From Flavobacterium sp. (lineage in GTDB: Bacteria; Bacteroidota; Bacteroidia; Flavobacteriales; Flavobacteriaceae), in assembly GCA_030153045.1 (NCBI GenBank), contig JASLID010000002.1, forward strand, positions 734 through 64,733: a stretch of 64,000 nt of DNA. The letters run 5' to 3'. This document shows positions 1-64,000 of this stretch, one piece after another (the stretch's first letter is position 1; every line of letters begins with the position of its first letter). The notes below the pieces were generated by a model. It worked only from the letters and a program-made list of their open reading frames with translations. It did not search any database and was not told where the DNA came from. Made by a program: the position numbers and the translations under genes.

Positions 1-993
1 TCTAGAATTGAAAATATCAATTGCTGCATACACTGCTTCTGTAAATGAATTATGATCAGCAAGACCTTTTCCCGCAATTTCATAAGCCGTACCGTGATCT
101 GGCGATGTTCTTATTTTATTCAAACCCGCTGTATAATTAACTCCTTTACCAAACGATAGAGTTTTAAAAGGAATTAACCCTTGATCGTGATACGTTGCAA
201 TTACTGCATCGTATTTTTCATATTGATTGCTTCCGAAAAATCCATCTGCGGAAAACGGCCCAAAAACCAAAATCCCTTCATCGTATATTTTTTTCAATGA
301 CGGTTTTATAACTTTATCTTCTTCATCTCCAATTACTCCATTATCACCCGAATGCGGATTTAACCCTAACACAGCAATTTTTGGTTTTCTAATACCAAAA
401 TCCTGAATTAGTGATTGATTTATAGTTTTTATTTTAGTACGGATTAAATCTTCGGTTAAATGCTTTGCTACTTCGTTAAGCGGCACATGATCTGTCAACA
501 AACCTACACGTAAATTGTCTTGAATCATAAACATTAGAGCATTTCCGTCTAATTCCTGATTTAAATAATCGGTATGTCCCGGAAAAGAAAATTCTTCAGA
601 CTGTATGTTCGATTTGCTTATTGGCGCGGTTACCAAAACATCAATATCACCATCTTTCAACGCTTTCGTTGCGGCAACAAATGATTTTACAGCATATTTA
701 CCAACGGTTTCATCTGCTTTGCCATACTCAATATTCACCCCCTCTTTCCAAACATTCAACACATTGATTTTACCAATCACCATTTGATTCAAATGATCAA
801 TTCCGTGCAATTGAGCAGACAACTCTAAGTTTTTCTTTAAAAAGGAAAGTATTTTTACATTAGCAAAAATAATTGGCGTACACAACTCCAACATTCTGTT
901 GTCTTCAAACGATTTTAGAATGACTTCGCTTCCTATTCCGTTTAAATCCCCAATAGAAATGCCCACAATTATATTTTCTGGTCTTTTTGTCAT
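1..993 (-). CDS. pdxA: 4-hydroxythreonine-4-phosphate dehydrogenase PdxA; the 3' end runs off the window start, so roughly the last 20 aa are missing
   Basis: Absent from the ORF track because it is open at the window edge. Manual reverse translation from the ATG (complement of 991-993) gives MTKRPENIIVGISIGDLNGIGSEVILKSF, then LNPHSGDNGVIGDEE, ATYHDQGLIPFK and SPDHGTAYEIAGKG. The frame stays open to base 1. Confidence 0.85.
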   Translation of the reverse strand, partial: MTKRPENIIVGISIGDLNGIGSEVILKSFEDNRMLELCTPIIFANVKILSFLKKNLELSAQLHGIDHLNQMVIGKINVLNVWKEGVNIEYGKADETVGKYAVKSFVAATKALKDGDIDVLVTAPISKSNIQSEEFSFPGHTDYLNQELDGNALMFMIQDNLRVGLLTDHVPLNEVAKHLTEDLIRTKIKTINQSLIQDFGIRKPKIAVLGLNPHSGDNGVIGDEEDKVIKPSLKKIYDEGILVFGPFSADGFFGSNQYEKYDAVIATYHDQGLIPFKTLSFGKGVNYTAGLNKIRTSPDHGTAYEIAGKGLADHNSFTEAVYAAIDIFNSR

Positions 994-1013
994 CAGTTCA
1001 ATGTATTTATTGC

Positions 1014-1021
1014 TAATTTTG
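1014..1021 (+). promoter_or_regulatory. candidate -7 box (TAATTTTG) upstream of ribE
   Basis: Exact match to the Bacteroidota TAnnTTTG motif, 30 nt before the ATG. Confidence 0.4.
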
Positions 1022-1050
1022 AATGCAAATTTACTAAAATAAAGTCAGTA

Positions 1051-1641
1051 ATGTTTACAGGAATTATAGAAACTCTCGGCACCATTAAAGCATTGAAAAA
1101 AGAAGGTGAAAATATTCACATCACCGTTCAGTCTCACATCGCAAATGAATTGAAAATTGACCAAAGCGTATCCCACAATGGTATTTGCTTAACCGTTGTA
1201 AACATTGACAATGACAATTATACCGTTACAGCCATTAAAGAAACCATTGACAAAACCAATTTGTCTTTTTGGAATGAAAATGAGACAGTAAATCTGGAAC
1301 GCGCCATGAAATTAGGTGACCGCTTAGATGGACACATCGTGCAAGGTCATGTGGACCAGACCGCAGTCTGTAAAAACATTGAAGAAGCGAATGGAAGTTG
1401 GTATTTTACTTTTGAATACGATAAAAACCTAAACAACATTACCATTGAAAAAGGTTCTATTACCGTAAACGGGGTGAGTTTGACCGTTGTCAATTCAAAA
1501 CTGAATGAATTTAGCGTAGCTATTATCCCTTACACTTATGAACACACTAATTTTAAAAACTTTAAGATTGGAACTGTGATTAATTTAGAATTTGATGTCA
1601 TTGGGAAGTATGTAGCAAGACTTCATGCTTTGAATCAATAA
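1051..1641 (+). CDS. ribE: riboflavin synthase (alpha chain)
   Basis: 196-aa ORF starting MFTGIIETLG, with two internally similar lumazine-binding halves (..SHNGICLTV.. and ..TVNGVSLTV..). Confidence 0.9.
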   Translation: MFTGIIETLGTIKALKKEGENIHITVQSHIANELKIDQSVSHNGICLTVVNIDNDNYTVTAIKETIDKTNLSFWNENETVNLERAMKLGDRLDGHIVQGHVDQTAVCKNIEEANGSWYFTFEYDKNLNNITIEKGSITVNGVSLTVVNSKLNEFSVAIIPYTYEHTNFKNFKIGTVINLEFDVIGKYVARLHALNQ

Positions 1642-1678
1642 AAAAATCCCAAACTCCTTTCTGGAATTTGGGATTTTC
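1641..1678. terminator. bidirectional intrinsic terminator between convergent ribE and glyQS
   Basis: Stem AATCCCAAA (1645-1653) pairs with TTTGGGATT (1667-1675). It is flanked by an A-run and a T-run. Confidence 0.7.
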
Positions 1679-1699
1679 TATTTATACTGCTAAGAAATA

Positions 1700-3241
1700 T
1701 TACATTTTCATCAACCAGTTTCTAACCGAAACTTCGCTATTGATAATTCCTCTTAATTCAGTGATTTTTACACGATCTTGTTTCATGGTATCTCTATGAC
1801 GAATCGTTACCGTTTCATCTTCTAATGTTTGGTGATCGACTGTGATACAGAAAGGCGTCCCTAAAGCATCTTGTCTTCTGTAACGACGACCGACAGCATC
1901 TTTTTCATCGTAAGCTACGTTGAAATCCCATTTTAACTCTTCAATGATATTACGAGCTACTTCTGGTAAACCGTCACGCTTAATTAAAGGCAAAACAGCT
2001 GCTTTAGTTGGCGCTAAAACCGAAGGCAATTGCAATACTGTTCTTGTTGAACCGTCTTCTAATGTTTCTTCTTTCAGAGAATTAGAGAAAACAGCCAAGA
2101 ACATTCTATCTAAACCAACCGAAGTTTCTACCACATAAGGCGTGTAGTTTGCATTGGTTTCTGTATCGAAATATTGTAATTTTTTACCTGAGAATTTTTC
2201 GTGTGCTTTCAAATCGAAATCGGTACGCGAATGAATTCCTTCCAATTCTTTGAATCCGAATGGGAAATTAAATTCGATATCCGCCGCAGCATTGGCATAA
2301 TGCGCTAATTTTTCATGATCGTGAAAACGGTAATTTTCTCTTCCTAAACCAAGAGACAAATGCCATTTCAAGCGCGTTTCTTTCCAATATTCGTAATACT
2401 GCATTTCTTCGCCTGGTTTTACAAAAAACTGCATTTCCATTTGTTCGAACTCACGCATACGGAAGATGAACTGACGCGCCACAATTTCGTTACGAAACGC
2501 TTTTCCTGTTTGCGCAATCCCAAAAGGAATTTTCATACGACCCGATTTCTGAACATTTAAGAAGTTCACAAAAATACCTTGCGCTGTTTCAGGACGTAGG
2601 TATAAATCCATTGCGTTTTCTGCAGAGGCTCCTAATTTTGTACCGAACATTAGGTTGAACTGCTTTACATCTGTCCAATTTCTTGAACCTGTATCTGGAT
2701 CTGCAATTTCTAATTCTTCTATTAGTGCTTTTACGTCGGCCAGATTTTCAGTTTCCAATGAACGGGCCATTCTTTCCAGAATTTCCTTCTTTTTAGAAAG
2801 ATATTCAACTACACGAGCATTTGTTGTAACAAACTCTTGTTCGTTGAATGCATCGCCAAAACGAGCTTTGGCTTTTTCGATTTCTTTTTGTGCTTTTTGG
2901 TTTAATTTTTCGGCATAATCCTCAATTAAAACATCAGCACGGTATCTTTTTTTAGAATCTTTGTTGTCAATTAATGGATCATTGAAAGCGTCTACGTGAC
3001 CGGAAGCTTTCCAAGTGGTTGGATGCATTAATATCGCAGCATCAATACCCACGATATTTTCGTGCATTTGCACCATCGATTTCCACCAATATTCTCTAAT
3101 GTTTTTCTTTAGTTCTGCACCATTTTGAGCATAATCATATACTGCGCTCAAACCATCGTAAATTTCGCTTGATGGAAAAATATATCCATACTCTTTTGCA
3201 TGCGAAATTACATTTTTAAATAAATCTTCTTGTTTTGCCAT
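1700..3241 (-). CDS. glyQS: glycine--tRNA ligase (single-chain GlyQS type)
   Basis: 513-aa ORF with class II aaRS features and the N-terminus MAKQEDLFKNVISHAKEYGYIFPSSEIYDGL, typical of the dimeric GlyRS form. Confidence 0.93.
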   Translation of the reverse strand: MAKQEDLFKNVISHAKEYGYIFPSSEIYDGLSAVYDYAQNGAELKKNIREYWWKSMVQMHENIVGIDAAILMHPTTWKASGHVDAFNDPLIDNKDSKKRYRADVLIEDYAEKLNQKAQKEIEKAKARFGDAFNEQEFVTTNARVVEYLSKKKEILERMARSLETENLADVKALIEELEIADPDTGSRNWTDVKQFNLMFGTKLGASAENAMDLYLRPETAQGIFVNFLNVQKSGRMKIPFGIAQTGKAFRNEIVARQFIFRMREFEQMEMQFFVKPGEEMQYYEYWKETRLKWHLSLGLGRENYRFHDHEKLAHYANAAADIEFNFPFGFKELEGIHSRTDFDLKAHEKFSGKKLQYFDTETNANYTPYVVETSVGLDRMFLAVFSNSLKEETLEDGSTRTVLQLPSVLAPTKAAVLPLIKRDGLPEVARNIIEELKWDFNVAYDEKDAVGRRYRRQDALGTPFCITVDHQTLEDETVTIRHRDTMKQDRVKITELRGIINSEVSVRNWLMKM

Positions 3242-3301
3242 AGTGGTGCAAAAATAGGAAAAGAGAATGAAAATTTTAGAAGAAAAAAAGCAAAAAAAGG
3301 A

Positions 3302-4150
3302 TTACTTTAAAGAAAAAACTGTACTTCCAATTAAATTTATGCCTGAAAAGATATTTATTTCATAATCTCCTTTTTGAATATCATTCTTGTTAGGATCTAC
3401 AAATACACAGACATCCATTTCATCATTATCGTAAAATACGTTTGTCATGGCACTATAATGCAAAAGTCGGTCTTTAGATTCTACAAACTCTCCTTTTTTG
3501 TTAACTACTTTATTGCTTGGGTTAAGAATTTGTATAAAAATATCTTTGTTCCCTTTTATAGCCGCTTTGTTTTCAAGCAATGTAAAGCAAACTTTGATTT
3601 GTTCAGTAGCACTAAAGCGTTTGGTTTCGATGATATTATTGGAGACAATTTTAATCCCGTTAGCATACACATTCGTCGCTGTAAGATTTTTAGAAACCGC
3701 AATTACCCTTTCATTATCAGAATTCTTTTTACTTAATTCTTTATTTTTTTCTACTAAAATACTTACTTGAGTAGCTAAAGATTTATTCTCCTCATTTTGG
3801 TTTTTCAACACAGATTTGAGCGAATCGTATTTTTCAGTTACTACTAAATTATTGTCAGTACTTTCTTTCTGAATTATTTTTACAACATTCTTATGGTTTA
3901 TTTTCTCATCCTTTATTGGAGTAATGCTAATATTGTCTAACAATTTTTTGTTTTTAACCACCTCTGCATCATAACGGTTAAAAATTTCTTTTAAATCGTT
4001 AACGTATGTTTTTTTATCTAGTTTTAAGGTTTCTTCTAGTTGTTTGTTCTTAAGCTGACTATCATAGTATTTCATGGCGAAAATCAACGTTGCAGACAAA
4101 AACACAACAGAGGATAATTTAACCATTGTTAATGTAGTTTTAATAGTCAT
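3302..4150 (-). CDS. hypothetical membrane-anchored coiled-coil protein
   Basis: 282-aa ORF with an N-terminal hydrophobic helix (LSSVVFLSATLIFAM), a Lys/Glu/Asn-rich predicted coiled coil and a C-terminal beta-rich region. No recognisable catalytic motif. Confidence 0.55.
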   Translation of the reverse strand: MTIKTTLTMVKLSSVVFLSATLIFAMKYYDSQLKNKQLEETLKLDKKTYVNDLKEIFNRYDAEVVKNKKLLDNISITPIKDEKINHKNVVKIIQKESTDNNLVVTEKYDSLKSVLKNQNEENKSLATQVSILVEKNKELSKKNSDNERVIAVSKNLTATNVYANGIKIVSNNIIETKRFSATEQIKVCFTLLENKAAIKGNKDIFIQILNPSNKVVNKKGEFVESKDRLLHYSAMTNVFYDNDEMDVCVFVDPNKNDIQKGDYEINIFSGINLIGSTVFSLK

Positions 4151-4220
4151 GGATTGGGAAATTTCTAATTTTTACTAAATTTATCTTTTTATAGTTTTAT
4201 AAAAAAATAAAATCGACGAA

Positions 4221-4904
4221 ATGCTTAAAAAACTGATAAATTTATTTTACCCTAAACTCTGTTCTGGTTGTACTAACCTACTTATTCAGAGTGAAAATTT
4301 AATTTGTGTTTCGTGCAGACATGCGTTACCACAAACCAACCATTTATTACATGTTGAAAATGAGGCTTTTAAAAAATTTTATGGAAAAATTCCTGTCGAA
4401 TTTGCTTCGTCAATGTTGTACTATCATAAAAAAGGAATAGTCCAGCAACTCATCCATCACTTGAAATACAAAAACCAACAAGAAATTGGAAAATTAATAG
4501 GTGAATGGTATGTTAACGACCTCAAAGAGAATAAAATAATTCAATCCGTTGATTGTATAATTCCAGTGCCTCTTCATCAAAAAAGACTGAAAGAGCGTGG
4601 ATATAATCAAGTGGAAACTTTTTGCAAAGCTATTGCGAGAGAATTAGAAAAGCCCTTTGAAAATTCGCTATTGGTAAGAAACGAATATGCTAAAACTCAA
4701 TCTAAAAAGAATTTAGTGAATAGGAACTCGGTTTCAGAAAGCACTTTTCAAGCTGAGTCTTCTGAAGTATTCCACAACAAACATTTTTTATTAATCGATG
4801 ATGTTTTAACAACCGGAGCAACACTTGAAGCTTGTGGCAAAGCATTATTAAAAATCCCTGGCGCTAAATTAAGCATTGTTACCATGGCTTTTTCCCAATC
4901 GTAA
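4221..4904 (+). CDS. ComF family protein (phosphoribosyltransferase-like)
   Basis: 227 aa. N-terminal CxxC...CxxC zinc-finger-like motif (CSGC..CVSC) and a C-terminal PRTase motif LLIDDVLTTGATL. Confidence 0.8.
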   Translation: MLKKLINLFYPKLCSGCTNLLIQSENLICVSCRHALPQTNHLLHVENEAFKKFYGKIPVEFASSMLYYHKKGIVQQLIHHLKYKNQQEIGKLIGEWYVNDLKENKIIQSVDCIIPVPLHQKRLKERGYNQVETFCKAIARELEKPFENSLLVRNEYAKTQSKKNLVNRNSVSESTFQAESSEVFHNKHFLLIDDVLTTGATLEACGKALLKIPGAKLSIVTMAFSQS

Positions 4905-4976
4905 GTTAGTGAAACCAATAAAAATATTTCGTTTCCACTAAATATAGTTGTTATTTTGTGCTGTAATTATGGTTTT

Positions 4977-6578
4977 ATGAGAAAAATAAAATGCTGCATA
5001 TATATCGTTTCAACTTTACTTTTCGTCGTGAGTTGCGCCAAAAGGGGCTCTATTACGGGTGGTGATAAAGACATTCTTGCCCCAAAGATTGTTTCAAGTA
5101 ATCCTAAGAATTTTTCGACCAACTTTAATAAGAAAACCATCAAAATCACCTTTGATGAATATGTAAAGATTAAAGATTTGCAAAAAAACCTGATTGTATC
5201 TCCTTTTATGGAAAACCAGATCACGGTTTTACCTCAAGGAAGTGCCAGCAAACAAATTACCATTAAAATTAACGACACTTTAAAAGCAAACACTACCTAT
5301 AGCTTTAATTTTGGCCAAAGTATTATTGACAATAATGAAGGGAATGCTTTTCCGCAATTTAAATACGTTTTCTCAACTGGAGCCGAATTAGACTCTTTAA
5401 CTGTTGAAGGAACCATCAAAGATTCTTACGAAAGAGAAGCAGACACTTATGTAAATGTAATGTTGTACGAAGTAGACGAAAAATTCAATGATTCGATTGT
5501 TTACAAACAAACACCAAGATACATTACCAATACTTTAGACAGTTTAAAAACCTTTAAAATTGAAAATGTAAGAGCTGGAAAATACAAGCTTATTGCGCTA
5601 AAAGAAAAAACTCCAAATTACAAATTTGACCCCAATAAAGATAAAATAGGATTCTACAATCAAACCATAATCGTACCGGACAAATCTATATTTGAACTTG
5701 AATTGTTTAAAGAAACTGCACGATTTAACGCAAAAAAACCAACGCAAGCTTCAGGTAACAAAGTTTACGTGGGCTACGAAGGAAATCCAGAAAACATTAA
5801 AATTTCTGCAAAACACAACAACAATCCAATACAAACAAGAGTAACAAAATTCCCTGAAAAAGATTCGCTTCAAGTTTGGATTGCACCTATCAAAAACGAC
5901 TCTATTCTTTTAAATATTGAAAAAGAAAATTTCAAAAAAGACTTTGTAGTGAAGCTTAAAAATCAAAAGCAAGATACTTTGAGTTTGAGAACAAAGCAAA
6001 AAGGCGTACTCAATTTCAATGAGAATTTCACCATAAATACTTCTACCCCTCTTGATAAATTTGATTTTTCGAAAATGAATTTAACAAAACAGGATTCTTC
6101 TAAAGTAGCTTTCAAAACCAATTATGATGAGTTTTATCAAAAATTAGAAGTTTTATTTGAAAAAGAACCAAACCAAAAATATACTTTTGAAATGCTTCCA
6201 AATGCTGTTGAAGATTATTTAGGACACGCCAATGATAGTATAAAATTTAGTTTTTCTACTAAAAATCATACTGATTACGGGAATTTGAAAGTGAATCTGA
6301 AAAATGTAAAATCATTTCCGATCATTGTCGAATTAACAGATAAAAAAGGTAATATTCTGGAAAGTAAATATTCGACAGACAATCCTGTGGTTGAATTTTT
6401 ATTGATAGAACCAAAACAATATTCTTTACGTGTTATTTACGACCAAAATAGCAACAAACAACGCGATACCGGAAGCTATTTAGAAAATCGTCAGGCCGAA
6501 GAAGTAATCCATTTCCCTACAGAAATTGATGTTCGCGCCAACTGGGACGTCAATCAAGAAGTTGATTTGGAAAAATAA
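4977..6578 (+). CDS. Ig-like-domain lipoprotein, function unknown
   Basis: The ORF track starts at 4956. The internal Met at 4977 gives a lipoprotein signal MRKIKCCIYIVSTLLFVVSC with lipobox VVSC. The rest is beta-rich and has no catalytic motif. Confidence 0.6.
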   Translation: MRKIKCCIYIVSTLLFVVSCAKRGSITGGDKDILAPKIVSSNPKNFSTNFNKKTIKITFDEYVKIKDLQKNLIVSPFMENQITVLPQGSASKQITIKINDTLKANTTYSFNFGQSIIDNNEGNAFPQFKYVFSTGAELDSLTVEGTIKDSYEREADTYVNVMLYEVDEKFNDSIVYKQTPRYITNTLDSLKTFKIENVRAGKYKLIALKEKTPNYKFDPNKDKIGFYNQTIIVPDKSIFELELFKETARFNAKKPTQASGNKVYVGYEGNPENIKISAKHNNNPIQTRVTKFPEKDSLQVWIAPIKNDSILLNIEKENFKKDFVVKLKNQKQDTLSLRTKQKGVLNFNENFTINTSTPLDKFDFSKMNLTKQDSSKVAFKTNYDEFYQKLEVLFEKEPNQKYTFEMLPNAVEDYLGHANDSIKFSFSTKNHTDYGNLKVNLKNVKSFPIIVELTDKKGNILESKYSTDNPVVEFLLIEPKQYSLRVIYDQNSNKQRDTGSYLENRQAEEVIHFPTEIDVRANWDVNQEVDLEK

Positions 6579-6585
6579 TATCGCT

Positions 6586-7350
6586 TTAAATTAGCTGAAA
6601 CTTATCTTTATCATTTAAGAAATTCAATTTTTGACGGGTTTCCATCAATTGATTTTTATCTAAAAGGATGATTTTTACCGCTTCGTTTTCAAAAGGCTCA
6701 ATCAAATAATCGCCGAGATAATTAATTATTTGCGAATGGCCTGAATATTCGTGATTATTCCCATCTAAACCAATTCTGTTTACCCCAATCACATAACTCA
6801 TATTTTCGATGGCACGCGCTTTTAAAAGAGCATCCCAAGCATTAATTCGGGGTTTGGGCCAACTGGCCACATACAATAATAAATCATAATTCTCTACATT
6901 CCGGGAAAATACTGGAAAACGTAAATCATAACAGATCAGCGGACAGATTTTCCATCCTTTATATTCAATAACTACTTTTTGGCTTCCAGCAGTAAATATT
7001 TTTTCTTCCGATGCTAATGAAAACAAATGCTTTTTATCGTACGTTTTTATTTCTCCGGAAGGAAAAACAAATACCAATCGGTTGTAAAATTTACCGCCTT
7101 CAGAAATGACTATACTCCCTGTAATAGCGCAGTTTTTAGCTTTAGCCGAAGCAATCATCCAGGAAACAGTTTCTCCATTCATGCTTTCTGCAACTGAAGA
7201 TGGATTCATGGTAAATCCTGTAGAAAACATTTCGGGAAGTACAATTAAATCTACTTCTTCTGAAATGGAATTGATTTTTTCTTCAAAATAATTTCGATTG
7301 GCTTGGGGATTTTCCCAGGTTAAATCAGATTGAATGATGGTTATTTTCAT
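6586..7350 (-). CDS. carbon-nitrogen hydrolase family amidohydrolase (omega-amidase/YafV-like)
   Basis: 254 aa. Nitrilase-superfamily Glu-Lys-Cys triad contexts are present: LPEMF, YDKKHLF, ICYDLRFP. Confidence 0.85.
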   Translation of the reverse strand: MKITIIQSDLTWENPQANRNYFEEKINSISEEVDLIVLPEMFSTGFTMNPSSVAESMNGETVSWMIASAKAKNCAITGSIVISEGGKFYNRLVFVFPSGEIKTYDKKHLFSLASEEKIFTAGSQKVVIEYKGWKICPLICYDLRFPVFSRNVENYDLLLYVASWPKPRINAWDALLKARAIENMSYVIGVNRIGLDGNNHEYSGHSQIINYLGDYLIEPFENEAVKIILLDKNQLMETRQKLNFLNDKDKFQLI

Positions 7351-7356
7351 ACTTAT

Positions 7357-7869
7357 TTATTTTACAACCCAAGCACTAAAAAATGCTTTTACTTTATCGA
7401 CACTATACCCTTTACCTTCTTCCAAAGAACCGGTTTCTTGGACATGAATTAACTCCCCTTTCTTATTTAAAACCATAAAAATCGGATACCCTTGTTTATC
7501 TCCGGGATTACCATATTTAGCAAAGAATTTTTCGTTTTTGTTCTTTGGAGACCAATTCAAATGGTAATACAAATAGTTTGCATCGATTATTCCTTTCAAC
7601 TCGTCAGATTTCTGAATAAAATTATTCAATCGCAAGCACCAAACACACCAATTCCCTCCTACTTGGAGTATAATGTTCTTATTTTCCACTTTGGCTTTGG
7701 CAACTAATTCCTTCACTTTTACCTCAGCATCTTCCATTTCGTGATACGGTTTAGGCAATGATGCTTTTTCGGCTTCTACTTGCTTTTTCTTTTGTTCTTT
7801 TTCTTCTGCTGTCTGTGAGAAACTAATAGCTGTGACTAGCAACAATGTGAGTAAATATATTTTTTTCAT
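7357..7869 (-). CDS. secreted thioredoxin-fold protein
   Basis: 170 aa with a signal peptide (MKKIYLLTLLLVTAISFSQ) and a redox motif WCVWC. Confidence 0.8.
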   Translation of the reverse strand: MKKIYLLTLLLVTAISFSQTAEEKEQKKKQVEAEKASLPKPYHEMEDAEVKVKELVAKAKVENKNIILQVGGNWCVWCLRLNNFIQKSDELKGIIDANYLYYHLNWSPKNKNEKFFAKYGNPGDKQGYPIFMVLNKKGELIHVQETGSLEEGKGYSVDKVKAFFSAWVVK

Positions 7870-7910
7870 GTGATCTTATTTGATTGTTAAATTAACAAAA
7901 ACTAAGCCAT

Positions 7911-7936
7911 AAAAAAAAGCGTCCGAAGACGCTTTT
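7911..7936 (-). terminator. intrinsic terminator after sdhB
   Basis: Stem AGCGTC/GACGCT with a 4-nt loop, and eight U residues on the minus strand. Confidence 0.75.
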
Positions 7937-7940
7937 CAAA

Positions 7941-8702
7941 TTATTTCAAACTCGCTTTCAAATATTCTCTATTCATACGAGCGATATTTTCTAGTGAAAT
8001 ACCTTTTGGACATTCGATTTCGCAAGCTCCTGTATTCGTACAGTTACCAAATCCTTCTTCGTCCATTTGACGTACCATGTTTAATACACGATTAGTCGCT
8101 TCTACTTTTCCTTGTGGTAATAAAGCGTATTGAGACACTTTAGCTCCCACGAATAACATCGCAGATCCGTTTTTACAAGATGCTACACAAGCACCACAAC
8201 CAATACAAGCTGCTGCTTCAAAAGATTTGTCGGCATCTTGCTTATTAATTGGAGTTGCGTTAGCATCGATAGTATTTCCTGAAGTATTTACAGAAACGAA
8301 ACCTCCGGCTTGTTGAATTCTATCGAAAGAACTTCTGTCAACCACTAAATCTTTTACTACTGGGAAAGCTTTAGAACGCCATGGTTCAATAAAGATAGTA
8401 TCTCCATCGTTGAACTTTCTCATGTGCAATTGACATGTTGTTGTTCCGGTATCTGGTCCGTGAGCTCTACCATTAATGTAAAGCGAACACATACCACAAA
8501 TTCCTTCGCGACAATCATGGTCGAAAGCAACAGGTTCTTTTCTTTCGTTGACTAATTGCTCGTTTAATTGGTCTAACATTTCCAAAAACGAACTAGCTGT
8601 AGAAACATTATCTAATTTATAAGTTTCCATGCTCCCTTGTGCTTTAGCGTTTTTTTGACGCCAAATTTTAAGGTTGATATTTATATTTTTTGCTGCAGAC
8701 AT
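7941..8702 (-). CDS. sdhB: succinate dehydrogenase/fumarate reductase iron-sulfur subunit
   Basis: Cys clusters for 2Fe-2S (CREGICGMC), 4Fe-4S ([11 protein letters not shown]) and 3Fe-4S ([12 protein letters not shown]). The ORF track begins at a TTG at 8753 that overlaps sdhA. The ATG at 8702 is the likelier start. Confidence 0.9.
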
Positions 8703-8730
8703 AACTTTATCTTTTATACCTAATTGGCTA

Positions 8731-10740
8731 TTATTTGTAATTACGAGCTGCAATTTTAATTGACTCGTATTTTAAAACTTCTTTGTGTAATTCTTCTTTA
8801 CTGATGTCATCGCCTTTGTATTCCCAAGCACCTACGAAAGCAAAGTTTTCGTCATCACGAAGCGTTTCTCCTTCAGCGTCTTGGTACTCTTCACGGAAGT
8901 GACCTCCACAAGACTCATTACGTTGCAACGCGTCCATTGCCATTAATTGCCCTAAGTCGATAAAATCAGCTACACGAAGTGCTTTTTCTAATTCGGCATT
9001 CATTTCGTCATTGCTTCCAGGAACGAATACGTCTTTGTAGAAATCTGCTTTTAATTGTGCAATTTCAGCAATAGCTTCGGTTAATCCTTGAGCATTACGT
9101 CCCATCCCTACTTTATTCCACATAATCAAACCTAATTTTTTATGGAAATGATCTACAGTTTTGGTTCCGTTATTGTTTAAGAAGAAATTGATTTGATCTT
9201 TAACTCTGTTTTCAGCTTCTACGAATTCTGGAGAATCTGTAGAGATTTTTCCAGTTCTGATTTCATCTGCTAAATAGTTAGAAACCGTGTAAGGCAATAC
9301 GAAATAACCATCGGCTAAACCTTGCATTAAAGCCGAAGCTCCCAGTCGGTTTGCACCGTGATCAGAGAAATTAGCTTCTCCAGCTACGAAACAACCTGGA
9401 ATAGTCGATTGTAAGTTATAATCAACCCAAACACCACCCATAGTATAGTGCACTGCTGGGTAAATTTTCATTGGTGTTTCGTACGGATTCTCATCTGTAA
9501 TTTTTTGGTACATGGTAAACAAGTTACCATATTTTTCTTCTAACCATTTTTTACCCAATGAAGTGATTTCTTCTTGAGAAGGATTGTGATTTCCTTTAGC
9601 ATAAGCTACTTGTTTTCCTTTAGATTGAATCTCTGATGAGAAATCCAAATATACTCCTTCATTGGTATCATTAGCTTCAATTCCGTGACCTGCGTCACAA
9701 ACTTCTTTTGCGGCTCTTGAAGCCACATCACGAGGTACTAAGTTTCCAAAAGCTGGATATTTTCTTTCTAAGTAGTAATCTCTATCTTCTTCGGCAATTT
9801 GTGTTGGTTTTAATTTTCCAGCACGAATCGCTTCTGCATCTTCTTTTCTCTTTGGCACCCAAATACGTCCTGAGTTACGCAATGATTCAGACATCAACGT
9901 TAGTTTTGACTGATTCGTTCCGTGAACCGGAATACATGTTGGGTGGATTTGTACGTAACATGGATTAGCAAAAGCCGCACCTTGTTTGTGCACTTTCCAA
10001 CCAGCAGTTACGTTACTTCCCATAGCATTCGTTGAAAGGAAATATACATTTCCATATCCTCCAGAAGCAATAATAACCGCATGTGCCGAATGTCTTTCGA
10101 TTTCACCAGTAACTAAGTTACGTGCAATAATTCCACGAGCTTTTCCGTCAACCTTAACTAAGTCTAACATTTCATGACGGTTGAACATTTCAACACGCCC
10201 TAATCCTATTTGACGAGATAAAGCAGAGTAAGCTCCTAACAACAATTGTTGTCCTGTTTGTCCAGCAGCATAAAAAGTACGTTGTACTTGTGTACCACCA
10301 AACGAACGGTTATCTAATAAACCTCCGTATTCACGAGCAAAAGGAACACCTTGAGCCACACATTGGTCGATAATATTTCCTGAAACTTCCGCTAAACGGT
10401 GAACGTTTGCTTCACGCGCACGGTAGTCACCACCTTTGATTGTATCGTAGAATAAACGGTAAACAGAATCCCCGTCATTTTGATAATTCTTCGCTGCATT
10501 CACACCTCCTTGTGCAGCAATTGAGTGCGCACGACGAGGAGAATCTTGAAAACAAAATGCTTTTACATTGTAACCCATTTCACCAAGTGAAGCGGCTGCA
10601 GAAGCACCTGCTAAACCGGTTCCTACCACAATAACATCAATTTTAGGACGGTTATTTGGAGCAACAAGCTTTAAATGATTTTTATGATTAGTCCATTTCT
10701 CTGAAATAGAACCTTCTGGTATTTTAGAATCTAACTTCAT
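8731..10740 (-). CDS. sdhA: succinate dehydrogenase/fumarate reductase flavoprotein subunit
   Basis: 669 aa. FAD-binding fold [17 protein letters not shown] and the covalent-FAD His context [11 protein letters not shown]. Confidence 0.95.
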
Positions 10741-10758
10741 AATATATTCTGATGTTGA

Positions 10759-11580
10759 TTATTTAGTAAAATGAATGAAAAGTGGAATGATAGCAAACAA
10801 TGTTGGTACAATGATCGCGAATCCCAGTCCAAAGAATTTAATTGCTGGCGTATATTTAGGATTGTTTGCTCCCAAAGATTGGAAAGCACTTTGAAATCCG
10901 TGCATTAAGTGAAAAGCTAATACAATCATCGCTAACACATAAAATATAGTAAACGCTAATCCGTATTGAGGATCTCTAAAGAAATCGAAAGTAATTTTAT
11001 GCAAATCTTTGTATGCTTCTTTTACTTTTACATTGGCATTTGCATCGTAAATTTCAGTTCTATTTTTTACAACATAGGTTTGGTCTGCTACAGGAACATA
11101 ACCACCATCAGTAGTTAAATAAAAATCTTGTTTCATTCCCGGCTGCACTTCAATGGTTGTTTTTTGCAACGGCATTTTTTCGTCAAAATGCATTTTTGCC
11201 CAAAAATTCATCATGTGAGTAGCAATAAAAACCAAAATTACAGTTCCTAAAACCGCCATATTTCTTGACGCCATAGAACTATTGCTTTGTGGATTATTCA
11301 TAGCATACGCAATAGGTCTTGCTTTTTTGTTTTGAATTGCCAGCATAATTCCATCGATAGCATGGAAAACAATTGAAATGTAGGTTAGGTAAGATAATAA
11401 TTTTACCGCAGGATTTGAAGTCATAAACAATGCATACTGATTGAAATGTAATGCATCGCTAAAAATTAACTGAAGGTTACCAGCTAAATGACCAGCCAAA
11501 AACAAGCATAAAAATAAACCTGTAAGAGCCATCCAGTATTTCTTTGCTAAAGATGACTTTAAAAGTGCAGATTTTGCCAT
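10759..11580 (-). CDS. sdhC: succinate dehydrogenase cytochrome b subunit (b558-type, five TM helices)
   Basis: 273 aa. Five hydrophobic helices, four of them carrying conserved His residues (AGHLAGN, VFHAIDG, ATHMMN, AFHLMHG). First gene of the sdhCAB operon. Confidence 0.85.
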   Translation of the reverse strand: MAKSALLKSSLAKKYWMALTGLFLCLFLAGHLAGNLQLIFSDALHFNQYALFMTSNPAVKLLSYLTYISIVFHAIDGIMLAIQNKKARPIAYAMNNPQSNSSMASRNMAVLGTVILVFIATHMMNFWAKMHFDEKMPLQKTTIEVQPGMKQDFYLTTDGGYVPVADQTYVVKNRTEIYDANANVKVKEAYKDLHKITFDFFRDPQYGLAFTIFYVLAMIVLAFHLMHGFQSAFQSLGANNPKYTPAIKFFGLGFAIIVPTLFAIIPLFIHFTK

Positions 11581-11750
11581 AATATTTGTTTGATTGTAGA
11601 GTTTTTAAAAAATTCAAACAAAAATAAAGCAATTTGGGTGTTTGTACAACCTTTTAGAAGTAATTTATAATGAATTTAAAGTGGACTTAAATAGCATTGA
11701 TTATCAAATAGTTAAACCCACTTTGTTTTGTGTTTTTTGTCAGTAAAAAA

Positions 11751-12623
11751 CTATTTCACATAACTAGGGATCAAACCCCTTAGTCCCATATCGACAACGT
11801 TTTCGCCATTTGCAGGTTCATATTTACCATCAGCGGTCACTTCGGTCCATTCAAAACTATTGTTTATAGACAACGAAAGCGTAATAGTAATATCAGTTGT
11901 TTCGTTTCCGGTAATGACAAGATTTTCAGCAAATTTTCCAGTAACCACACATGATCCTGCTGGAATTGGTGAGCTGGCGTGCAACGGATTTGGCACTGTT
12001 GTTGCTCCAGCAGGCGCTTGTCCTGACGTTGAATAACTAAACCCTTGCAAACCAAATGCCCAATAGCCTTGATCTTTATTTCCGTTGACAGTGTAACTAT
12101 ATCCTCCAGAAGTAAAAGTGGTCAAGTAATTTCTAAAACCTACAAAACTCGCCAGTGTTCCAGTATATTCTGTTCCGGCACTTAACACTTTTATATTATA
12201 ATCTTGGTAAGAAAGCGAACATCTTACCCATTCGTAACTTCCTACTTTTAGTTGACTTAAAGGAATCGAGATAAAAGCTTCGCCTTGACCCACAATTGTT
12301 GCTTTACTAAAATCGATAGCATTAGCACCTCCAGCGGTTGTTTCTGCATTTCTATACAATACTTCACCCTGACCCAAAGCCGTGAATGCAGTAGGTGCCA
12401 ACTCTAAATAATGTGAACTTATTTTATTAAAAATAGGAGATTGCGCGGCGTGACCCGCAGGAACTGTCGATGGTTGTCCTAAATTATCCAATCGAGCTTG
12501 AGTGGGATCAAACTTAAACTTAACGATTAATTGCGGCTCAGCTTGCTCTTTGTCATCATTATCAGTACACGATAATAAAAATAGTGAAGCGAACAGTATT
12601 GAATACAAATATTTCATTTTCAT
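11751..12623 (-). CDS. hypothetical lipoprotein
   Basis: Lipoprotein signal MKMKYLYSILFASLFLLSC (lipobox LLSC) from the internal Met; the ORF track start at 12647 is an extension. Beta-rich and Gly/Thr/Ser-rich, with no catalytic motif. Confidence 0.6.
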   Translation of the reverse strand: MKMKYLYSILFASLFLLSCTDNDDKEQAEPQLIVKFKFDPTQARLDNLGQPSTVPAGHAAQSPIFNKISSHYLELAPTAFTALGQGEVLYRNAETTAGGANAIDFSKATIVGQGEAFISIPLSQLKVGSYEWVRCSLSYQDYNIKVLSAGTEYTGTLASFVGFRNYLTTFTSGGYSYTVNGNKDQGYWAFGLQGFSYSTSGQAPAGATTVPNPLHASSPIPAGSCVVTGKFAENLVITGNETTDITITLSLSINNSFEWTEVTADGKYEPANGENVVDMGLRGLIPSYVK

Positions 12624-12738
12624 AATTGTAAGTTTTAAATTCAACAAGCTTAAAGTTTCTTTGTTAATCAGTTCAATTATTTTTTTGATAAAAATATGGT
12701 TTTTAATATTTTACACAAGACATTTAGCATTAAAAAGA

Positions 12739-12746
12739 TATTTTTG
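12739..12746 (+). promoter_or_regulatory. candidate -7 box (TATTTTTG) upstream of the Crp/Fnr regulator gene
   Basis: Exact TAnnTTTG match, 18 nt before the ATG. Confidence 0.35.
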
Positions 12747-12763
12747 TATTCAATTCAATAAAA

Positions 12764-13360
12764 ATGGGAGATAATAATAACGATAAAGCTTTTTTAGATT
12801 ATTTAAATCTGATTGTCGCTAATGATAACGAAAAGCTTCACCATCTTATTTTGAAAGCCAAAAATAAGTTTAGCGTTTTGCATTTAAAGAAAAACGAATA
12901 CTTTGTTAAAGAAGGAGAAGTGTGCCTTTATTTTTGCTTTGTTGAAAGCGGCATTTTACAACATTCGGTTTCAGTTTTAGAGGAAGAAAAAACCACTTAT
13001 CTGGCCTTACGAAACACGGTTACGAGTTCCTTAAACAGTTTTTTATTAAAAAAACCTTCCCGAAAAAGCGTAAAAGCTATTGCCGATTGTAAATTATGGG
13101 TTGTTGACATCGAAACTTTTAAATCTTTAATCGAAAACAACAAAGTCTTTAACCAGTTTTATTACAATTTAATTGAAAGACAAATTTGTTTAATTGACGA
13201 TTATCGTATCGATTTACTTACCTTAACTCCAGAAGAACGTTATAAAAAGCTGTTAGTTACTGAACCCAAACTCTTACAAGAAGTTCCATTGCATTATTTG
13301 GCTTCTTTTTTAGGCATTTCATCAAGACACATGAGCCGAATTAGAAAAAATATAAAATAA
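12764..13360 (+). CDS. Crp/Fnr family transcriptional regulator
   Basis: 198 aa. N-terminal cyclic-nucleotide-binding-like beta roll and a C-terminal HTH (LASFLGISSRHMSRIRKN). Confidence 0.8.
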   Translation: MGDNNNDKAFLDYLNLIVANDNEKLHHLILKAKNKFSVLHLKKNEYFVKEGEVCLYFCFVESGILQHSVSVLEEEKTTYLALRNTVTSSLNSFLLKKPSRKSVKAIADCKLWVVDIETFKSLIENNKVFNQFYYNLIERQICLIDDYRIDLLTLTPEERYKKLLVTEPKLLQEVPLHYLASFLGISSRHMSRIRKNIK

Positions 13361-13395
13361 TGCCATTTGGCTACATTTTAAAAAAATCCTTTACT

Positions 13396-13403
13396 TAAAT
13401 TTG
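13396..13403 (+). promoter_or_regulatory. candidate -7 box (TAAATTTG) upstream of pepP
   Basis: Exact TAnnTTTG match, 29 nt before the ATG. Confidence 0.4.
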
Positions 13404-13431
13404 ATAAATAATTCAATAATATTTATCAATC

Positions 13432-14724
13432 ATGAAATACCACCAAATAGATCGCGACTTGTTCATCAAAAATCGAAAAAAATTCACTTCGATGATGAAA
13501 CCCAACAGTGTTGCCGTTTTCAACTCTAACGACATTTATCCAGTTTCTGCCGACAGTACTTTGCCGTTTGCACAACATCGCGATATTTTTTACTTATCGG
13601 GAGTAGACCAAGAAGAAAGTATTTTATTACTTTTTCCTGACGCTCCGTATGAAAACTTAAAAGAAATTTTATTTTTAAAAGAAACCAACGAGCATATTGC
13701 GATTTGGGAAGGTGAGAAACTGACCAAAGATCGCGCTTTTGAAGTTTCAGGTGTTAAAACCGTAATTTGGTTACAGGATTTCCACAAAACATTAAAGGAA
13801 ATTATGGCTTACGCCGAAACGATATACATCAACACTAACGAACATTATCGCGCAACTATTGAAACCGAAACTCGTGAAGCGCGTTTTATCAAATGGTGGA
13901 AAGAAACTTATCCAGCACATAAAGTCGAAAAATCGAACCCAATCTTACAACGTATTCGTTCTATTAAAGAAAGTGAAGAAATCGATTTAATTCAACAAGC
14001 CTGTAATATTACCGAAAAAGGAGTTCGCCGTTTGTTATCGTTCGTGAAACCTAACGTAATGGAATATGAAATTGAAGCTGAATTGGCTCACGAATTTTTA
14101 CGCAATCGTTCTAAAGGTTTTGCTTACACTCCAATTATTGCTTCAGGAAATAACGCTAACGTACTTCACTATATCGAAAACAACCAACAGTGTCATGCTG
14201 GCGATTTGATTTTATTAGATGTAGGAGCAGAATATGCTAACTATTCAAGTGATTTAACCCGTATGATTCCTGTTTCAGGTCGTTTTACCGACAGACAACG
14301 TGCGGTTTACAATGCGGTTTTGAATGTGAAAAACGAAGCGACTAAAATGTTAGTTCCTGGAACATTATGGAAACAATATCATGTAGAAGTGGGCAAAGTC
14401 ATGACATCTGAACTAATTGGTTTAGGATTGCTTGACAAAGCCGATGTACAAAACGAAAATCCAGATTGGCCAGCGTATAAAAAATATTTCATGCACGGAA
14501 CTTCGCACCATTTAGGGTTAGATACCCACGATTACGGTTTATTACACGAACCAATGCAACCCAATATGGTTTTCACTGTAGAACCTGGCATCTACATTCC
14601 AGCAGAAGGTCTTGGTATTCGTTTAGAAGATGACGTGGTCATTCAAGAAAAAGGAGAAGCCTTTAACCTAATGCGCAACATTCCAATTGAAGCCGATGAA
14701 ATTGAAAGCATCATGAATAGCTAA
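13432..14724 (+). CDS. pepP: Xaa-Pro aminopeptidase (M24B family)
   Basis: 430 aa. Pita-bread fold metal ligands in the contexts LLDVGAEY, DLTR, HGTSHHLGLDTHD, VEPGIY and IRLEDD. Confidence 0.9.
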   Translation: MKYHQIDRDLFIKNRKKFTSMMKPNSVAVFNSNDIYPVSADSTLPFAQHRDIFYLSGVDQEESILLLFPDAPYENLKEILFLKETNEHIAIWEGEKLTKDRAFEVSGVKTVIWLQDFHKTLKEIMAYAETIYINTNEHYRATIETETREARFIKWWKETYPAHKVEKSNPILQRIRSIKESEEIDLIQQACNITEKGVRRLLSFVKPNVMEYEIEAELAHEFLRNRSKGFAYTPIIASGNNANVLHYIENNQQCHAGDLILLDVGAEYANYSSDLTRMIPVSGRFTDRQRAVYNAVLNVKNEATKMLVPGTLWKQYHVEVGKVMTSELIGLGLLDKADVQNENPDWPAYKKYFMHGTSHHLGLDTHDYGLLHEPMQPNMVFTVEPGIYIPAEGLGIRLEDDVVIQEKGEAFNLMRNIPIEADEIESIMNS

Positions 14725-14749
14725 TTCAACAACAACTAGATTTACATCA

Positions 14750-14781
14750 AAAAAAGACTCGCAAAAAACGAGTCTTTTTTT
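14750..14781 (+). terminator. intrinsic terminator after pepP
   Basis: Stem GACTCG/CGAGTC extended by A/T pairs, then a T7 run. Confidence 0.75.
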
Positions 14782-14808
14782 ATTACTTTTATATAAATCC
14801 ATAAAAAT

Positions 14809-15705
14809 ATGAAACCCTTTTTATTCCTTATATTTTTACTTTCTGTTCAATACGTCTTTTCGCAAACCGAAGGTTTTTCAAAAAACAGCGATTCCAGCCT
14901 AACCTATTATAAAACATTTGGCGAAGGATCTCCCATTTTAATCATTAATGGCGGACCGGGAATGAATAGCAACGGATTTGAAGCGATGGCAAAAACCTTA
15001 TCGAAAAATCACAAAACAATTGTTTATGACCAAAGAGGAACTGGAAAATCAAAACTACCGGAGTTAAATTCAACAACGATTTCCATGAAAATCATGGCTG
15101 ATGATATTGAGTATTTGCGCAAACATCTGAAAATTAAAAAATGGGTTATTTTGGGTCATTCTTTTGGCGGAATGTTGGCGTCATATTATGCCACTATTTA
15201 CCCAAACAGTATTACCAAATTGATTTTATCTTCATCAGGCGGTGTTGATTTAAGCTTATTAAACAGTTCCAATTTAATTGAATCTGGATTGAGCAAAATA
15301 GAAAGAGACTCCTTACAATACTGGAATGACAAAATTGAAAAAGGCGACACCAGTCACCCAACCAGATTAGGAAGAGGAAGAGCGATGGCACCAGCGTATG
15401 TTTACAATCGAAAATTCATTCCGATCATTGCCGAAAGACTCACCCAAGGAAACTCGACCATAAACGGATTATTATGGAGCGACATGCAAAACATTAAATT
15501 TGATTGCAAAAACAAGCTAAAATCTTTTCAAAAACCGGTTTTAATCATCCAAGGAAAAGAAGATATTATTAGTAAAGAAATTGGCGAAATTGCTTTGAAA
15601 ACATTCCCCAATTCGAAAATGATTTTACTTGAAAATTCCAAACATTACGGATGGCTTGACGCTGAAGAAAAATACTTTGGCACCATTGAGGCTTTTTTAA
15701 AATAA
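14809..15705 (+). CDS. secreted alpha/beta hydrolase (proline iminopeptidase-like)
   Basis: 298 aa. Signal peptide, oxyanion region INGGPG, nucleophile elbow GHSFGG. Confidence 0.85.
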   Translation: MKPFLFLIFLLSVQYVFSQTEGFSKNSDSSLTYYKTFGEGSPILIINGGPGMNSNGFEAMAKTLSKNHKTIVYDQRGTGKSKLPELNSTTISMKIMADDIEYLRKHLKIKKWVILGHSFGGMLASYYATIYPNSITKLILSSSGGVDLSLLNSSNLIESGLSKIERDSLQYWNDKIEKGDTSHPTRLGRGRAMAPAYVYNRKFIPIIAERLTQGNSTINGLLWSDMQNIKFDCKNKLKSFQKPVLIIQGKEDIISKEIGEIALKTFPNSKMILLENSKHYGWLDAEEKYFGTIEAFLK

Positions 15706-15791
15706 AATAATTTGCTTTTCATTCAAAATACTTGTCGAAGAAGAAACCTAATACTACTTTTACATCATAAAATAAGACCTTAAACTTTAGT

Positions 15792-16574
15792 TTGAATACA
15801 CTCCTCTATAAAAACACCAAAATTGCTTATTCTGAAATCGGAAAAGGAACTGCTGTGGTGTTGCTTCACGGTTTTTTAGAAAATTCGACCATGTGGGATT
15901 TTCATACGGAAGAATTGGCGCAAAAACATCATGTAATTACTATCGATTTGTTAGGTCATGGCAAAAGTGAATGCCTTGGATATATTCACACTATGGAAGA
16001 CCAAGCTGATATGGTTTATGCCGTTTTACATCATCTAAAAATTAAAAAGGCTATTTTTGTAGGACATTCGATGGGTGGTTATGTCGCTTTGGCTTTCGCC
16101 GAATTGTATCCCACCTTCATGAAAGGATTGGTTTTATTAAACTCTACTTCAAAAGCAGATAGCGAAGAACGCAAAACCAATCGTGACCGAGCCATAATCG
16201 CTGTAAAGAAAGATTACTCTACTTTTATTCGAATGTCAATTGCCAATTTGTTTAGCGAGGACAACCGCGAAAAGTTGATTGACGAAATAGAAAGTGTAAA
16301 ACTTGAGGCTTTAAAAACACCACTTCAAGGAATCGTTGCCGCACTGGAAGGAATGAAAGTTCGCAAAGACCGTGAAATACTTTTACATACTTCAACCTTT
16401 CCTATTCAGTTAATTTTAGGGAAAAAAGATCCTGTTTTGAATTACGAAGAAAACAAAAAACAAATAGAAGGAACCCATCTCAAATTTTATGCTTTCCCTG
16501 ATGGACATATGAGTCATATTGAAAACAGAGCCCAATTGGGCAAGGTGTTGTTGGATTTTTTAAAAATCTGTTAG
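15792..16574 (+). CDS. cytoplasmic alpha/beta hydrolase
   Basis: 260 aa with a TTG start. HGF oxyanion motif, nucleophile elbow GHSMGG, C-terminal catalytic His (DGHMSH). Confidence 0.85.
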   Translation: MNTLLYKNTKIAYSEIGKGTAVVLLHGFLENSTMWDFHTEELAQKHHVITIDLLGHGKSECLGYIHTMEDQADMVYAVLHHLKIKKAIFVGHSMGGYVALAFAELYPTFMKGLVLLNSTSKADSEERKTNRDRAIIAVKKDYSTFIRMSIANLFSEDNREKLIDEIESVKLEALKTPLQGIVAALEGMKVRKDREILLHTSTFPIQLILGKKDPVLNYEENKKQIEGTHLKFYAFPDGHMSHIENRAQLGKVLLDFLKIC

Positions 16575-19336
16575 ATTACTTTCTCTTCAAAAGGAATTTC
16601 GGCGTTTAAAATCTCATTGATTAATGCAATTATTTCGGTTTTAAAGTCTTCTAAAATCTCAGGAGTTATATCAGTTATTACCTCTTTTCCTTCTTTGATT
16701 CCAAAAGGCAAAAAGCCTCCTTTCATATTTTTGAAGGAAATGATACCGGCTTCCATTTCTGTTCCGTTAGATTGCTCTTCATACATAAATGCGTAGCAGA
16801 GCAACTGAATTATTTTATCATTTTTAATATCAAGTGTCAATCCGCTCCAGTCTTTCAACTGAACACTATTTTTATCAACCTTACCTGTTTTGTAATCAAT
16901 AATTCTAATCTTATTGTTTCTAATTTCAATTCGGTCAACATTACCAGCGATTTTTACTGGAAAAGGTAAACGGGAATCTTCTAAAATTCTTTCTAAAGGT
17001 ATTTCTAAAGCCAATACTTTAACTGCATCGCCATTTTCAATGAGTTTTTTTTCTTCATTCAAAAAATTGTAAACATTGCGTTTGGCTACTTCAAATGCCA
17101 ATAAGTTTTTACCTTTTTTAACTTCACCTTCTTTATAGATTAATCGGAATTGTTTGTACACTTCTTCATCAGCAGCAGACAACATTTGATTTAGAATCGC
17201 ATCAGAAAGAAACTGATTTAAAAAGGGTTTGTATAATTCTTCTAATGTCTCGTGAATGATGGTTCCTAAAGTGTTTAAGGCAATATTCTCCTCTACTTCA
17301 TCGACCTCTTTTATAGACAACACTCTTTGAAAATAAAACTGCATCGGATTTCGCACATAAGTGGTTAATGCTGATGGTGAAAACCCTTTTACTGTGGCTA
17401 TTTCTTTTAATCGGTCGACTACCAAATTCGATTTTGCGACACTCATACTTTGTGAAGCAATGTTTGGCACATTCGGTTGAATGATTCGATGTGAAATGAC
17501 ATGGTTGGGTTGTTTTTCTACTTCAAGTTGGGTAATAAATCGGCTTTTTTCACCACCGTCTAATCCTTCGCTTTCGGTATTGTAGAGTAAGTAAATATTT
17601 TTAGCTCTGAGTAATAAATGGTAAAAATGATAGGTATAAATGGCGTCTTTTTCTTTAAAAGTAGGCAATTCCAATTCGCGTTTTACATCGTATGGAATAA
17701 ATGAATTGACCGATTTACCCGTAGGGAATTTACCTTCGTTCATTGAGGTAATAATGACCGTTTCAAAATCGAGTACACGGCTTTCTAAAACACCCATAAT
17801 TTGCAAACCCGACAAAGGCTCGCCTTCAAAAGAAACTTCGGCTACTTCAATGGCTTGCTTGTAAATACTATACAAAACATCAACCGAATCAATATAATCA
17901 TTCTTAGAACAATAAGAAATAAGCTTATTAATGGCTTTAAAGACAGAATACAAAAAGGCTTTTACAATTTTATCTTCTTCAACATTATTGTCCAAATTTT
18001 GTTTGACAATCAACAATATCGAAGTTATATTTTCAAGAATTTCAATTGGTTTTAAATTCCATTTTTGGAATAATAAATCGAAAAGATTATTCTGATTTTC
18101 ATGCAATGAAATTACTTTTTGATGCGTGATAAAGGTGTAGTTATTCCTTTTAACAGTTTCTACAAGTTGAGTTGCCGAAACATAACTTTCGATAATTGGG
18201 TTTGAGAGTACATCTAAAACATCTTTATAATAAAACACATAGCTTTCTTGACTTCTCTTTAAAGCATTATTATGCATCTTAAAAAGTTTGGCTATTAATA
18301 TTTGTATCGGATTATTTTTACTTGAATACCCCATCGTGATATTCAAACTCCCGACATTTTCTGGTAGTGAATGCAATATGGGAATCAGCAAGTTTTCATC
18401 ACCTAAAACCAATGCAACTTTGTCTAATGCTGTTGTTTGCGAAGTTTTAATAATGTCATCAATAATATTAGAGGCTATTTTAGCTTGTCCAATAGATTTT
18501 GAAGTACCTATTATTTGAATGTTTTTTTCTGTTGAAAATTCATTTACAATCCACTCAAACGGGTTGGTTTTATAATGCTGCCATTTATCTTTAAATCTTC
18601 TTACAAACAAACCGGTATCGTGTGATGCATCATTAATAAAGACACTATCTATATCCCAGCGTATTTCAGCTTTATCAATTGATAATAAGTATTGAATTAT
18701 TTTTTCTTCTGCCTTATTTAAGGCATTAAAACCAGCGAATATAATCTTTTGACTTTCAATATTGGCAGCGTAAAATTCTAAATTATTTACAGCTTCTCTA
18801 TAAATTAGCCCTTGATAACCCATCTTTTTTACTTTAAGATGATTGTAAAAAGAATCGTAATAATGAGGTAATAATTTCCAAAATTCAAGCTGCTTGTCTA
18901 TCAACGGTGTTGTTTCTGATGCTGATAAGTCCCAACGCTTTAACGCTTCAATATCTTTTAGGTAAGAGAATACATGATTTGGACTGAGTAAATACCTGTC
19001 TATCTCATTAAAGTCTTGCAATAATGTAACTGCCCAATTGGCAAATTTTTCAAAGCTTACTTGCTTCTCTGAAGGCGTAATACTTAAATAAACTTCGTAA
19101 AATTCAAATAACAATTCAACCGAGTCAATATTACGAATTCCTGATAATTCTTGAACAAACTCTTCTATGCTTATTATTTGGGGTGCAAAAAAATAATTGT
19201 CAAACTTATTTTTTAATGCTTCTAACAAAAATACTTTAGCTCTCTTATTCGGTAAAACAATTGTTATCTTATCTAGATTAGCATTATCCTCAATCAAATA
19301 ACTAACTAGTTTATCAAGAAAAGTTCCATTTATCAT
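16571..19336 (-). CDS. PD-(D/E)XK nuclease family protein, AddB/RexB-like subunit
   Basis: 921 aa. C-terminal RecB-type nuclease motifs GNVDRIEI...IIDYKTGK...QLLCYAFMY. No GxGKT near the N-terminus. Confidence 0.8.
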   Translation of the reverse strand: MINGTFLDKLVSYLIEDNANLDKITIVLPNKRAKVFLLEALKNKFDNYFFAPQIISIEEFVQELSGIRNIDSVELLFEFYEVYLSITPSEKQVSFEKFANWAVTLLQDFNEIDRYLLSPNHVFSYLKDIEALKRWDLSASETTPLIDKQLEFWKLLPHYYDSFYNHLKVKKMGYQGLIYREAVNNLEFYAANIESQKIIFAGFNALNKAEEKIIQYLLSIDKAEIRWDIDSVFINDASHDTGLFVRRFKDKWQHYKTNPFEWIVNEFSTEKNIQIIGTSKSIGQAKIASNIIDDIIKTSQTTALDKVALVLGDENLLIPILHSLPENVGSLNITMGYSSKNNPIQILIAKLFKMHNNALKRSQESYVFYYKDVLDVLSNPIIESYVSATQLVETVKRNNYTFITHQKVISLHENQNNLFDLLFQKWNLKPIEILENITSILLIVKQNLDNNVEEDKIVKAFLYSVFKAINKLISYCSKNDYIDSVDVLYSIYKQAIEVAEVSFEGEPLSGLQIMGVLESRVLDFETVIITSMNEGKFPTGKSVNSFIPYDVKRELELPTFKEKDAIYTYHFYHLLLRAKNIYLLYNTESEGLDGGEKSRFITQLEVEKQPNHVISHRIIQPNVPNIASQSMSVAKSNLVVDRLKEIATVKGFSPSALTTYVRNPMQFYFQRVLSIKEVDEVEENIALNTLGTIIHETLEELYKPFLNQFLSDAILNQMLSAADEEVYKQFRLIYKEGEVKKGKNLLAFEVAKRNVYNFLNEEKKLIENGDAVKVLALEIPLERILEDSRLPFPVKIAGNVDRIEIRNNKIRIIDYKTGKVDKNSVQLKDWSGLTLDIKNDKIIQLLCYAFMYEEQSNGTEMEAGIISFKNMKGGFLPFGIKEGKEVITDITPEILEDFKTEIIALINEILNAEIPFEEKVI

Positions 19337-19346
19337 TTTATAAAAA

Positions 19347-19378
19347 TAAAAAAACGCCCCGATAAATCGGGGCGTTTT
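19347..19378 (-). terminator. intrinsic terminator after ompA
   Basis: 10-bp stem AACGCCCCGA/TCGGGGCGTT with a 4-nt loop and a U-run on the minus strand. Confidence 0.8.
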
Positions 19379-19400
19379 AAAGAATTTATTTTAAAGGAAA

Positions 19401-20804
19401 TTATTTAGATAATTTCACTTCTACTCTTCTATTTTGAGCTTTACCAGCTTTAGTTTTGTTAGAAGCTATTGGCATAGTTTCTCCGAAACCAGCTGAAGTT
19501 AATCTAGCAGCATCAACACCGTTTTCAATTAAATAATTTTTAACAGCAGCAGCTCTATTTTCAGATAAAGTCAAGTTAGCAGCATCTTTACCATCAGAGT
19601 CAGTATGACCTTCGATAGAGAAGTTTGAAGCTGGGTACTCTTTTAATATAGCAACCATAGCTTGTAATACTGGGTAAGTTCTTTGTTGGAAAGTAGCTTT
19701 GTTAGTATCGAATAAGATAGTTTTAGCGTAGTCGTTTAATTTTTTCATAACGTCTTCGCTTACTTCTGGACAACCATTGTTAGCAACAGTACCTTTAACA
19801 TCTGGACATTTGTCGTCTTTATCTAAAACGCTATCTCCGTCAGTATCTGGCCATGGACAACCTGCGTTATCTCTTGGACCTGCTACAGTAGGACATTTGT
19901 CTTTGTTATCAGCAACACCGTCACCGTCAGCATCTGGACATCCTTGTAAGTTAGCTAAACCTGCAGTTTCAGGACAAGCATCATCTTTATCAGCAATACC
20001 ATCACCGTCAGTATCAGGACAACCGTTTAATTCTTTTGGACCAGCAACTTCTGGACAAGAATCTTCTTTATCTTGGATTCCGTCTCCATCAGTATCAGGA
20101 CAACCTTGGAATTCTTTTAAACCTTTAACATCTGGACAAGCATCATCTTTATCGTAGATACCATCACCATCTGTGTCTTTACCTCCAAATTGAAAAGTTA
20201 AACCAGCCATGTGTTGGAATACAGAAGGAACATCATAATCAACTCTATCTGTAAATGCTTTTTTGTAAGTAGAGCTTACAGATAAACCTACTTGCTCAGT
20301 AAACCAGAAAGTCAAAGCCCCACCTGCATTAGCTGTTCCAGCAGATTTTTGACCTAAGAAAGTATAACCTCCACCAATATGAACTGAAGGGTCAAACCAT
20401 TTAGTTCCGAATAAACTTTTTAAACTGTAGTTGATTCTACCATCAGCAGCATAATACATTAAATCAGTATCAATTACTACTGTTGAATTAGGTGATGGAC
20501 CAACCCATTCTACCCATTTAGTAACCTTGTTCACAGAACCTGTAATTCCTACAGAAAAATTACCACCAACATTTTTAGCTACTGTCAAATAAGAAACAGA
20601 AGGAATAATGTTCCAATGATCTTCAAGGTTAAAGAACTCTGAAAAGTGATCTTTTAAATTAAAATCTCTGTTACCCGCGCTAGTTCTTGTATCTACTGCG
20701 TTGGCTCCGAAAGATATTGCCCATGGGTTATTGCTGTCTTGTGCAGTAGCACTTAACCCAGCAATCATCAACATGGAAACAAAAAGTTTGTTAAGATGTT
20801 TCAT
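19401..20804 (-). CDS. ompA: OmpA family outer-membrane protein with thrombospondin type 3 repeats
   Basis: 467 aa. Signal peptide, N-terminal beta-barrel-like region, five DTDGDGxxDxxDxCP repeats, and a C-terminal OmpA peptidoglycan-binding domain (GHTDSDG...NRRVEV). Confidence 0.9.
19770..20180 (-). repeat. five in-frame thrombospondin type 3-like coding repeats inside ompA
   Basis: Repeated DTDGDG(I/V)xDxxDxCPxxxGxxxxxGCP units of about 27-29 codons. Confidence 0.9.
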
Positions 20805-20839
20805 ACTTAATTTTATTTGATTACAATACGTTATTACGA

Positions 20840-20870
20840 CAAAAGTAAGTGATAAGATATTAATTACAAA
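20840..20870 (-). promoter_or_regulatory. candidate ompA promoter (-33 TTTG, 19-nt spacer, -7 TACTTTTG)
   Basis: Both boxes are present on the minus strand with consensus spacing, about 36 nt upstream of the ompA ATG. Confidence 0.5.
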
Positions 20871-20908
20871 ATGAATTGTTAAAAAAATCGATAATATTTT
20901 AAAAAAAA

Positions 20909-22108
20909 TTACTTTTTTATGATATTTAGATTGATTCCAACTTCCGTAAATGCTTGAATTGCATTGTCCAAGTGTTCTTTAGTGTGCGCTGCCGAAAGCT
21001 GTACCCTAATCCTAGCTTTGTCTTTGGGCACTACCGGAAAGAAAAAACCTATTACGTAAATCCCTTTTTCAAGTAGTTGTTCAGCCATAATTTGGGATAA
21101 TTTTGCATCATATAGCATTACTGGCACAATTGCCGAGTCACCATCTATAAAATCTAAGCCCGCTTTCCTTAAACCTTCTTTAAAATAATTGGTATTCCAT
21201 TCTAACTGATCTCGCAATGAAGTATCCTTTTCAAGCAATTCAAAAACCTTTAATGAAGCTCCAACAATTGACGGCGCCAAGGAATTTGAAAACAAATACG
21301 GTCTTGAGCGCTGACGTAAAATTTCGATGATTTCTTTTTTAGCCGTAGTATAACCTCCCATTGCACCACCCAATGCTTTGCCAAGTGTTCCTGTAATAAT
21401 ATCCACACGACCCATAACTCCTTTAGCTTCTAGCGTGCCTTTTCCTGTAGCACCAATAAATCCAGCAGCATGACATTCGTCGACCATAACCATAGCATCA
21501 TACTTATCTGCTAAATCACAAATTTTATCTAATGGCGCTACTAATCCGTCCATAGAAAAAACGCCATCAGTCACAATTAACTTGAATCGTCTTCCTTCCG
21601 CATTGGCTTTGATTAATTGTTGCTCCAATTCTTCCATGTTGGAATTTTCATAACGATAACGTGCTGCTTTACACAAGCGAACCCCGTCAATAATGGAAGC
21701 ATGATTCAAACTATCGGAGATAATACAATCATCTTCTCCTAATAAAGGTTCGAAAACACCACCATTAGCATCGAAAGCTGCAGCATATAAAATAGTATCT
21801 TCAGTTCCGTAAAAGTTGGCGATTTTTTGCTCTAAATTTTTATGAATATCTTGTGTTCCACAAATGAAACGTACTGATGACATTCCGAAACCGTGTGTGT
21901 CTAACGCATCTTTAGCCGCTTGAACTACTTCAGGGTGCGATGACAATCCTAAATAATTGTTGGCACAAAAATTCAAAACCGTTTCGCCTGTAGAAATAGT
22001 AATTTCTGCTCCTTGAGGCGATGTAATAATTCTTTCTTTTTTATACAATCCGTTTTCTTGAATTGTATTTAATTCGCTTTGTAAGTGTTGTTTAATTTTT
22101 CCGTACAT
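20909..22108 (-). CDS. kbl: glycine C-acetyltransferase (2-amino-3-ketobutyrate CoA ligase)
   Basis: 399 aa. Alpha-oxoamine synthase family with a PLP-lysine context [10 protein letters not shown]. Confidence 0.9.
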
Positions 22109-22123
22109 GTTTTTAGTATTTTG

Positions 22124-25100
22124 CTACAAATTTACTATTTCTAATTTCTCTCCTATATACACAAGTGCTTTTTTCTGCACATTATACCCTATCTCTTTCA
22201 AAGCACTCTCGTATTCTGAAAGTTGTTTTACATACTTCTCTTGATGATTTCCTGTTTTATAATCTAAAAGAAAAGCATTATCTCCGTTAACAACCACTCG
22301 GTCTGGAACAATAGTTTTCACCCCCTTTTTTATAATACTTCTTTCATTAAAAACCTGATTGTTCTCAGCAAAAAACTCTTTTAAATTTTCATTGAAAACG
22401 ATTTCTTGCAACACTGAAAGAACATCTTTTTTCTGATTTTCGGAAATCAATCCGGTTTCTAATGCTTTTGTTATCGCTAAATCGATATCTTCTTTCACTT
22501 TGACGAACGATAAAACTTCATGCATCACATTACCAAATTCTATTGCTTTTTGTTGATGCGTGCCCCACATTAACGATTCGCGTTTGGCAATTTTTATAGC
22601 CCCTGGCTCTATAACCGATGTTAACGCCTGAATTTCTTCTGTATTTCTTGACGACTTTCTTTCTGTGGAAACTTTTAAGGCATTACCAAAATCATAACTC
22701 AGTTTATTTTGATCATATTCATACTCGTTTTCTAAAAATTCAATAAAAAAAGAAGCCACATTATTAGGCAAATCACCTTGTTTATTTCGTTCTTTAACAC
22801 TTGAAATAATGTACAACTGCTCTTCAGCTCTGGTTAACGCCACATATAAAACATTGATATTATCTAATAAATCTTCTTGTGATTTTTGACTGTACACTTT
22901 GGCTGCATTTTCACCGTAATCAGAAACCTTACTTGATTTGTCAATCAAAAATTTACTGAAATCAATCTCGTCATTGGGCGCATCAAGCCACATTTTTTCT
23001 CTTTTATTCACGCTGAAGTTTTCTTCGGCAAATGGAAAAATGACAACTGGAAATTCCAATCCTTTTGACTTATGAATGGTCATAATCCGAATCGCATTAG
23101 ACCCTTCAGCCGAAGGAACACTTAATTTAAGACCGCTTTTATTCCAATAATCTAGAAAATCAGCAATACTCATTTGGTATTTTATATCGCGTTCTAAAAC
23201 AATATCTAAAAAGAACTGAACGTAGGCATTGTTTTTATTCACTGTGATTCCTTTTAAAACCAAGGTTTCAACCACTTCGTAAAGCGATTTTCTTTTAATA
23301 TTTTTGAAATTGATTTGGATTCCAAAATCAGACAACCATTTTTCTAATTCATTTTCAGAAGTAAACTGAATTCCTTCACTAATAAAATCATGGGTCTGAA
23401 CCGCGTTTTGATTATTTTTTGAGATGTAATACAATGCATGCGCTAACGATTCCTTGTCTTTTTTATCATTCAAATACCGAAGCATACTTAATATAAATTG
23501 AACTTCAGAAGAGGAATTAAGCAACAAGCTTTCGGAAGAAATAACAGGAATTTCATTTTGAGTCAAGTAATTTGCCAACAAAACACCATGTTTATTACTT
23601 CTGGTAAGTATTACAATTTCACTTAGTAAAAATCCTTTTTCTTGAACCTCAACTATGGTTTGTAATGTTTTCTTTAAATACAAATCACTTGATGTTTCCT
23701 CTTCTTCTTCAGACATTTCAATTTTTGGTAAAAAAGAAATATTTACAAACCCTCCTTTTTTAGTATTTGATTCCTGATGGCTTTTATTTTGGTATAAATC
23801 CTTATAATTTTCATCATCAAATTTTTGGGACAAATACTTAAAAAAACTGTTGTTGAATTGTATTACTTCTTCATAACTTCGGTAATTGGTCTCGAGATCA
23901 AAAACTTTTTTATCCTTGTTACTAAACGGATTTTTATCTTTTGACAAATCAATAAACTGTTCAGCTTTTCCGCCACGCCAACGGTAAATAGATTGCTTTG
24001 GATCACCTACAACCAGTAAAGACCCTTGTTCACCTAGCAGATTTTCGCTCGAAAGTGCATTGTCTATTAAAGGAATTAAGTTTTGCCATTGCATTTCGGA
24101 AGTATCCTGAAACTCATCAATAAAAAAGTGCCTGTATCGCTCTCCTAAACGCTCGTAGATAAAAGGCGCTGGCTGATCTTGAATTTGCTCATTAATCAGC
24201 TTGTTAAATTCGGAAATAGACAAAATATTTTGTTCTTCCTGAATTTCCTGCAACTTATTACTCACTGTATTTAATAACGAAAGTGGGGTGATATTTTTTA
24301 GAAAAGCGCTATAAAAAGAATGGTTTTCGGCAATTTCATTTATCCTCTTTAGATTTTCTAATAATTCATCTGAAATCTCATCAATCCCGTCTTTTTGATT
24401 TTGAGGTGTTTTGGCTGAATAGCGTTTTGCTTCGGCCTCATCAAGATATTTATAATGCCCAACGTGCTTTATAATGTCTCCCGAAACCAATTTTAAAAAA
24501 TGTTTAGGGACATAGCTGGAATAAAAAGAATTGTGTTCGATACCATTATTATCAATTAAAGCAATGGATTTCTGGGCTAAACTCATACTTTGCTGTTGCA
24601 AATCGGCGCACAATTTGTCTATTTTCTTCTTTAATTCAATAAACTCGGGAATGGTTTTGTTTTTTAACGACAGTACTTCTTCTCGGTAATTTTCATTCAA
24701 AATTAATTTTCCTGTGGCAAAAATATCACTAGAAACATCCCATGACTTATCATCATCGGTTTTTTCCATGGTAAAATCAATCAGCAACTTGGTCAACACA
24801 GCATCTTCTCCGGCTTGAGCCACAATAGCATCGACCGCTTCTTGCAATAAATTTTCAGTATCTAATGAAACATCAAAAGTAATAGGCAAGCCCAAATCTA
24901 ACGCAAAGGAACGAATGACCTTGTGAGTAAATTTATCGATGGTAGAAATATCGAAAGCTGCATAATTATGAATGATGTTTTTTATGATTGATTTCGATTT
25001 TTCGACAATTTGAATCAAAGTCAATCCCGTATCTTTTGAAAGATCTTGCATGAAAGCAACTGACTTTTCGGAAGGTTCTTCTTTGGTAAAATCGAATAAA

Positions 25101-25282
25101 CTATCTACAATTCGGCTTTTCATTTCGTGAACGGCCTTGTTGGTAAACGTAATGGCTAGAATATTCCTGTATGCATCATTTTTTGGAGACGTTAAAATGA
25201 TTTTAAGGTATTCCTTTACCAAAGTATAGGTTTTACCAGATCCCGCCGAAGCATTATACACAGAAAAAGCAGCTGTTTTCAA
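22124..25282 (-). CDS. UvrD-family helicase with C-terminal RecB-type nuclease, AddA/RexA-like subunit
   Basis: 1052 aa. Walker A ASAGSGKTYTL, DExQ-like FIDEFQDTS, C-terminal nuclease motifs PDRVVV...LLDYKTG...QLSEY. Confidence 0.85.
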   Translation of the reverse strand: MKTAAFSVYNASAGSGKTYTLVKEYLKIILTSPKNDAYRNILAITFTNKAVHEMKSRIVDSLFDFTKEEPSEKSVAFMQDLSKDTGLTLIQIVEKSKSIIKNIIHNYAAFDISTIDKFTHKVIRSFALDLGLPITFDVSLDTENLLQEAVDAIVAQAGEDAVLTKLLIDFTMEKTDDDKSWDVSSDIFATGKLILNENYREEVLSLKNKTIPEFIELKKKIDKLCADLQQQSMSLAQKSIALIDNNGIEHNSFYSSYVPKHFLKLVSGDIIKHVGHYKYLDEAEAKRYSAKTPQNQKDGIDEISDELLENLKRINEIAENHSFYSAFLKNITPLSLLNTVSNKLQEIQEEQNILSISEFNKLINEQIQDQPAPFIYERLGERYRHFFIDEFQDTSEMQWQNLIPLIDNALSSENLLGEQGSLLVVGDPKQSIYRWRGGKAEQFIDLSKDKNPFSNKDKKVFDLETNYRSYEEVIQFNNSFFKYLSQKFDDENYKDLYQNKSHQESNTKKGGFVNISFLPKIEMSEEEEETSSDLYLKKTLQTIVEVQEKGFLLSEIVILTRSNKHGVLLANYLTQNEIPVISSESLLLNSSSEVQFILSMLRYLNDKKDKESLAHALYYISKNNQNAVQTHDFISEGIQFTSENELEKWLSDFGIQINFKNIKRKSLYEVVETLVLKGITVNKNNAYVQFFLDIVLERDIKYQMSIADFLDYWNKSGLKLSVPSAEGSNAIRIMTIHKSKGLEFPVVIFPFAEENFSVNKREKMWLDAPNDEIDFSKFLIDKSSKVSDYGENAAKVYSQKSQEDLLDNINVLYVALTRAEEQLYIISSVKERNKQGDLPNNVASFFIEFLENEYEYDQNKLSYDFGNALKVSTERKSSRNTEEIQALTSVIEPGAIKIAKRESLMWGTHQQKAIEFGNVMHEVLSFVKVKEDIDLAITKALETGLISENQKKDVLSVLQEIVFNENLKEFFAENNQVFNERSIIKKGVKTIVPDRVVVNGDNAFLLDYKTGNHQEKYVKQLSEYESALKEIGYNVQKKALVYIGEKLEIVNL

Positions 25283-25287
25283 TAGAA

Positions 25288-25809
25288 TTAGTTTCTAGAA
25301 ATTAGGTAAATAAAATTTAATTTTGAATCTTCTCCATAATACTCCACTTGCATTTCATCCACTTTTAAAGCGCCAATTCTTTCAATGGCTTTTTGTGAAC
25401 GAATATTTTGAGCACCAATATGAAAATAAACTTTATCGAGATATTGAAATGCATAATCTAGCATGAGTTTTTTCATTGCTGTATTATATCCTCTACCCCA
25501 AAATTTTCTGGTTATAAAAGTATAACCTATTAAAACTGATTTGTCATTCTCATCGTAATCATAAAACCTAGTACTACCTATAACTTCGTTTGTTATGGCA
25601 TCACAAATTTTAAATGCCCCTTTTGAGATCATCGCGCCTTCAAAAAAATTCCGAAAAACTTCTCTTTTATACCTGTTTTTATTAGGATGTTGTTCCCAAA
25701 TTAACGGATCTGAGGCTGCTTGAAAAAGCGATTCGAAATCATTTTCTTGCAATGGAATTAACTGTACTAATTGGTTTTGTAAATGAGTAGGTTGAATATT
25801 GAATGACAT
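25288..25809 (-). CDS. GNAT family N-acetyltransferase
   Basis: The likely start is the internal Met (MSFNIQPTHL); the ORF track extends to 25860. Acetyl-CoA-binding-type motif RKFWGRGYN. Confidence 0.8.
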   Translation of the reverse strand: MSFNIQPTHLQNQLVQLIPLQENDFESLFQAASDPLIWEQHPNKNRYKREVFRNFFEGAMISKGAFKICDAITNEVIGSTRFYDYDENDKSVLIGYTFITRKFWGRGYNTAMKKLMLDYAFQYLDKVYFHIGAQNIRSQKAIERIGALKVDEMQVEYYGEDSKLNFIYLISRN

Positions 25810-25871
25810 GAAGTAAGTTTTAATTATTCCTGTATTTAAAAATACTATTTCCTTTTCCAAAGTTAAATGAT

Positions 25872-25879
25872 TAATTTTG
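25872..25879 (+). promoter_or_regulatory. candidate -7 box (TAATTTTG) upstream of sodA
   Basis: Exact TAnnTTTG match, 39 nt before the ATG. Confidence 0.4.
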
Positions 25880-25917
25880 AATTATATTTAATTACTAATC
25901 TTTAAAAAATAAATATT

Positions 25918-26523
25918 ATGGCATTTGAATTACCACAATTACCTTATGCATATGATGCATTAGAACCACATATTGATGCAAGAACGATGGAAATTCACCA
26001 TTCAAAGCATCATAACGCTTATACTACAAACTTAAACGCTGCTATTGCTGGAACAGATTTAGAAGGAAAATCAATTGAAGAGATTCTTAAAAATTTAGAT
26101 TTAACTAAAGGAGCTGTACGTAATAACGGTGGAGGTTTTTACAACCATAATTTATTTTGGACTGTAATGTCACCAAACGGTGGAGGATTGCCAACAGGGG
26201 AATTAGCTGATGCCATTACTGCTGCATTTGGAAGTTTTGAAGAGTTTAAAGCTGTTTTTTCTAAGGCTGGAGCAACACAATTTGGTTCAGGATGGGCATG
26301 GTTATGTGTAAAAGACGGTAAACTGGAAGTTTGCGGAACTCCTAATCAAGACAACACTTTAATGCCAGGCGTAGGTTGTGGCGGAACACCAATTTTAGGA
26401 ATGGATGTTTGGGAACATGCCTACTACTTAAATTATCAAAATCGTCGTCCTGATTATATTGAAGCTTTCTTTAATGTTATTAACTGGGCTGAAGTTTCTA
26501 GAAGATACGCTGAAGCGAAATAA
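25918..26523 (+). CDS. sodA: Fe/Mn superoxide dismutase
   Basis: 201 aa. [26 protein letters not shown] and DVWEHAYY are signature motifs. Confidence 0.95.
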
Positions 26524-26544
26524 TCGATATAAAATAAAAAATAT

Positions 26545-26573
26545 AAAGCCAGAAATTACTTTCTGGCTTTTTT
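26545..26573 (+). terminator. intrinsic terminator after sodA
   Basis: 10-bp stem AAAGCCAGAA/TTCTGGCTTT followed by a T-run. Confidence 0.8.
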
Positions 26574-26597
26574 ATTGAATCATAACTAACATTAAAT

Positions 26598-26670
26598 AAA
26601 AAAGGAGGAATATTATATCCTCCTTTTTTGCCCCAAATCTACCATAAACTTAACCTACTTATGTAATGGT
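26598..26670 (-). ncRNA. candidate small RNA, copy 1 (about 73 nt from predicted TSS to terminator U-run)
   Basis: Minus-strand TTTG (comp. 26703-26706), a 20-nt spacer and TACATTTG (comp. 26675-26682). An invariant 47-nt core then starts about 5 nt downstream. Hairpin GGAGGA/TCCTCC (26604-26609 with 26618-26623) is followed by a U-run. No ORF longer than 10 codons. Confidence 0.5.
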
Positions 26671-26674
26671 GAGT

Positions 26675-26706
26675 CAAATGTATATTAGGAATGATTGATT
26701 TCCAAA
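26675..26706 (-). promoter_or_regulatory. Bacteroidota-type promoter (-33 TTTG / -7 TAnnTTTG) for sRNA copy 1
   Basis: Exact TAnnTTTG match (TACATTTG) with a 20-nt spacing to TTTG. The flanking sequence caccgattttctttgg is conserved in both copies. Confidence 0.5.
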
Positions 26707-26838
26707 GAAAATCGGTGAATTGTATAAAAAGTCGTTGAGTTGAAATTTGGCCTATTTTCGTCTAACTAGATTTAGTTAGAAAATTATTTTCACAGGCTTC
26801 AATTTTATTTTTTTAAGATTTTGGAACTTATATAAAAT

Positions 26839-26911
26839 AAAAAAGGTAGAAGTTTAGTTCTACCTTTTTTGCCCCAAATCTACCATAAACTTAACCTACT
26901 TATGTAATGGT
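26839..26911 (-). ncRNA. candidate small RNA, copy 2 (about 73 nt)
   Basis: Same architecture 241 bp away. TTTG (comp. 26944-26947), a 20-nt spacer, TACTTTCG (comp. 26916-26923), an identical 47-nt core (26865-26911), and hairpin GGTAGAA/TTCTACC (26845-26851 with 26858-26864) plus a U-run. Confidence 0.5.
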
Positions 26912-26915
26912 ATGG

Positions 26916-26947
26916 CGAAAGTATATTGATATTGTTTTGCTACCAAA
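26916..26947 (-). promoter_or_regulatory. Bacteroidota-type promoter for sRNA copy 2
   Basis: TTTG, 20 nt, then TACTTTCG (one mismatch to TAnnTTTG). The spacing and -33 context are the same as in copy 1. Confidence 0.45.
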
Positions 26948-26996
26948 GAAAATCGGTGAAGTGTATAAAAACCCGATGAAGTGCAAATATTAACAT

Positions 26997-28895
26997 TTAG
27001 TACGCTCTTGCATCTTTTCCTTCGTAAAAATTCATGAATGCTTTATTCACCACTCTATTTCCACCATCTGTAGGATAATCCCCCGTAAAATACCAGTCCC
27101 CAAGGTTTTTCGGACAAGCAACGTGTAAATTTTCTACTGTTTGGAAAATAATTTTCACTTCCGATTTTACTGAAGCTTCTGTTAGCAATTCCGAAATTTT
27201 ATCTGACACTTCCTGATCTGTAAATGGTGCGTAAATTTCGTTTACATAATTCACAACTTCGCTGTCATTTAAATTTTCTTGCGCTTTGCATTTGGCGTAC
27301 ACTTCATCCACAATATGGTATAGATTTCTGTCTTTCAACAATGCTAAAGCGGCACGGAAAGCTACCAATCCTTCCAATTTAGCCATATCGATTCCATAAC
27401 AATCCGGATAACGAATTTGTGGTGCCGATGAAACTATGATTATTTTTTTAGGATTGAGTCGGTCCATCATTTTAATGATACTCTTCTGTAATGTCGTTCC
27501 ACGCACAATACTATCATCGATGATGACCAAATTGTCTGTTGGTTTTATAACGCCGTAAGTCACATCGTAAACATGCGCCACCATATCGTCACGAGAACTA
27601 TCTTCAGTAATGAAGGTTCTCAATTTGACATCTTTAATGGCTATTTTCTCAGAACGCAATTTAACAGATAAGATTTCTTGCAGTTTTTCAGCGGATAACG
27701 ATTCTTTACTTTCAAGAATAGCAGCTATTTTCCTTTGATTTAAAAAATCATTGGCTGCTTCAACCATTCCGTAAAAAGAAGTCTCTGCTGTATTTGGAAT
27801 ATAAGAAAAAACAGTATTGTCAGTGTCATTATTTACTGCCTCTAAAACGGCAGGCATAATTAGTTTTCCTAAATTTTTTCGTTCTTGGTATATTTCGGCA
27901 TCACTTCCGCGTGAAAAATAAATACGTTCGAAAGAACATGCTTTATTCGGCAATGCTTCTCTGATCTTTTCATCGATAACAGTTCCGTTCTTTTTAATAA
28001 TTAAAGCGTGACCTGGTGTAATTTCTTGAACCTTATCGAATGGTACATTAAAAACCGTTTGAATTACCGGTCTTTCAGAAGCTACGACCACAATTTCATC
28101 ATCTTGATAAAAATAAGCTGGTCGAATTCCTGCTGGATCACGGGTTACAAAGGCATCGCCATGACCTAAAAGCCCAGCCATTGCATAACCTCCATCCCAG
28201 TTTTTAGACGCGCGTTTTAAAATTCGGGCTACATCTAATCTTTCGGCAATAACTGGTGAAGCTTCTTGTTTAGAAAGCCCTTCATTTTTACATTCTTGGT
28301 ACAAATCAGTCACTTCATCATCTAGAAAATGACCTATTTTTTCCATCACAGTAACCGTATCGGCCATTTGTTTAGGATGCTGACCAAGAGTAACTAAATC
28401 TTGGAAAAGCTCTTTAACATTTGTCATGTTAAAATTTCCTGCTACAATTAAATTACGATGCATCCAATTGTTTTGACGTAAAAACGGGTGTACGTTTTCG
28501 ATGCTGTTTTTGCCAAAAGTCCCGTAACGAACATGTCCTAAAAACAATTCCCCCACATAAGGGATATTTGCTTTTTGAAGCGTCACATTATCTTTATATT
28601 CAGGATTATTGGTCAACTCATCGCTGATGCGTTGGTTCACTTGATTGAACACATCTTGAATAGGTTGTGCTTGATTGGAACGGATTCGGCTAATGTATCG
28701 CTGACCTGGCTCCACATCCAATTTTATACTTGCCAATCCAGCTCCATCTTGACCTCTATTGTGTTGTTTCTCAAGAAGCAAATACATTTTTTCAACTCCG
28801 TAAAAAGCTGTGCCATACTTTTCTTTGTAAAATTCTAATGGCTTTTTTAATCTTAAAAGGGCAATGCCACACTCGTGTTTAATTGCGTCACTCAT
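26997..28895 (-). CDS. purF: amidophosphoribosyltransferase (long Bacteroidota form)
   Basis: Ntn glutamine amidotransferase N-terminus MSDAIKHECGIALL and PRTase motif VIIDDSIVRGTT. The ORF track start at 28946 is an upstream extension. Confidence 0.85.
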   Translation of the reverse strand: MSDAIKHECGIALLRLKKPLEFYKEKYGTAFYGVEKMYLLLEKQHNRGQDGAGLASIKLDVEPGQRYISRIRSNQAQPIQDVFNQVNQRISDELTNNPEYKDNVTLQKANIPYVGELFLGHVRYGTFGKNSIENVHPFLRQNNWMHRNLIVAGNFNMTNVKELFQDLVTLGQHPKQMADTVTVMEKIGHFLDDEVTDLYQECKNEGLSKQEASPVIAERLDVARILKRASKNWDGGYAMAGLLGHGDAFVTRDPAGIRPAYFYQDDEIVVVASERPVIQTVFNVPFDKVQEITPGHALIIKKNGTVIDEKIREALPNKACSFERIYFSRGSDAEIYQERKNLGKLIMPAVLEAVNNDTDNTVFSYIPNTAETSFYGMVEAANDFLNQRKIAAILESKESLSAEKLQEILSVKLRSEKIAIKDVKLRTFITEDSSRDDMVAHVYDVTYGVIKPTDNLVIIDDSIVRGTTLQKSIIKMMDRLNPKKIIIVSSAPQIRYPDCYGIDMAKLEGLVAFRAALALLKDRNLYHIVDEVYAKCKAQENLNDSEVVNYVNEIYAPFTDQEVSDKISELLTEASVKSEVKIIFQTVENLHVACPKNLGDWYFTGDYPTDGGNRVVNKAFMNFYEGKDARAY

Positions 28896-28950
28896 TGTTG
28901 TTGTGTTGTAGGGTTTAAATAAAAATGCCCCGACATATCGAGGCATAAAT

Positions 28951-29877
28951 TTATGATAATTCTATATCAAATTGTGTTAAAGCTTTAAATTGCTTTAAAC
29001 GATTTTGCACTTCTTCTTTTGTTAAGGCTACCATTCTTTCTGTTCCGAATTTTTCAACACAGAAAGAAGCCAAGTTAGAACCTTGAACAATAGCTGTTTT
29101 CATGTTTTCGAAAGAAATATTTTCGCTTTGCGTAATAAATCCTGAGAAACCTCCAGCAAATGTATCTCCAGCTCCTGTTGGATCAAATACTTCTTCTAAT
29201 GGCAATGCCGGCGCGAAGAAAACTTGTTTGTCATGGAATAATAATGCTCCATGTTCTCCTTTTTTAATTACTACGTATTTAGGCCCCATAGTCTGGATTT
29301 TCGCAGCAGCTTTTACTAACGAATATTCTCCTGATAACTGACGTGCTTCTTCATCATTGATGGTAATCACATCGACACGTTTCATTACTTCTTTTAATTC
29401 TGGTAAAGCACAATCCATCCAAAAATTCATAGTATCTAAAACTACTAATTTTGGAGTTTCAGTCAATTGATCTAAAACACTACTTTGTACTAATGGGTGT
29501 AAGTTTCCTAACATAACCACATCCGTGTTTTTGAAATTTTCTGGCACAACTGGTTTAAAATCAGCCAAAACATTTAATTCTGTAATTAAAGTATCGCGAG
29601 AATTTAAATCATTATGGTATTTTCCGCTCCAAAAGAAAGTTTTTCCTCCTTTTACTACTTCAAGACCTGTAACGTCTATATTTCTTGATTTTAATAAATC
29701 GATGTGTTCTTGAGGAAAATCATCTCCTACTACCGAAACAATAGCCGATTGTAAGTTAAAATGAGATGCCGAAAGCCCTATAAAAGTAGCTGCTCCACCT
29801 AAAATCTTATCTGTTTTACCAAATGGGGTCTCAATTGCATCAAAAGCAACTGTTCCTACAATTAATAATTTGTTCAT
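28951..29877 (-). CDS. PfkB family carbohydrate/nucleoside kinase
   Basis: 308 aa. GGAATF near the N-terminus and the C-terminal PfkB signature DPTGAGDTFAGGF. Confidence 0.85.
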   Translation of the reverse strand: MNKLLIVGTVAFDAIETPFGKTDKILGGAATFIGLSASHFNLQSAIVSVVGDDFPQEHIDLLKSRNIDVTGLEVVKGGKTFFWSGKYHNDLNSRDTLITELNVLADFKPVVPENFKNTDVVMLGNLHPLVQSSVLDQLTETPKLVVLDTMNFWMDCALPELKEVMKRVDVITINDEEARQLSGEYSLVKAAAKIQTMGPKYVVIKKGEHGALLFHDKQVFFAPALPLEEVFDPTGAGDTFAGGFSGFITQSENISFENMKTAIVQGSNLASFCVEKFGTERMVALTKEEVQNRLKQFKALTQFDIELS

Positions 29878-29912
29878 AATCTACTTTGAAAAATTAAGGT
29901 GCAAATGTACGA

Positions 29913-30539
29913 TTAGTTTTTGGAAATACTAACTCCTTTTTTGGGATTTTCTAACTGATTTCGCATCGCCACAAATGTTTCGTATGGCGCCTTAACCAGG
30001 AGAGAGTTTATAATGAAAGAAGGCACGTTTGACTCTGGATCACCCAACAATTGTTGCATAACTTGAGTTTGTTTGTCATTTATTTTTTTGAGAACCCAAG
30101 TACCTTTGAAGTTTTTAACTCTTATGAAATTTGGATTTTCTTTAATTAATTTATTTTCTGGTGTAAGTGTGATGACACATTCATTTTTTTTCTTTTGAAG
30201 CACCACCCTCGATATATGATCTCGGTCTTTGATGGGCCAGTCAAAATCATTCTGCATGTAAAAAATCCAACTACTATCCGATGTTTTTTTAATTAAAACA
30301 GCTGTCTTGACTTTATAATTCCAATTTTTGAGGTTTTTAACGTCTAGAATCTTGTTGATCACCGAATCCATAGGTGACTTCACATTCATTATAGCCTTAT
30401 ATTCTTTTATATTAGTGGTGTCTACTTTTCTGACATACACCTTAATCTCATTTTTATTCAAAGCCAGTTCCCATGGCTTTTGCTGAATTGCAAAACCAAA
30501 AAAAACAAAACTTAAAACAAGTAAAACCAATTTATACAT
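29913..30539 (-). CDS. hypothetical secreted protein, possibly with a START/lipid-binding-like fold
   Basis: The internal Met gives a signal-like N-terminus MYKLVLLVLSFVFFGFAIQ. The ORF track start at 30596 would overlap rnhA. The fold assignment is only a guess from length and pattern. Confidence 0.5.
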   Translation of the reverse strand: MYKLVLLVLSFVFFGFAIQQKPWELALNKNEIKVYVRKVDTTNIKEYKAIMNVKSPMDSVINKILDVKNLKNWNYKVKTAVLIKKTSDSSWIFYMQNDFDWPIKDRDHISRVVLQKKKNECVITLTPENKLIKENPNFIRVKNFKGTWVLKKINDKQTQVMQQLLGDPESNVPSFIINSLLVKAPYETFVAMRNQLENPKKGVSISKN

Positions 30540-30558
30540 TTTGGTAAATGTATAAAAA

Positions 30559-31044
30559 CTAAAGCAACTGATTCGCTTCATCTTCATAAAACGCATCGAT
30601 AGAAAGTTTATTTTGCTGTGAAGCCATCACCGCCAAAGCATCGCAACGCTCATTTTGAGGGTGATTATTGTGGCCTTTTATCCATTTAAAATCTACTTGA
30701 TGTTTGCGGTATATTTTTAAGAATCTTGCCCATAAATCAGGATTTTTCTTTCCTGTGAAATTTTTCTTTTCCCAGCCAAAAACCCACTTCTTTTCAACAG
30801 AATCGACCACATACTTAGAATCTGAAACAATCAAGACCTTTGTATTTGGATTTTTTAGTTTCTCTAACCCGACAATGACTGCAAGCAATTCCATTCTATT
30901 ATTTGTAGTGTGTCTGAATCCTTCGTAAAATTCCTTTTTATAAGGAGTCCCAACTAATTCCATAACCACACCGTAACCTCCGGGACCTGGATTTCCTTTG
31001 GCAGCGCCATCTGTATAAATGTGAACTTCGTGGGTAGGATTCAA
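30559..31044 (-). CDS. rnhA: ribonuclease HI
   Basis: 161 aa. IYTDGAAKGNPGPGGYG, NNRMEL, SDSKYV and ERCDALA carry the DEDD catalytic residues. Confidence 0.92.
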   Translation of the reverse strand: MNPTHEVHIYTDGAAKGNPGPGGYGVVMELVGTPYKKEFYEGFRHTTNNRMELLAVIVGLEKLKNPNTKVLIVSDSKYVVDSVEKKWVFGWEKKNFTGKKNPDLWARFLKIYRKHQVDFKWIKGHNNHPQNERCDALAVMASQQNKLSIDAFYEDEANQLL

Positions 31045-31046
31045 AA

Positions 31047-31616
31047 TTATAGATTATTAGTGATTAGTTTCTCTATTGTTAGAGGGAAGTATTTGTGCTC
31101 TAATTCATGAACTTTAGCCGCAATTTCTTCTGGAGTTTTACAATCTTCGATATTTACTGATTGCTGAAAAATAATACCGCCTTCATCATAATGTTCATTC
31201 ACATAATGAATCGAAATTCCGGTTTCTGTGTCGTTATTTTCCAAAATTGCTCTGTGTACATTCATACCGTACATCCCTTTTCCACCATATTTTGGCAATA
31301 AAGCAGGGTGAATATTTATTATTTTATTTGGATACTCGGCAATAATATCGTCAGGAAACTTTAAAAGAAATCCCGCCAACACAATTAAATCAGGTTTTAT
31401 TTGATTTACTTTCTCAAGAACTATTCCTTCCGTTAAATCATTTTTAGAAAACACAATCGCTTCTACATCATGATTTTTAGCTTTGTCTAAAACTTTGGCA
31501 TGCAGATTGTTAGTGAGTACAGCAACTACATTTCCTTGATTACTGTTTTTAAAATGTAATATAATTTTTTCGGCATTAGACCCCGATCCAGAAGCAAATA
31601 TTACAATCTTTTTCAT
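31047..31616 (-). CDS. purN: phosphoribosylglycinamide formyltransferase
   Basis: 189 aa. IFASGSGSNAE, NIHPALLPKYGG and the GISIHYV context. Confidence 0.9.
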   Translation of the reverse strand: MKKIVIFASGSGSNAEKIILHFKNSNQGNVVAVLTNNLHAKVLDKAKNHDVEAIVFSKNDLTEGIVLEKVNQIKPDLIVLAGFLLKFPDDIIAEYPNKIINIHPALLPKYGGKGMYGMNVHRAILENNDTETGISIHYVNEHYDEGGIIFQQSVNIEDCKTPEEIAAKVHELEHKYFPLTIEKLITNNL

Positions 31617-31800
31617 TTATTTAAGATATAATGTGATTGGCTAAATTCAAACTAACATTTACCAACCTATGTGATTTTTATTACGCAAAAAAAAGAATAA
31701 TAAATGATAAATAATTAAAATTAAGTGTCTTTGTGAAATTAATTTTTTAAATTCGTTGCTATATTTATTAACTAAAATGTTGTTTTAAAATAAAGTTTTT

Positions 31801-31808
31801 TATTTTTG
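31801..31808 (+). promoter_or_regulatory. candidate -7 box (TATTTTTG) upstream of acpP
   Basis: Exact TAnnTTTG match, 31 nt before the ATG. Confidence 0.4.
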
Positions 31809-31838
31809 CCAACTAATTAAAATTTAAAATTAAAGATT

Positions 31839-32075
31839 ATGTCAGACATTGCATCAAGAGTAAAAGCGATTATCGTAGACAAATTAGGTGTTGACGAAAA
31901 CGAAGTTGTAACAGAAGCAAGCTTCACTAACGATTTAGGTGCTGATTCATTAGACACTGTTGAGCTAATTATGGAGTTCGAAAAAGAATTTGATATTCAA
32001 ATTCCAGACGACCAAGCTGAAAACATTGCTACTGTAGGTCAAGCTATTTCTTACATCGAAGAAGCTAAAAAATAA
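31839..32075 (+). CDS. acpP: acyl carrier protein
   Basis: 78 aa with the phosphopantetheine attachment motif [11 protein letters not shown]. Confidence 0.96.
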
Positions 32076-32082
32076 CACACTC

Positions 32083-32117
32083 AAACATCTGTAAGTGCAA
32101 GCTTACAGATGTTTTTT
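32083..32117 (+). terminator. strong hairpin with T-run after acpP (terminator or attenuator before fabF)
   Basis: 13-bp stem AAACATCTGTAAG/CTTACAGATGTTT, a 6-nt loop and a T6 run. Confidence 0.75.
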
Positions 32118-32165
32118 ATTTTTTAATGTCTTTTTCAGAATCTTTTGTAGATTTGTAAAAACATT

Positions 32166-32180
32166 GATTGTATTACAATC
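32166..32180. promoter_or_regulatory. perfect 7+1+7 palindrome GATTGTA-T-TACAATC between acpP and fabF (possible operator)
   Basis: Read directly from the sequence. It lies 49 nt after the acpP terminator and 91 nt before the fabF ATG. Confidence 0.25.
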
Positions 32181-32270
32181 ATAAAAATATTTATGTAATA
32201 CCCCATTGTTTCTTTTAGTAATTATTAAAAGCACTTTGGGTTTTTTTATATTAAACAAAACCACACAACT

Positions 32271-33521
32271 ATGCAATTAAAGCGAGTAGTAGTAACAGGA
32301 TTAGGAGCATTAACACCCATTGGAAATAACATTCAAGAATATTGGGACGCTTTAGTTAACGGAAAAAGCGGTGCTGCCCCTATTACTTATTATGATACCG
32401 AAAAACACAAAACCAAATTTGCTTGCGAAGTAAAAAACTTCAATATCGAAGAATTTATCGATCGTAAAGAAGCCAGAAGAATGGACAAATTTGCCCAATA
32501 CGCTGTTGCTGCAAGCGAAGAAGCCATAAAAGACGCCGGAATTACAGACACTAATGTTAACAAACAACGTGTTGGAGTAATTTGGGGTGCTGGAATTGGC
32601 GGTTTAGAAACTTTCCAAGAAGAAGTTTTAAGCTATGCTAAAGGAGATGGAACACCACGTTTCAACCCTTTCTTTATCCCAAAAATGATTGCCGATATTG
32701 CTCCAGCTCATATTTCGATGAGAAATGGATTTATGGGTCCAAACTATACTACTGTTTCAGCTTGCGCCTCTTCGGCGAATGCCTTAATTGATGCCTTCAA
32801 TTATATCCGTTTGGGTATGTGCGATGTCATTATTTCTGGAGGTTCAGAAGCTGCCGTAACCATAGCCGGAATGGGAGGATTTAACTCTATGCAAGCTTTA
32901 TCAACAAGAAACGAAAGCCCGGAAACTGCTTCAAGACCATTTGACGCAACTCGTGATGGATTCGTGCTTGGCGAAGGTGCAGGAGCATTAGTACTTGAAG
33001 AATACGAACACGCTAAAGCACGTGGTGCAAAAATTTACTGTGAAGTTGGCGGAGGCGGAATGTCTTCTGACGCTTACCACTTAACTGCTCCACATCCGGA
33101 AGGAATTGGCGTTATTGCAGTAATGGAAAACACGTTACGTGATGCTGGAATGAATCCTGAAGATGTTGATCACATTAACACACACGGAACATCAACACCT
33201 CTTGGGGATGTTGCTGAACTGAAAGCGATTAGCCATGTATTTGGCAACCACGCTAAAAACATCAACATCAACTCTACAAAATCAATGACAGGTCACTTGT
33301 TAGGAGCTGCTGGCGCCATTGAAGCTATCGCTTCGATACTTGCTATGGAGCACGGAATAGTACCTCCAACAATCAACCACGAAGTTGTAGATGAAAACAT
33401 CAATCCTGAATTGAACTTAACGCTTAATAAAGCTCAAAAAAGAGACATTAAAGTAGCTATGAGTAACACTTTTGGATTTGGTGGACACAATGCTTGTGTT
33501 TTATTCAAAAAAATCAATTAA
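32271..33521 (+). CDS. fabF: beta-ketoacyl-ACP synthase II
   Basis: 416 aa. Active-site Cys context VSACASS, plus His contexts NTHGTSTP and GHLLGAAG. Confidence 0.95.
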   Translation: MQLKRVVVTGLGALTPIGNNIQEYWDALVNGKSGAAPITYYDTEKHKTKFACEVKNFNIEEFIDRKEARRMDKFAQYAVAASEEAIKDAGITDTNVNKQRVGVIWGAGIGGLETFQEEVLSYAKGDGTPRFNPFFIPKMIADIAPAHISMRNGFMGPNYTTVSACASSANALIDAFNYIRLGMCDVIISGGSEAAVTIAGMGGFNSMQALSTRNESPETASRPFDATRDGFVLGEGAGALVLEEYEHAKARGAKIYCEVGGGGMSSDAYHLTAPHPEGIGVIAVMENTLRDAGMNPEDVDHINTHGTSTPLGDVAELKAISHVFGNHAKNININSTKSMTGHLLGAAGAIEAIASILAMEHGIVPPTINHEVVDENINPELNLTLNKAQKRDIKVAMSNTFGFGGHNACVLFKKIN

Positions 33522-33529
33522 TTCACTCT

Positions 33530-34270
33530 ATGAGGATTATTAAAAAAATATTTTCAAAATCCCGTTCTCTTGAAGACGGGATTTTTTTTGATAAAATCCA
33601 AGAATTACTCGGCTTTAAGCCCAAAAACCTTATTCATTACCGAAAAGCTTTCACACATCGTTCCATGAATAAAATGGATGAGAAAGGAAATCCAATAAGC
33701 TACGAACGTCTGGAATTTCTAGGCGATGCTATGTTAGGATCGGTTATTGCAGCGCACTTATTCAACAAAGTCCCTACTGGCGACGAAGGCTATTTGACCA
33801 AAATGCGTTCTAAAATTGTGAGCAGAGAACATTTAAACGAACTAGGAAAAGACTTTAAATTAATTCAATTTGTAGAAAGCAAAGTCTCCGTAAATCATTT
33901 CGGAGAAAACATACACGGTAATTTATTCGAAGCCTTTATTGGCGCCATCTATTTAGATCTTGGATTTACATATTGTGAAAAATTTATTCATAAAAAAATC
34001 ATCAAACCGTACGTAGACATTGACCGTTTGGAAGGTAAAGTCATTAGTTATAAAAGTTTGTTGATTGAATGGTGTCAGAAAGAAAAGAAAGTATTCAATT
34101 ACGAAATTTACGACGATAATGGAACCGGTAATTTGAAACATTTTGGTGTTCGCTTATCAATCGATGACAAAGTTGTGGCTAAAGCCAGAGCTACCTCAAA
34201 AAAGAAAGCCGAAGAAATTGCTTCAAAAAGAGCTTATTTTGTATTTCAGTCACAGATAGATTCAAAATAA
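33530..34270 (+). CDS. rnc: ribonuclease III
   Basis: RNase III signature ERLEFLGDA and a C-terminal dsRBD (..AKARATSKKKAEEIASKRAY). The ORF track start at 33494 overlaps fabF. The Met at 33530 is the likelier start. Confidence 0.9.
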   Translation: MRIIKKIFSKSRSLEDGIFFDKIQELLGFKPKNLIHYRKAFTHRSMNKMDEKGNPISYERLEFLGDAMLGSVIAAHLFNKVPTGDEGYLTKMRSKIVSREHLNELGKDFKLIQFVESKVSVNHFGENIHGNLFEAFIGAIYLDLGFTYCEKFIHKKIIKPYVDIDRLEGKVISYKSLLIEWCQKEKKVFNYEIYDDNGTGNLKHFGVRLSIDDKVVAKARATSKKKAEEIASKRAYFVFQSQIDSK

Positions 34271-34525
34271 CCTTCATCCCAACGCAAATATTTTCCAAAA
34301 ATAAAAAACTTAATTCTTTTTGGTGAGCCAATAATTCTATTTGTCAATCCATTAAGAACAACTGAACCAAAACAAAACACTCCATTCGGATTAAAATAAT
34401 CTATTTATTTATATATCAGAAAGATATAAAATATAAGAAAAAGTTTGCAAATTTAATATGTGTGTTAACTAAATTTACATATTTTTGGCCCATATTTTTA
34501 ACAAACTAAATAAAAATTTTAAACC

Positions 34526-35059
34526 ATGGAAATGAAAAAATCATTACAAACAACCTTAAAATCATCTTTCGCAGCAATCCTTTTATCTGCATCTATCGTT
34601 TCTTGTGACAACGACGAATCAAAAATTAACACCGTTGAAAACACACCTGTTAACAACAGTTTCACAACAGCTAACAACAGTCTTTTAAATAGGATTAGAA
34701 TAAAATTCATGATTTCTATTGGTGCAAATTTAGAAAGACCAAGTTTAGGTTGTGATAGTGGATTTGGTATTTGTGAAATCAGAATAGGTTTAGCGAGCAT
34801 TGGATTTGATAAAGTTAATTTTGGAGTTTCAGATGACAATCACATCCACCTTGTAATGGAAAGAGAAAGTGTTGAAGAGGAATTCATCACAATTTCTGAA
34901 GGAGATGAGTCTATTACACTTGATCAAGATGTCGTTACTTTTTTCAAAAAAGAAGGATTTGATATCGCTAACATAAAACTTGTTAGAGGACAATATGCAG
35001 TTAAAGAAGAAGTAGGGACAGGAAAATACACTGTAGCAATCCCTTTTGAAAAGATCTAA
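34526..35059 (+). CDS. orphan hypothetical lipoprotein (cargo of the insertion downstream of rnc)
   Basis: 177 aa. Lipoprotein signal ..AAILLSASIVSC (lipobox IVSC), a Cys pair in LGCDSGFGICEI, and its own terminator at 35079-35112. No recognisable family. Confidence 0.6.
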   Translation: MEMKKSLQTTLKSSFAAILLSASIVSCDNDESKINTVENTPVNNSFTTANNSLLNRIRIKFMISIGANLERPSLGCDSGFGICEIRIGLASIGFDKVNFGVSDDNHIHLVMERESVEEEFITISEGDESITLDQDVVTFFKKEGFDIANIKLVRGQYAVKEEVGTGKYTVAIPFEKI

Positions 35060-35078
35060 TATAGAATCAAAGTAATAC

Positions 35079-35112
35079 AAAAAACTGCAACTTTTAAGGT
35101 TGCAGTTTTTTT
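35079..35112 (+). terminator. intrinsic terminator after the orphan lipoprotein gene
   Basis: 9-bp stem AACTGCAAC/GTTGCAGTT followed by a T7 run. Confidence 0.75.
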
Positions 35113-35279
35113 ATTTCCAATTATAAAAACCCAACCTCTGATTATTAAGACTCCGCAATTTACAGTTTAAATTTCACTAGCTAATCCAGCTAACAAAATA
35201 CATTCCTCTTATTTCGCCTCAAAATACTTCCATTTCTAAAAATGCTCTTTTCACCTATATTCAATCATTTCCACTGGCG

Positions 35280-35417
35280 ATTTGAAACATTTAGTTTTTG
35301 ATTATCAATCGATAGAAAAGTAGTAGCTAGAGCCATGGTAACTTCAAAAAAGAAAGCCGAGTAAATTACTTCAAAAAGAGCTCATTTTGTATTTCAGTCT
35401 CAATAAATTCTAAATAA
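35280..35417 (+). pseudogene. decayed duplicate of the rnc 3' end (dsRBD-coding remnant)
   Basis: Aligns with 34131-34270 at roughly 80 percent identity. It has a 1-nt indel (tggtgttcgc vs agtttttga) and an in-frame stop (gaagaaatt becomes gagtaaatt). Similarity continues into the downstream non-coding sequence, 34271-34296 vs 35418-35443. Confidence 0.7.
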
Positions 35418-35527
35418 TTTTATTCCCAACGCAATCGTTTTCGTTAATAAATTAGCACATTCCTAACACTGCAAAGTAGTTAGTGTGCCTGATAAATAGT
35501 ATCTTTACATTTTATTTGAAAGATTTT

Positions 35528-36007
35528 ATGGCTATTCATAAATTACAATTGGAAGATTTCGATCAGGTAGATTACAATTTAATTGCAATTCACACCGTGC
35601 TTGAAGATTACAGATTGGCTTTCAAGATAAATCAAAAATTGACCATTTTGCTTTCTAAAAATGAAAACGAAATCCCAATAACTGTCAACCAAAAAAAAGC
35701 ATCGTTTTCTAGATTTACTTTTGATGACGAGGAAAAAATGATGGTTTGGGACTTAATTCAAAACAAACAAGAAATAGAATCGCCAGTACAAACTCCGGCC
35801 ATTAATTTGTTTGAAGACAATAATGTAACCACACAAGTCACATTAGTTTCTGAATTAAAAAAAGTAGATTTCTTTTTAAAAATAGAACACGACAATCAAA
35901 TAAAGGTAAAAGATATTATAAATACAATAAATACGATTGATTCCATTAGTACGGTATATGAAGTAGATGCCAATGAAATTAAATCTAAAAACAACTTAAT
36001 TTTTTAA
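35528..36007 (+). CDS. IPExxxVDY family protein (conserved Bacteroidota protein of unknown function)
   Basis: The internal Met gives MAIHKLQLEDFDQVDYNLIAIHT, a variant of the family-naming N-terminal motif (LEDFDQVDY). It sits between rnc and pyk. The ORF track start at 35483 is an extension. Confidence 0.7.
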   Translation: MAIHKLQLEDFDQVDYNLIAIHTVLEDYRLAFKINQKLTILLSKNENEIPITVNQKKASFSRFTFDDEEKMMVWDLIQNKQEIESPVQTPAINLFEDNNVTTQVTLVSELKKVDFFLKIEHDNQIKVKDIINTINTIDSISTVYEVDANEIKSKNNLIF

Positions 36008-36010
36008 AAA

Positions 36011-37441
36011 ATGCCAACAACAAAGAAGACCAAAATTGTAGCTACTTTAGGCCCAGCCTGTAGTTCAAAGGAAGTTATAAAAGAAATGATTGAAGCAGGT
36101 GTTGATGTTTTCAGAATCAATTTTTCACATGCTGATTATACTGATGTTAGTGAACGAATTCAAATTATTCGCGAACTTAACGAAGAAAACGGATATACGA
36201 CAGCCATTTTAGCCGATTTACAAGGCCCAAAACTTCGTGTTGGTGTTATGAAAGAAGATGTAGTCGTAAGCAAAGGCGATATTATCACTTTTCAAACTGC
36301 CGAAGATGTTCCAGGAACAGCTGATCGCGTTTATATGACCTATGCTGCATTTCCAAAAGACGTAAGACCAGGAGAAAAAATACTTTTAGACGATGGAAAA
36401 TTAATTTTTGAAGCCGTTTCTTCCGATAAAAAAACAGAAGTTGTTTGTAGAGTCCTTCAAGGAGGTCCTTTAAAATCTAAAAAAGGAGTAAACTTACCTA
36501 ATACTAAAGTTTCATTACCAGCATTAACTGAAAAAGACATTAAAGATGCCATTTTCGCTATTGAAAACAAGGTAGATTGGATCGCACTTTCGTTTGTAAG
36601 AACGCAAGAAGATTTAAAAGATTTACGTGATTTGATTACAAAACATTCCGATCATAAAATTCCAATTATTGCTAAAATTGAAAAACCGGAAGCGGTTGAA
36701 AATATAGATCGAATTGTCGCTCATTGCGATGGATTAATGGTCGCTCGTGGGGATCTTGGAGTGGAAATTCCGGCACACGAAGTACCACTAATTCAGAAGA
36801 AATTAATCCACAGAGCCAAACTGGCTCGTATCCCTGTAATTGTGGCTACACAAATGATGGAAACCATGATTACCAGCCTAACACCTACTCGTGCCGAAGT
36901 GAATGACGTAGCCAACTCGGTAATGGACGGAGCGGATGCTGTAATGCTTTCGGGAGAGACTTCTGTGGGTAATTATCCGGTTCAGGTCATTGAAAAAATG
37001 ACTCAAATTATTCAAGCGGTTGAAGATTCACCGCTAATTACAGTGCCACAAAACCAACCGCAAATTAAAACCAATCGTTACATCACTAAAAACATTTGTT
37101 ATCACGCGGCGGTAATGGCTAACGATATTGAAGCCAAAGCTATCACAACATTGACCAATAGTGGTTATACAGCGTTTCAGGTTTCGGCTTGGCGACCTCA
37201 TGCTCACATTCTGGTTTTCACCTCTAACAGACGTATTTTAACCCAATTGAATTTGCTTTGGGGCGTAAATGCCTTTTTTTACGACAAGTTTGTAAGTACT
37301 GACGATACCATTGATGATATTAATTCTATTTCAAAACTAGAAGGTTTTGTTCAAAAAGGTGACATGTTAGTCAATTTGGCTGCTATGCCCGTTGCCAATA
37401 AAGGGATGGTAAATACATTGCGTATTTCGGAAATTGAATAA
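36011..37441 (+). CDS. pyk: pyruvate kinase
   Basis: 476 aa. KIVATLGPA, FRINFSH, MVARGDLGVEIP and ATQMMESM-like contexts. Confidence 0.95.
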   Translation: MPTTKKTKIVATLGPACSSKEVIKEMIEAGVDVFRINFSHADYTDVSERIQIIRELNEENGYTTAILADLQGPKLRVGVMKEDVVVSKGDIITFQTAEDVPGTADRVYMTYAAFPKDVRPGEKILLDDGKLIFEAVSSDKKTEVVCRVLQGGPLKSKKGVNLPNTKVSLPALTEKDIKDAIFAIENKVDWIALSFVRTQEDLKDLRDLITKHSDHKIPIIAKIEKPEAVENIDRIVAHCDGLMVARGDLGVEIPAHEVPLIQKKLIHRAKLARIPVIVATQMMETMITSLTPTRAEVNDVANSVMDGADAVMLSGETSVGNYPVQVIEKMTQIIQAVEDSPLITVPQNQPQIKTNRYITKNICYHAAVMANDIEAKAITTLTNSGYTAFQVSAWRPHAHILVFTSNRRILTQLNLLWGVNAFFYDKFVSTDDTIDDINSISKLEGFVQKGDMLVNLAAMPVANKGMVNTLRISEIE

Positions 37442-37471
37442 ATGAACTTCTGCGAAAGCGACAAAATAAAA

Positions 37472-38554
37472 TTAGAATTCAAACCGTAGTTGTACCACTA
37501 CGGTTTTTTTTATTTCAGTATTGAGGTTGGAGAGGGAAATTCCTAGCAAACGTACTGAATCTTTCATTTTTTCTTGATACAATAATTCTTTGGCAACCTC
37601 AAACAGTAATCCTTTGTCGGAAATAAAATAAGGCAAGGTTTTACTTCGGGTTTGTTGGGTAAAATCGGAGTATTTTATTTTTAAAGTGATGGTTTTACCA
37701 GAAATTTTATGTTTTTGCAATCGTTTGGACAGTTCTTTTGCAATACGATCTAATCGCTCTTCCATAAAAATTTCGGAAGTTAAATTGGTATTGAAAGTAT
37801 GTTCGGCAGCAACCGATTTAGTCGTTCGATTAGGCTTAACAGCACTGTTTGAAATCCCTCGCACCAAATAATAGTAATGTCGGCCACTTTTCCCGAAATG
37901 TTCATCTAAATATTCCAGCGTTTTCGATTTTAAGTCGGCACCTGTATAAATTCCCAACTGATACATTTTTTCGGTAGTGACTTTACCAACACCATAGAAT
38001 TTTTTGACGTCTAACGATTCTAAAAAAGCTTCTACTTCGTCAGGGTTGATGGTTTTTTGGCCGTTGGGTTTGTTGTAATCGGAAGCGATTTTTGCCACAA
38101 ATTTATTTACTGATATGCCTGCTGAGGCTGTTAAACCCACTTCATCGAAAATGCGTTGTCGTATTTCCTGAGCGATTAATGTAGCGCTGGGATTTCCTTT
38201 TTTATTTTGAGTGACATCGAGGTAGGCTTCGTCGAGCGATAAGGGCTCAACCAAATCGGTATAGTCCAAAAATATTTTTCGGATCTGCTTGGAGATTTCT
38301 TTGTACCGTTCGAATCGGGGTCTGACAAATATTAATTCGGGACAATTGCGTTTGGCTTGAATACCACTCATAGCACTTCGAACGCCAAATTTTCGTGCTT
38401 CGTAACTGGCTGCCGAAACCACGCCACGCACTTCGCTACCGCCCACAGCCAATGGCTTCCCTTTGAGTTCAGGATGGTCCATTTGCTCTACAGAAGCATA
38501 AAATGCGTCCATATCGACGTGGATGATTTTTCGTTGTGGATTAACATCAGACAT
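37472..38554 (-). CDS. dinB: DNA polymerase IV (Y-family)
   Basis: 360 aa. IIHVDMDAFYASVE, SLDEAYLDVT, and little-finger domain length. Confidence 0.92.
   Translation of the reverse strand: MSDVNPQRKIIHVDMDAFYASVEQMDHPELKGKPLAVGGSEVRGVVSAASYEARKFGVRSAMSGIQAKRNCPELIFVRPRFERYKEISKQIRKIFLDYTDLVEPLSLDEAYLDVTQNKKGNPSATLIAQEIRQRIFDEVGLTASAGISVNKFVAKIASDYNKPNGQKTINPDEVEAFLESLDVKKFYGVGKVTTEKMYQLGIYTGADLKSKTLEYLDEHFGKSGRHYYYLVRGISNSAVKPNRTTKSVAAEHTFNTNLTSEIFMEERLDRIAKELSKRLQKHKISGKTITLKIKYSDFTQQTRSKTLPYFISDKGLLFEVAKELLYQEKMKDSVRLLGISLSNLNTEIKKTVVVQLRFEF
37481..37511 (+). terminator. intrinsic terminator after pyk, overlapping the last codons of convergent dinB
   Basis: 10-bp stem AAACCGTAGT/ACTACGGTTT, a 6-nt loop and a T8 run. 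Confidence 0.75.
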
Positions 38555-38643
38555 GACACAAATTTAATTTTTTTTCACTGAGAAGTAACAGACATTCGTA
38601 AAGTTTGATTTTAAAAATACTATATCTTTGATAAACGAAACCC

Positions 38644-38725
38644 ATAGCCCGGATAGCAGTGGAAATCCTTTTTCTTTTTGTTGACAAAAGGAAAAAGATT
38701 GTAACGAATAGCCGGAAATAGCTCC
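38644..38725. repeat. hairpin-containing intergenic repeat, copy A
   Basis: ATAGCCCGGATAGCAGTGGAA-ATCCTTTTTCTTTT..loop..AAAAGGAAAAAGAT-TGTAACGAATAGCCGGAAATAGCTCC. Aligns with copy B over its whole length. Confidence 0.75.
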
Positions 38726-38733
38726 TAATAAAA

Positions 38734-39201
38734 ATGATAGAAATAGAACGTAAATTTTTAGTCTTAAATACCGATTTTATTGATTTGGCAGTGACCCAGA
38801 ATAGAATTGTGCAAGGTTATTTAAATTCGAACCCAGAACGAACTGTTAGGGTTAGAATTAAAGGCGAAAAAGGGTTTTTGACGATTAAAGGGAAAGGCAA
38901 CGATTCAGGCACTACTCGGTTGGAATGGGAGACCGAAATTCCTTTGGCTGAAGCCGAAAAGTTGTTATCTCTTTGTGAAAATGGTGTGATTGACAAAACA
39001 AGATATGAAATCCCATCGGACCAACACACCTATGAAGTTGATATTTTTGCTGGCGACAACAAAGGTTTAATTATGGCCGAAATTGAATTGGAATCGGAAA
39101 CCGAACCTTTTGAAAAACCCCATTGGTTAGGGCAAGAAGTTACTGGCGACGAGCGTTATTACAATGCCTATTTAAGTAATAAACCCTACAAAAGCTGGTA
39201 A
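38734..39201 (+). CDS. CYTH domain protein (triphosphate tunnel metalloenzyme)
   Basis: 155 aa. N-terminal ExExK motif (MIEIERKFLV) and repeated acidic/basic beta-strand pattern. Confidence 0.85.
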   Translation: MIEIERKFLVLNTDFIDLAVTQNRIVQGYLNSNPERTVRVRIKGEKGFLTIKGKGNDSGTTRLEWETEIPLAEAEKLLSLCENGVIDKTRYEIPSDQHTYEVDIFAGDNKGLIMAEIELESETEPFEKPHWLGQEVTGDERYYNAYLSNKPYKSW

Positions 39202-39687
39202 TTATTTTTTCTGGGCGACTTCAATTTTTACCATCATTTCTCCTCCGCCTTTATTTACGGCAAGGTACATAAATGCTTTACGAGACAAATCGATTTCGCG
39301 ATTGCGAACAAAAGGGCCTCTGTCATTTACGGTCACTATGACATGTTTTCCGTTCCTTAAATTGGTTATGCGAAGTTTGGTGCCAAAAGCAAATTTTCGA
39401 TGCGCTGCTGTGAGTTTGTTACTATCGTATCTGATACCACTCGCCGTACGTTTTCCATGAAACTTTTTAGCATAATAAGAAGCGTGAGCCTTGCTTTTAT
39501 ATAATTTGTAGTTATAAAGGCCTTCATTTTCAATAATTAGGCTATCTATAGCGATAGAATCAGGTTTAATGGTGTCTTGAACCACAGCAGTTGAAAAAGA
39601 AGGTTTATCAAATTTCTTAAATGAAAAATTTGACACCACAAGGATTGCTATAGTGGTGGTAAGTACCAATAAAAATCTATTTATCAT
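39202..39687 (-). CDS. RlpA-like (septal ring lytic transglycosylase family) double-psi beta-barrel protein
   Basis: DPBB core ASYYAKKFHGKRTASG...VTVNDRGPF...IDLS. The internal Met at 39687 gives a membrane anchor MINRFLLVLTTTIAILV. Confidence 0.8.
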   Translation of the reverse strand: MINRFLLVLTTTIAILVVSNFSFKKFDKPSFSTAVVQDTIKPDSIAIDSLIIENEGLYNYKLYKSKAHASYYAKKFHGKRTASGIRYDSNKLTAAHRKFAFGTKLRITNLRNGKHVIVTVNDRGPFVRNREIDLSRKAFMYLAVNKGGGEMMVKIEVAQKK

Positions 39688-39774
39688 ATTTTGTTTATTA
39701 TAATACATTACACAATTATTCAAATACCATACCTAAAATGAAAAAGCCCTAATTACAGGACTTTTATAAATTTT

Positions 39775-40197
39775 TTACAACCACATTGACCATGGAATTT
39801 TGCTTAAAATAAGTACTAGTCCTAATCCGAAACCTATTAATATTGATTTGAATTTGGCAGTACCATTTTCATTTCGTTTGTGTTTTGACCAACCTATTGT
39901 GATTAAGGTAATCGCAATTATATTGGTTACTGGGTGTTCTAAAGAAGTTAAACGCAAGTCGGCATTTTTCATTTCTCCCAAAACAGCATGCCCTAATGGA
40001 GAAACAAAATACAATATTAACCCCACTACTAACTGAATATGTGTAGCAATTAAACCAAATAAAGCAATTTTTCGGTCTTTAGCCGTGAACTCTTTTTTAG
40101 AGAAAAACCCGAAGGCGCTATTTGCTACAGCTACAACTAATAAAAGCAACGCTAAATAGGCCCATCCTGAATGGAACTTTTGAATAAATTCGTACAT
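39775..40197 (-). CDS. small integral membrane protein (4 TM), function unknown
   Basis: 140 aa. Four hydrophobic helices with several conserved-looking His residues. Confidence 0.6.
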   Translation of the reverse strand: MYEFIQKFHSGWAYLALLLLVVAVANSAFGFFSKKEFTAKDRKIALFGLIATHIQLVVGLILYFVSPLGHAVLGEMKNADLRLTSLEHPVTNIIAITLITIGWSKHKRNENGTAKFKSILIGFGLGLVLILSKIPWSMWL

Positions 40198-40230
40198 TTT
40201 TTGTGTTTTAGTTTACACAAATATAAATAA

Positions 40231-40262
40231 AAAAACAAAACCACGCTGATAGCGTGGTTTTG
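40231..40262 (-). terminator. intrinsic terminator after the TonB-dependent receptor gene
   Basis: Stem AAAACCACGCT/AGCGTGGTTTT with a 3-nt loop and a U-run on the minus strand. Confidence 0.75.
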
Positions 40263-40284
40263 AATATTATATAAAAAACTTGTA

Positions 40285-43221
40285 TTAGAAGTTATATGAG
40301 AATGTGAAATTCCATGTTCTTCCCATACCGAAGAAAACTTGATTTCTTGAATCAACACCATCATAAGTTCCTTTTGCTAAATAATCTTGATATGTAGCAT
40401 ACTGACCCTCTCCAGGTGTAGCTGATTTTAAGTATACAGGAACTGCTGATGGACCACTACCAATTTGCGTTACTACAGAACCATTTTGTAAAGCCCCTCT
40501 ACCATCACCTGCCCCAGAATTAAATTCAGCTTCAGTAGCAACAAATTGATTAGTTCTAGATTCAGAAATATAAATTTCGTTTAAGACATTATTTACATTA
40601 ACTCTTAAATTAAAGAAATCTTTACTATCTTTAGTTCTATTGATTTTATAAGAAATTCCAGCATCCATTAAACCATAAGATGGCAATTCTAAAGTTCCTT
40701 TATTGGTTTCTAAATCAAATTTTGCTGGATCTATACTTGCATATAACTTATCTGAAAATCTGTAATTTCCATCAATTTTAAGACCTTTAGTCACATTTAT
40801 TGTAGCGCCAATACTAGCTGTTGTTTGAGCAACATCTCCAACTTTCGCACCATCAAGATATAATGTTTTATTTGTTCCTCCACCAATTGGCTGATTACCT
40901 ACATCGTATCTATTACTTGTACTATTTCCTTCATACTTCCAGTCTCCAACAGAAATCATTCCGTTCAATGCTAAAAAATTAAAAGGTCTTGCATTCATTT
41001 CTAATTCAATTCCTGAGTGAATTTCTGTAATGCCTGCAAAATCATAATATCCTCCAACATTATCTGGAGCTGCATCAGTAGATCTTTGGTATCTATCTTT
41101 CCAAGAAGTATAATATGCATTTAAGTTAGCGCTAAATTTTGAAGTTTTAAAGCCATATCCAGCTTCAACTCCTAATATTTTTTCATTAACTAAATTACCA
41201 TTAACTAACGATTTATTATTTGGATAAACTGCATTAAAGAATGGTTGTTTAGAATAATAACCTGCATTAACAAAAACATTCATTTTGTCAGTTAAGTTAT
41301 AGTTAGCTCCACCTTTTACGTTACCTCCTAGAATATTTTCGAAATCTGTCTTTTGTAAAGGATCTCCATTTTTGTATTGAAACAAATCTTCTCTGCTAAA
41401 TCCTTGTTGAGAAACTGCACCTTGAACAAATGCAGTTAATTTTTCTGTAGCATACTCTAATTGAGTAAAAGCACCATACCATCTAACATATCCGTTATTG
41501 TTGTAATCAATTTTCTCTTGTTTTTTAACATCTGAAAAAGGATTAAAACTTGGGTCAGACTCATAAGTGTTATACAAAACGTATGGCGTTTGACTAACGT
41601 TAATGTCGTTTGCAGTCCAAACACCACCTGTGCCATAAACAGTTTGAGCATTATATCCTTTTGCACCTAATAAATCTGAAACATTTCTGAAATGATACCC
41701 AGTATATGTTCTAGCATCAAGACCAAAATCTAATGTCAATTTATCTGTAAGCTTTGTATTTAAATTAATTACCCCTCCGTACCAATCATGAGAGTTAATA
41801 GAAGCTCTTCTTACAAATCCAGTTGACCTACTTGCTATTTGTTCACCTCCTACTGGCGCCAAATTTGACGGCCCAGAAATAGCGCCAGGATTAAGAGCAG
41901 ATCCTCCTATCGTTGCCTCTCTATCAGCGGCATTATAAGTTCCTTGGTTGTATGCATAAAAGTCATTAAATGGAACTAATCCATCTGCTGTTTTATATTG
42001 AAATGGAGATCTTCCTATATTACCTGTTCCGCCTCCACGACCCCAAGAGCCATAAAAAACTGAAGACAATTTCATTCTATCACTTATTTTCCAATCATAA
42101 TTTAAAGATGCAACTGGTTTATGATAGAAATTTCTAGCCCATGAAAATTCTTCACCATTTAAATAACCATAATCAGAGTTATACTTAATGTTTGGAGAAT
42201 TATTTGTCTGGTCTCCAAATTTAATATACGAACCTAAATGATTTGCAAAACTTCTTTGGTTGTGCCATTGAGGCGCGCCAGTAATGGTAAATTGAATATC
42301 ATGTTTGTCATTAAACTCATATCCAATACCTACAAAATAATTTTGACCTGAAAATTTAGTCCCATTCACATATCCATCACCCGTTGTATTACTAAATAAT
42401 ACAGAAGCTGACAAACCGTTTTTCATTTTACCTGTGGAGTATGATGCCATCGTTTTAAAGTAATCATCATTACCTAAAGTAGCTGTAACTGACCCGCCTT
42501 CTTTAGCATCAGACGTTCTAGTTAATACATTGATAGTTCCTCCTACAGAAGAAATAGCCAATTTAGACGAACCTAATCCTCTTTGTACTTGCATAGCAGT
42601 AGTCACATCAGACAAACCTGCCCAGTTACTCCAGAAAACCGAACCGTTTTCCATATCATTAACCGGAACTCCATTAATCATTACCGCAATGTTTCTTTGG
42701 TCGAAACCACGAATATTAATTCTTGAATCTCCAAAACCACCACCTTGTTTTGTTACATAAACAGAAGGCGTATTGGCTAAAATTTCAGGAAATTCTTGAT
42801 TCCCCAATTTTTCTTTAATTTCTGCAGCTTTAATAGTTGATGAAGCCACTGGTGTTTTTCTGTCTTTAGCCACGTCAATAACTGTTGACGTAATGACTAT
42901 CTCCCCTAAAGTGTTCTCTTCGTCAATTAAATTAATTGTTCCTAAATCAGCTTGTCCATTAACGATTGAAAAGCTTACAATTGCAGTTTTGTAACCTAAA
43001 AATGACACCGCAATATTCCCTGCTGAATCGTTTGAATTTAAGGTAAAAGTACCGTCAAAACTAGTTGACGTCCCTACTCTCGTTCCTTGTATTACTACGT
43101 TTGCTCCAGGTAACGCGCCATTTTTGTCTTGCACCGTTCCTGTCACTTTTCCTTGAGCAAATACTGTTGAAATGCTTAAGAAAAAGAAAGTCACTAAAAA
43201 CCAATTTTTAATGTTTCTCAT
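40285..43221 (-). CDS. TonB-dependent receptor with N-terminal carboxypeptidase-regulatory-like domain
   Basis: 978 aa. Signal peptide, a CarbopepD_reg-like segment (GKVTGTVQDKNGALPGANVVIQGT), plug region, long beta-barrel and a terminal aromatic residue (..FSYNF). No adjacent SusD-like gene. Confidence 0.9.
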   Translation of the reverse strand: MRNIKNWFLVTFFFLSISTVFAQGKVTGTVQDKNGALPGANVVIQGTRVGTSTSFDGTFTLNSNDSAGNIAVSFLGYKTAIVSFSIVNGQADLGTINLIDEENTLGEIVITSTVIDVAKDRKTPVASSTIKAAEIKEKLGNQEFPEILANTPSVYVTKQGGGFGDSRINIRGFDQRNIAVMINGVPVNDMENGSVFWSNWAGLSDVTTAMQVQRGLGSSKLAISSVGGTINVLTRTSDAKEGGSVTATLGNDDYFKTMASYSTGKMKNGLSASVLFSNTTGDGYVNGTKFSGQNYFVGIGYEFNDKHDIQFTITGAPQWHNQRSFANHLGSYIKFGDQTNNSPNIKYNSDYGYLNGEEFSWARNFYHKPVASLNYDWKISDRMKLSSVFYGSWGRGGGTGNIGRSPFQYKTADGLVPFNDFYAYNQGTYNAADREATIGGSALNPGAISGPSNLAPVGGEQIASRSTGFVRRASINSHDWYGGVINLNTKLTDKLTLDFGLDARTYTGYHFRNVSDLLGAKGYNAQTVYGTGGVWTANDINVSQTPYVLYNTYESDPSFNPFSDVKKQEKIDYNNNGYVRWYGAFTQLEYATEKLTAFVQGAVSQQGFSREDLFQYKNGDPLQKTDFENILGGNVKGGANYNLTDKMNVFVNAGYYSKQPFFNAVYPNNKSLVNGNLVNEKILGVEAGYGFKTSKFSANLNAYYTSWKDRYQRSTDAAPDNVGGYYDFAGITEIHSGIELEMNARPFNFLALNGMISVGDWKYEGNSTSNRYDVGNQPIGGGTNKTLYLDGAKVGDVAQTTASIGATINVTKGLKIDGNYRFSDKLYASIDPAKFDLETNKGTLELPSYGLMDAGISYKINRTKDSKDFFNLRVNVNNVLNEIYISESRTNQFVATEAEFNSGAGDGRGALQNGSVVTQIGSGPSAVPVYLKSATPGEGQYATYQDYLAKGTYDGVDSRNQVFFGMGRTWNFTFSYNF

Positions 43222-43395
43222 TTGTGATATTTAATTTTTTGTTTGGGTACAAAATTCTTATAAATATCCTTCACTAATGTTAACTTAATGTTAATATTAT
43301 GAAGTTAAAATTATGCACGCATAACAATAAAAATAAAACATTATTTAGAAAATGGCTTTTTTATTAAAGAAAAATCAATTTAAGACTTACAAATC

Positions 43396-45036
43396 TTATT
43401 TGTTTAGAAAATAATTCAATAAAAAATTAGTTGAAGCATCGTGCTTGTTAGAAGTTGAAGTGTTAACTTCTTCCAAAATTGAATGTGCTAATTGTTTTCC
43501 TAATTCGACCCCCCATTGGTCATAACTAAAGATATTCCATACTATTCCTTGAACAAAGATTTTATGTTCATACATAGCAATTAAAGCTCCTAAAGTTTCG
43601 GGGGTTAATGAAGATATTAGAATGGTATTGGTAGGTTTATTACCTTCAAAAGTTTTAAAAGGCAATGAATTGTTCATTTTAGCACCCAAAACATTTTGTC
43701 TTTCAAATTCGGATAGAACTTGAGCTTGTGCCTTGCCATTCAGCAAAGCTTCTGTTTGAGCAAAAAAGCTCGACATTAATTTATTGTGATGGTCTTTGTT
43801 TCCATGCAATGGGTTTAAAAAACCTATAAAATCTGTAGGGATCAACTTTGTTCCTTGATGAATTAACTGGAAAAAAGCGTGTTGTGCATTACTTCCTGGC
43901 TCTCCCCAAATAATAGTTCCGGTTTGGTAATTAATCTGATCACCATTTCTATCAACACTTTTCCCGTTGCTTTCCATAATACCTTGCTGCAGATATGGTG
44001 CTAATTTTTGCAAATATTGTGTATATGGAATGATGGCTTCGGTTTCGGAACCAAAAAAATTATTGTACCAAATGCTTAACAAGGCTAAAATTACTGGAAT
44101 GTTTTTATCGAAAGGCTCGCTTTTAAAATGACTGTCCATTTTATGGGCTCCAGCTAACAATTTTTCAAAATTATCAAACCCAACAGCTAAACTTATTGTG
44201 AGTCCAACGGCACTCCAAATAGAAAACCGTCCGCCTACCCAATCCCACATGGGGAAAGTGTTATTTTCAGCGATACCAAATTCAGTAACTTTTTGAATAT
44301 TCGCAGAAACAGCTACAAAATGTTGGGCCACATCATCTTGCTTGGCCGACTTTAAAAACCATCCTCGAATAGTTTCTGCATTTGAAATTGTTTCTTGCGT
44401 AGTAAATGTCTTGGAAACAACAACAAACAAAGTAGTTTCTGGATTTAACTTTTTTAAAACTTCACTTACATGATCGCCATCCATATTAGAAACAAAATGC
44501 ACATTTAAGTGATTTTTGTAAAACTGTAAGGCATCAACAACCATATTAGGACCTAAATCTGAACCTCCAATACCAATGTTGACAATATCTGTAAATGGCT
44601 TTCCTGTATACCCTTTCTTATTTCCTGAAATAATATCGTTGGAAAAAGTGTTTATTTTGTTTTTAACTTCCTGTATTTCTAAAGCAATGTTTTGCCCATT
44701 AACAAGAATGGATTTCTGATTTACATCTCTCAATGCAGTATGTAGTACCGCACGATTTTCTGTTTCATTGATATTATCTCCCGAAAAATAGGATGCTATG
44801 GCTTTTTCTAACTCTGTCTCTTTAGCTAGCTCTAAAAGTAAGTTGATTGTTTTTTGATCGATTCTGTTTTTAGAATAATCCACTAAAAAATCATCCCATT
44901 TGATATGAAATTTCTCGACTCTTGTTTCGTCTTCTTGAAACATTTCTTGCATAGACCTATTAACCATTGTAGCGTGATGCTCTTTTAGTTTTTGCCAAGC
45001 AAGGGTTTTCGTCGGATTTATTTTAGGTAATGACAT
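43396..45036 (-). CDS. pgi: glucose-6-phosphate isomerase
   Basis: 546 aa. GIGGSDLGP, and the SKTFTTQET and GxxxHQGT-region signatures. Confidence 0.95.
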
Positions 45037-45085
45037 TTGGTTTATTCTATTGTTGAAATTGCAAATTTACAATTTTTAAAACTTA

Positions 45086-46303
45086 CTATCGAAGTGCGGC
45101 AACACTATCAAGCTCTCTTTTTAATGGTGCTATGAACGCTAAATATTGCGGTTTGTTTTTGCGGTCCATAGGTATCGAATTGGGTAACTTGAGTTTTAAA
45201 GCATCTACTTGTTTTCCGTTTTTCCAGAAACGATAACAAACATGCGGACCTGTTGCTAAACCCGTACTTCCCACTTTCCCGATGATTTGCCCTTGTGTTA
45301 CATGCTGACCCCGACGAACTAACACCCGAGACATGTGCAAATATTGTGTCGAATAAGTTTTATCGTGTTTTACTTTTACGTGATTGCCATTTCCTGCCGA
45401 ATAACCTGCTAATTCAACAACTCCGCTTGCGGTCGACATAATGGGCGTTCCCGTTGGAGCAGCATAATCGGTGCCATTGTGTGGTTTAAAAAACTTTTGC
45501 ACCGGATGAAAACGTCTTTTTGTAAAACGAGAGGTGATATTGATTGATTTTAATGGCGCTTTTAAGAAAAAATTCTTTAAGACTTTGCCTTCTTCATCGT
45601 AATATTCCAGTTTGCTTTTCGCATTTTGTTTGTATGGGAAGGCGTAAATTTTCTTCCCTTTATATTCAAAAAAAGCACATTCTAACGAATCGACTCCGTC
45701 ATAAATACTGTCGTTGATAAATCTTTCGGTAAATGTAACCGCAAATTTATCTCCTTTTTGAGATTTAAAAAAATCAATAGACCATTTATAAACACCCATT
45801 AACTTACTGGTCAAGGACGCAGAAGCGCCTTCGTTTTTAAGCGTTTCCGATAGCGACCCGTTTAGCTCTCCTGCTACCGTTCTTCGTTTAAAAGTAACTG
45901 GTTTGGTTTTTTTTGAGGCTTTTGCAATCGAATCGGTAAAATCGACTATGTAATAATTTAATTGATCAGGTTGGTAGATGAAATATTGTAGCTTCTTAGT
46001 TTTGTCCTTTGAAAGCAACATGGTGTATGGCTTGTCAATTCTTACAATACGTACATTGAAGGAATCTTTTACTTTAGCAATAACATCATATACTTGTTTT
46101 CCGTTTAGATTTTGTTTTTGGATAATACTCCCAAAGGTATCATCCTTTTTTATAGAATCTTGAATAACGAAGAAATCATTTAGTTTAAATCCAAAATCAT
46201 AAACTATAGGCTCTGGCTTTTTTACAGGCAGAACTTGTTTGATGTCTTTTTTGCACGAAATAATTAGTAGCGCAATGACTAAAAGCGTTATGATTTTTTT
46301 CAA
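45086..46303 (-). CDS. M23 family metallopeptidase lipoprotein
   Basis: 405 aa. Lipobox IISC and LytM-type motifs HNGTDYAAPTGTP and HVKVKH..YLHMS. Confidence 0.85.
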   Translation of the reverse strand: MKKIITLLVIALLIISCKKDIKQVLPVKKPEPIVYDFGFKLNDFFVIQDSIKKDDTFGSIIQKQNLNGKQVYDVIAKVKDSFNVRIVRIDKPYTMLLSKDKTKKLQYFIYQPDQLNYYIVDFTDSIAKASKKTKPVTFKRRTVAGELNGSLSETLKNEGASASLTSKLMGVYKWSIDFFKSQKGDKFAVTFTERFINDSIYDGVDSLECAFFEYKGKKIYAFPYKQNAKSKLEYYDEEGKVLKNFFLKAPLKSINITSRFTKRRFHPVQKFFKPHNGTDYAAPTGTPIMSTASGVVELAGYSAGNGNHVKVKHDKTYSTQYLHMSRVLVRRGQHVTQGQIIGKVGSTGLATGPHVCYRFWKNGKQVDALKLKLPNSIPMDRKNKPQYLAFIAPLKRELDSVAALR

Positions 46304-46397
46304 TAGTGACTTGATTTTTTTAAATTTTTCCTAATTAATAATTAGGCTTATAAAATTTAATAGCTGGGTTTATAAAGCTAATATAAGAAATTTTAGT

Positions 46398-47315
46398 TTA
46401 CTCGCCCCAAGTAGCTAATTCTTGTTCTGACCAAAGTTCAGGGAAAAATATTCTTCTTTGGTATTTTGGATGCATGTATTTTTTCCAATCGCTTCCACCA
46501 GTAGCTTCACCATCGCCTTTTCCGTTGTCAATATATTTTCTAGCTGCATTAAGATGCCCCATTACCCATGTAATATTGACTGTGTAGTCATAATGACGCA
46601 TGGCAGCAATTAAATCAGGATTTTTTTGATCGGCTTCCGGAATTTGTTTGAATTTACGCCAAAGATTGATCGTATTATATTCTTCCATACAATCTAGGAA
46701 TTCCTTTTTGTATCTTTTTTCAAATTCTTTCAAAAAGTATGATTTCTCTCCAGTAGTATAATCTTTTCCAGCGGCTTGCCAATACAAGTGTTCGAAAGCA
46801 TGCTCGTAAGGCGTATTTCTATCAATCGTTGCTCTAAAACGATGGTCAATTAGATTAATCAAATCGGTTGAACAAAATTCAATCATGCGGTACTGCGCGC
46901 TTTGAAAACCACTCGCCGGGGTTAATGTATGTCTGAATTTCATGTACTGTTCTACTTCCATCCCGTCGCCCATAATAGTAAACGAAGTGGTTAGCATATC
47001 GAAATAACGACTGATTCGCATTAATCTTTCAGTAAAGAATTCAGTGGAAGGTTTTTCAGTATGAGACAACTGATTGATTTCCCATAAAATCATTTTAAAC
47101 AACAATTCATTAATTTGATGATACATGATAAACACGTTTTCATCCGGTAATGTAGTACGTTGCACCTGCAAATTTAATAAGGCATCGGTTTGAATATAAT
47201 CCCAATACGTAATGGGTTTGGCCCAAAGGAGTCCTTCCAAATGCGCTTCGGTTTTTTGATTAATAGATTTATATTTTTGATCTATTTCGTTTACAATTTC
47301 TGAAAAATTACTCAT
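46398..47315 (-). CDS. kynA: tryptophan 2,3-dioxygenase
   Basis: 305 aa. Helical TDO-family pattern (..YWDYIQTDALLNLQ.., ..SGFQSAQYR..). Confidence 0.8.
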   Translation of the reverse strand: MSNFSEIVNEIDQKYKSINQKTEAHLEGLLWAKPITYWDYIQTDALLNLQVQRTTLPDENVFIMYHQINELLFKMILWEINQLSHTEKPSTEFFTERLMRISRYFDMLTTSFTIMGDGMEVEQYMKFRHTLTPASGFQSAQYRMIEFCSTDLINLIDHRFRATIDRNTPYEHAFEHLYWQAAGKDYTTGEKSYFLKEFEKRYKKEFLDCMEEYNTINLWRKFKQIPEADQKNPDLIAAMRHYDYTVNITWVMGHLNAARKYIDNGKGDGEATGGSDWKKYMHPKYQRRIFFPELWSEQELATWGE

Positions 47316-47318
47316 AAT

Positions 47319-48092
47319 TTAATCTGCTATTACCATGAATGGATTTTTTAATCCTTTGAAAGATTCTAAATCGGCTTTTAGTGATCCTACGGCTAAACTG
47401 GCTTTTATTCTTAAAGGAATTTTGTTTTCATCGTCTGAAATCCAAACAGTTAAACTTTCCTCTTCCTTAAAAACACGTCCAGATTGAACCAGTGGTCTAA
47501 AAATCATTGTTTTTACTTTTCCAAATTTAGTTCTTAATGTTTCGCGACCAATGTATTTTAGCTTAAATTTCACAATTTCGTCATCAAAAAACATATCAAT
47601 CATGATAGATTCACCCACTTTTAATTTATCGATCGTAGGATGATTTCTCAAATAATAGAATGAAGAAACGATATCCTGAACATTTTCGGTAACATTAAAA
47701 GTTTTTTCGGTACTGTTTTTATAATCTTTTACAAAAACCGTGTTTTTATCCTGATTGAAAAATCCTTCTTGATTTTTGGTATAACCCCCTTCATCAATTT
47801 TACGAAGAAATTGATATGGCTTTGAAGTTGTTTTATCTATAAATGATTGGTAATGGTCTTCTACTTTAAAAAAAGCTTTTGTCACTCCAGAAGTATAACC
47901 ATGTCCTACTGCGTAAAACACCTTTTTATTATCTTTAGTAGCTTCTTTAACTTCGAGTGTTGCGTAACCAGCAGTTACCAATCCGTAGTGTATTCTAAAT
48001 TTAAACCATTCGCCCACATCAAAAGCGGTAGGCTTTTGCGCAAAAATTGCTACTGTAAATAGTAAGACAAAAGGGAGTAAAATTCGTTTCAT
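47319..48092 (-). CDS. DUF3108-like secreted protein
   Basis: The internal Met gives the signal peptide MKRILLPFVLLFTVAIFAQ. An all-beta protein resembling the DUF3108 family. The assignment is from memory of the family, not a search. Confidence 0.6.
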   Translation of the reverse strand: MKRILLPFVLLFTVAIFAQKPTAFDVGEWFKFRIHYGLVTAGYATLEVKEATKDNKKVFYAVGHGYTSGVTKAFFKVEDHYQSFIDKTTSKPYQFLRKIDEGGYTKNQEGFFNQDKNTVFVKDYKNSTEKTFNVTENVQDIVSSFYYLRNHPTIDKLKVGESIMIDMFFDDEIVKFKLKYIGRETLRTKFGKVKTMIFRPLVQSGRVFKEEESLTVWISDDENKIPLRIKASLAVGSLKADLESFKGLKNPFMVIAD

Positions 48093-48154
48093 TTCTTGTT
48101 GATTTATATTGTTTTCAATTAAAGAATACAATATTCATTCCAAAAGTACTAAAA

Positions 48155-48190
48155 AACAAAAAACCCAGTCAAAAGATGACTGAGTTTTTA
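48155..48190 (-). terminator. intrinsic terminator after hppD
   Basis: Imperfect stem (CAGTC/GACTG plus a flanking G-C and A-T pairs) followed by a U-run on the minus strand. Confidence 0.6.
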
Positions 48191-48387
48191 TGCTATTAAC
48201 CAACCAAAAAACTATAAATTATGAAAATTTATACAATTTCGAGGGAACCACCCCTCTGTATTGCTCTGCAAAGGTAGGTTATAAATTCATTTAATTCAAC
48301 AAAAAGTCAACTTTAACATTTATTTATCAAAAAAATCATCCTGACAAGAACAAATGTTATCAAATTGTTAAAGAAATTGACTTTTTT

Positions 48388-49575
48388 TTATAAAGTCCCT
48401 CTTTTTGCTTGTTCTCTTTCGATAGATTCGAATAAAGCTTTGAAGTTTCCGGCTCCAAAACCTTTGGCTCCCATTCTTTGAATGACTTCGAAGAAAAGTG
48501 TTGGACGGTCTTCAATTGGTTTTGTAAAAATTTGCAACAAATAACCTTCTTCATCGGCATCAATCATGATTCCTAATTTCTGAAGTTCATTAATGTCTTC
48601 TTTAAATTTAGACATGTGATCTTTCAATCTTTCAGGAATAGCGTCATAATAAGCTTGCGGTGGTGTACTTAAAAATTCGATTCCACGAGAACGCATATCG
48701 GCAACTGTTTTGAGAATATCATCTGTAGCTACTGCAATATGTTGCACTCCTTCACCCTCATAGAAATCTAAATATTCTTCAATTTGAGAACGTTTTTTCC
48801 CTTCAGCTGGTTCATTGATTGGGAATTTTATTCTACCATTTCCATTGGACATCACTTTTGACATCAAAGCAGAATACTCGGTAGTAATTTGCTTGTCATC
48901 AAAAGAAAGGAAATTCACAAATCCCATCACATCTTCAAACCATTTTACTGCTTCATTCATTCTGTTCCAACCTGTATTTCCAACCATGTGGTCAATGAAT
49001 TTTAATCCAACAGGTTCAGGATTGTAATCCGATTTCCATTCGCTGTACCCTGGTAAAAAGATTCCTTTATAATTTTTACGTTCCACAAAAACAAAAACGG
49101 TTTCTCCATATGCGCCATATATACCTGCACGCACTACTTCACCATTTTCATCTTTTTCCACTGTTGGCTCAAAATATGGTTTTGCACCACGTTTTGTCGT
49201 TTCCTCGAATGCCGAACGCGCATCTTCAACCCAAAGAGCTATCACCTTAACACCATCTCCGTGTTTTTTTACGTGTTCTCCAATTGGCGAATCACTATTT
49301 AAAGCGGTAGTTAGTACCAAACGGATTTTGTCTTGTTTTAACACATAAGATGCCCTATCCTTTACTCCTGTTTCTAATCCGGCATAGGCCAATGACTGAA
49401 AACCAAAAGCGGTTTTATAGAAGTGTGCTGCTTGTTTGGCATTACCTACATAAAATTCTACATAATCTGTCCCTAACAATGGAAGGAAATCTTGTGCTCC
49501 TTCAAATATTTTTTCTAAGCCGTATTCGACTGATTTTATTTCGTTACTCATTGTATTTATTTTTTGAATCGGCAT
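48388..49575 (-). CDS. hppD: 4-hydroxyphenylpyruvate dioxygenase
   Basis: 395 aa. Two vicinal-oxygen-chelate modules, with iron ligands in IDHMVGN, GVQHIA and FFEVIQR. An alternative start is the Met at 49551 (MSNEIK..). Confidence 0.9.
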   Translation of the reverse strand: MPIQKINTMSNEIKSVEYGLEKIFEGAQDFLPLLGTDYVEFYVGNAKQAAHFYKTAFGFQSLAYAGLETGVKDRASYVLKQDKIRLVLTTALNSDSPIGEHVKKHGDGVKVIALWVEDARSAFEETTKRGAKPYFEPTVEKDENGEVVRAGIYGAYGETVFVFVERKNYKGIFLPGYSEWKSDYNPEPVGLKFIDHMVGNTGWNRMNEAVKWFEDVMGFVNFLSFDDKQITTEYSALMSKVMSNGNGRIKFPINEPAEGKKRSQIEEYLDFYEGEGVQHIAVATDDILKTVADMRSRGIEFLSTPPQAYYDAIPERLKDHMSKFKEDINELQKLGIMIDADEEGYLLQIFTKPIEDRPTLFFEVIQRMGAKGFGAGNFKALFESIEREQAKRGTL

Positions 49576-49622
49576 CAGATGTTGCTGGTTACCGAAATAG
49601 TTGTTGTTTATTTTTATATTTC

Positions 49623-49700
49623 TAGCCCTGATGGAAGCGACATCCTTTTTGTTTTTTCTTTAAAAACAAAAAGATATAGCGTACAGCAGGAAATAGCTTC
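49623..49700. repeat. hairpin-containing intergenic repeat, copy B
   Basis: TAGCCCTGATGGAAGCGAC-ATCCTTTTTGTTTTT..loop..AAAAACAAAAAGAT-ATAGCGTACAGCAGGAAATAGCTTC. It fills most of the hmgA-hppD spacer. Confidence 0.75.
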
Positions 49701-50858
49701 TTACTCTACCCATGATTTATAATATTGACCATCGTCTAATCCCATGGCTTCTTCGGTCACCATTAAAGGGCGGAATGTATCGACCATTACAGCTAATTCT
49801 TGTGTGATGGTTTGACCAATACTTCTTTCCATAGCGCCTGGTGCTGGTCCGTGAGGAATTCCTTTTGGATGCAAGGTGATATGACCTTGTTCGATATTGT
49901 TTCGGCTCATAAAGTCACCATCTACATAATATAAGACCTCATCACTATCAATATTACTATGATTGTATGGTGCCGGAATTGATTTTGGATGGTAATCATA
50001 CAAACGCGGACAGAACGAACACACTACGAAAGTAGCCGTTTCGAACGTTTGGTGTACTGGAGGCGGTTGGTGAACACGTCCCGTAATAGGTTCGAAGTTG
50101 TGAATGCTGAATCCGTATGGGAAATTATAACCGTCCCAACCAATCACGTCAAAAGGATGCGTAGCGTAAACCACTTCGTGGATCATGCCTTCTTTTTTGA
50201 TTTTGATAAGGAAGTCGCCTTTTTGGTCGTAGGTTTCAATTTCATTCGGTAAAATAAAATCACGCTCACAAAATGGAGAATGTTCTAAATGTTGCCCTGA
50301 GTTGTTTTTGTAGCGCTTTGGCGTATAAAAAGGCGTATAAGATTCTACATAGAATAATCGATTCTCTGATGTTTCGAAATCGATTTGATAAATCATTCCA
50401 CGAGGAATAATCAGATAATCACCGTATTCGAATGGGATATTGCCCATCATCGTGCGTAGTTTTCCTTTTCCTTTGTGGATGAAAATCATTTCATCGGCAT
50501 CGGCATTTTTATAGAAATAATCGCGTAATGATTTTTTGGGCGCAGCTAAACCAATGACACAGTCTTTGTTGACTAACATGGCTTTGCGGCTATCTAGAAA
50601 ATCGTCTTCAGGTTTTAGTTCAAAACCTTTTAATAATAGTGACTTGATGTTTTTTCCGATGGCGATTTTAGGCTCCACCGAATACGATTTTAGAATTTCT
50701 TTGACCTGTGTTGGCCTATGAACATGGTATAATAAGGAAGAATGTCCGTGAAAACCTTCTGTTCCAAAAAGCTGTTCGTAGTATAACCCTCCGTTGGGTT
50801 TTTCGAATTGTGTATGTCTTTTTTGAGGGAAATCCCCTAATTTATGATATAGTGGCAT
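49701..50858 (-). CDS. hmgA: homogentisate 1,2-dioxygenase
   Basis: 385 aa. Cupin-type HGD with conserved His/Glu contexts (..YVESYTPF.., ..HPKGIPHGP..). Lies immediately upstream of hppD. Confidence 0.88.
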   Translation of the reverse strand: MPLYHKLGDFPQKRHTQFEKPNGGLYYEQLFGTEGFHGHSSLLYHVHRPTQVKEILKSYSVEPKIAIGKNIKSLLLKGFELKPEDDFLDSRKAMLVNKDCVIGLAAPKKSLRDYFYKNADADEMIFIHKGKGKLRTMMGNIPFEYGDYLIIPRGMIYQIDFETSENRLFYVESYTPFYTPKRYKNNSGQHLEHSPFCERDFILPNEIETYDQKGDFLIKIKKEGMIHEVVYATHPFDVIGWDGYNFPYGFSIHNFEPITGRVHQPPPVHQTFETATFVVCSFCPRLYDYHPKSIPAPYNHSNIDSDEVLYYVDGDFMSRNNIEQGHITLHPKGIPHGPAPGAMERSIGQTITQELAVMVDTFRPLMVTEEAMGLDDGQYYKSWVE

Positions 50859-51042
50859 GATTTGAAATTAATGAATTATAAATTATGAATTACAAATTGG
50901 CATAATTCTATATCTCATTCAGGATTTCTCTTGATGAGGAATTTAAGTAAGTCTAATAAACCTGTCCATGACGTAACCATTACACAAATATCGGAAAAAT
51001 TTCACTTTTGACCTTATTTCTTTTAAAATATTTACAAAAGAG

Positions 51043-51084
51043 AAAAGGCATTAAAAAGTGACGAATCGCTTTTTAATGCCTTTT
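51043..51084 (-). terminator. intrinsic terminator after the amino acid permease gene
   Basis: 16-bp stem AAAAGGCATTAAAAAG/CTTTTTAATGCCTTTT with a 10-nt loop. Confidence 0.7.
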
Positions 51085-51101
51085 ATAATATTTATTGAGT
51101 T

Positions 51102-52589
51102 TTACTCTTCTTTATCTTTTTCAGAATTGTTCAAAACACTGTTTTTCTTTCCGTATAAGAAATAAATTGCCAATCCAATAGCCAACCATCCTGCTAATCG
51201 CAACCAGTTAGTCCATCCCAATCCTGCAATCATAGCCAAACACACACCTACTCCAAGAATTGGAACCAAAGGCACGAAAGGTGTTTTGAATTCTCTTTTC
51301 ATATCTGGATGTGTTTTTCTCAAAACTATTACAGAAATACAAACTAAGATGAATGCGAATAATGTTCCAATACTTGTCATATCACCTACGATATCTCCTG
51401 GAACGAAGGCAGCAAACAAGCCTACAATTACCATGATTGCTAAATTTGCCTTGTATGGTGTTTTGTATTTTGAATGTAAATCACCGAATGCTTTTGGTAA
51501 CAAACCATCTTTACCCATAGAGTAAAAAACACGTGATTGTCCTAACAACATCACTAATATTACTGATGTAAATCCAAATAAAATAGCTACTGTTACAAAC
51601 TGTGCCAACCATTCATAACCTGGCATCGCAGAAGTAATTGCATTAGCTACAGAAGCTTCCTTTCCACCTGTTCTAAAAAACTCTACTGATTCTAGACCAG
51701 TTAAAACGTGAGCAAAAAGGATGTATAAAATAGTACATACTGCTAATGATCCTAAAATACCAATTGGCATATCGCGTTTTGGATTTTTTGTCTCTTGTGC
51801 TGCGGTACTTACTGCATCGAAACCAATGAATGCAAAAAACACAGTTCCTGCCGCTCCAAGGATTCCCCAAACACCTCCAAAACTATGACCAATCCCATGT
51901 TCATCTACAAAAACAGACGGTTGAGGAATATAAGGTGTGTGATTTGCTGGACTAATAAAATTCCAACCTAATACAATAATTAAAACTACAATAGAAACTT
52001 TCACAATAACAATTAAGCTATTTACAAATGCTGATTCTTGTGTTCCTTTAATTAAAAGTAAACTAATCACTGCCACAATAAACAATGCTGGCAAGTTGAT
52101 GATTCCGCTTACTCCGTCAGGAGAAGTTTGAAATGGAGAGTGGCACAATTGATAAGGGATTGGACTCACATGAAGCACATTGACCAGTAAATTATTAAGG
52201 TATTCACTCCAGGCAATTCCTACAGTTGCTGCTCCTACAGCATATTCAAGAATTAAATCCCATCCAATAATCCATGCTAACAATTCTCCCATTGTTGCAT
52301 AAGTATATGTATAAGCACTACCAGCGATTGGAATAGACGAAGAAAGTTCGGCATAACACAATCCTGCTAATGCACAACCAATAGCCGCTACAATAAATCC
52401 AATAGTTACAGATGGTCCTGCACTTTGAGCTGCTGCTGTTGCTGTTCTAACAAAAAGTCCAGCTCCAATAATAGCTCCAATTCCTAGCGCTACAAGCGAC
52501 CAGGCTGTTAATGTTCTTTTTAATCCTTTTTCAGATTCTGACGCTTCTGCAAGTAATAGCGCCATTGATTTTCTTTTCCAAATAGACAT
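51102..52589 (-). CDS. APC-superfamily amino acid permease
   Basis: 495 aa with about 12-13 TM helices and an N-terminal pattern typical of cationic/amino-acid transporters (GIGAIIGAGLFV). Confidence 0.88.
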   Translation of the reverse strand: MSIWKRKSMALLLAEASESEKGLKRTLTAWSLVALGIGAIIGAGLFVRTATAAAQSAGPSVTIGFIVAAIGCALAGLCYAELSSSIPIAGSAYTYTYATMGELLAWIIGWDLILEYAVGAATVGIAWSEYLNNLLVNVLHVSPIPYQLCHSPFQTSPDGVSGIINLPALFIVAVISLLLIKGTQESAFVNSLIVIVKVSIVVLIIVLGWNFISPANHTPYIPQPSVFVDEHGIGHSFGGVWGILGAAGTVFFAFIGFDAVSTAAQETKNPKRDMPIGILGSLAVCTILYILFAHVLTGLESVEFFRTGGKEASVANAITSAMPGYEWLAQFVTVAILFGFTSVILVMLLGQSRVFYSMGKDGLLPKAFGDLHSKYKTPYKANLAIMVIVGLFAAFVPGDIVGDMTSIGTLFAFILVCISVIVLRKTHPDMKREFKTPFVPLVPILGVGVCLAMIAGLGWTNWLRLAGWLAIGLAIYFLYGKKNSVLNNSEKDKEE

Positions 52590-52691
52590 AAAAATAAATG
52601 TTTGGTTTTTAGTGTCCCAAAAATAGACTTTTTTAAAAACAATTACGTAAAAAAAATGCTTTTCTGAATTATATTTAACAAAATCGCTTTT

Positions 52692-54872
52692 TTAAAACCA
52701 AAAACCAACACTAAACCATGTATAATGCATTTTTGTATCAGGCGACCAACTGTGTTTTATTTCAATAGGGCCAATAAGTGATTCTAAACCATATCCGAAA
52801 GCATACCCATTATAGGTTGGATTAGAAATCCATTCTTTGCTGTCAAATATTTTAAATCCGATGTTGGCATAGTTTGCCGTAAAATTGACGTGGTTTTTCT
52901 TCGCAATTTCATAATCTAAACCAATACTACCCTTTACATAACTATCACCAGAGATATCTAAAAAGTTGTATCCAAAAAATGGTTTGAAATTGTTAAACTT
53001 ATGAAAGCCATAACCTCCTAAAGCAAAATCAAATATGTGATTGAGGTTTTCTCCCACGGTAAACCCTCCTTCTGATTGAATTTTGACTGATATTTTCTTG
53101 AAAAATGTATGAACAACAGCTACGTCTGCTTTAAAAATGGACATTTTGGTGAAATTGTTATTCAAATCTGAAGAATATAAAGGCATTTGGAAGTCCCCAT
53201 AAAAATACCACCCTTTTTTAGGGAAATATTTATTACTAAACGAATCGAATTTTAAAAACCCTAGAGCCGACAAATAAGTACTATTGTCTATCGTATAAGA
53301 AAGACTTTGTGTATCGTTTGAAAAAATATTTAAATATTTATGCTCTAAACCTCCTCCTACTAAGAACTTTTGAGCAAAAATGGTTTGCACGTAGGCTTGA
53401 TTTGAGATATCGTTATAATCGATATCAATACTTTTTGTACTTAGTGCATTTATAACTTGTCCTCCAGTAAAATCGGTTTTACTACTTTTATTAAACTGGT
53501 TAAACTTTGATTTGAATCCGAAGCTCCAATGAAAACCATTATCAATATAATAATCTAGATTATACCTTACATTATCTCCCAATATCAAATCGAAAGAACC
53601 CACATCGTTTTTAAACAACAAATTCTTTTTCGTAAAATTGATCAATGCACTCGATTTGAACAAATCATCATAATGCACTCCCAACTTAATGAATGTTTTT
53701 ACCGGGTTTTCCTTCAAGTTCATAATTAAAACATCATTGTTTCCCGCTTGTTCTAATTTATAATTTATGGAGCTAAAATTTTGTGTGGCATTTAAATTAT
53801 TTACCCCACTGTTCAAATCGTTATAGGTAATTTTACTCCCTGGTTTGAAACGAAGTTTTCCCAAAACATAAGAACGGGTATAATTTCTATTCCCATTAAT
53901 CCCTATCCCTTCAATATTTAATGTGTCCATTTTATTGAAGTTCAATTTTGGACGGACATAATTGCTTCCTAATTTTTGAAGCTTATCCTTTACCAACAAG
54001 CCCGCTTCAACGCCACTTTGCACAATTTTTTTTCCTTGGTCGAATGAAATTACAGTATAGCCTTCAATATTAGGTTTAATGTACAAATCGGTTAGTTCTC
54101 TTTTGGCTTTCATTCTTTCGATCATTTCAAAGTTTGAAATTTGAACTAGAACTCCAGTCGCACCATTAATATTATCTATGGTTTTTAATCCGTCTTGTAC
54201 GTCGACTCCAATAATGATATCGGCACCCATTTTTCTAACTTCTTCCACTGGGTAATTGTTCGTTACTCCACCATCTATATAATAATCACCATCTATTTCT
54301 ATTGGAGAAAACAGTGACGGGAAAGCACCACTAGCTACCAAACACAACGGCAACGAACCTTCTCTAAAAACAACTTCTTTACCCGTTTCTACATTAGTGG
54401 CAATACATATAAAAGGCGTTTTTAATTTACTGAAATCTTTAACATGTCGTAAATTATGATTTAACTTACTCAACATGTTGTAATTATTCAACCCTTTTGA
54501 AAGTCCTTTAGGTACTGATATTTTTAAGTTTTGAAACGGAAGTGTTATAGCATATATCTCGTCGTTTTGCTTTTCGTAAAAGGTTTTATTGTTTCGGGGT
54601 ACAAAATCCTGAATTAGTTCGTCGAAATTGGTTTCGTTAAAAATAGAATCCAATTCATTTGCCGAATAACCCGAAGCGTACAATCCGCCAACGATGGCAC
54701 CCATACTGGTTCCACCGATGTAGTCTATTTTTATTCCGGCTTTTTCAATTTCTTTTAAAACCCCAATATGCGCTAATCCTTTGGCGCCACCTCCGCTTAA
54801 AACCAATCCTATTTTTGGCTTTTTTGGGGTGCTTTGTGCGTTTGAAGCAATAGGCAAAAGGCAAAAAGTCAT
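52692..54872 (-). CDS. patatin-like phospholipase fused to an Omp85/surface-antigen-type beta-barrel (PlpD-like architecture)
   Basis: GGGAKG oxyanion motif, GTSMG nucleophile elbow, catalytic Asp in IDGGV, a long beta-rich C-terminal half, and a terminal aromatic residue (..VGFWF). The start is uncertain: the ORF track start at 55034 (TTG) reads through an intergenic repeat, and the first in-frame ATG is at 54872. Confidence 0.8.
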   Translation of the reverse strand: MTFCLLPIASNAQSTPKKPKIGLVLSGGGAKGLAHIGVLKEIEKAGIKIDYIGGTSMGAIVGGLYASGYSANELDSIFNETNFDELIQDFVPRNNKTFYEKQNDEIYAITLPFQNLKISVPKGLSKGLNNYNMLSKLNHNLRHVKDFSKLKTPFICIATNVETGKEVVFREGSLPLCLVASGAFPSLFSPIEIDGDYYIDGGVTNNYPVEEVRKMGADIIIGVDVQDGLKTIDNINGATGVLVQISNFEMIERMKAKRELTDLYIKPNIEGYTVISFDQGKKIVQSGVEAGLLVKDKLQKLGSNYVRPKLNFNKMDTLNIEGIGINGNRNYTRSYVLGKLRFKPGSKITYNDLNSGVNNLNATQNFSSINYKLEQAGNNDVLIMNLKENPVKTFIKLGVHYDDLFKSSALINFTKKNLLFKNDVGSFDLILGDNVRYNLDYYIDNGFHWSFGFKSKFNQFNKSSKTDFTGGQVINALSTKSIDIDYNDISNQAYVQTIFAQKFLVGGGLEHKYLNIFSNDTQSLSYTIDNSTYLSALGFLKFDSFSNKYFPKKGWYFYGDFQMPLYSSDLNNNFTKMSIFKADVAVVHTFFKKISVKIQSEGGFTVGENLNHIFDFALGGYGFHKFNNFKPFFGYNFLDISGDSYVKGSIGLDYEIAKKNHVNFTANYANIGFKIFDSKEWISNPTYNGYAFGYGLESLIGPIEIKHSWSPDTKMHYTWFSVGFWF

Positions 54873-54899
54873 AAACAAACACAAAAGACCATAGCTTTT

Positions 54900-55017
54900 T
54901 AGCCTCGATAGAGCCGATATCCTCGTATCTCGTTTTTGGAACGAGAGAAGAGATAAAGGCGACCCGAGCAAAAGCGAATTGGCGAAGCAAAGCGGGAAAA
55001 TGGATGGCAAGGAATGC
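54900..55017. repeat. related, more divergent hairpin repeat, copy C
   Basis: TAGCCTCGATAGAGCCGAT-ATCCTCGTATCTCGTT..loop..AACGAGAGAAGAGAT-AAAGGCGACCCGAGCAAAAGCGAA... It has the same left arm, the same ATCC stem start and the same AGAT stem end, with a longer purine-rich right arm. Confidence 0.55.
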
Positions 55018-55043
55018 TTATACATGCGCTTCAAAATAAGTTT

Positions 55044-56840
55044 TTAGGTATTTGTCTTGTAAAAGTCGGTAATTTTTTTGGCTTTTGAAAGTCCTACGAC
55101 ATCAGAAATTTCCTTTTCTGTGGCTAATTTTAATCTTTTAACGCTTTTGAAATGTTTTATTAATGTTTCCATGGTTTTTTCGCCAATGCCTGGAATATTT
55201 TCCATGGAAGAATTGAGTGCCGATTTGCTTCTTTTATCTCGATGAAAGGTGATTCCGAATCGGTGTGCTTCGTTTCGCAATTGCTGAATCACTTTTAGTG
55301 TCTCCGATTTTTTATCTAAATACAACGGCGCGGAATCGCCGGGATAAAACAATTCTTCCAATCGTTTAGCAATCCCGATAATAGCAATTTTGCCGCGCAG
55401 TCCTAAATCGTCGATACTTTTTAATGCCGATGACAATTGCCCTTTTCCACCATCGATGATGATTAATTGGGGTAATGGTTCATTTTCATCCAATAATCTT
55501 TTGTAACGACGGTACACAACTTCTTCCATTGAAGCAAAATCATTGGGTCCTTCGACGGTTTTGATATTAAAATGGCGGTAGTCTTTTTTACTGGGTTTTC
55601 CGTCTTTAAAAACCACACAGGCTGCCACGGGATTGGTTCCTTGAATATTCGAGTTATCAAAACATTCGATATGACGAGGTTCAACGCTCAATCGCAAATC
55701 TTTTTGCATTTGCGCCATGATGCGATTGGTATGTCGGTCTGGGTCGACAATTTGCAGTTGTTTGAGTTGTTCGATGCGGTAGAATTTGGCATTTCGGATA
55801 GACAACTCGAGAATTTGCTTTTTATCGCCCAATTGTGGCACAGTGATTTTAAGATTTTCGCCTACTTGGACTTCAAAGGGGACAATAATTTCTTTAGATA
55901 ACAATTGGAAACGCTCGCGAAGTTCGATAATGGCCAATTCTAACAATTCCTCATCGGTTTCATCGAGTTTCTTTTTAATTTCTAACGTATGGGAGCGGAT
56001 AATCGAACCGTGGGAAATTTGAAGAAAATTGACAAACGCCGCTGCCTCATCTGACACGATAGAAAACACATCAATGTTGGTGATTTTCGGATTGATAATG
56101 GTAGAACGCGATTGATAATTCTCTAAAACATCGATTTTTTCTTTGATTTTTTGTGCTTCTTCAAACTTCATGTCGGAAGCCAAATCACTCATTAGTTTTT
56201 TAAAGTCTTTCAAGCTTTCTTTGAAATTTCCTTTTAGGATTTCGCGAATTGCATTGACTTGTTTTTGATAGTTTTCTAACGACTCTAATCCTTCACAAGG
56301 TCCTTTACAATTGCCAATATGGTATTCCAAACACACTTTAAATTTTCCGGAATCGATATTGGCTTTACTCAAATCGAAGTTGCAAGTACGCAAAGGATAC
56401 AATTCTTTGATTAAATCCAAAATAGTGTGTACTGTTTTGAAACTGGTATAAGGTCCAAAATATTCTGACCCGTCTTTGATCATTTTCCGGGTGGAAAATA
56501 TGCGGGGGAAACGTTCGTTTTTAATACAAATCCAAGGATAGGTTTTGTCGTCGCGCAACAAGACATTGTATCGTGGCTGTAGGGTTTTTATCAGGTTGTT
56601 TTCCAACAAAAGCGCATCGGTTTCGGTGGGAACAACAATGTGTTTGATGGAAACAATTTTTTTGACTAAAACATTAGTCTTAGCGTTGTCATGCAATTTG
56701 TTGAAATAAGAGCCAACGCGTTTTTTGATGTTTTTGGCTTTTCCAACATATAGAATTTTCCCTTCTTTATCATAATACTGATACACGCCCGGGTTATCCG
56801 GCAAGGTTTGTATTTGAAGTTCTAAAGACGAAAGGGCCAT
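55044..56840 (-). CDS. uvrC: excinuclease ABC subunit C
   Basis: GIY-YIG N-terminus (PGVYQYYDKEGKILYVGKA), UvrBC domain and a C-terminal (HhH)2. The ATG at 56840 is preferred over the TTG at 56861. Confidence 0.92.
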   Translation of the reverse strand: MALSSLELQIQTLPDNPGVYQYYDKEGKILYVGKAKNIKKRVGSYFNKLHDNAKTNVLVKKIVSIKHIVVPTETDALLLENNLIKTLQPRYNVLLRDDKTYPWICIKNERFPRIFSTRKMIKDGSEYFGPYTSFKTVHTILDLIKELYPLRTCNFDLSKANIDSGKFKVCLEYHIGNCKGPCEGLESLENYQKQVNAIREILKGNFKESLKDFKKLMSDLASDMKFEEAQKIKEKIDVLENYQSRSTIINPKITNIDVFSIVSDEAAAFVNFLQISHGSIIRSHTLEIKKKLDETDEELLELAIIELRERFQLLSKEIIVPFEVQVGENLKITVPQLGDKKQILELSIRNAKFYRIEQLKQLQIVDPDRHTNRIMAQMQKDLRLSVEPRHIECFDNSNIQGTNPVAACVVFKDGKPSKKDYRHFNIKTVEGPNDFASMEEVVYRRYKRLLDENEPLPQLIIIDGGKGQLSSALKSIDDLGLRGKIAIIGIAKRLEELFYPGDSAPLYLDKKSETLKVIQQLRNEAHRFGITFHRDKRSKSALNSSMENIPGIGEKTMETLIKHFKSVKRLKLATEKEISDVVGLSKAKKITDFYKTNT

Positions 56841-56963
56841 TTGGAGTTTTATATTCCTCAAATTTACAAATTAGTTGAAAGGAAAAGAAAAACAACTCAT
56901 AATTTATAATTCATAACACATCATTATTTCACATAATTCTATATTTTAGCGTTTTAGCCTACT

Positions 56964-57941
56964 ATGACCCAGCACGAGCACAAAAGCATTACAATTTTAA
57001 AGGAGACCATTTTGCCTGGAGAAAGCAAAACCATCAACATGGAAATTGCTAAGCTTCACACCATGACCAAGCTTAAAATCCCCATTATTGTGGAACGTTC
57101 TAAATTTAAAGGACCTACAATTCTACTGACGGCAGGTTTGCATGGTGACGAAATTAATGGGATTGAAATTGTACGTCAGTTGATTGTTCAAAAAATCAAC
57201 AAACCAAAAATTGGGACTATTATATGTATTCCGGTGATTAATGTCTTTGGTTTTGTAAATCAGACGCGTGAATTTCCAGACAAACGAGATTTGAATCGTG
57301 TCTTTCCGGGAAGTAAAACCGGATCTTTGGCCAGTCGTTTTGCCTATTATTTACTGAAAGAAATTATTCCACATGTAGATTACGCGATCGATTTTCATGC
57401 CGGTGGCGCGAGCCGATTTAATGCTGCACAAGTCCGAATTGTTCCAGACAATCCAGAGTTGAAAGCATTGGCCGATGTTTTTCATGCGCCTTTTGCCTTA
57501 TATTCGAAGAATATTAATGGATCATTTCGTAATTCATGCGACAAATTAGGTGTAAAGATGCTGTTGTTTGAAGGCGGAAAATCGATTGATATTAATGAAG
57601 ACATCACCCAACAGGGGGTGGAAGGAGCAAAACGTGTTTTGCATCATTTTGGAATGTTGAACTCGAGAAAAAAAGCATCCAAAGCTGAAAATAAAACCAT
57701 TTATATTGAAAAATCAAATTGGATTAGAGCAAAATATTCCGGTATGTTTCATGGTTATACAGAAATAGGTAGTTTTGTAGAAAAAGGAAGTGTCTTGGCT
57801 ACCATTTCAGATCCTTATGGTAAAATTGAACACAAAGTAAAATCGCCCAATTCAGGGTATATAATTAATGTAAATGATGCACCTATTGTATATCAAGGAG
57901 ATGCCATTTACCACATTTCAACAGAAATAGAAAATGAATAA
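56964..57941 (+). CDS. succinylglutamate desuccinylase/aspartoacylase family zinc deacylase
   Basis: 325 aa. Zinc-ligand contexts GLHGDEING and DFHAGG. Confidence 0.82.
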   Translation: MTQHEHKSITILKETILPGESKTINMEIAKLHTMTKLKIPIIVERSKFKGPTILLTAGLHGDEINGIEIVRQLIVQKINKPKIGTIICIPVINVFGFVNQTREFPDKRDLNRVFPGSKTGSLASRFAYYLLKEIIPHVDYAIDFHAGGASRFNAAQVRIVPDNPELKALADVFHAPFALYSKNINGSFRNSCDKLGVKMLLFEGGKSIDINEDITQQGVEGAKRVLHHFGMLNSRKKASKAENKTIYIEKSNWIRAKYSGMFHGYTEIGSFVEKGSVLATISDPYGKIEHKVKSPNSGYIINVNDAPIVYQGDAIYHISTEIENE

Positions 57942-58497
57942 ACAAGAACTTCGAATTGCCTACAAAACACATCGCAAACAACTTACTTTCGATCAACTCA
58001 TGGATTCCAGCTTGGCTATTGCCAATAATTGTTTGTCACTACCTATTTGGGATAAAACCTATTTTCATTTGTTTTTACCCATTGAAGCACAACTAGAAAT
58101 TAATACCGAATTTTTACTGCAAATATTAGCCGGAAAAGACAAAGAAGTCATTGTTTCAAAATCGGATTTCGACACCAAAAAAATGACCCATTTTTTATTG
58201 ACCGACAATACGAAACTAAAAGTAAATCAATATGGAATTCCAGAACCTATTGACGGCATAGAAGTCCCATCTCATAAAATTGATGTCGTTTTTGTTCCGC
58301 TTTTAGCCTATGATAAAAATGGAAACAGAGTGGGATATGGCAAAGGCTTTTATGATTTGTTTCTTTCCGAATGCAAACCAGAAACAATTAAAATAGGTCT
58401 TTCTTTTTTTGAACCAGAAGAAAATATCACTGACATTTTGGAAAATGATATTAAATTAGATTTTTGTGTTACTCCTGAGACAATTTATCAATTTTAA
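57934..58497 (+). CDS. 5-formyltetrahydrofolate cyclo-ligase
   Basis: 187 aa. VFVPLLAYDKNGNRVGYGKGFYD motif. Overlaps the upstream gene by 8 nt. Confidence 0.85.
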   Translation: MNKQELRIAYKTHRKQLTFDQLMDSSLAIANNCLSLPIWDKTYFHLFLPIEAQLEINTEFLLQILAGKDKEVIVSKSDFDTKKMTHFLLTDNTKLKVNQYGIPEPIDGIEVPSHKIDVVFVPLLAYDKNGNRVGYGKGFYDLFLSECKPETIKIGLSFFEPEENITDILENDIKLDFCVTPETIYQF

Positions 58498-58522
58498 TTT
58501 ATATTAGCAAAAATTTAATTTT

Positions 58523-58720
58523 ATGAAAAGTTTAAAACCCAAATTTATCCTTTCGCTTCTGTTTTTTGTTTTGATTTCAACTTGTTTCACTAGTTGTCAT
58601 GTTCATCATCCAAGACACAGAACTGTTGTTGTAAAACACAAGCACCTACCTCCGGGTCATGCTAAAAAGATTTCTGGTGACAAAAGCGCTAGAAGACATG
58701 CGCCAGGTCATCGTAGATAA
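58523..58720 (+). CDS. His/Arg/Lys-rich mini-lipoprotein (hypothetical)
   Basis: 65 aa. Signal plus lipobox (..LISTCFTSC). In the 40 residues after the lipobox Cys, 9 are His, 6 Arg and 5 Lys. Followed by a strong terminator at 58727-58757. Confidence 0.5.
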   Translation: MKSLKPKFILSLLFFVLISTCFTSCHVHHPRHRTVVVKHKHLPPGHAKKISGDKSARRHAPGHRR

Positions 58721-58726
58721 AATCAA

Positions 58727-58757
58727 TAAAAAACACGCTAATTAGCGTGTTTTTTTA
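58727..58757. terminator. bidirectional terminator between the mini-lipoprotein gene and convergent lspA
   Basis: Stem AAAACACGCTA/TAGCGTGTTTT, flanked by an A-run and a T-run. Confidence 0.75.
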
Positions 58758-58782
58758 TCTGTAAATATCAAATTATTAGTAT

Positions 58783-59376
58783 TTATTTCTCGAAAGCTTT
58801 TTTATTAAAGACAATTAACATTCCCACACCTGTTGATATGGCAATATCAGCTACATTAAAAATGGCATTAAAGAAGGTAAAGTGCTTTCCGCCTAAAACA
58901 GGAATCCACATTGGTAAATCACCACTCCAAATAGGAAAATAAAACATATCGACCACTTTCCCGTAAAACCAGGTTCCGTAAGGCTCGTTACTGAATAAAG
59001 TAGCTACTTGCATTTCGCTATGGTTGAATATTACTCCGTAAAATACAGAATCGATAATATTTCCAAAAGCACCAGCTAAAATTAAGGATAGCGCAAAAAT
59101 TAAAAGCGAAGAACACTGCTTTCTTACTGAATCCCATAACCAATAGCCAATCCCAATAACCGCAAAAATTCGAAACGTTGTTAGGAATAATTTACCATAA
59201 ATTCCAGGCAATTCAACTCCCCAAGCCATTCCTTCGTTTTCTACGAATAAAAATCGGAACCATTCAAAAACTTTGACTTCATCCTGAAGTGCAAAATGTG
59301 TTTTTACATATATTTTTGAAATTTGATCTATTACTAAAACCAAAAAAACGATAAAATAAGCCTTCTTTAAATTCAT
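58783..59376 (-). CDS. lspA: lipoprotein signal peptidase (signal peptidase II)
   Basis: 197 aa, four TM helices, and conserved Asp contexts (GNIIDSV, FNVADIAIS). Confidence 0.9.
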   Translation of the reverse strand: MNLKKAYFIVFLVLVIDQISKIYVKTHFALQDEVKVFEWFRFLFVENEGMAWGVELPGIYGKLFLTTFRIFAVIGIGYWLWDSVRKQCSSLLIFALSLILAGAFGNIIDSVFYGVIFNHSEMQVATLFSNEPYGTWFYGKVVDMFYFPIWSGDLPMWIPVLGGKHFTFFNAIFNVADIAISTGVGMLIVFNKKAFEK

Positions 59377-59464
59377 TGTTTCTATATTGAAGTCACAAAA
59401 ATAAACATTATTATATAAAAAACGCCCCTAGAAAGGAGCGTTCAGTAATTTATTGTATTTTAAA

Positions 59465-59845
59465 CTATCGCTGCAAGTTTTTTGCTTCAATACTCATTGT
59501 AGCATGCGGAACCAATTTTAATCTCTCTTTTTGGATTAATTTGCCCGTAACCTTGCAAACGCCATAAGTTTTATTCTCGATACGTACTAAAGCATTTTTC
59601 AAATCACGAATGAATTTCTCCTGACGAATAGCAAGCTGTGAGTTAGCCTCTTTAGACATGGTTTCGCTACCTTCTTCAAATGCTTTAAACGTTGGCGATG
59701 TATCATCGGTTCCGTTATTCAAGTCATTTAAGTATGCGCTTCTTATCAAGTCTAAATCGTTTTTAGCTTTGTCTAGTTTTTTCAAGATCAATTCTTTGAA
59801 TTCAGCCAAATCTGCATCTGAAAATCTTATTTGTTCATCTACCAT
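59465..59845 (-). CDS. TraR/DksA family protein with a degenerate (single-Cys) zinc finger
   Basis: 126 aa. Coiled-coil N-terminal part and a C-terminal YGVCKVTGKLIQKERLKLVPHAT in place of CxxC-x17-CxxC. Confidence 0.78.
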   Translation of the reverse strand: MVDEQIRFSDADLAEFKELILKKLDKAKNDLDLIRSAYLNDLNNGTDDTSPTFKAFEEGSETMSKEANSQLAIRQEKFIRDLKNALVRIENKTYGVCKVTGKLIQKERLKLVPHATMSIEAKNLQR

Positions 59846-59851
59846 AATTTC

Positions 59852-62800
59852 TTATTTTGAAATTAAAATTATTGTTTTTACATCATCAAACTCAATAACT
59901 GTACCGTTATCGATGTTTTCCTGAAGAATCAATTCTTCAGTTAAAGTCTCAGCCTTGATATATTCCTGATTATCTAAAATAGCTTGGTTGATAGTATCCT
60001 CTTTTTGAATAGCTACTTTTATTTTATCAGTCACTTCAAAACCTGAATCTTTCCGGATATTTTGGATTCGGTTTACTAATTCTCGGGCAATTCCTTCATT
60101 TTTGAGTTCATTAGAAATCGTGATGTCTAATGCAACTGTAATTCCGCCTGAATTGGCAACCAACCAACCCTCAATATCTTGTGAAGATATTTCCACATCT
60201 TCTAATGATAAAGTTATACTTTTTCCTGAAATAACAATGCTTAAGCTGCCATTTCTATCCAAATCATTTATCTGTTCCGGAGATAAATTTTGTATCTCAT
60301 TGGAAATCAAGATCATATCTTTACCAAATCGTGGTCCTAGGGCTTTAAAATTTGGTTTAATTTGTTTTACCAAAACCCCTGAAGCATCATCTAATAATTC
60401 TATTTCTTTTACATTTACTTCGGCCATAATCAGATCCGAAACTGCCTCAATTTCAGCACGTTGATTCTCGTCAAGTACTGGTATCATTACCTTTTGCAAT
60501 GGCTGACGCACTTTAATCATTTCCTTCTTACGAAGTGATAAAACCAATGATGAAATGGTCTGAGCCTTCTGCATTTTGCTTTCTAACGACTTATCAACAT
60601 ATTTTTCAACAAATTCAGGAAATTTCGCCAAATGTACACTTTCGAACTTCTCCCCTTGTGTTGCTTGTGTTAAATCTCTGTAAAGCTTGTCCATAAAGAA
60701 CGGTGCAATTGATGCTCCTAGCTTTGAAACATTCACTAAACACGTATATAATGTTTGGTAAGCTGCAATCTTATCTTGAGCGTATTCGCCTTTCCAGAAA
60801 CGACGACGACACAAACGAACGTACCAGTTACTCAGGTTTTCCTGAACGAAGTCAGAAATAGCACGAGCAGCTTTCGTTGGCTCATAATCAGCATAGAATC
60901 CGTCAACATCTTTGATTAATGTATTCAATTCTGATAAAATCCATCGGTCAATTTCCGGTCTTTCCTGCAAAGGAATTTCCGCTTCTTCATATTTAAACCC
61001 GTCGATGTTCGCATATAACGCAAAGAACGAATAGGTATTATATAGTGTTCCGAAGAATTTTCGACGTACTTCGGCAACCCCTTCAATATCAAATTTTAAG
61101 TTATCCCAAGGATTCGCATTGGCAATCATATACCAACGGGTCGCATCAGGACCATATTCAGCTAAAGTAGTAAATGGATCTACTGCATTTCCTAGACGTT
61201 TGGACATTTTTTGTCCGTTTTTGTCTAACACTAATCCGTTTGAAACTACATTTTTATAGGCTACTTTATCGAAAACCAAGGTTCCGATAGCGTGTAAGGT
61301 ATAGAACCAACCGCGTGTTTGGTCTACTCCCTCGGCGATGAAATCGGCTGGAAATGATTTGTTCCCGTCGATTAAATCTTTATTTTCAAAAGGATAATGC
61401 CATTGTGCGTATGGCATTGCTCCTGAATCGAACCAAACATCAATCAAATCGCTTTCGCGCTTCATTGGTTTTCCAGATGGTGAAACCAACGTAATATTGT
61501 CAACCACATTTTTGTGTAAATCCACTAAATCGTAGTTTTCCTCGGTCATGTTTCCGATTTGGAATCCTTTAAAAGGATTTACGGATTCTACGCCACTTTG
61601 GATTGCCTTTTCGATTTCAGCGTACAATTCTTCTACTGAACCGATTAATATTTCTTCGGTACCGTCTTCTGTTCTCCAGATTGGCAATGGAATTCCCCAG
61701 TAACGTGAGCGAGATAAATTCCAATCGTTCGCGTTTTTCAGCCAGTTCCCGAAACGTCCTTCTCCTGTTGCTTTAGGCTTCCAGTTGATGGTTTCATTCA
61801 GGTCGAACATTCGGTCTTTAACCTCGGTTACTTTGATAAACCAAGAGTCTAATGGGTAGTATAAAATTGGTTTATCCGTTCTCCAGCAATGTGGGTAACT
61901 GTGAACGTATTTTTCTACTTTAAATGCTTTATTTTCTTCTTTCAAACGAATCGCGATTTCTACATCTACTGATTTCTCAGGTGCTTCGCCGTCGTTGTAA
62001 TATTCGTTCTTTACGTATTTTCCACCCAAATCACCCATGGCAGTAATGAATCGACCTTGTAGGTCAACTAAAGGTACTGGATTTTCATTTTCATCCAACA
62101 CTAACATTGGTGGAACTTCTGGTGTTGCTTCTTTCGCTACTTTAGCGTCATCAGCTCCAAAAGTTGGCGCTGTGTGTACAATTCCCGTTCCATCTTCTGT
62201 AGTTACGAAATCTCCTGAAATCACCCTGAAAGCATTTTCTGGGTTTTGGTATGGTAAGGTGTATGGCAATAATTGTTCGAATTTGATTCCTACTAAATCT
62301 GCTCCTTTGCATTCGGCTAATATTTCGAAAGGAATTTTTTTGTCTCCTTCTTTAAAATTTTCAAAGTCAGACGCTTCACTCGATTCAAAATAATTTTTAG
62401 AAAACTGTTTTCCCACCAAGTTCTTCGCTAAAATCACATTGATTGGTCGGAACGTGTATTGGTTGAATGTTTTTACTAAAGCGTACTCAATTTTTGGCCC
62501 AACAGTTAAGGCTGTGTTACTCGGTAAAGTCCACGGTGTGGTCGTCCAAGCCAAAAAGTGAATTTCTTCTAAATCTAAGGCTTCAAATTTGTATTGTTTT
62601 AAATTTTTCGAGGTGATGTAATCGTAAAACTTAGCGAATACTTTTTGTCTGTCGGCATCTAAAACTTTAAACTGCGCTACAATCGTAGTGTCTGTCACAT
62701 CGCGATACGAACCTGGTTGATTGACTTCGTGTGAAGACAAACCTGTTCCTGCTTTTGGAGAATACGGCTGAATAGTGTAGCCTTTGTATAGTAAATCTTT

Positions 62801-63310
62801 GTTGTAAATCTGTTTTAGCAACCACCAAACCGATTCCATGTATTTGGATTTGTAAGTCACGTAGGGATCTTCCATATCGACCCAATACCCCATTTTTTCG
62901 GTAAGATCGTTCCACACGTCAGTATAACGCATTACGGTTTTCTTACACGCTTCGTTGTATTCGGCAATGGAAATGGTTTTTCCAATGTCTTCTTTGGTGA
63001 TGCCTAATTCTTTTTCGGTACCTAATTCTACAGGTAAACCGTGAGTATCCCAACCCGCTTTACGCTTTACTTGGAATCCTTTTTGAGTTTTATAACGACA
63101 AAAAATATCTTTAATCGCACGTGCCATCACGTGGTGAATACCCGGCAATCCGTTTGCTGAAGGTGGCCCTTCAAAAAATACATACGGAGTCGCTCCTTCA
63201 CGAGAAGTGACGCTTTGTTCAAAGATGTTTTGTTTTTTCCAAAAATCAAGTACTTCAGAGGCCACTGTAGGCAAATCAAGTCCTTTATATTCAGTAAATT
63301 TCGTGCTCAT
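59852..63310 (-). CDS. ileS: isoleucine--tRNA ligase (long, type 2 form)
   Basis: 1152 aa. HIGH-type motif (PSANGLPGIHHV) and KMSKS motif (QKMSKRLGN). Confidence 0.95.
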   Translation of the reverse strand: MSTKFTEYKGLDLPTVASEVLDFWKKQNIFEQSVTSREGATPYVFFEGPPSANGLPGIHHVMARAIKDIFCRYKTQKGFQVKRKAGWDTHGLPVELGTEKELGITKEDIGKTISIAEYNEACKKTVMRYTDVWNDLTEKMGYWVDMEDPYVTYKSKYMESVWWLLKQIYNKDLLYKGYTIQPYSPKAGTGLSSHEVNQPGSYRDVTDTTIVAQFKVLDADRQKVFAKFYDYITSKNLKQYKFEALDLEEIHFLAWTTTPWTLPSNTALTVGPKIEYALVKTFNQYTFRPINVILAKNLVGKQFSKNYFESSEASDFENFKEGDKKIPFEILAECKGADLVGIKFEQLLPYTLPYQNPENAFRVISGDFVTTEDGTGIVHTAPTFGADDAKVAKEATPEVPPMLVLDENENPVPLVDLQGRFITAMGDLGGKYVKNEYYNDGEAPEKSVDVEIAIRLKEENKAFKVEKYVHSYPHCWRTDKPILYYPLDSWFIKVTEVKDRMFDLNETINWKPKATGEGRFGNWLKNANDWNLSRSRYWGIPLPIWRTEDGTEEILIGSVEELYAEIEKAIQSGVESVNPFKGFQIGNMTEENYDLVDLHKNVVDNITLVSPSGKPMKRESDLIDVWFDSGAMPYAQWHYPFENKDLIDGNKSFPADFIAEGVDQTRGWFYTLHAIGTLVFDKVAYKNVVSNGLVLDKNGQKMSKRLGNAVDPFTTLAEYGPDATRWYMIANANPWDNLKFDIEGVAEVRRKFFGTLYNTYSFFALYANIDGFKYEEAEIPLQERPEIDRWILSELNTLIKDVDGFYADYEPTKAARAISDFVQENLSNWYVRLCRRRFWKGEYAQDKIAAYQTLYTCLVNVSKLGASIAPFFMDKLYRDLTQATQGEKFESVHLAKFPEFVEKYVDKSLESKMQKAQTISSLVLSLRKKEMIKVRQPLQKVMIPVLDENQRAEIEAVSDLIMAEVNVKEIELLDDASGVLVKQIKPNFKALGPRFGKDMILISNEIQNLSPEQINDLDRNGSLSIVISGKSITLSLEDVEISSQDIEGWLVANSGGITVALDITISNELKNEGIARELVNRIQNIRKDSGFEVTDKIKVAIQKEDTINQAILDNQEYIKAETLTEELILQENIDNGTVIEFDDVKTIILISK

Positions 63311-63412
63311 TTTATCGTTTTCTTAAATCAATGCGCGAAAGTAAGGAATTTTGAATAATTCTGTGTTAATACTATGACAAAATACGCTTGCAATAGCTAT
63401 TTTTTCTGTAGT

Positions 63413-64000
63413 TTATGCAAAAACTTCTTTGAGGACTTCGAGTGATTTTGGTTTTTTAAAACCATCAAGATGAGCAGAGTAGTAATCTAAGAGGATTTTG
63501 AGCAAGATTTGACGTTCGATCCCGGCGAAAACTTTTTGGTCACTGTCGAATTTTAAATCGATTAATTTTTTGAAGAGAAATGTTTCGTGTTCGGATAGAC
63601 AACTAACACCGTGCAATGAAGAAAACAATCCTTCATTCAACTCAAAAAAAGGCAAATCAATTTCGGAAATATCAGGGTAAAAACCGAGAAATTTAGTTGC
63701 TTCTAATAATAAAATTAGATGAAAATTAGCTGTTTCATCGTGATTGTCAAGCCACAATAAAGCAGTTTCTAAAAAAGAAAACAAGTCTTCATTTTTTTCC
63801 TCTTCATGAATGCTATGGTGTAGCATTTCGGATAAAAAAATAACCATTGTACTTTTAAAAATATCGGTATTTATAGAATGGAATGGTGTGGCTAACTTGA
63901 TTTCTTTGAAATGCTCCAACGTGCCTTTATTTTTGTGGCTGGCTTCAATTTCGAGAATAGTTAAAGGCTGGAAATAGGCGATTTTTTGATTGGATTTTTT
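63413..64000 (-). CDS. recO: DNA repair protein RecO; the 5' end runs off the window end
   Basis: The ORF track start at 63919 is an internal TTG. Manual translation stays in frame to base 64000 (..KKSNQKIAYFQPLTILEIEASHKNKGTLEHFKEIKL..), which is the end of the RecO OB-fold and the helical domain. Confidence 0.8.
   Translation of the reverse strand, partial: KKSNQKIAYFQPLTILEIEASHKNKGTLEHFKEIKLATPFHSINTDIFKSTMVIFLSEMLHHSIHEEEKNEDLFSFLETALLWLDNHDETANFHLILLLEATKFLGFYPDISEIDLPFFELNEGLFSSLHGVSCLSEHETFLFKKLIDLKFDSDQKVFAGIERQILLKILLDYYSAHLDGFKKPKSLEVLKEVFA

Follow-up and report, generated by a model that had tools for sequence, protein, structure and literature searches.

Two tandem small RNA genes occupy the gap between sodA and purF in the window (the whole 64,000 nt stretch of Flavobacterium sp. 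DNA that was analysed), and to judge from their sequence both are members of the published Rfp13/Rfp15 family of sRNAs. They share core homology with that family, lie in the corresponding position relative to sodA and purF, and each carries its own predicted sigma-A promoter and terminator. The sRNA pair is real but not new, because its core matches the published Rfp13, a 73 nt RNA of F. psychrophilum that has been detected experimentally; the proposal of a duplicated sRNA gene of about 70–75 nt, made in a sequence-only reading of this region, is borne out to that extent. Relative to the earlier literature, as far as its available text extends, the new elements are the family-wide arrays of these genes, a deep purF-sodA synteny and a precisely spaced two-site operator upstream of the promoters.

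Two sRNA genes in the sodA-purF gap

The sodA and purF genes are convergent, and the distance from the sodA stop (26523) to the purF stop (26997) leaves a gap of 473 bp. The main features of the locus are as follows.

25918-26523, plus strand: sodA, Fe/Mn superoxide dismutase (Pfam Sod_Fe_N and Sod_Fe_C), the conserved left neighbour of the array
26598-26670, minus strand: sRNA copy B, sodA-proximal, predicted 73 nt transcript from A26670 (core identity, nhmmer, Rfp13 match)
26598-26629, minus strand: predicted intrinsic terminator of copy B, A-run/hairpin/U-run (terminator scan, fold)
26675-26706, minus strand: predicted core promoter of copy B, -33 TTTG at 26706-26703, 20 nt spacer, -7 box TACATTTG at 26682-26675 (sequence, family position matrix)
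26712-26743, minus strand: operator-like repeats of copy B, TCAACTCAACGA at 26743-26732 and ACAATTCACCGA at 26723-26712, 20 bp apart (family matrix)
26839-26911, minus strand: sRNA copy A, purF-proximal, predicted 73 nt transcript from A26911 (core identity, nhmmer, TSS by comparison with F. psychrophilum)
26839-26870, minus strand: predicted intrinsic terminator of copy A, A-run, 7 bp G/C-containing stem, U-run (terminator scan, fold)
26916-26947, minus strand: predicted core promoter of copy A, -33 TTTG at 26947-26944, 20 nt spacer, -7 box TACTTTCG at 26923-26916 (sequence, family position matrix)
26953-26984, minus strand: operator-like repeats of copy A, GCACTTCATCGG at 26984-26973 and ACACTTCACCGA at 26964-26953, 20 bp apart, at -69 and -49 (family matrix)
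26997-28895, minus strand: purF, amidophosphoribosyltransferase, the conserved right neighbour, with the same reading direction as the sRNAs

The true start of purF is likely the ATG at 28895, and the SodA protein of the window is 92–97% identical to Flavobacterium proteins. Copy A starts 86 nt past the purF stop, and copy B ends 75 nt from the sodA stop.

Two direct copies with a 241 bp period had been described between the convergent genes from the sequence alone, and a repeat finder agrees, placing them at 26584-26745 and 26825-26986 (162 nt, 80% identity, period 241). At 162 nt, the repeat unit exceeds the extent given in that reading. Its complete identity of a 47 nt core was reproduced (47/47; 26624-26670 = 26865-26911), and in the pairwise alignment of the two copies this block is bordered by diverged spacer and loop sequence. 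A 41 nt core query has exactly two mismatch-free matches in the window, and none of 100 shuffles gave even one match. A core HMM (nhmmer) also finds exactly two copies (E = 2.3e-13 each), and neither search located a further copy elsewhere in the 64 kb.

Both copies have the minus-strand promoter recognised earlier, consisting of a -33 TTTG, a 20 nt spacer and a -7 box of the TAnnTTTG type, and in each the identical segment begins 5 nt past the -7 box. Each unit ends, again as described, in a hairpin and U-run (26629-26598 in copy B, 26870-26839 in copy A). The compensating changes in the terminator stems are also present: two base pairs differ between the copies, with both arms altered (GGAGGA/UCCUCC versus GGUAGAA/UUCUACC). 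Terminator-like sites in the region number four, against 0.5 expected. A separate terminator for sodA was found at 26545-26570, and the same terminator scan detected none between the purF stop and copy A, so that purF transcripts probably also end at the copy A terminator. In F. psychrophilum, the spacer between purF and Rfp15 is transcribed (PMC9723704).

Rfp13 and Rfp15 were described in the F. psychrophilum transcriptome of Guérin et al. (2021, ISME Commun 1:33; PMC9723704), which added 85 new RNAs (Rfp1-89). Rfp13 (THC0290_N_0129) is a 73 nt RNA encoded on the minus strand directly after, and convergent to, sodA; its sequence begins CCATTACATAAGTAGGTTAAGTTATGGTAGATTTGGGGCAAAAAAGGCGG and its annotation reads "induced under iron depletion" (PMC9723704). 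Rfp15 (THC0290_N_0156) is 66 nt long, follows purF on the same strand at a distance of 88 nt, and has the first 26 nt in common with Rfp13, after which the two diverge (PMC9723704). The primary TSS of Rfp13, mapped by dRNA-seq with 7237 reads and assigned to the sigma-A promoter class, is the A immediately 5′ of CCAT (PMC9723704). Its equivalents in the window are 26670 and 26911, the first base of the 47 nt identical segment in each copy, in accord with the start site that had been placed about 5 nt past the -7 box.

Both window copies equal Rfp13 over its first 48 nt save for one deleted T (47/48). The resemblance to Rfp13 extends to the 73 nt length, the type of terminator and the layout of the promoter, in which a TTCAnC repeat again stands at -49. 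The genes alongside are also those found in F. psychrophilum, sodA for Rfp13 and purF for Rfp15. In F. psychrophilum, sodA and purF are 43 kb apart, whereas in the window they are adjacent, which brings both positions into one gap as a tandem pair. Copy B occupies the Rfp13 position; copy A occupies the Rfp15 position, yet has an Rfp13-type core, as does copy B, while the 3′ half of Rfp15 itself has diverged.

The pair had been taken for an apparently unannotated sRNA gene. This holds for Rfam and for the genome annotation, from both of which the family is absent, but not for the literature, where it had already appeared as Rfp13/Rfp15. Both RNAs are named there among the sRNAs conserved in other species, with homologs of Rfp13 in F. 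johnsoniae, F. columnare, F. branchiophilum, F. indicum, F. gilvum, F. crassostreae, Cellulophaga and Zobellia (PMC9723704). The available text of Guérin et al. (2021; PMC9723704) does not mention that the genes form arrays, that they are syntenic with purF and sodA, or that repeats are paired upstream of them. A search for later literature on Rfp13, by name and by sequence, found none.

A possible match to the Flavo-1 motif (RF01705), raised in the sequence-only reading, is rejected. A cmscan of 25500-28000 against Rfam 15 returned no family at E values up to 10, the best scores being chance matches to terminators, whereas the Flavo-1 model detects two genuine copies elsewhere in the window (38642-38722 and 49620-49697; 79–80 bits, gathering threshold). 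Flavo-1 is also an intergenic RNA motif of Flavobacteriaceae and differs from the present element in sequence and structure. In F. psychrophilum, a Flavo-1 copy precedes sodA (PMC9723704).

Arrays, synteny and upstream repeats

A degenerate core pattern, searched against one genome per species, matched at least 120 loci, and all named records among them are Flavobacteriaceae, representing at least 35 genera. One MAG titled Pseudanabaena, probably mis-binned, is among the matches listed. Had related genomes lacked the core and hairpin, the repeat could have been a strain-specific duplication of terminator DNA; instead, core, promoter and hairpin are kept in at least 120 species of Flavobacteriaceae. 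With nhmmer, the core HMM finds 258 copies among the listed loci (at least 120) and the window. Arrays of 2–6 copies are present in 79 of the 121 sources (listed loci and window), and the copy counts per source, which are lower bounds since the loci are fixed 8 kb blocks, are distributed as follows.

1 copy: 42 sources
2 copies: 45 sources
3 copies: 15 sources
4 copies: 16 sources
5 copies: 2 sources
6 copies: 1 source

Neighbouring copies across the listed loci are mostly spaced by 185–250 nt, so the 241 bp period of the window is typical. A tblastn search of the 120 listed blocks with the window proteins found sodA in 96, purF in 103 and both in 84. Because the two genes are found together in 84 of 120 blocks, the order purF, array, convergent sodA is taken as the ancestral arrangement by this comparison of loci, and the separated Rfp13 and Rfp15 loci of F. 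psychrophilum as the derived state.

The promoter of copy B is 83% identical to that of the sodA-proximal copy in the closest relative (L119), versus 74% to copy A. Since copy B is nearer to its positional ortholog than to its neighbour, the sequences argue that copies A and B are old positional paralogs and that the identity of their cores reflects purifying selection. Recent duplication or gene conversion was rejected on the same figures as the cause of the 47/47 identity, and the duplication is accordingly read as ancestral and positional, not as a recent strain-specific event.

Upstream of the core promoters, the two window copies have in common a block, TTTATACANTTCACCGATTTTCTTTGG, which contains paired, operator-like direct repeats and had been missed in the sequence-only reading. 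In a set of 95 nt upstream of 236 units, TTYRNC forms two sharp peaks separated by 20 bp, which fall at -69 and -49 when counted from the mapped TSS. Both TTYRNC repeats are present in 125 units, with a spacing of exactly 20 bp in 115 of them. About three quarters of family promoters carry two direct repeats (tGCAtTTCAtCgA) 20 bp apart, the repeat consensus being tGCAtTTCAtCgA followed by an A/T-rich run. The distal repeat of copy B, TCAACTCAACGA, has a C for the first T of the hexamer, and the same CTCAAC variant is found in L119. The family -7 box (TAnnTTtg) stands at a fixed distance from the repeats, and the -33 element is weak. At -49, the F. psychrophilum promoters have TTCATC (Rfp13) and TTCAAC (Rfp15) (PMC9723704).

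A matrix trained without the window scores the copy A promoter at 44.2 bits and that of copy B at 31.7 bits. In about 1 Mb, it has 198 matches above 12 bits, of which 181 lie ahead of a canonical sRNA core, and the others mostly ahead of slightly diverged sRNA copies. Its best non-sRNA match in the same sequence lies in the window itself (4246-4175, minus strand, 27.6 bits), where it precedes the gene (3302-4150) of a 282-aa protein with the Pfam domain DUF8428 and no known function. Upstream of this gene, F. psychrophilum, F. swingsii, F. terrae and F. humi retain the proximal repeat GCATTTCGTCGATTTTATTT and a correctly spaced TAAATTTA box; the distal half-site overlaps the first codons of a divergent comF-like gene, which confounds its conservation. 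The DUF8428 gene is, by these sequence matches, a possible member of the regulon.

A classical Fur box was considered for these promoters and rejected. The best matches to the 19 bp consensus are 12/19 in copy A and 10/19 in copy B, the consensus being the classical one, from which the motif of Flavobacteriia may differ, and the family shows no enrichment over background (mean best match 10.5/19 versus 10.6/19). Direct repeats that are two helical turns apart and end just upstream of the -33 element have the usual geometry of activator sites. The position and geometry of the repeats at -69 and -49 thus suggest control by an activator dedicated to these promoters, and not through a classical Fur box. 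Direct repeats spaced by 20–21 bp would presumably suit proteins of the AraC/XylS or LytTR type, which is a guess on our part.

RNA structure, expression and target searches

The family RNA has a modal length of 70 nt (range 66–75). Each RNA was folded separately, because the MAFFT alignment (A2) loses register around the terminator; in these folds, where pairs are canonical by construction, 183 of 188 unique RNAs form a terminator hairpin of 11–18 bp (median -15.9 kcal/mol, 76 different 5′ arms), and four to six types of pair occur at each of stem positions 3–8. The conserved 5′ 46 nt behave differently from the terminator. Their fold is weak (-2.7 kcal/mol, z = +0.99) and no better than that of shuffles, so the ACCAU/AUGGU stem that had been drawn in the core, and is also predicted by RNAfold, was rejected as a conserved 5′ stem-loop. 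Covariation was sought and not found in this hairpin: paired cells amount to 88.0% versus 87.4% in shuffles, with one double-sided change, while several pairs have 14–28 uncompensated breaks and changes in the 5′ arm are uncompensated. Base-pairing sRNAs that act in trans are usually built in this way, with a conserved single-stranded 5′ region ahead of a terminator.

A 1 nt insertion separates two subfamilies, one marine (AUGGUAAGAUUU) and one freshwater (AUGGUAGAUUU). It breaks the 8-codon frame that begins at the internal AUG, making a peptide unlikely, and a small ORF was rejected on this ground, in agreement with the earlier view that the units hold no credible ORF. Part of the invariance seen in GTAGGTTAA...TGGTA...GATTTGGGG was imposed by the search pattern. 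Rfp15, which was found independently by Guérin et al. (PMC9723704), keeps GUAGGUUAAGUUUAU, and matches obtained with the HMM alone keep GUAGGU.

Published expression data for the F. psychrophilum ortholog (limma; PMC9723704) show induction of Rfp13 under iron depletion with dipyridyl (log2FC +2.38, adjusted P 0.008, 5-fold), in the transition phase (log2FC +5.68), in the stationary phase (log2FC +7.09, about 130-fold) and with NaCl (log2FC +2.2), and a decrease in plasma (log2FC -1.27). The responses of Rfp15 are weaker (+3.37 in the stationary phase, +0.63 with dipyridyl; PMC9723704). With array signals near log2 17, Rfp13 is among the most abundant regulated transcripts of F. psychrophilum (PMC9723704). 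Its expression cluster, A1769, also includes tRNAs (PMC9723704), so part of the stationary-phase induction may be the behaviour of a stable small RNA.

Searches for targets were made mainly within the window. The complements of the candidate seeds, GAUUUGGGG and GUAGGUUAAGUU, are about as frequent in its 64 kb as chance predicts, and RNAduplex over its 51 start regions gave AU-driven energies that are uninformative. The purF leader was tried and rejected as a target: an apparent, better-than-shuffle pairing disappeared on alignment (antisense 17.44 versus sense 17.46), the signal having come from the GC-rich terminator of the upstream gene. The sodA leader shows no conserved complementarity to the sRNA. 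The published CopraRNA list for Rfp13 is headed by remG, gcdH, dnaA, glnS, ribD and ribE, which are unvalidated predictions (PMC9723704) and not obviously related to iron.

Possible mode of action and comparison with known sRNAs

To our knowledge, Bacteroidota have neither Hfq nor ProQ, and very few of their sRNAs have a known function. The best explanation of the present family, and one in which we place moderate confidence, is that of activator-driven, trans-acting sibling sRNAs that pair with mRNAs through an unstructured 5′ region, a mechanism that we infer from the anatomy of the sRNAs and the expression of the ortholog. Base pairing in trans is likeliest because the conserved 5′ 46 nt are unstructured. 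Under this model, the two genes of the window would be transcribed independently, each from its sigma-A promoter into an RNA of about 73 nt that ends at the A-run/hairpin/U-run terminator. A dedicated activator would bind the tGCAtTTCAtCgA repeats and turn on all copies of an array together, under conditions like those reported for Rfp13 (iron depletion with dipyridyl, entry into the stationary phase, high salt). The RNAs would then pair, without Hfq, with several mRNAs through the exposed 5′ region, for which AGUAGGUUAAG and GAUUUGGGGC are candidate seeds. Multiple copies would raise the dosage and, in some genera, differing promoters may bring in differing inputs. Copy A would double as the 3′ end of purF transcripts.

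The RNAs might instead bind and titrate a protein or another conserved partner, in the manner of CsrB/RsmZ or 6S RNA, which we regard as rather improbable. Many gene copies and very high abundance would provide the stoichiometry needed, and the family offers both, with up to 6 genes per array among the listed loci and an F. psychrophilum RNA at a log2 signal of about 17. The target searches (window seeds, sodA and purF leaders) gave none, and about 30 contiguous nt are near-invariant across genera whose PurF proteins are only 56–75% identical. Such a length of near-invariant sequence family-wide exceeds the need of a single seed, which speaks against the pairing model and would fit a protein or other conserved partner. 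However, part of the invariance is due to the search pattern, and multi-target sibling sRNAs such as Qrr also retain about 30 invariant nt. The RNA contains no repeated protein-binding motifs, whereas CsrB-type RNAs carry many GGA sites, and its shortness and single unstructured region are what pairing sRNAs typically show.

It is very doubtful that the units are cis-acting terminators or insulators that avert collision between purF and sodA transcription, the RNAs being functionless by-products. The units keep their place between convergent genes, the stretch from purF to copy A contains no terminator, the purF-Rfp15 spacer of F. psychrophilum is transcribed, and the hairpins, flanked on both sides by A-runs and U-runs, could terminate bidirectionally. 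Yet sodA has its separate terminator at 26545-26570, and up to six units go far beyond what termination needs. The 5′ core and the promoter/operator are the most conserved parts while the hairpin sequence varies freely, and the F. psychrophilum units have their own mapped primary TSS and a regulated, very high expression. We give scarcely any credence to a tiny protein from the internal AUG (AUG GUA GAU UUG GGG CAA AAA AGG UAG, 8 codons), or to a mobile or repetitive DNA element. The AUG, at position 25 of the core, never varies and the units are repeated, but the 1 nt insertion (AUGGUAAGAUUU versus AUGGUAGAUUU) shifts the frame between large subfamilies. Copies lie at one syntenic locus in nearly all listed genomes, only 2 are present in 64 kb, and repeat analysis found no terminal inverted repeats or target duplications, all of which argue against a mobile element.

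The preferred reading of activator-driven, mRNA-pairing siblings can be extended to the whole family, although only as a tentative proposal: the purF-sodA gap may be the conserved Flavobacteriaceae home of a sibling-sRNA array, under a dedicated activator that acts on 20 bp-spaced repeats also preceding the DUF8428 gene. If this is true, there would be a new regulon responsive to stress or iron and, for the first time in an Hfq-less phylum, a post-transcriptional master regulator that operates family-wide; in function it would parallel PrrF/RyhB or Qrr, with different components. Little is understood of how Bacteroidota control their genes after transcription, and Rfp13-type RNA is conserved at one locus, often in several copies, in Flavobacteriaceae that live in soil, freshwater or the sea or cause disease in fish. 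Should the connection with iron be borne out, the family would reveal how a major group of environmental bacteria and fish pathogens copes with iron scarcity. The family identity, the arrays and the precise two-site operator make the system experimentally tractable, as the operator could serve as bait for the regulator and the whole array could be deleted in one piece. The Rfp13/Rfp15 family would also clearly merit an Rfam entry and a place in genome annotation.

Among known systems, PrrF1 and PrrF2 of Pseudomonas aeruginosa are tandem siblings with their own promoters and terminators that are induced at iron scarcity, and they belong with RyhB to a class of iron-sparing sRNAs. The window genes resemble these as short RNAs with a 3′ terminator hairpin and, in the case of PrrF1/PrrF2, as tandem sibling genes, but they have no sequence similarity to them. 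PrrF and RyhB are Hfq-dependent and are repressed by Fur through a Fur box in the promoter, whereas here the classical Fur box is not enriched and conserved direct repeats are found upstream of the -33 element. A further difference is that Rfp13 is induced much more by the stationary phase than by dipyridyl. Its published target predictions are not iron-centred, and complementary sites showed no enrichment in the window. Qrr1-5 of Vibrio (activated by LuxO) and LhrC1-5 of Listeria (LisR) are multi-copy siblings with an activator site upstream of the promoter, and LhrC1-4 are arranged head to tail. The present family is like these in its near-identical genes with a long invariant core, for which redundancy and dosage are the presumed logic, and differs from them in sigma factor, regulator families, sequences and phylum.

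sRNA-like promoters at other genes

The promoter matrix, a position matrix trained on sRNA promoters of other genomes, was used to scan about 1 Mb of sequence, and its top match outside the sRNA itself (27.6 bits) lies upstream of a gene for a DUF8428 protein.

3302-4150, minus strand: DUF8428 ORF, product of unknown function, preceded by an sRNA-like promoter
4175-4246, minus strand: sRNA-like promoter of the DUF8428 gene (promoter matrix, 27.6 bits)
4221-4904, plus strand: comF-like gene, divergent from the DUF8428 gene

As in the sRNA promoters, two TTYRNC repeats are spaced 20 bp apart, and the distance to the -7 box is also the same. Four other Flavobacterium species keep the proximal repeat upstream of the gene; the distal one shares sequence with the start of the comF-like gene, which is read divergently. 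The comF-like mRNA carries a 12-nt perfect complement to nt 8-19 of the sRNA (UAACCUACUUAU; 4270-4285, plus strand), situated about 50 nt inside the coding region. A match of this kind is expected by chance in an estimated one case in five or so, and it is therefore only a weak lead.

Weak but recurrent matches to the promoter matrix (13-20 bits) were also seen in several marine genera at the promoters of acpP (acyl carrier protein), upstream of the gene at loci L028, L037, L073, L086 and L094.

Variant copies in marine arrays

The final, sodA-proximal copy of marine sRNA arrays is a variant paralog (...GAUUUGGGACGAAAAGGG), seen in Pricia (L001), Maribacter (L009), Zobellia (L019) and others. 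Its promoter is without the two repeats, and a conserved CAATACCAGTA..TTTAGTA motif stands in their place. Since the promoter motif of the variant differs, separate copies within one array may respond to different signals.

The purF start and leader

28893-28951, minus strand: region of the purF start and the upstream terminator (ORF listed as 26997-28946)

The true start of purF is probably the ATG at 28895 (MSDAIKHECGI). The listed ORF (26997-28946) is 17 codons longer, and these extra codons run into the terminator hairpin (GCCTCGATATGTCGGGGC) belonging to the pfkB-family kinase gene that lies upstream. This layout recurs in many related loci. In a single genome, Aquimarina spongiae (L110), a diverged and inverted sRNA-like sequence, reading CCAUAAUUACUUAGGACUAAAUCCUUAUAAUUUGGGGC on the opposite strand, is found about 35-75 nt upstream of purF, and is either a paralog of the sRNA that has degenerated or, within the purF leader, a long antisense site.

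One sRNA-carrying locus (L113) comes from a record titled as a Pseudanabaena (cyanobacterial) MAG. Its purF is of the Flavobacteriaceae type (77% identical), which, together with the presence of the sRNA, indicates that the contig is probably mis-binned.

Comparison with known RNAs

In supplementary file 4 of the F. psychrophilum study (PMC9723704), expression cluster A1769 places tRNA-Cys and tRNA-Asn alongside the sRNAs Rfp13 and Rfp15, so that caution is needed where small stable RNAs seem to be induced in stationary phase on the arrays of this study. An Rfam scan of the whole window at the gathering score matched two Flavo-1 motifs only.

38642-38722, plus strand: Flavo-1 RNA motif (RF01705), Rfam match, 79.4 bits
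49620-49697, plus strand: Flavo-1 RNA motif (RF01705), Rfam match, 80.5 bits

Against the RF01705 gathering score of 42, the threshold for Flavo-1 calls, both are genuine members of this family.
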